21,509 nucleotides of DNA. Origin: a bacterium (lineage in GTDB: Bacteria > Zhuqueibacterota > Zhuqueibacteria > Oceanimicrobiales > Oceanimicrobiaceae). The position numbers were made by a program, and so were the translations under genes. Below, one piece after another: positions 1 to 21,509 of this stretch; the first letter of the stretch is position 1; each line of letters starts with the position of its first letter. The stretch spans positions 354 to 21,862 of the forward strand of contig JBBIIG010000063.1 in assembly GCA_037446635.1 (NCBI GenBank), given 5' to 3'. The notes below the pieces were generated by a model. That model searched no databases, was not told the origin of the DNA, and was given only the letters and a program-made list of their open reading frames with translations.

Positions 1-285
1 CGCCAACTGCACGTTGCGTTTGTTCATCTCGTAGATGGATTGGGTTTTGGCCTGACTGGAAATGATGTCGCGCGCCGTTTGCAATTTGAAGTCCACCAGC
101 CGCGTGGAACGAACGGTGAATTCGAGGTTGCGATCGAGAATGGTTTCTTTGATGGAATTTTGCGCCGTATCCACCAGAACTTTACCGGTGAACAACAATG
201 GCAGCGAGGCGATTAAAATATACGAGATCAGCAGTCGCGTCGCCAGCCGATGCCGGAGTCGTATTTTTTCTTTGAGGTGAAACAT
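1..285 (-). CDS. Partial (5' end) membrane sensor protein: N-terminal TM helix followed by a probable periplasmic Cache-type domain; output domain lies outside the window
   Basis: Manual translation from ATG at 285: MFHLKEKIRLRHRLATRLLISYILIASLPLLFTGKVLVDTAQNSIKETILDRNLEFTVRSTRLVDFKLQTARDII..., open to the window edge. A basic N-terminus, a TM helix with 'LPLL' and a long amphipathic helix are typical of dCache sensors. Confidence 0.7.
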   Translation of the reverse strand, partial: MFHLKEKIRLRHRLATRLLISYILIASLPLLFTGKVLVDTAQNSIKETILDRNLEFTVRSTRLVDFKLQTARDIISSQAKTQSIYEMNKRNVQLA

Positions 286-288
286 GGT

Positions 289-1506
289 TCAGTTTTCGGG
301 GGCGGTTTTAAAAATCCATTCATCGAAGGGCCGCACCTGGCCGCGGGCGTCGCGAAAGTTATCGAACTTGTTGACGTTGATCATGTAGTGTGTCAGCCAT
401 TTGAAATAAAGAAACGTGACCGGCTGCTCGCGGTTGATCACCGCCTGCATACTTTTGATGAGAGTCTCCTTTCTTGCCGGATCCTGCACTTCGTAATAAA
501 ATTTCAAATAATTTTCGAACGTGCTGTTGCGAAACCCCATGTAATTTTTTTCGCCGTCGGCAGAGAAGAAGGCCTGCAAACTTTCGATGTTATCTTGAAA
601 AGTATAATCGAGCAGCACCGCGTCGAAATCGCCGCTGGCGAGCTGATCGTTGATGCGGCTTTTGGGCAGCGGCCGCGGCGTCACATCGATGCCGATTTTG
701 ATGAGGTTAATTTTGATTTGCCGCGAAATCTCTTCGTCGATGCTCAGCCCTTTTTGATAGCTCAGACTGATGCGAAAGGGAACGCCGCCTTTATCGAGAA
801 TGCCATCGCCGTCGCTGTCGGCCCAGCCGGCCTCGAGGAGAAGCTCGATGGCGAGCTTGGGATTGAATTTGTACGATTCCATGCCGGGATTATACAGCGG
901 AGATTTTTCGTCGAAGGGGCCGCGGGCGATATCGGCCTTGCCGCCGAGGATAATTTTCTTGGCGATGTGCTCGTGGTTGATGCCGTAAGCCAGCGCCGTC
1001 CGAACTTTCGCGGTTCGCAAAAGCGGGTTGCGGTGATTGTAAATGATCAGCTTGACGGTGTTGGGCTCCATGCTGAGGGGATAGGGCAGAAAATGGCTGT
1101 TAGCCTGGCTCACCTCCGCGGCCGAGGCCTCGTTTTCCAGAACCGCAAAATCGGCTTCCTCTAAAATTAAAGCGGAGATGAGCGCCCGTTCGCTGTCATA
1201 AAATTTATAAGTGATTTTGTTGGGATGAATTTGATCCAGCGGATAGCTGGCGAGATACTGCACCTCCAGAATCTGCGGCGTGCTGTTGACGATCTCGAAG
1301 GGCCGGCCGTTGCCGCCGACGGCGACGGTGAAGCGACCGTCGCGAGTGGGTATTTGCAGCTCACGAATATCCACGCGGCCAATCAGCTCGCCCACCACGA
1401 TTGGGCGCACCGACTGATGGTTGGCCTGTCCCCAGGCATTGGTTGTCAATAATGCACTGGTTAAAAAACCAAAACTCATTGCTCGAACGACATCAGGCCG
1501 CAACAT
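289..1506 (-). CDS. ABC-type peptide/nickel (family 5) substrate-binding protein, N-terminally shortened
   Basis: 405 aa with a signal-like N-terminus. Family-5 motifs: 'KVRTALAYGINHEHI', 'YKFNPKLAIELLLEAGWADSDGDGILDKGGVPFRISL', 'LIKIGIDV', 'DPARKETLIKSMQAVINREQPVTFLY'. Confidence 0.85.
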   Translation of the reverse strand: MLRPDVVRAMSFGFLTSALLTTNAWGQANHQSVRPIVVGELIGRVDIRELQIPTRDGRFTVAVGGNGRPFEIVNSTPQILEVQYLASYPLDQIHPNKITYKFYDSERALISALILEEADFAVLENEASAAEVSQANSHFLPYPLSMEPNTVKLIIYNHRNPLLRTAKVRTALAYGINHEHIAKKIILGGKADIARGPFDEKSPLYNPGMESYKFNPKLAIELLLEAGWADSDGDGILDKGGVPFRISLSYQKGLSIDEEISRQIKINLIKIGIDVTPRPLPKSRINDQLASGDFDAVLLDYTFQDNIESLQAFFSADGEKNYMGFRNSTFENYLKFYYEVQDPARKETLIKSMQAVINREQPVTFLYFKWLTHYMINVNKFDNFRDARGQVRPFDEWIFKTAPEN

Positions 1507-1569
1507 TTATGACATTCTTTTTTTGAGAGACTAAAGTTTCGATCGGGACTGCCCAAGAGTCAATTCTTT

Positions 1570-1749
1570 GTCATGCCCGCATGATTTTCGCGAGCACCCA
1601 TAAACTCAGCAACATTCGGGCAAAGCCCTGCCTGTGCAGGCCCGCCTGCCTGTCCGCTTGGCGGATCCGCTTCGGCGGAAGGCTCCTGGCGGGCAGGCAG
1701 GCGATCCGCTTCGCGGAATAGACTCCCGCTAAAAACATGCGGGAGCGAC
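1570..1749. repeat. Composite palindromic element: inverted REP-like doublet enclosing two other mini-palindrome families
   Basis: 1570-1600 GTCATGCCCGCATGATTTTCGCGAGCACCCA matches the reverse complement of 1719-1749 (GTCGCTCCCGCATGTTTTTAGCGGGAGTCTA) at 21/31. Inside: stem 1643-1657/1689-1703 (CGCCTGCCTGTCCGC/GCGGGCAGGCAGGCG) and three TCCGC-N3/4-GCGGA hairpins (1653-1665, 1666-1679, 1705-1717). Confidence 0.75.
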
Positions 1750-1807
1750 ATGGGCTTTGGGGACAGAATTAAATTTAAATCCCTACTCGATTCCGCTTCT
1801 ACCCCAA

Positions 1808-2839
1808 CTAAATGACCTTTTTGAAAACCTCCACGGCGCGCTGAATATCCTGTGCGCTGACGTCGAGGTGGGTCACCGCGCGAATGCGGGCGTTGCCAAA
1901 AGGTACAACCAGAACGCCATTTTTTTTCAATTTTTGAACGACTTCCGCGGCCGGTCGGCCGGTCTCCGCGATGTCGAAAATAACGATGTTTGTCTGCACC
2001 GACTCTAAATCCAGTTTAATGCCGGGCATCTCCGCAAGCGCTTCGGCCAACCACCGCGCGTGACGATGATCTTCTTGCAAGCGCTCGAGATTGTGATCCA
2101 ACGCGTAAATCGCCGCTGCCGCCAAAATTCCAACCTGGCGCATGCCGCCGCCAAACAATTTGCGCAGGCGGTGCGCTTCAGTGATGAATTCTTTGCTGCC
2201 GGCGACCGCCGAGCCCACGGGCGCGCCCAGCCCTTTTGAGAAGCACACCGAAATCGAATCGCAATGGCGGGCGTATTCTTTCACCGAAACGCCGGCGGCA
2301 ATCGCGGCATTCCAGATGCGCGCGCCATCGAGGTGCAATTTTAAGTTGCGCTTCTTTGCTAAAAAATAAATCCGCTCCAGCTCAGCGACGGGAAAGATAG
2401 TTCCGCCGGCGCTGTTGTGAGTGTTTTCAACGGTGATGAGCGAGGTGCGAGGGAAATGATCCGGCGGCGGGTTGATGGCCTCCTCCACCTGCTCCACCGT
2501 GATCACGCCGCGCTGGCCTGCAATGGGCCGAAACTGCACGCCGGACAAAAACGGCGCGGCGCCGGATTCGAAATTATAAACGTGACAACCGGCTTCGCAC
2601 ACCACTTCATCGCCCGGGCGGGTGTGGCATTTGACGGCGATCTCGTTGCCCATCGTGCCGCTGGGCACGAACAGCGCCGCCTCTTTGCCCAGCAGCTCGG
2701 CCAATTGCTCCTGCAAGCGATTAACCGTGGGGTCTTCGCCGAAAACGTCGTCGCCCACCTCGGCGGCGGCCATGACCTGGCGCATCGCCGGCGAAGGGCG
2801 GGTGACAGTGTCGCTGCGCAAATCGATCACGTTGGTCAT
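1808..2839 (-). CDS. ltaE: Low-specificity L-threonine aldolase (PLP-dependent)
   Basis: Motifs '[11 protein letters not shown]', '[15 protein letters not shown]', '[11 protein letters not shown]', 'ENTHN', '[11 protein letters not shown]', PLP lysine in '[12 protein letters not shown]', 'GGGMRQVG'. Confidence 0.95.
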
Positions 2840-2881
2840 TCGATTTAAAACATAGCGGTAAGAATTAGAATCAACGTGAAT

Positions 2882-2910
2882 AGTTTAAGACAATAGTGCT
2901 AAAATTGCAA
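2882..2910 (-). promoter_or_regulatory. Putative sigma70 promoter of ltaE
   Basis: Minus strand TTGCAA (2910-2905), 17-nt spacer, TAAACT (2887-2882), about 40 nt upstream of the ATG. Confidence 0.5.
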
Positions 2911-3008
2911 GCGAAAATCCGGGCGAGAACCTTCGCGGCCTCTGCGCGGAACGATAAGCGCTGGATTAGCGGTTGCATAACCAACAAAATCTTTTTACCT
3001 TTGCAATC

Positions 3009-3764
3009 ATGGACCCCATCGTTTTTGAAAACGTTCATAAGTCTTATGGCGAAAAAGCGGTGCTGCGCGGCGTCAGCCTGTCGATTCCCCGCAACGGCGT
3101 CACCGCCATCATCGGGCCCAGCGGCGGCGGCAAATCCACCCTCGTGCAAATGATCAACGGCCTCCTCCGCCCCGACCAGGGACGGGTGTTGATTTTTTCG
3201 CAGCCCATCAATTATGATAATCTGATTGAAACCCGTAAGCGCATCGGCTACGCTGTGCAGGGCGTGGCGCTGTTCCCGCACATGACGGTGGAAAAAAATA
3301 TTTCGTTGTTGGCCAAATTGGAAACCTGGCCTGAGCCAAAAATTGACGAGCGGGTTCGCGAGCTGATCGCGCTGGTGAATCTGCCCGCGGCTTATTTGAA
3401 AAAATATCCGCATGAATTGAGCGGCGGCGAGCAGCAGCGGGTGGGGTTGTGCCGCGCCATGATGCTCGACCCCAAAATTTTTTTGTTGGATGAACCCTTT
3501 GGCGCTCTGGATCCTATCACCCGCAACGAAATTCACGCCGAGTTTCAGCGGCTGCAAAAATTAGCCGCGCGCACTGTGGTGCTGGTGACCCACGATTTGC
3601 GCGAGGCGTTCAAACTGGCGGATCATATCGTCATCCTCAACCACGGGGTTATCGAGCAAGTGGGCTCGGGCGAGGATATCCTCGATCGCCCGGCGTCGGA
3701 ATTCGTTGAGCAGTTTGTGCATTCCAATTTGCAGGAGGAATTTTGGGGCAGTCCAAAAAGATAA
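3009..3764 (+). CDS. Osmoprotectant (glycine betaine/choline/carnitine) ABC transporter ATP-binding subunit, without CBS domains
   Basis: ATG at 3009 (MDPIVFENVHKSY). Walker A GPSGGGKST, 'IGYAVQGVALFPHMTV', 'YPHELSGGEQQRVG', 'LLDEPFGALDPITR', 'VTHD'. Confidence 0.92.
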   Translation: MDPIVFENVHKSYGEKAVLRGVSLSIPRNGVTAIIGPSGGGKSTLVQMINGLLRPDQGRVLIFSQPINYDNLIETRKRIGYAVQGVALFPHMTVEKNISLLAKLETWPEPKIDERVRELIALVNLPAAYLKKYPHELSGGEQQRVGLCRAMMLDPKIFLLDEPFGALDPITRNEIHAEFQRLQKLAARTVVLVTHDLREAFKLADHIVILNHGVIEQVGSGEDILDRPASEFVEQFVHSNLQEEFWGSPKR

Positions 3765-5314
3765 CGGCCGTTGCGCGCCTGTGCCGGGAGGTGCGCAAAG
3801 CATGGGATTGCTTCGTCGCTTTCGCTCCTCGCAATGACAGTCTTGTCATCGCCATCATTCTCATGCTGTTCGTCAACGCCGTGTTTGCACAAACCATCAC
3901 TGTCGGCGCTAAGCATTTCAACGAGGGCTACATTCTCGCGGAAATCATGGCGCAGTTGTTGGAAGATCGCGGCTTTGCGGTGCAGCGAAAATTCGGGCTG
4001 GGCGGCACGCTCATTTGTTATCAAGCGCTGGTGAACGGCGAGATCGACGTCTATCCCGAATATTCCGGCACCATCGCCCAGGCGATCCTCAAGCGCACGG
4101 ACGCCATTTCTTTCGCTGAGCTTCAAAATTTATTGGCAAACGAGCATCGACTTGAATTGTTAGAAGCCTTCGGTTTTAATAACACCTACGCCCTCACCCT
4201 GCGCGCCGAGCGCGCCGACGAATTAAATCTCAAAACCATTTCCGAGCTGCGCCAACATGCCAACTTGCGCCTCGGGCTTAGTTATGAATTTCTCGAGCGC
4301 GCCGACGGCTGGAGCGCGCTGGCCAAAGCCTACGCGCTGCCGCAGCGGCCGGTGGGCATGGAGCACGGTCTCGCGTATCAGGCCCTTGAGCAAAATAAAA
4401 TCGATGTCACCGACGCCTACTCCACCGATGCCGAAATTCCAAGATACAATTTAGCCATTCTTGAAGACGACCGCGGCTTTTTCCCAGAATATCTCGCCGC
4501 TCCGTTTGCCCGTCTCGATTTAGATCAATCAGCAAAAGCGGTTTTGGAAAATCTGGCGGGCCGCATCTCCGAGACGGAAATGCAGCGCCTTAACGCCGAG
4601 GTCGCGATCCACAAAAAAAGTTTTGCAGAAACAGCCCACGCATTTCTAAAAAAAGAGGGCTTGCTGGATCAGGACGATTTCATCTCCCAAACCAAATGGA
4701 TGGCTTTGCGCCATCGCACGCTGACTCACATCAAGCTCACGGCCATCGCGCTGCTGATCGCCATGAGCCTCGCGATTCCATTCGGCGTGGTGATTTATCG
4801 CCTGCCCGCGGTGGCGCGGCCGGTGCTTTACATCAGCGGGCTGCTGCAAACCATCCCTTCCATTGCTTTGCTGGCGTTTATGATTCCGCTGTTCGGGATT
4901 GGCGTTAAGCCCGCCATCATCGCCCTCATCCTTTATGCGCTGCTGCCGATTTTGCGCAACACCTACGCCGCGCTCAATTCCATCGATCCGAATTTGAAAA
5001 AAGTCTCCGTGGCCATGGGGTTGACGGTTTGGCAGCGGCTGCGGCACATCGAACTTCCGCTGGCGGTTCCCAACATGCTGGCGGGCATCCGCACCGCAGC
5101 AGTGATCAGCATCGGCACGGCCACGCTGGCGGCGTTTATCGGCGCCGGCGGTTTGGGCGAGCCGATCGTCACCGGGCTGGCGCTGAACGATCCCTATATT
5201 ATAATGGAAGGCGCGATCCCGGCGGCGCTGCTGGCCATCCTCGCGGAGTTAGGATTCGAGGGGTTAGAGCGGCTGCTGGCGCCGCGGCATCTGTTACAAA
5301 AGGCGGCAAGATAA
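3743..5314 (+). CDS. Osmoprotectant ABC transporter, fused substrate-binding domain (OpuAC/OsmF-type) and permease
   Basis: SBP motifs 'ITVGAKHFNEGYILAE', 'GEIDVYPEYSGT', 'FGFNNTYAL', 'DAYSTDA', 'LEDDRGFFPEY'; permease motifs 'LQTIPSIALLA', 'LYALLPILRNTY', 'GTATLAAFIGAGGLG'. Start uncertain: TTG at 3743 is preceded by AGGAGG at 3733-3738. Confidence 0.9.
   Translation: MGQSKKITAVARLCREVRKAWDCFVAFAPRNDSLVIAIILMLFVNAVFAQTITVGAKHFNEGYILAEIMAQLLEDRGFAVQRKFGLGGTLICYQALVNGEIDVYPEYSGTIAQAILKRTDAISFAELQNLLANEHRLELLEAFGFNNTYALTLRAERADELNLKTISELRQHANLRLGLSYEFLERADGWSALAKAYALPQRPVGMEHGLAYQALEQNKIDVTDAYSTDAEIPRYNLAILEDDRGFFPEYLAAPFARLDLDQSAKAVLENLAGRISETEMQRLNAEVAIHKKSFAETAHAFLKKEGLLDQDDFISQTKWMALRHRTLTHIKLTAIALLIAMSLAIPFGVVIYRLPAVARPVLYISGLLQTIPSIALLAFMIPLFGIGVKPAIIALILYALLPILRNTYAALNSIDPNLKKVSVAMGLTVWQRLRHIELPLAVPNMLAGIRTAAVISIGTATLAAFIGAGGLGEPIVTGLALNDPYIIMEGAIPAALLAILAELGFEGLERLLAPRHLLQKAAR
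3767..3854. repeat. REP/RPE-like palindromic element (GTCATTGCGAG...GCAATC type) in the 5' end of the SBP-permease ORF
   Basis: 3806-3838 GATTGCTTCGTCGCTTTCGCTCCTCGCAATGAC (reverse complement GTCATTGCGAGGAGCGAAAGCGACGAAGCAATC), preceded by hairpin TTGCGCGCCT-N8-AGGTGCGCAA and overlapping hairpin GCAATGACA-GTCT-TGTCATCGC. Confidence 0.7.
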
Positions 5315-5342
5315 TTGAAATAACCGCTGACACAAATTATTT

Positions 5343-5430
5343 ACCACGAAGTACACGAAGAGCGCGAAGTTTTTTTAAAATCAGCAAGCTCTATTGGTTG
5401 TCCTTCGTTGAACTTCGTGGTCTTCGTGGT
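5343..5430. repeat. Inverted-repeat element with 3x9-bp periodic arms (copy 1)
   Basis: Left arm ACCACGAAG-TACACGAAG-AGCGCGAAG (5343-5369); right arm CTTCGTTGAA-CTTCGTGGT-CTTCGTGGT (5403-5430). Confidence 0.85.
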
Positions 5431-5487
5431 GAATTTATGAATAAGCCCGCTTCTACAAATCTGCTGCTGTTTCTCGCAAAAAACTTC

Positions 5488-5515
5488 TTGACATTCTTGG
5501 CAAAACTTGTAAATT
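5488..5515 (+). promoter_or_regulatory. Putative sigma70 promoter of the large secreted protein operon
   Basis: TTGACA (5488-5493), 16-nt spacer, TAAATT (5510-5515), about 50 nt upstream of ATG 5564. Confidence 0.55.
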
Positions 5516-5563
5516 GGCTAACCAAAATAGACGGTTAAGCTTTGAACTAAAAGAGTAGCCTCG

Positions 5564-8500
5564 ATGAAAACGAACATCTGCCCAACCCTCCCTAAGCTCT
5601 GGCTTTGCTTGTTTAGTCTTAGCTTCAGCATCTTCATTAACATTCATTCCCTGGCAGCCCAGTCGCGGTGGTCCAATAGTCCGCAAGATAACAATGCCAT
5701 TGCGGTGCTTCCCAGCGGCCAGCTCACGCCGGTGGCGGCGCGTGACGGACAGGATGGCGCCATCATCGTCTGGGTGGACAACCGCAGCAGCCATTTCGAT
5801 CTCTACGGCCAGCGCATCGATGTGGCCGGCAACCTGCAATGGAACGACGGCGGCGCGCCCCTCATCACTGCGCTCAACTCCCAGGAATCACCGGCGATTG
5901 CAGAAGCGCCAGCCGGCGGGTTCTTCCTGGCCTGGCAGGATAATCGCCTCGTCTTCGCTCAACGAGAAATTTCGGCGCAGCGATTCGACGCCGACGGCGC
6001 CCCACTTTGGGCGCAGGACGCCCGGGCGCACATTGGCAACAACGGCGCTCCGAATATTTTTCTCGATAATTCTGGCAATCTTTTCACCACGGCCTACACC
6101 TCCATCATCGCCAATCAGGCCGCCAGCGTGCAATTTCTCGACCCAGAAACTGGCGCGACGCAATTCAAGCCGCTGCAAAAAATTTTCGACCAAAACTCTG
6201 ATGCCTTGGAAACGGATTTACCGCCGGCAGTGGCAGCCGCATTAAATGGCGGTGTGCTCGCGGCCTGGGCCGATGGCCGCAGCGATACGACTCTGCAAGC
6301 GCTCGGTGTCTTGAACACCGGCGATGTCTGGGCGCCCGGACAGATCACCATCAGCGAAGATATCAAGCCGCGAACCTTCCCGGCGATCGTCAGCGACGGC
6401 AGCGAGGGCGCCATCATCGTTTGGATCGAACCCGCGGCCTTCGGGGGCAACAACGATCTCATCAAAGCTACTCGTTTGAACGCCAACGGCGGCGAGGTGT
6501 GGACTCCCGGAACCCGAGAAATTATATCGTCGCCCGGCCAAAAGCGCCGGCTGCAAATCGCCAGCGACGGCCAGAACGGCGCGTTCATCATTTGGGAAAC
6601 GCGCGTTGAACCCAACTGGCGAATTTATGCGCAGCGCATTTTCAACGACGGCCAAAGCTGGAACGCCGATGCCGCGGTTTCCGTTATCAGCAGCAATCAA
6701 ACCAAGGGCCGCATCATCAACAATCGTAAAGGCGACGCGGTTGTGGTATGGGAGGACGACCGCAACCTCTCCAGCGGCGTCGATCTCTACGCCCAGCGCC
6801 TCTCCAGCGCCGGAGTCATTGCGTGGCCGCCGGATGGCGTGGCGGTGAGCACGGCGGCCGATGCCCAGCAAAATGCCTCGCTGGTGGACGACGGTTTTGG
6901 CGGCGCCATCATCGCCTGGCAAGATTCGCGCAACGGCAACCCCGATATCTTCGCCCAGCGCGTCAGCCCCAACGGCGTGCTGGGGGAGTTTCGCACCATC
7001 ACGGTGATCGCGCCGGCGCAGGGGGATAATTGGGAAATCGGCAGCGCGCGCGATATCCGCTGGAGCGCCTCCGTGGAAATCGACAGCGTGAAAATCGAGC
7101 TCTCCCGCAACGGCGGGCTGAATTTTGAAACCATATTTGAAAAAGTCGCCAACCGCGATTCCGAAAACATTTCTACCTTTACCGTCGGTGGGAACCCGGC
7201 CGGCAACTGTCAGGTGCGCATCACGGCTATCAAAGCGGATTTCATCATCGGGTTGAGCGAAACTTTCAGCATCACCGCGCAGCAGGGGCCGAATTTGTCG
7301 CCGCCACTGCAAATTCAAAACGCCACGCTTGGCGAAAACCTACAGGTTACCGCCAGCGCCACGGATATCAGCGGCGTGAAAACCGTGACCCTGAATTACA
7401 AAGCCGGCGGCGCGCGAAATTTTACCGCCGTCAACATGGCTCCCGGCGTGGCGGCAGATGAATTTCGCGGCGCGATTCCCGGCAGCGCAGTCACCGAACG
7501 CGGCGTCGAGTATTTTGTGGCGGCCGCCGACAACATCGGCGCGGTCAGCAACAGCGACACGTTTTTCGTAACCGTTAGTTTCGGCGCTGGCGTTCAGACC
7601 CGCGAGGTCCGGCGCGGCTCGTCGCAGAACGCCTATCGCATGTTTTCCGCGCCCAATATTTTGGATGATCCGGACGCTCTGGACATCTTCTCAGCCTCTA
7701 ACTTTGGCGCCTACGACACCACGAGCTGGCGCCTTTTCCAATTTCGCGGCAACGGCTACGTGGAATTCGATTCCACCAGCAACGCCAACACCTTTCAATT
7801 CACCCCCGGCCAGGCCTACTGGGTGATTTCGGCGCGCGACCGCACCATCGATTTCGGCGCCGGGCAGTCGCAGCGCAGCGACCGCAATGCTGCCGTCACC
7901 CTGCCGCGCGGCTGGGGCCAGCTCGGCAATCCTTTTGCATTTGCGGTGGAATGGGACGCGGTGCTCGCCGCCAGCGGCCTCACGGAAGAATCGGTGCGCC
8001 AGCCGTTCGTTTATGACGGTTCGGGGTTTCTTCCAGCAACCACCATCGATCCCTACCAGGGTTACTTTGTGTTTAATAACACCACGGCCGCGCTGACCCT
8101 GCGTTTCCCGCCTCTCGAAGCCGCCGCCGCGGCCACAGCCGCCAAAGCTCCCGCCGTTGCCGGCGCGGAGTGGCAGGTGCAGCTCATCGGCGAATGTGAG
8201 GACGCGCGGGATCTTTTCAACCTCGCCGGCATCCACTCAGAGGCGGCGCAGGAATGGGACCGCTTCGATTACCCGGAGCCGCCGCCCATCGGCGATTACA
8301 TCTCCATTTATTTTCCGCGCAGCGATTGGGAGCGGTATCCCAATATTTACACCACGGATTTTCGCAAGGAGATGGACGCGGGGCAAACCTGGATGTTTGA
8401 CGTGCACACCAACATCGCCGGCGCCGAAGCCCGGGTGCGGGTCGAGGGGCTGGAGGCGCTGCCGCAAAATTTGGAAATCTGGATAGTGGATGAAAAGCTG

Positions 8501-8920
8501 AGCGTCAAACAAAATTTGCGCAGCGACAACCAGTTTGTCTTCCCAACCGGCGAACGCGGCGTCACCAAAACCTTGAAGCTGGTAATCGGCTCCGGCGATT
8601 ATCTCGCCAACGAATTGGCGAACGGCGCGTTCATTCCGGAAAATTTTGAGTTGGCGCAGAACTTCCCCAATCCGTTCAACCCGGCCACCGCCATTCGATA
8701 CGGGCTGCCGAAGGCATCGAAAGTCACGTTGAAAATTTATGATGTGTTGGGCCGGGAGGTCATCACCCTCATCAATAACGAAAACAAACAGCCCGGTTAT
8801 CATCTGATAACCTGGAACGGTAGAGACAAAAACGGCAGCGGGGTGGCCAGCGGTTTGTATATTTACCGCATCATGGCGGACAACTTTGTGCAGAGCAAAA
8901 AAATGCTGATCGTAAAGTGA
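5564..8920 (+). CDS. Large secreted protein: N-terminal repeats (probable beta-propeller), Ig-like middle modules, C-terminal T9SS type-A/FlgD-Ig sorting tail
   Basis: Signal peptide; at least six repeats like 'xDGxGGAIIAWxDxR...DIYAQR...G...W'; C-terminal 'FELAQNFPNPFNPATAIRYGLP...LKIYDVLGREV...WNGRDKNG..VASGLYIYRI...SKKMLIVK'. Confidence 0.88.
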   Translation: MKTNICPTLPKLWLCLFSLSFSIFINIHSLAAQSRWSNSPQDNNAIAVLPSGQLTPVAARDGQDGAIIVWVDNRSSHFDLYGQRIDVAGNLQWNDGGAPLITALNSQESPAIAEAPAGGFFLAWQDNRLVFAQREISAQRFDADGAPLWAQDARAHIGNNGAPNIFLDNSGNLFTTAYTSIIANQAASVQFLDPETGATQFKPLQKIFDQNSDALETDLPPAVAAALNGGVLAAWADGRSDTTLQALGVLNTGDVWAPGQITISEDIKPRTFPAIVSDGSEGAIIVWIEPAAFGGNNDLIKATRLNANGGEVWTPGTREIISSPGQKRRLQIASDGQNGAFIIWETRVEPNWRIYAQRIFNDGQSWNADAAVSVISSNQTKGRIINNRKGDAVVVWEDDRNLSSGVDLYAQRLSSAGVIAWPPDGVAVSTAADAQQNASLVDDGFGGAIIAWQDSRNGNPDIFAQRVSPNGVLGEFRTITVIAPAQGDNWEIGSARDIRWSASVEIDSVKIELSRNGGLNFETIFEKVANRDSENISTFTVGGNPAGNCQVRITAIKADFIIGLSETFSITAQQGPNLSPPLQIQNATLGENLQVTASATDISGVKTVTLNYKAGGARNFTAVNMAPGVAADEFRGAIPGSAVTERGVEYFVAAADNIGAVSNSDTFFVTVSFGAGVQTREVRRGSSQNAYRMFSAPNILDDPDALDIFSASNFGAYDTTSWRLFQFRGNGYVEFDSTSNANTFQFTPGQAYWVISARDRTIDFGAGQSQRSDRNAAVTLPRGWGQLGNPFAFAVEWDAVLAASGLTEESVRQPFVYDGSGFLPATTIDPYQGYFVFNNTTAALTLRFPPLEAAAAATAAKAPAVAGAEWQVQLIGECEDARDLFNLAGIHSEAAQEWDRFDYPEPPPIGDYISIYFPRSDWERYPNIYTTDFRKEMDAGQTWMFDVHTNIAGAEARVRVEGLEALPQNLEIWIVDEKLSVKQNLRSDNQFVFPTGERGVTKTLKLVIGSGDYLANELANGAFIPENFELAQNFPNPFNPATAIRYGLPKASKVTLKIYDVLGREVITLINNENKQPGYHLITWNGRDKNGSGVASGLYIYRIMADNFVQSKKMLIVK

Positions 8921-8964
8921 TAGACAAAACATTGAAAACAGCCGAAGACTTAAACGGAGTAATC

Positions 8965-9783
8965 ATGAAATCAAGGACCATCATTTTGGCGCTGCTTTTG
9001 GCGGCCTTTACGGCGCACGCCCAGGAAGCGCTATCGCCGGTGCTGTCGCGCAGCGGCTACGACAAGTCGGCGCCGGCGGTCGTCAAATTAGTCACCGACG
9101 AGGGCCGCAAGATCGGCGCGGGCGTCGTCCTCGGCGTGCATAAAGACGGCGCCGGATTTATTTTGACTTCCTACAGCATGATCGCGGGCCGCGATAAGCT
9201 GGCCGTGCTTTTCAAAAACTTTCCCGAGCCGCTGCTGGGCCAGGTGGTGGAACGCTGGATCGATTTTGACTCCGACCTGGCCATCGTGGCCGTCAAAAAT
9301 TTTCCCCCCACCGAGCCGGCCATCACCTTGGGAGAAACCAAAGCCATTGACGCCGGCAAAGTGGTCACCGCTCTCGGCCACCTCGACTCCAGCGATTGGG
9401 CGCCGGTGGCGGTGAAATTGGAATCCGCCACCAATCGCGAGTTGGCGTTCGCCCTCGCCACCCCCAACGGCATGGAGGGCGCGCCCCTGTTGGATGACAA
9501 AGGCAATATGATTGGCTTGATCATCAGCGACCCCATGGAAGCCGAGCAATTCAAGTTCGCCAAAGCGGTAAAAATCAGCGTCATCAAACCTATTTTAAAA
9601 GAATGGTTCCAGCCGGTTGCGCTCAAAAAACAGTGGCGCGAAAGCAGCGGCGGCGTCGCCACCTGGATTTGGGCGGTGGGCGGCGGCGTGCTGGGTGGAA
9701 CCATGGCCACGGCCATCGCGGTTTCCGGCGGCGACGATTCCCCGCGCGGACTGCCGCGGCCGCCCAATCCTCCCGGTCAATGA
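8965..9783 (+). CDS. Exported trypsin-like (S1/HtrA-like fold) protein, probably catalytically inactive, with C-terminal hydrophobic Gly-rich segment and Pro-rich tail
   Basis: GGAG RBS then ATG 8965; signal peptide ending AHA. Fold motifs 'PAVVKL...IGAGVVL...GFILT', 'DSDLAIV', 'GAPLLDDKGNMIGLI'. Catalytic His and Ser positions read LTSYSMI and GMEGAP. Confidence 0.75.
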   Translation: MKSRTIILALLLAAFTAHAQEALSPVLSRSGYDKSAPAVVKLVTDEGRKIGAGVVLGVHKDGAGFILTSYSMIAGRDKLAVLFKNFPEPLLGQVVERWIDFDSDLAIVAVKNFPPTEPAITLGETKAIDAGKVVTALGHLDSSDWAPVAVKLESATNRELAFALATPNGMEGAPLLDDKGNMIGLIISDPMEAEQFKFAKAVKISVIKPILKEWFQPVALKKQWRESSGGVATWIWAVGGGVLGGTMATAIAVSGGDDSPRGLPRPPNPPGQ

Positions 9784-10418
9784 ATTCGACATCGCGATCT
9801 ACTTCTGGCAAAAATTTGACTCTTCAAAAATCCGAAAACGATCACAGCACCGGACACCGTCTGCAGATTACCTTGTTGCGGCACGGCAAACCCACGGTGT
9901 CGCCCAACGGCAAGCTGAGCGCGATTGAATACACCCGCTACCTGCAGCGCTACGATGTCGCCGGCATTGATCGGGCGCACCAGCCGCCGGCGGCCGTGTG
10001 GAAACGGGCGGAAGAAAGCGCGCTGATTTTGTGCAGCGATCTCCCGCGCGCCATTCAATCGGCGCAGGCGCTGAGCCGCGGCCGCAAATTGCAGGTGGAG
10101 CCGGTGTTCCGCGAAATCAAAATGCCGGCCATCAATATGAACACCTTTAAGTTTTCGGAAAAAACCTGGGGCGTGGCGTCGCGGCTGGTGTGGTTTTTGG
10201 GATATTCCAACGGCAGCGAATCCTTTCGCGAAGCCAAGCAGCGCGCCGCCGCCGCGGCCGAGCGCCTGATTCAACTGGCAAAATCCCAGGGCTCGGTGAT
10301 GCTGGTAGGCCACGGGTTCATCAACTATTTCATCGGCCGGGCGCTGCTGGCCAACGGCTGGAGGGGGCCGGCCATCCCGTGTTGGAAATTCTGGGGAGTG
10401 GGGTTCTACCAGTTATAA
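9780..10418 (+). CDS. Histidine phosphatase (phosphoglycerate mutase-like) family protein
   Basis: ATGA overlap with the upstream stop; motifs 'ITLLRHGKP', 'CSDLPRAIQSA', 'FRE', 'ESFREAKQRA', 'VMLVGHG'. Confidence 0.88.
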   Translation: MNSTSRSTSGKNLTLQKSENDHSTGHRLQITLLRHGKPTVSPNGKLSAIEYTRYLQRYDVAGIDRAHQPPAAVWKRAEESALILCSDLPRAIQSAQALSRGRKLQVEPVFREIKMPAINMNTFKFSEKTWGVASRLVWFLGYSNGSESFREAKQRAAAAAERLIQLAKSQGSVMLVGHGFINYFIGRALLANGWRGPAIPCWKFWGVGFYQL

Positions 10419-10451
10419 AACTTCTATTTGAATATTTCAAGAAAATCATAA

Positions 10452-10561
10452 ACCACGAAGCTCACGAAGAGCACGAAGAATTAGAAAACAAGCGCTGGCC
10501 TGTAGAATTTTGTGGTAATTGATTTTTATCCCGCCTTCGTGTCCTTCGTGCTCTTCGTGGT
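10452..10561. repeat. Inverted-repeat element with 3x9-bp periodic arms (copy 2)
   Basis: Left arm ACCACGAAG-CTCACGAAG-AGCACGAAG (10452-10478); right arm CTTCGTGTC-CTTCGTGCT-CTTCGTGGT (10535-10561). Confidence 0.88.
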
Positions 10562-10604
10562 AAAACTTATTTTTAAATCTCAATCCAGAGACGGGAGGAA
10601 CGTC

Positions 10605-11957
10605 ATGCGCACCCATTCGAGCTGGGGCTGGGCATTCTCATTTTTGATTTTGATTTTCACTGGCGCGCTTTCGGCTCAAAGCAGAAATCAAAACCGCGCC
10701 TTCGATGTGAGCGAGCTTCAGCAACGGCTCGCCGCCGAGTACCCATCCCTCGAAGAGCTCTACAAACATCTGCATCGGCAGCCCGAGTTGTCATTTCAGG
10801 AAGAAAAAACCGCGGCGCGCATCGCGGAAGAATTGCAAAAATTAGGTTTTGAAGTAACCACCAAAATCGGCGGCCACGGCCTGGTTGGGGTGATGAAAAA
10901 CGGCGCCGGCCCGACGCTGCTCATTCGCACCGACCTCGACGCTCTGCCCATCACTGAACAAACCGGCCTCGACTACGCCAGCACCGCGCGCGCCGCCGAT
11001 GATCGCGGGGACGAAGTGGGCGTGATGCACGCCTGCGGCCACGACTTGCACATGACCGCGTTCGTGGGGACGGCCCGCATGTTGGCGCATTTCAAAGAGC
11101 GCTGGCGGGGCACGCTGGTGATGGTTGGCCAGCCGGCGGAAGAACGGGGCGCCGGCGCCCGCGCCATGCTCGCCGATGGCTTGTTCACGCGCTTCCCGCG
11201 TCCGGATTATTGCATCGCGCTGCACACCAACGCCACCCTGCCGGCGGGAACAGTGGGCTATTGCAAAGGCTACGCCCTGGCCAACGTGGACGCCGTGGAC
11301 ATCACCGTGTTCGGCGTCGGCGGGCACGGCGCCTATCCCCACACCACCAAAGATCCCATCGTGCTTTCCGCGCAAATCATTCTGGCGCTGCAAACCATCG
11401 TCAGCCGCGAAGTCAAACCCATCGAGCCGGCGGTGGTGACCGTGGGGTCCATCCACGGCGGCAGTAAGCACAACATCATCCCGGATCGGGTGGAGCTTCA
11501 GCTCACCCTGCGCTCCTATTCCGACGACGTGCGCCAGCAAGCCCTCGCCGCCATCGAGCGCATCATCAAAAATTCCGCGCGCGCCGCCGGCGTGCCGGAA
11601 GATCGCTTGCCCATCATGAAAATTCAAGACGAATTCACTCCGGCCACTTACAACGATCCAGAATTGACCGATCGGTTAGCCAACATCTTTAGAAATGTTT
11701 TAGGAGAAAAAAGTGTAACGCCGGTGGAGCCAGTCATGGGCGCGGAAGATTTCGGCCTCTACGGCCGCGAGCAACCGAAGATTCCCATTTGCATGTTTTG
11801 GTTGGGCGCGGTGGCGCCGGCAAAGTTTGAGGAGAGTATCAAAGAAGGAACGCCGCTGCCTTCCCTGCACTCTCCGATATTTGCCCCCGACCGCGAGCCC
11901 GCCATCAAAACCGGGGTCACGGCGATGACCGCAGCAGCGCTGGAGCTGCTGCAGTAA
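10605..11957 (+). CDS. M20D family amidohydrolase (hippurate hydrolase-like) with signal peptide
   Basis: GGAGG at 10594-10598 then ATG 10605. Motifs 'LHRQPELSFQE', 'RTDLDALP', 'MHACGHDLH', 'QPAEE', 'GGHGAYPH', 'MGAEDF', 'LHSP'. Confidence 0.93.
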   Translation: MRTHSSWGWAFSFLILIFTGALSAQSRNQNRAFDVSELQQRLAAEYPSLEELYKHLHRQPELSFQEEKTAARIAEELQKLGFEVTTKIGGHGLVGVMKNGAGPTLLIRTDLDALPITEQTGLDYASTARAADDRGDEVGVMHACGHDLHMTAFVGTARMLAHFKERWRGTLVMVGQPAEERGAGARAMLADGLFTRFPRPDYCIALHTNATLPAGTVGYCKGYALANVDAVDITVFGVGGHGAYPHTTKDPIVLSAQIILALQTIVSREVKPIEPAVVTVGSIHGGSKHNIIPDRVELQLTLRSYSDDVRQQALAAIERIIKNSARAAGVPEDRLPIMKIQDEFTPATYNDPELTDRLANIFRNVLGEKSVTPVEPVMGAEDFGLYGREQPKIPICMFWLGAVAPAKFEESIKEGTPLPSLHSPIFAPDREPAIKTGVTAMTAAALELLQ

Positions 11958-12026
11958 TTGAGGCGCTTGGACTTAACAATTGGTACGGATTCAAAGCGTA
12001 CACGCTCCCAGCGACTCTGGTTCGAG

Positions 12027-12063
12027 AGCGACTTGAATATTCATCAAGCCGCTTTTCTTATTT
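12027..12063 (+). terminator. Possible intrinsic terminator after the amidohydrolase
   Basis: Stem AGCGACTTGA/TCAAGCCGCT (one mismatch), 7-nt loop, followed by TTTCTTATTT. Confidence 0.4.
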
Positions 12064-12135
12064 GTACTCGAAATAAAAATGGCTATCCAACTTGTTTGAC
12101 GTGTGTACAAGTTTTTCAATCGCAACGGAGGGAAT

Positions 12136-13389
12136 ATGTTAGAGGTCGCAAAGTACCCGCGCGGCAAATTAAGTATTTTGTCCGCGAGCGTTTTGCTCCC
12201 GTTTTTGATGATGGCGGGGGCCTCGTTTTCTCAACCAACCATCCCCGACGCTGTGCTGGATATTTTCGACAACCGCTGCGCCTTCGCCGGCTGCCACGCC
12301 GGTCCCAGCGCGCCGCAGGGCCTGGACTTAACCGAGCAATTTGTGATCCCCTCGCTGGTGAATCAGCCCAGCACCGGCAGACCAAGTTTGATGCGCGTGA
12401 AAGGCGGCGACCCGGCCAATAGTTACCTGATCATGAAAGTGAAGGGAAGTCCGGGCATCGCCGGCGACCCCATGCCCAAAAGCGGAGAAAGATTAAGCGC
12501 CGAGGAAATCACCGCCCTCGAAGTCTGGATCGCTGCGCTGCCGGCGGATTTCACCCAGGCCGCGCCGCCGCGCGAATACGCCGAGGCGTTTCCCGGGCTG
12601 TCGTTGGCCACACTGCCTACCACGGAAACGCTCGAACCGGGAACGTTCTCTTATCGCATCGCCCACCGTTGGGACGGCCCAGTGGACAGCGGCCTCGACG
12701 ACTTCTTCGGTCTGGATTTCGGCGCCCACATCTTCACCCAACTCTCTTTTGCCGTAACCAACAATCTGATGGTTTATTTCGGCCGCTCCGGCGAAGGCGC
12801 CACCTATGAAGCCGCTGGCAAGTGGCGGCTGCTGCGGGAGAAGAGCGACGGCTCAACCCCCTTCTCCCTGGCGGTGGTCGGCGGAGTTGATTGGGAGACC
12901 CGCAAAAATATTGCCGGCGTCAGTACCTCACGCACCGACAGCGAGCGTTTTCACTGGTTCGTGCAACTGCCTGCCTCCAAGCAACTCGGAAATCGCCTTT
13001 CGTTGTTGGTGGTTCCCGGAGTCTTAATTAACGGCAACCCCGCGCTGGACGACGAAGACCCGATCGTCACCATTGGCTTTGCCGGCAAGCTGACCCTGTT
13101 TAAGGATTTTGCGTTTTTCGTGGAGAGCGTCCCCATCGTTTCCGGCGCCGACGGCGCGGCTACCGTTACCGTCGGCGGTTTGCGTTCCGACGACGGGGCG
13201 CTGGTTTTCAACGATTCTTTTACCATTGGGTTCGAGCGGCGAGTGGGCGGCCACGTCTTTCATGTTTATGCAACCAACTCGCTGGGCCTCGCCACCAACC
13301 AATATTTGAGCGGTGGCGACTTCGATTTTTTAGATGGCGATTTTCGCTTGGGGTTCAACATCTATCGCATTTTGAGATGGCCATTTTAG
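12136..13389 (+). CDS. Fusion of an N-terminal monoheme c-type cytochrome (CX4CH) to a DUF5777-like outer-membrane beta-barrel
   Basis: GGAGG RBS, ATG 12136, signal peptide. Heme motif CAFAGCH and distal 'DPMP'. Barrel part: 'FSYRIAHRW', 'DDFFGLDFGA', 'GFERRVGGHVFHVYATNS', 'DFRLGFNIYR', terminal Phe. Confidence 0.8.
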   Translation: MLEVAKYPRGKLSILSASVLLPFLMMAGASFSQPTIPDAVLDIFDNRCAFAGCHAGPSAPQGLDLTEQFVIPSLVNQPSTGRPSLMRVKGGDPANSYLIMKVKGSPGIAGDPMPKSGERLSAEEITALEVWIAALPADFTQAAPPREYAEAFPGLSLATLPTTETLEPGTFSYRIAHRWDGPVDSGLDDFFGLDFGAHIFTQLSFAVTNNLMVYFGRSGEGATYEAAGKWRLLREKSDGSTPFSLAVVGGVDWETRKNIAGVSTSRTDSERFHWFVQLPASKQLGNRLSLLVVPGVLINGNPALDDEDPIVTIGFAGKLTLFKDFAFFVESVPIVSGADGAATVTVGGLRSDDGALVFNDSFTIGFERRVGGHVFHVYATNSLGLATNQYLSGGDFDFLDGDFRLGFNIYRILRWPF

Positions 13390-13400
13390 CGAAATGATTG

Positions 13401-13479
13401 ACCGCGAAGGTCGCTAAGAAAATGCAAGGGGCGCAAGTAAAAATTTGTTTTTTATGGCGGCCTTTGCGTTCTTTGCGGT
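13401..13479. repeat. Degenerate inverted-repeat element with 9-bp periodic arms (copy 3)
   Basis: Left arm ACCGCGAAG-GTCGCTAAG-AAAATGCAAG-GGGCGCAAG; right arm TATGGCGGC-CTTTGCGTT-CTTTGCGGT. Confidence 0.7.
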
Positions 13480-13511
13480 TAAAAAAACTTTTTTAGAAAT
13501 TAGGAGATTGT

Positions 13512-13931
13512 ATGATCCGACCTTCGGCGCGATTTTTTTTCAGCCTAATCCTGTTGAGTTTATTGAGTGCTTGTGAGCATTCGCTGCCGACGCCGGCGCA
13601 GCCGGCGCAAGCCACGCTTTCCAGCATTCAAGCGACCATTTTCACGCCCCGCTGCGCCGTAGTGGGCTGCCACGTTCCCAACGGCCTGGGGCCGATGCCC
13701 CTGCGCAACGCCAACGAAAGCTTTGCCAATCTGGTGAATGCGCCCTCGATCCAGCGCCCAAATTTGATGCGGGTGCAACCCGGCAATGCCGACGCGAGTT
13801 ACATCATTCTAAAATTAGAAGGCGCCTCCGGCATCTCCGGCACACGCATGCCGCAGGGCGGTCCGTTCCTCAGCAGCGCTCAAATCAATCTGATCCGACA
13901 ATGGGTCAACGACGGCGCGCTAAACAATTAG
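13512..13931 (+). CDS. Lipoprotein monoheme c-type cytochrome (CX4CH)
   Basis: AGGAG RBS; lipobox LLSA-C; heme motif CAVVGCH; distal 'RMPQGG'; C-terminal 'IRQWVNDGA'. Clearly homologous to the cytochrome domain of the upstream gene. Confidence 0.87.
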   Translation: MIRPSARFFFSLILLSLLSACEHSLPTPAQPAQATLSSIQATIFTPRCAVVGCHVPNGLGPMPLRNANESFANLVNAPSIQRPNLMRVQPGNADASYIILKLEGASGISGTRMPQGGPFLSSAQINLIRQWVNDGALNN

Positions 13932-13961
13932 CTTTTAAAATTCTGATAAAGTGAGGTTTAA

Positions 13962-14594
13962 ATGAAAAAGCATGCAGCATTTTTTGTTATCATCGCTTTC
14001 ATCGTTTTGGCGTCGGTTTGGGCGCAGGAAAATAAGCAGACGGCAGCCACCAACAGCAACCTGCGGGTGACGCAAATCGCCGGCCGGCGTCTTTTGGATT
14101 TGAAGAAATGCACCGATTGCCACACGCTGGGCCAGCAAACCGAGGACAAGCTGACGCCCATGACCAACAAACGCAGCAGCGAGTGGTTTACGGCTCACGC
14201 CCAGGAAAAAACCACCATCGTCCTGCGGGAGGAATCTTCTGAACGCAAACGAAAACGCGTGCTGCAGGATGAGATTTTCGCCCTCGACGATTACCTTTAC
14301 CAGAGCCCAGCCGAAGAACGAGAACAGATTGAAACCCTGCCGGCGAACGTGTTCGAGGGGGCATATCTGGTTTATCAAAACAATTGTCTCAATTGCCACG
14401 CCATCGCTGGCGAGGGCAAAGATATCGGCCCGAATTTGACCCACGTGGGCAGCAAGCGCGACAAAAGCTGGTTTATCGCCAATCTCAAAAATCCCCAGCA
14501 ATTTGCGCCGGAATCGCTGATGCCCAAGTTCGATCACCTGCCGCCCGAGACCCTCGAAAAGATGGCGGATTATCTCACTACCCTCAGAAAATAA
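13962..14594 (+). CDS. Periplasmic diheme cytochrome c
   Basis: Signal peptide ending VWA; CTDCH and CLNCH; second domain 'GPNLTHVGSKR..SW...LKNP......LMPKF' resembles CcoO/QcrC-type class I cytochromes. Confidence 0.88.
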   Translation: MKKHAAFFVIIAFIVLASVWAQENKQTAATNSNLRVTQIAGRRLLDLKKCTDCHTLGQQTEDKLTPMTNKRSSEWFTAHAQEKTTIVLREESSERKRKRVLQDEIFALDDYLYQSPAEEREQIETLPANVFEGAYLVYQNNCLNCHAIAGEGKDIGPNLTHVGSKRDKSWFIANLKNPQQFAPESLMPKFDHLPPETLEKMADYLTTLRK

Positions 14595-14595
14595 G

Positions 14596-14630
14596 GGAGT
14601 GATGGAGTTTTGGAGTTCTGGATTGATGGA
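14596..14630 (+). repeat. Short degenerate 8-bp tandem repeat
   Basis: GGAGTGAT-GGAGTTTT-GGAGTTCT-GGATTGAT-GGA between the diheme cytochrome stop and the Rieske RBS. Confidence 0.7.
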
Positions 14631-14648
14631 CGAAGGCAGGAGCCCAAC

Positions 14649-15158
14649 ATGCAGACCGCCCAAGCACAACTCACGCAGGATAATGAGAGCTTCTCCCGCC
14701 GCCGCTTTTTGAAGACGGCCATTGGGCTGCTAAACGGAACGATTGCGCTGCTGCTGGCGGCGCCCGGACTCGGTTTTCTGCTCACACCGGTGTTCCGCAA
14801 AGGCAGCGGCTCGTGGATCAAGCTCGGCGCCGCGGACCATTTTTCCTCCGCCGAGCCGATGAAAGCAACGTTCAAATATATTTCGGAAGCCGGTTACACC
14901 CGAGCTGAAAAGAGCGGTTTTGTCTGGGTGGTTCCGGCGCTTGAGGGGGAAAGTTCGGTGACGGTGTTTTCGGCGGTGTGCAGCCACACCGGCTGCAATG
15001 TGGCGTGGCAGCCAGATGAGCAAAAATTTGTGTGCCCCTGTCACGAAGGCCGCTACAATTTTCGCGGTGAGGTGGTCTCCGGGCCGCCGCCGCGCCCGCT
15101 GACCAAATTAGCGACCCGCATTGAAAACGGGCAATTGTTGATTCAATGGCCGGCTTAA
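14649..15158 (+). CDS. Rieske [2Fe-2S] protein, QcrA-like (menaquinol:cytochrome c reductase iron-sulfur subunit type)
   Basis: AGGAG RBS, ATG 14649; Tat motif SRRRFLK plus TM helix; box I CSHTGC, box II CPCHEGRY; 'SGPPPRPL'. Confidence 0.92.
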   Translation: MQTAQAQLTQDNESFSRRRFLKTAIGLLNGTIALLLAAPGLGFLLTPVFRKGSGSWIKLGAADHFSSAEPMKATFKYISEAGYTRAEKSGFVWVVPALEGESSVTVFSAVCSHTGCNVAWQPDEQKFVCPCHEGRYNFRGEVVSGPPPRPLTKLATRIENGQLLIQWPA

Positions 15159-15186
15159 CATACCCCACCCACGCATTTTTTGACTC

Positions 15187-15215
15187 TTGCTTTTGAGATT
15201 TCTGCGCTATATCTT
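15187..15215 (+). promoter_or_regulatory. Putative sigma70 promoter of the two-gene module
   Basis: TTGCTT (15187-15192), 17-nt spacer, TATCTT (15210-15215), 25 nt upstream of ATG 15241. Confidence 0.5.
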
Positions 15216-15240
15216 GTCATAACTGTTTTTTGGGAATTTG

Positions 15241-15612
15241 ATGAGTACAGCAGAAAAGATTGAGCTTTTTCAAAAAACTTATGAAAAAGCTCTTGCTGGT
15301 AGCTGGAAGGGTGGTAAGGGAAGCGCTAGTTCTCATTTGAAAAAACGAAAACAGCGCGGACATCTTCCGGAAAACGCAACTTTGGAAGACCTGACTCAAC
15401 AGGGTTTAAAAGTACTTCGATCTCCAGATGCCATCGTTTATGAGGATGTTCCTTTATCAACCTTGTATTTTGCCGTTTACAAAGAATGGGCTGTCTTTTT
15501 CGACGAAGAGGGTTTATGGGATACGGCTTTTCCTCCTGATGTTCCGGAGCGGTATTTTGTTTCAACAAAAGGATATAGATTGCTGGGAAAACTAAGCGAG
15601 TTAATCACATGA
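15241..15612 (+). CDS. Small hypothetical protein; candidate RNase-type toxin
   Basis: 123 aa, no signal peptide. 'SHLKKRKQRGHLP' then a helix, then short aromatic strands 'YFAVYKEWAVFFDEEGLWDTAFPP'. The CDS is well supported; the function is inference. Confidence 0.65.
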   Translation: MSTAEKIELFQKTYEKALAGSWKGGKGSASSHLKKRKQRGHLPENATLEDLTQQGLKVLRSPDAIVYEDVPLSTLYFAVYKEWAVFFDEEGLWDTAFPPDVPERYFVSTKGYRLLGKLSELIT

Positions 15613-15914
15613 TGGAGATCGAACACTTGCTCAAAGCTTACGAAGCTGATGCTGTTGATCCAAAAGGACTGGGACGTTTTGAAGTGCTCAACATGCTAAC
15701 CAACCGTGATGTCCTTGAAGAGCACAAAAACCAGATGACTACCTTGCAGTCCGCCCGCCTACTGTTTGCCGACGAAAAGTTAATGGCCAACAGCGAACAA
15801 ATCATTGAGGAGTGCGGCGGCAAAACCGGGTTTATGAAATTGCGTCAGCACAATCCCGCGCCCTCCGCGTGGTGGTGGTTCCTCGAGCAGATCCCTGTCG
15901 CGCAATTTTCATAA
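15609..15914 (+). CDS. Small hypothetical helical protein; candidate antitoxin/immunity protein
   Basis: 101 aa; ATGA overlap with the upstream gene; Glu/Leu-rich; C-terminal 'PSAWWWFLE'. Confidence 0.65.
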   Translation: MMEIEHLLKAYEADAVDPKGLGRFEVLNMLTNRDVLEEHKNQMTTLQSARLLFADEKLMANSEQIIEECGGKTGFMKLRQHNPAPSAWWWFLEQIPVAQFS

Positions 15915-15915
15915 C

Positions 15916-16287
15916 TTACGTTGGCCACGGCCAATTGAACGCCGATTTCAACTGCAGCATCAAATAAAGAAAAATTGCGATACTCGTTAGGCCCACAATC
16001 GACTCCTTTGGATCTATGGCCTCTCTTTCCACGGCAAGTAAATCGTCCCGCGCCACCGCTCTTTTCGTTCCTTCAAAAAAAGGAGTTTTGCCAGTTACGA
16101 AAATTAATGAATCGGGCGTGAATTTGTAATTTGCGCTTTCGTAGTGTGACCCATCGCGCAGCGTTATGCGGATGGTACGCTGCCTTTCTTCCAGATCGGG
16201 CAGCTCGGATTTGTGCACTAGCCGCCAACTGGTGCAGCTTGCTAAATTCAAACACCATAACCAAATCATCGCGCTTCGTGTTTTCAT
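15916..16287 (-). CDS. Hypothetical probable lipoprotein with C-terminal hydrophobic helix
   Basis: MKTRSAMIWLWCLNLAS-C; small beta domain 'IRITLRDGSHYE...TPDSLIF'; C-terminal 'SIVGLTSIAIFLYLML'. Confidence 0.7.
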   Translation of the reverse strand: MKTRSAMIWLWCLNLASCTSWRLVHKSELPDLEERQRTIRITLRDGSHYESANYKFTPDSLIFVTGKTPFFEGTKRAVARDDLLAVEREAIDPKESIVGLTSIAIFLYLMLQLKSAFNWPWPT

Positions 16288-16292
16288 TTTCT

Positions 16293-17168
16293 TCACCATT
16301 TCATCGGCGCATATTTAATTCGCAGCGGTCTTTTGAGCTGTTCTTCAAGTGCAGTTAAATCCGGACGGCCCGGCGGCAAGCCTTTTTCGGTACGGCCGTC
16401 GGGCTGCACGGTAACGGTGGCCATAACTTCAAACGGACCTTTGCGCACCTGGGCGCGGGCTACTTGCAGGCCGTCGTCCGAAATGGCGATTCGGGAACTC
16501 ATCACCTGTCCTTCACCAATAACTTTAAACAGCAGTCCGAGAACCCCGGAGGTGGGGCGGCCGCTCAGTCCGCGGATGTCATCGTAAACGATCATGCCGC
16601 CAAAGTCCAGCAGGCGGTACGTAATCTCCCGGGCGTTGGTGACTTTGAGGCGCGGCGTGGAAAGGGTGTCGTCGAAAGAGTAGTGCGACGGCGCGCCGTC
16701 AGCGGCTGGCCAAAACACTTTCACATTTACCGCCATCTCGGGCGCCGGGCCGGAATCTATTTTCTGAATCACTCTCTCTTTGCGATATTCCACCAACTGA
16801 TCCTGCTTGTGGAAAAGCGCCAGCCGGGAATAGTGCGGCGCGGTTTCCTGGGTTAATCCGAATGTTTCCAAAAACGCCTGAAACCAATGGTCGTGGCGAA
16901 TCAACAGCGGCGGGCCATCGGGTCGGCGCTGACGAGCCTGCCACGCCAGTTGTAAGATCACCCCGGCCTGAAAGCGCGCCACGTTGGTGGTGGCGGTGGG
17001 ATCGTAGCCGGTTTGCGTTCGCATGGCCGCGATGATTTCCTCACTGCTTACCCGCTGCCAGGAGGTATCTTTTGCTAGATCGTTCGCGGGAAAAGCCTGA
17101 ACGCTTTGGGGAAGCAGCGTCCCGGTTGTAAAAGCAAAAACGAACAGAGTTGAAAGGATCAGTTTCAT
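16293..17168 (-). CDS. Exported hypothetical protein
   Basis: 291-aa ORF with signal peptide (MKLILSTLFVFAFTTG...VQA), GAGG upstream and genome-typical codon use; no family recognised. Confidence 0.75.
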   Translation of the reverse strand: MKLILSTLFVFAFTTGTLLPQSVQAFPANDLAKDTSWQRVSSEEIIAAMRTQTGYDPTATTNVARFQAGVILQLAWQARQRRPDGPPLLIRHDHWFQAFLETFGLTQETAPHYSRLALFHKQDQLVEYRKERVIQKIDSGPAPEMAVNVKVFWPAADGAPSHYSFDDTLSTPRLKVTNAREITYRLLDFGGMIVYDDIRGLSGRPTSGVLGLLFKVIGEGQVMSSRIAISDDGLQVARAQVRKGPFEVMATVTVQPDGRTEKGLPPGRPDLTALEEQLKRPLRIKYAPMKW

Positions 17169-17237
17169 GGTCTGAACTTTTAAACCTCATTATCTTAAGA
17201 ATTTGCTCGACTTCAAAATATGTGAATTTTCGGGAGA

Positions 17238-17450
17238 CTATCTCCCGAAGTTCACCGAAAACGCCACGTACGGAATAAATGGGAAGTCCACACCCTCTTC
17301 AAAAAATTCCGGTGAGGTGGCGAACGCCAGGTCCACGGCGAGGCGCTCGCCCGTAAAGCGGAAGCCGCCGGAGAGCAACAGAAAACTTTGATCCTCGCCT
17401 TCTCCGCCCACGAACCACCAGTTTTCGGTGAGGAGTTGAATTCCCCAAAT
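17238..17450 (-). pseudogene. Probable 3' remnant of an outer-membrane beta-barrel gene
   Basis: 'IQLLTENWWF...LLLSGGFRFTGERLAVDLAF...FPFIPYVAFSVNFGR*' shows alternating amphipathic strands and a terminal YxxFxxxF pattern, but no signal peptide or upstream barrel. Confidence 0.55.
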
Positions 17451-17489
17451 CGGCAACTGGTTAAAATTAGCCATTGCCACTTTTCCTTT

Positions 17490-18005
17490 TCAAAATTCTA
17501 TTTGTTGAAATTCATAGCTGTCCGTTGTTTTGGTAGCCGCTCCCGCGACCAGTCCAACAAGACCTGAAGGCACGCCCAAAACAACTGCGCCGAATGCCGC
17601 GGCATCATCCTTTTCGAGACAGAAGCCGTCTCCTATGGCTTCGCTGCAATCTGATTCTCCTTGCGCCAAGCCCATCGTAATTCCCGCCGCGGCGCCGGTT
17701 AGGAATCCGAACAAAAATCCCTTGCCAGCGTTGCGTTTTGTTATGGAAATTTTTTTTATGCTGGAAGTCGCGACCGTTCTTTGCACGCCCGTGTCAGCAT
17801 CCAACCAACTCGTTGAGTCTTCGGTGACGTAAATCCCTTTTCCTTTGAAAATTTCATGATTGACCAGCTCGATTTGGGCCTCTTTCTTTTTGGCGGCCTG
17901 ATTGGTGTTTTGATAAAATCGGCCTGGCGATGACTCCGTCAGTCGATAGGTGTGCGAGCAGGCCGTTAAAAAGACCGCCAATGTCAACAGGGCTATATTT
18001 CTCAT
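17490..18005 (-). CDS. Hypothetical lipoprotein with C-terminal Gly-rich hydrophobic hairpin
   Basis: MRNIALLTLAVFLTA-C lipobox; 'GKGFLFGFLTGAAAGITMG' and 'AAAFGAVVLGVPSGLVGLVAGA' separated by a loop with two Cys. Confidence 0.8.
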   Translation of the reverse strand: MRNIALLTLAVFLTACSHTYRLTESSPGRFYQNTNQAAKKKEAQIELVNHEIFKGKGIYVTEDSTSWLDADTGVQRTVATSSIKKISITKRNAGKGFLFGFLTGAAAGITMGLAQGESDCSEAIGDGFCLEKDDAAAFGAVVLGVPSGLVGLVAGAATKTTDSYEFQQIEF

Positions 18006-18153
18006 TTGGCACCGCCGTTTATACATTCCTATTTGACGAATCCGCCAGAGTGCGGGCAAGGCTTGTACCACAATTGCGAAATTAAATTTAGCTATGAATT
18101 ATTTTTGTCACCTCGGGAGGCTGTAAACTCGATGCTCAGCGTGGGTAGTTGCT

Positions 18154-19143
18154 TCACATTAAATGGGATTGGTTATTCTTTGAATGAATGAATAAAGATT
18201 CCGCCGCGAAACAATACACGCCTAACAGCGAGGCCGCGAGAATCCGCACCGCTTGCAGCACCAGGCTGAATCCCACGGCGTCGGCGCGCGGAACCCCGAA
18301 ATAAGAAAGCGCCAGAATGCAGCCCCACTGAAACGGGCCGATATTCGATGGGGTGAGGGGAAGCAGCGAGGCAAGGTTGGTGAACAGCAACACCGACCAG
18401 GCGCCGAGGGAGGGGGACGCGGCGTGAATATTTTGCAGCAGAAAAAACGTCGCCAGCCACAGCGCACACCAGGAACCGAAAGAAGTGAGCAGCACACCCA
18501 GCAAAACGCGCGGGCTTTTGAGAATCGCCAGCCCCTGGGAAAACTTGTACCAGAAACGGAGGAAGCGATTTTCAATGGACAAAAAGTCGCTTGGGTTTGG
18601 CGCGGCTGCGGCCAGTGCGGAGCGGCGGCGCCAGAGAATCCCGGCTGCGGCCGCCGCAAAGATCAAAGCCGCAATTAGCAGATAAATTTGGAACGGTTTC
18701 AAATCGGCGATGACAAAAGTCAGCCCGAAGGCCATGGCCACCAGAAACGCGATGTTGAGAATGCGCTCGTTGATGGAGGTGGCCATCAAAAACGGGATGC
18801 TAATTTCGAACTGTTGGCGCGCCGCCAAAATCCGCACGCCTTCGCCAGCGCGCAGCGGCAGAAGCAAATTGGCGAGGCGGTGCACCACGAACAGCTTCAG
18901 CGAGCCCGTGAACGGAACCGACCGTTTCCAAATCAGCATCACGTGCCAGCGCCAGCTTTGAAATACGATGCTCAGCATCCAGAAACAAACACCGAGGACA
19001 AAATAACGATTGAAGCTGGCCCGCACCACCGACCAGATTTCGTCGAGCGGAATCGAATAGACGGCGAGAACGAAGGCGGCGAGACCCAAGAGCAAACCCG
19101 CGATGCGAGTGATGGATTGCCAGCGTTTCAACATGGTCTGCAT
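18154..19143 (-). CDS. Lysylphosphatidylglycerol synthase TM-domain / UPF0104 flippase-like membrane protein
   Basis: Multi-TM; motifs 'SWRWHVML', 'ANLLLPLRAGEGVR', 'ERIL', 'LPLTPSNIGPFQ'. Start could be 19134. Confidence 0.88.
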   Translation of the reverse strand: MQTMLKRWQSITRIAGLLLGLAAFVLAVYSIPLDEIWSVVRASFNRYFVLGVCFWMLSIVFQSWRWHVMLIWKRSVPFTGSLKLFVVHRLANLLLPLRAGEGVRILAARQQFEISIPFLMATSINERILNIAFLVAMAFGLTFVIADLKPFQIYLLIAALIFAAAAAGILWRRRSALAAAAPNPSDFLSIENRFLRFWYKFSQGLAILKSPRVLLGVLLTSFGSWCALWLATFFLLQNIHAASPSLGAWSVLLFTNLASLLPLTPSNIGPFQWGCILALSYFGVPRADAVGFSLVLQAVRILAASLLGVYCFAAESLFIHSKNNQSHLM

Positions 19144-19376
19144 TTTGAATGATTCAATTTATACAAAACTATTATCAAAATCCAGCACCCCAGCTGTCAC
19201 AACTACGATCCACCCTTCAAGAAAAATTTTGAAAAAGAAGTACCAGCAAACCCAAAAGCCGGCCGCTTTCGTTCTCAAAAAAAAGCTGCCCGGAGGGCTT
19301 ATTCCGCCCAAACTATTTCATTGCGTCTCAAAATCCAGCGCGATATATTTCGGCATTCCCAACTTCGGATTTAAAG

Positions 19377-21509
19377 ATGAAAAACGGCCTGCCCATCATT
19401 TTTGCGGCACTGGGTTTTTTTATCGGCGGCCTGGCGTTTCCCTCCGTCGGCTGGATCACCGGCGCGGCGCTGGGCTTTCTCATCGGCGCCTTCATCGAAA
19501 TGAAACGGCGCGTTGGCGAGCTCGAAAATGAAATTACTTTTCTAAAATCTCTAAAAAAGTACGCTGCCGAAGAAAAGCCTGCGGCGGTGGACATCCCAAC
19601 GGCGCGCGAGCCGGAACCGCCGGCCGCGCCAGCCGTCGCAAAACAACCGATTCCCGAGCCAACTACCGTGCCGGTGATTGAGCCGCCTCCACCTGCAAAA
19701 GCGACACCGCCGTTTCCAGCACCGCCGGCGGTCAAATCGCCAATTCTAACCGCCATCAAACAGTACTTCGCCGGCGGCCCGCCAGCAGGACGGGCAGGCC
19801 CGCCTGCACAGGCAGGCCCGCCTGCGCAGGCAGGCAACCTGATTGTGCGAGTGGGCGCGATTGTGCTGTTTTTCGGCGTTGGATTTTTATTGAAATTTGC
19901 CGTCGATCGCGGACTGATTCCCATCGAGCTGCGGCTGGCCGGCGTGGCGCTAGCGGCGATTTGTGTGGTGGGCATCGGCTGGCGGCTGCGCGAACGCCGC
20001 CCCGCGTACGCGCTGAGTTTGCAGGGCGTCGGCGTCGGCATTTTGTTTATGACGGCCTTCGCGGCGTTTCGCATCTATCATCTGCTGCCGGCGGCGTTGG
20101 CGTTTGTGCTGCTGGTAGCGCTGGCGGTCTTCTCCGCGCTGCTGGCCGTGTTGCAAAATTCGCGGGCGCTGGCGGCGCTGGGAGTGAGCGGCGGATTTCT
20201 TGCGCCCATTCTCGCCTCCACCGGTCAGGGCAGTCATGTTGTGCTCTTCAGTTACTACGCGATTTTGAACGTCGGCATTTTTATCGTCGCCTGGTTCAAA
20301 GCCTGGCGCCTGCTCAACGTCCTCGGCTTTCTTTTTACATTTGTGATTGGTTCCATCTGGGGTTACCAATTTTATCAGCCGCAATATTTCAACTCGACGC
20401 AGCCGTTCCTGATTTTATTTTTTTTGATGTACGTCGCCGTCTCGGTGCTGGCGGCCATTCGTCAGCCGGTAAAACTCAAAGGCTACGTCGGTGGCACGCT
20501 GGTGTTTGGCGTGCCGGTGGCGGCGTTTGCGCTGCAGGCGAATTTGGTGGAAGATTACGAGTACGGGCTGGCCTGGAGCGCGCTGGCGCTGGGCGCATTT
20601 TATTTGGCGCTGACCGGGTGGCTGTTCAAAAAATTCCGCGCAACCCTGAGGCTGCTCTCCGAGGCCTTTCTCGCCACCGGGACGGTGTTCGTAACTTTAG
20701 CCATCCCCTTCGGACTCAACGCCCGCTGGACTTCCGCGCTGTGGGCGCTGGAAGGCGCGGCCATCCTCTGGATCGGTGTGCGGCAGCAGCGGCCGTTGGC
20801 GCGCGGCTTTGGCATGGTGCTGCAATTGGGGGCGGGAATTGCTTTTCTAATTGGATTACAAGATATACCCGAGGCGCCGCCGTTTTTGAACGCCAATTAT
20901 CTCGGCGCGCTGCTTATCAGCGCCGCGGGATTTTTCACGGCGTATTATCTTCATCGCCGCCGCGATCAGTTGAAGTCGTATGAATCCGACGCCAGCGCCC
21001 TCTTTTGTGTGTGGACGACGTTGTGGTGGTTCGGCGGCGGATTGTATGAAATTCAGCAGCACGTTTCTCAGAGTTATCAGCCCGCAGCGGCGTTGGTATT
21101 TATCTCCCTCTCAACGGCCGCCAGCCAATTTTTTATGAAACCGATGAATTGGCCATTTTTAGGAATCATCGCTCGCGGGCAACTGCCGGCGATGTGGCTC
21201 ATGCTTGCGGCGACGGCGCTGCGGGCGCCCCATCCACTGGCGGATTGGGGCGCGGCGGCCTGGCCGTTGGCCGCGGCGGCCCACTATTGGATTCTCCACC
21301 GCCAGGACGAATCAGCCCCACTTTACGCAAGTTACCTGCAATTCCTGCACGCCGGCGCCGTCTGGCTGCTGACAATTTTGATAAGCTGGGAGGTCTCCTA
21401 TCAAGTGAATGAGTGGGTTCAGGGCGCTGGTATTTGGGGATGGATGATGTGGGGGTTGGCGCCGGCCCTCGCCGTGTATGCTCTCGCCACCTCTGGGAGG
21501 CGCATCGCC
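19377..21509 (+). CDS. DUF2339-family polytopic membrane protein (partial, runs off the 3' end)
   Basis: Manual translation from ATG 19377, open to the edge: MKNGLPIIFAALGFF...Pro-rich linker...YFAGG[insert]NLIVRVGAIVLFFGVGFLLKF...IPIELR...LQGVGVGILF...GGFLAPILASTGQGSHVVLFSYY...WTSALWALEGAAILWIGVRQ. Absent from the ORF track because no stop falls in the window. Confidence 0.88.
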   Translation, partial: MKNGLPIIFAALGFFIGGLAFPSVGWITGAALGFLIGAFIEMKRRVGELENEITFLKSLKKYAAEEKPAAVDIPTAREPEPPAAPAVAKQPIPEPTTVPVIEPPPPAKATPPFPAPPAVKSPILTAIKQYFAGGPPAGRAGPPAQAGPPAQAGNLIVRVGAIVLFFGVGFLLKFAVDRGLIPIELRLAGVALAAICVVGIGWRLRERRPAYALSLQGVGVGILFMTAFAAFRIYHLLPAALAFVLLVALAVFSALLAVLQNSRALAALGVSGGFLAPILASTGQGSHVVLFSYYAILNVGIFIVAWFKAWRLLNVLGFLFTFVIGSIWGYQFYQPQYFNSTQPFLILFFLMYVAVSVLAAIRQPVKLKGYVGGTLVFGVPVAAFALQANLVEDYEYGLAWSALALGAFYLALTGWLFKKFRATLRLLSEAFLATGTVFVTLAIPFGLNARWTSALWALEGAAILWIGVRQQRPLARGFGMVLQLGAGIAFLIGLQDIPEAPPFLNANYLGALLISAAGFFTAYYLHRRRDQLKSYESDASALFCVWTTLWWFGGGLYEIQQHVSQSYQPAAALVFISLSTAASQFFMKPMNWPFLGIIARGQLPAMWLMLAATALRAPHPLADWGAAAWPLAAAAHYWILHRQDESAPLYASYLQFLHAGAVWLLTILISWEVSYQVNEWVQGAGIWGWMMWGLAPALAVYALATSGRRIA
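19779..19835 (+). repeat. In-frame tandem of three palindromic units (21+18+18 bp) inside the DUF2339 gene
   Basis: CCGCCAGCAGGACGGGCAGGC-CCGCCTGCACAGGCAGGC-CCGCCTGCGCAGGCAGGC encodes PPAGRAG-PPAQAG-PPAQAG. 19788-19816 matches the reverse complement of intergenic 1627-1655 at 26/29. Confidence 0.85.

Follow-up and report, generated by a model that had tools for sequence, protein, structure and literature searches.

Four co-oriented genes in a bacterium likely of candidate phylum KSB1 (KSB1 and Calditrichaeota are the source names that its close homologues carry) raise the question of whether they form a conduit that carries electrons across the whole envelope, as had been proposed from the sequence-only reading, or an envelope redox system of some other kind. 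The window, meaning the whole stretch of DNA analysed, is 21,509 nucleotides long. The features needed for what follows are these:

12136-13389, + strand: gene 1, 417 aa; signal peptide, predicted CX4CH/Met113 class I cytochrome c domain, Pro/Ala-rich linker, likely plug and predicted 12-strand DUF5777 outer-membrane barrel
12238-12537, + strand: gene 1 heme domain, residues 35-134; C48-AFAG-C53-H54, predicted distal M113; FoxE/PSCyt1-like
12583-12633, + strand: gene 1 predicted lumen plug, residues 150-166, from covariation on a thin alignment; FapF-aligned range 150-413
12664-12666, + strand: gene 1 His177 codon; outer end of strand 1, predicted lipid-facing
13252-13254, + strand: gene 1 His373 codon; periplasmic end of strand 11, predicted lipid-facing
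13512-13931, + strand: gene 2, 139 aa; predicted lipoprotein (LSAC, Cys21) with a CX4CH/Met domain
13962-14594, + strand: gene 3, 210 aa; predicted periplasmic diheme cytochrome c
14649-15158, + strand: gene 4, 169 aa; Tat-anchored PetC-like Rieske protein (CPCHEGRY)
C11:27646-29313, - strand: cytochrome b-diheme c orthologue with PDWY, outside the window on another contig of the same genome

The four open reading frames lie where they had first been placed, separated in order by 122, 30 and 54 bp, and a purine-rich RBS-like stretch precedes every one (GGAGGG, AGGAGA, GAGGT and AGGAG). The four c-heme motifs and single 2Fe-2S site claimed for them were likewise all located: CAFAGCH in gene 1, CAVVGCH in gene 2, CTDCH and CLNCH in gene 3, and both Rieske cluster-binding boxes (CSHTGC...CPCH) in gene 4, downstream of a Tat anchor formed by SRRRFLK and a single hydrophobic helix. 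A scan for promoters and terminators gave chance-level results only.

Residues 152-412 of gene 1 match DUF5777 (PF19089) at E 7e-48, with 163 bits against a gathering score of 23.1, over positions 1-246 of the 247-position profile, so that the earlier DUF5777-like label now has an HMM match to nearly the whole family profile behind it. The C-terminal part is predicted to be an outer-membrane beta-barrel of 12 strands, as had also been supposed; the AF2 model contains 12 long strands closed into a barrel (pLDDT 90.7), its top structural matches are 12-strand outer-membrane barrels, and the best strand registers close it with a positive shear of about 15-19. Covariation, read from a thin alignment, indicates that residues 150-166 are likely to form a plug that fills the lumen, entering from the periplasm and returning to it, and that the heme domain likely hangs on the periplasmic side. 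The plug couplings make an autotransporter-like topology, which would put the heme domain outside the cell, less likely. We know of no heme partner for FapF or the COG4313 barrels. These plugged 12-strand barrels (FapF and SphA-like COG4313; PDB 5O65, 4RL8) show 11-12% identity to the gene 1 barrel, and the shared fold shows no function.

The first 135 residues of gene 1 have no match in Pfam, and PDB searches with the gene 2 single sequence and with the full-length profile gave no significant match. A profile of the domain itself matched FoxE and c6 in the PDB, and a fold search run with the gene 2 paralogue (39% identical to the gene 1 N-terminal domain, and homologous to it) gave a FoxE-like class I cytochrome c helical fold. 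Cys, Cys, His, Met, Pro and Trp are invariant in 38 of 38 sequences. Genes 1 and 2 are thus each predicted to carry one class I, FoxE/PSCyt1-like cytochrome domain, with Cys-Xn-Cys-His and a distal Met. The unusual CX4CH spacing pointed out at the start is present in both and is shared by 116 of the 121 gene 1 homologues, four others having canonical CXXCH in the same column and one being a fragment; C48, C53 and H54 are kept in 120 of the 121 and M113 in all. Among more distant fusions (64 heme domains in 59 proteins) there are 36 domains with CXXCH, 25 with CX4CH and three with no motif. Judged from these alignments, the CX4CH motifs are conserved and are not chance matches, and the interchange with CXXCH, together with the Ccm genes present in this genome, suggests that heme would be covalently attached there. 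Because the domain is widespread, with arrays that reach 8 copies, kinship to FoxE does not imply iron oxidation.

In its most literal form, the conduit would be a Cyc2-like iron oxidase or electron exporter, with Fe(II) or electrons passing through the barrel lumen to the heme. The presence of a bc complex and cupredoxins among the neighbours is in keeping with this. PccH has a role in electron uptake; it and FoxE, a putative iron oxidase by the title of its PDB entry, have the nearest solved heme domains and are redox proteins of the kind that a literal conduit would employ. The architecture also fits: Cyc2 of Acidithiobacillus and Mariprofundus is described, in the available passages of 10.1101/228056 and PMC13741234, as a fused cytochrome-porin iron oxidase, which gene 1 resembles in its signal peptide, its single c-heme domain N-terminal to an outer-membrane barrel, the predicted periplasmic placement of its heme, and the c-type and bc partners downstream. 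The same passages give Cyc2 a poorly conserved porin of 16 strands and, in 10.1101/228056, an AXPXFAR[Q/K][T/Y] motif directly ahead of the heme site. That motif occurs in 0 of 121 gene 1-type fusions, in agreement with its absence as first noted, and the gene 1 barrel has 12 predicted strands, an invariant His pair and a predicted plug. Where those passages describe a short Cyc2 heme domain for which His alone is predicted as a ligand, gene 1 and its relatives have a His/Met, FoxE-like domain of about 100 residues, mostly with CX4CH. This genome also has a separate Cyc2-like ORF of its own (C20), to which gene 1 shows no similarity (blastp E 0.7; profile E 0.11). The motif, the strand number and this dissimilarity led us to reject a Cyc2 identity for gene 1. 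The same barrel and heme domain occur in Flavobacteriaceae, which are heterotrophs (a heme gene stands at 19 of 27 DUF5777 loci there), and with the lumen likely plugged as well, the literal conduit is very unlikely.

Two other known systems were compared (PMC10654088). FoxE of Rhodobacter ferrooxidans SW2 (PDB 5MAB) is diheme, while genes 1 and 2 have one such domain each, barrel-fused or lipid-anchored; on this difference a FoxEYZ operon was rejected, and no FoxY- or FoxZ-like gene was found among the recurring annotated neighbour clusters. MtrAB, MtoAB and PioAB resemble the present arrangement in joining an outer-membrane barrel and cytochromes to a quinol-oxidising inner-membrane complex, but they use a barrel of about 26 strands and a decaheme wire. 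Here there are 12 predicted strands, whose lumen cannot hold a cytochrome, and at most two hemes per protein by motif, and a conduit of the MtrAB type was rejected on both counts; MtrB/PioB (PF11854) was not found in this 97% complete genome.

Conservation was mapped on 479 barrels with a median identity of 29%, including fused KSB1, unfused and Flavobacteriaceae barrels. Only eight columns reach at least 99%: F152, H177, G192, G365, H373, F375, F407 and R411. H373, F375 and F407 are found in all 479, R411 in 477 and H177 in 478, the sole exception being a fragment without that region; the two histidines are kept alike in all three groups. By hydrophobic alternation, H177, H373, F375, F407 and R411 are predicted to face the lipid on strands 11, 12 and 1, which are the only strands with lipid-side conservation reaching 0.68, and the strongest conservation of the barrel thus falls on the predicted lipid face and not in the lumen. 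A near-invariant His pair, two Phe and one Arg on a single predicted lipid-facing face across 479 barrels is new, and the His pair is a sharply testable prediction. Because of the 12 strands, the likely plug, the likely periplasmic heme domain and these invariant residues on the predicted lipid face, a conduit that traverses the pore is unlikely. What stands of the first proposal is an envelope redox module that is conserved, undescribed and distinct from Cyc2, and in which a class I cytochrome c domain is joined to a predicted outer-membrane barrel.

The same conservation bears on redox-coupled uptake, in which the barrel would be a gated small-solute channel like COG4313 or KdgM, and the tethered periplasmic cytochrome would oxidise or reduce an incoming metal chelate or small redox molecule while exchanging electrons with the cytochrome c pool. 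With the top conservation on the predicted lipid face instead of the lumen, and with no transporter or catabolic gene recurring among the annotated neighbour clusters, we consider such uptake unlikely. A lipid-facing site might instead belong to an outer-membrane redox enzyme, in which the His pair with R411 and D194 would bind or act on a membrane lipid, lipid peroxide or isoprenoid quinone, with YceI supplying it where present and the cytochromes recycling it. Unfused barrels are mostly accompanied by YceI and a heme lipoprotein, but YceI stands at just 1 of 49 fused loci. No Ser or Cys column in the barrel alignment exceeds 65% weighted conservation, and a hydrolase triad is for this reason unlikely. 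Such an enzyme has, in our estimation, a distinctly small chance of being the explanation.

This pattern suggests that the lipid-facing face with its two near-invariant His is a candidate cofactor site at an oligomer interface. In an idealised barrel H177 and H373 would lie 12-16 Å apart, almost along the membrane normal (the registers with the poorest support give 9.6 Å), and with the register set yielding 16 Å the periplasmic ends of all twelve strands come to lie within 6 Å. A second subunit would be needed to explain the top long-range couplings on the lipid side, L203-V377 and L203-I409, and we infer that an oligomer would complete the His ligand sphere. In a dimer this would amount to two bis-His hemes, R411 being positioned for a propionate; in a trimer, the form that FapF takes, two His3 metal sites would result. 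One possibility is that DUF5777 barrels associate through strands 11-12-1-2 and that adjoining subunits use their invariant His to bind two redox cofactors, stacked 12-16 Å apart. These would be bis-His b-hemes if the oligomer is a dimer, or His3 metal ions along the axis of a trimer, and would make a trans-outer-membrane wire in the lipid between barrels. This is doubtful; the face may instead be a quinone or lipid site in the monomer, or part of the motif a folding signal. Should the His pair carry heme or metal, electrons would have a way through the outer membrane that differs from porin-cytochrome wires; a trans-membrane cofactor pair held by these histidines would be categorically new. 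It would amount to the outer membrane's equivalent of cytochrome b561, present in FCB bacteria and further afield, with a menaquinol bc complex feeding it here and YceI beside it elsewhere.

Toward the inner membrane, the gene 3 hemes are, by their predicted ligands, one bis-His and one His/Met: C50/C53/H54 has H79 as partner in 28 of 28 sequences, and C142/C145/H146 has M187 in 26 of 28. Gene 4 matches PF00355 above the cut-off, its best NCBIfam match being PetC (E 4e-18), below cut-off. In the sequence-only reading, the Rieske protein was the conduit's own inner terminus. This had to be given up: in all eight of the relatives' barrel loci that retain a Rieske gene, it is followed by a fusion of cytochrome b (PDWY) and diheme c, 553-558 aa long and of the b6+IV type, whose orthologue here lies on contig C11, intact and 81% identical to a same-genus copy. 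By this gene order, gene 4 is no stand-alone terminus but the FeS subunit that partners cytochrome b in a bc complex. The Rieske gene adjoins cytochrome b in 14 relatives and is separated from it only in this genome; among seven unlinked relatives examined, it lies directly 5' of cytochrome b in six, the seventh being truncated. On its 3' side here are two low-GC ORFs of no family, and no repeat is common to the two junctions (downstream of the Rieske gene and at the displaced cytochrome b). Contigs from two DNA runs, with a share of 0.10, did not span the junction downstream of the Rieske gene. High-potential Rieske forms carry a Ser, which gene 4 does not have. MenB and MenD of the Men pathway are present, and the futalosine family PF02621 was not found in this 97% complete genome. 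In the part of PMC4122944 available, PDWY marks menaquinol-oxidising, low-potential complexes, and those described there are matched here by the Tat Rieske protein, the fused b6+IV cytochrome b with PDWY, the C-terminal class I cytochrome c domains and a menaquinone-making genome. The present complex differs from them in being co-located with an outer-membrane barrel-cytochrome module and in having its subunit genes on different contigs.

A gene 1 match is present in 74 of the 167 phylum genomes, and the same table gives the fused form in 44. The best-scoring 60 loci were compared (49 fused, 11 unfused), with downstream counts taken from the 39 fused loci in which 3 kb or more of sequence follows the fusion; as related genomes are not independent, the figures are counts and not statistical tests. 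The lipoprotein follows in 27 (two beyond the distance filter being counted in from the locus listing), the diheme gene in 24 and both in 22, while the Rieske gene and cytochrome b-diheme c follow in just 8, their order being kept in eight genera of one family. The expected four-gene module is therefore not a conserved unit; what holds up is a core of barrel, lipoprotein and diheme (22 of 39), the bc link being family-specific. Another 7 of the 39, placed on a quick tree as a paralogous clade, have no lipoprotein, diheme or Rieske/cytochrome b genes, and five of these adjoin a decaheme protein. In families f14 and f15 a cupredoxin lipoprotein often precedes the fusion, and the Rieske gene is absent at the locus.

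It might be argued from this that the Rieske/cytochrome b genes are co-regulated neighbours in one family, whose products exchange no electrons directly with the barrel module, and that the window shows this arrangement in decay. Of the 167 genomes, 16 have the cytochrome b orthologue, and in eight it is linked to the barrel cluster; of the rest, three have the two apart, two have no barrel found, two are cut by contig ends, and in this genome they are split, so that half are not shown linked. The order is nevertheless kept in the eight genera of the family, all five genes are intact here, and every one of the 37 genomes with a gene 3 orthologue also has the fused barrel (seven fused genomes are without gene 3). 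Incidental linkage is, on balance, very improbable.

The reading we prefer, though tentatively and at slightly less than an even chance, is an envelope redox relay. It would start at a Rieske/cytochrome b complex that oxidises menaquinol, run through c-type cytochromes of the periplasm and reach a barrel-fused cytochrome serving a two-His cofactor site on the predicted lipid-facing wall, with no wire in the pore. Menaquinol would be oxidised by the complex and single electrons passed onward, from the Rieske protein to the diheme c fused to cytochrome b and on to the gene 3 diheme, and then to gene 2 and the gene 1 heme and finally the barrel His site. A reverse, inward flow to the two oxidases of the genome is also possible.

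The literature search covered main texts, largely of open-access papers. It returned no paper naming DUF5777, and nothing on CX4CH cytochrome c heme attachment, on a KSB1 Rieske/cytochrome b with multiheme proteins, or on such a barrel joined with heme b and YceI. The available main text of PMC9084895 has no CXXXXCH passage, and the KSB1 passages of PMC10732223 do not describe the barrel-cytochrome module. The locus is a real, conserved and undescribed envelope redox module of the barrel-cytochrome kind, tied in one family to a bc complex. It shows the Cyc2 architecture invented a second time, apparently independently, in a form that motif-based screens for iron genes would miss; it also links the large DUF5777 family to a defined electron source, the menaquinol bc complex. 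That family was matched in 13 of the 31 genomes searched, one Flavobacteriaceae barrel used as query gave 7,999 matches among 8,000 scored candidates, and cytochrome-DUF5777 fusions were found in other phyla too in Atlas searches.

The FoxE-like heme domain, which is common to genes 1 and 2, is also strung together in tandem, with 2-8 copies per array, in 68 of the 148 representatives that have no barrel; proteins P0130, P0172, P0197 and P0213, along with others, provide examples. Elsewhere in the source genome, G000, lie two more stand-alone lipoproteins that share the module's CX4CH domain, both distant from any barrel, and a paralog of the gene 1 fusion:

C51, 11346-11900, minus strand: stand-alone CX4CH lipoprotein
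C2, 96847-97329, minus strand: stand-alone CX4CH lipoprotein
C2, 80791-82065, minus strand: paralogous heme-DUF5777 fusion, 51% identical

In the tree, this paralog was placed in a separate clade of 8 rows with a support of 99; the genes preceding it encode a cNMP/FeS protein, a decaheme cytochrome and a Ser/Thr kinase.

Cyc2-like ORFs, each with a Cyc2-type motif (preceding CXXCH in the first), were seen in G000, where the ORF opens a large cytochrome island, and in the relative's locus L110:

C20, 15450-16823, plus strand: Cyc2-like ORF, 457 aa
C20, 15450-55535: large cytochrome island
L110, 12482-13771, minus strand: Cyc2-like ORF, 429 aa

The island includes three Rieske/cytochrome b pairs, numerous proteins with 7-14 hemes each and, close to a 14-heme protein, a 427-aa barrel-like ORF. 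In L110 an unfused DUF5777 barrel, accompanied by two heme-domain genes, lies about 4 kb downstream of the Cyc2-like ORF. In family f15 (loci L072-L090) the barrel-lipoprotein-diheme core is embedded in a type III PKS / ICMT methyltransferase / GT4 / B12 radical SAM / GT87 cluster; a gene for a cupredoxin lipoprotein often lies immediately 5' of the core.

Within the window itself, the following were also recorded:

13398-13500: short intergenic element, genome-wide repeat, 28 blastn hits
about 14596-14630: short intergenic element, genome-wide repeat, many loose ends there
15241-15914, plus strand: low-GC ORF pair, 123 and 101 aa, stop/start overlapping
5564-8920, plus strand: secreted protein, 1118 aa, Ig-like domains, FlgD/T9SS-type C-terminal domain

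The ORF pair, present in one copy in the genome and assigned to no family, fills the place of cytochrome b; by eye, it resembles a bacterial toxin-immunity pair, for which it is a tentative candidate.
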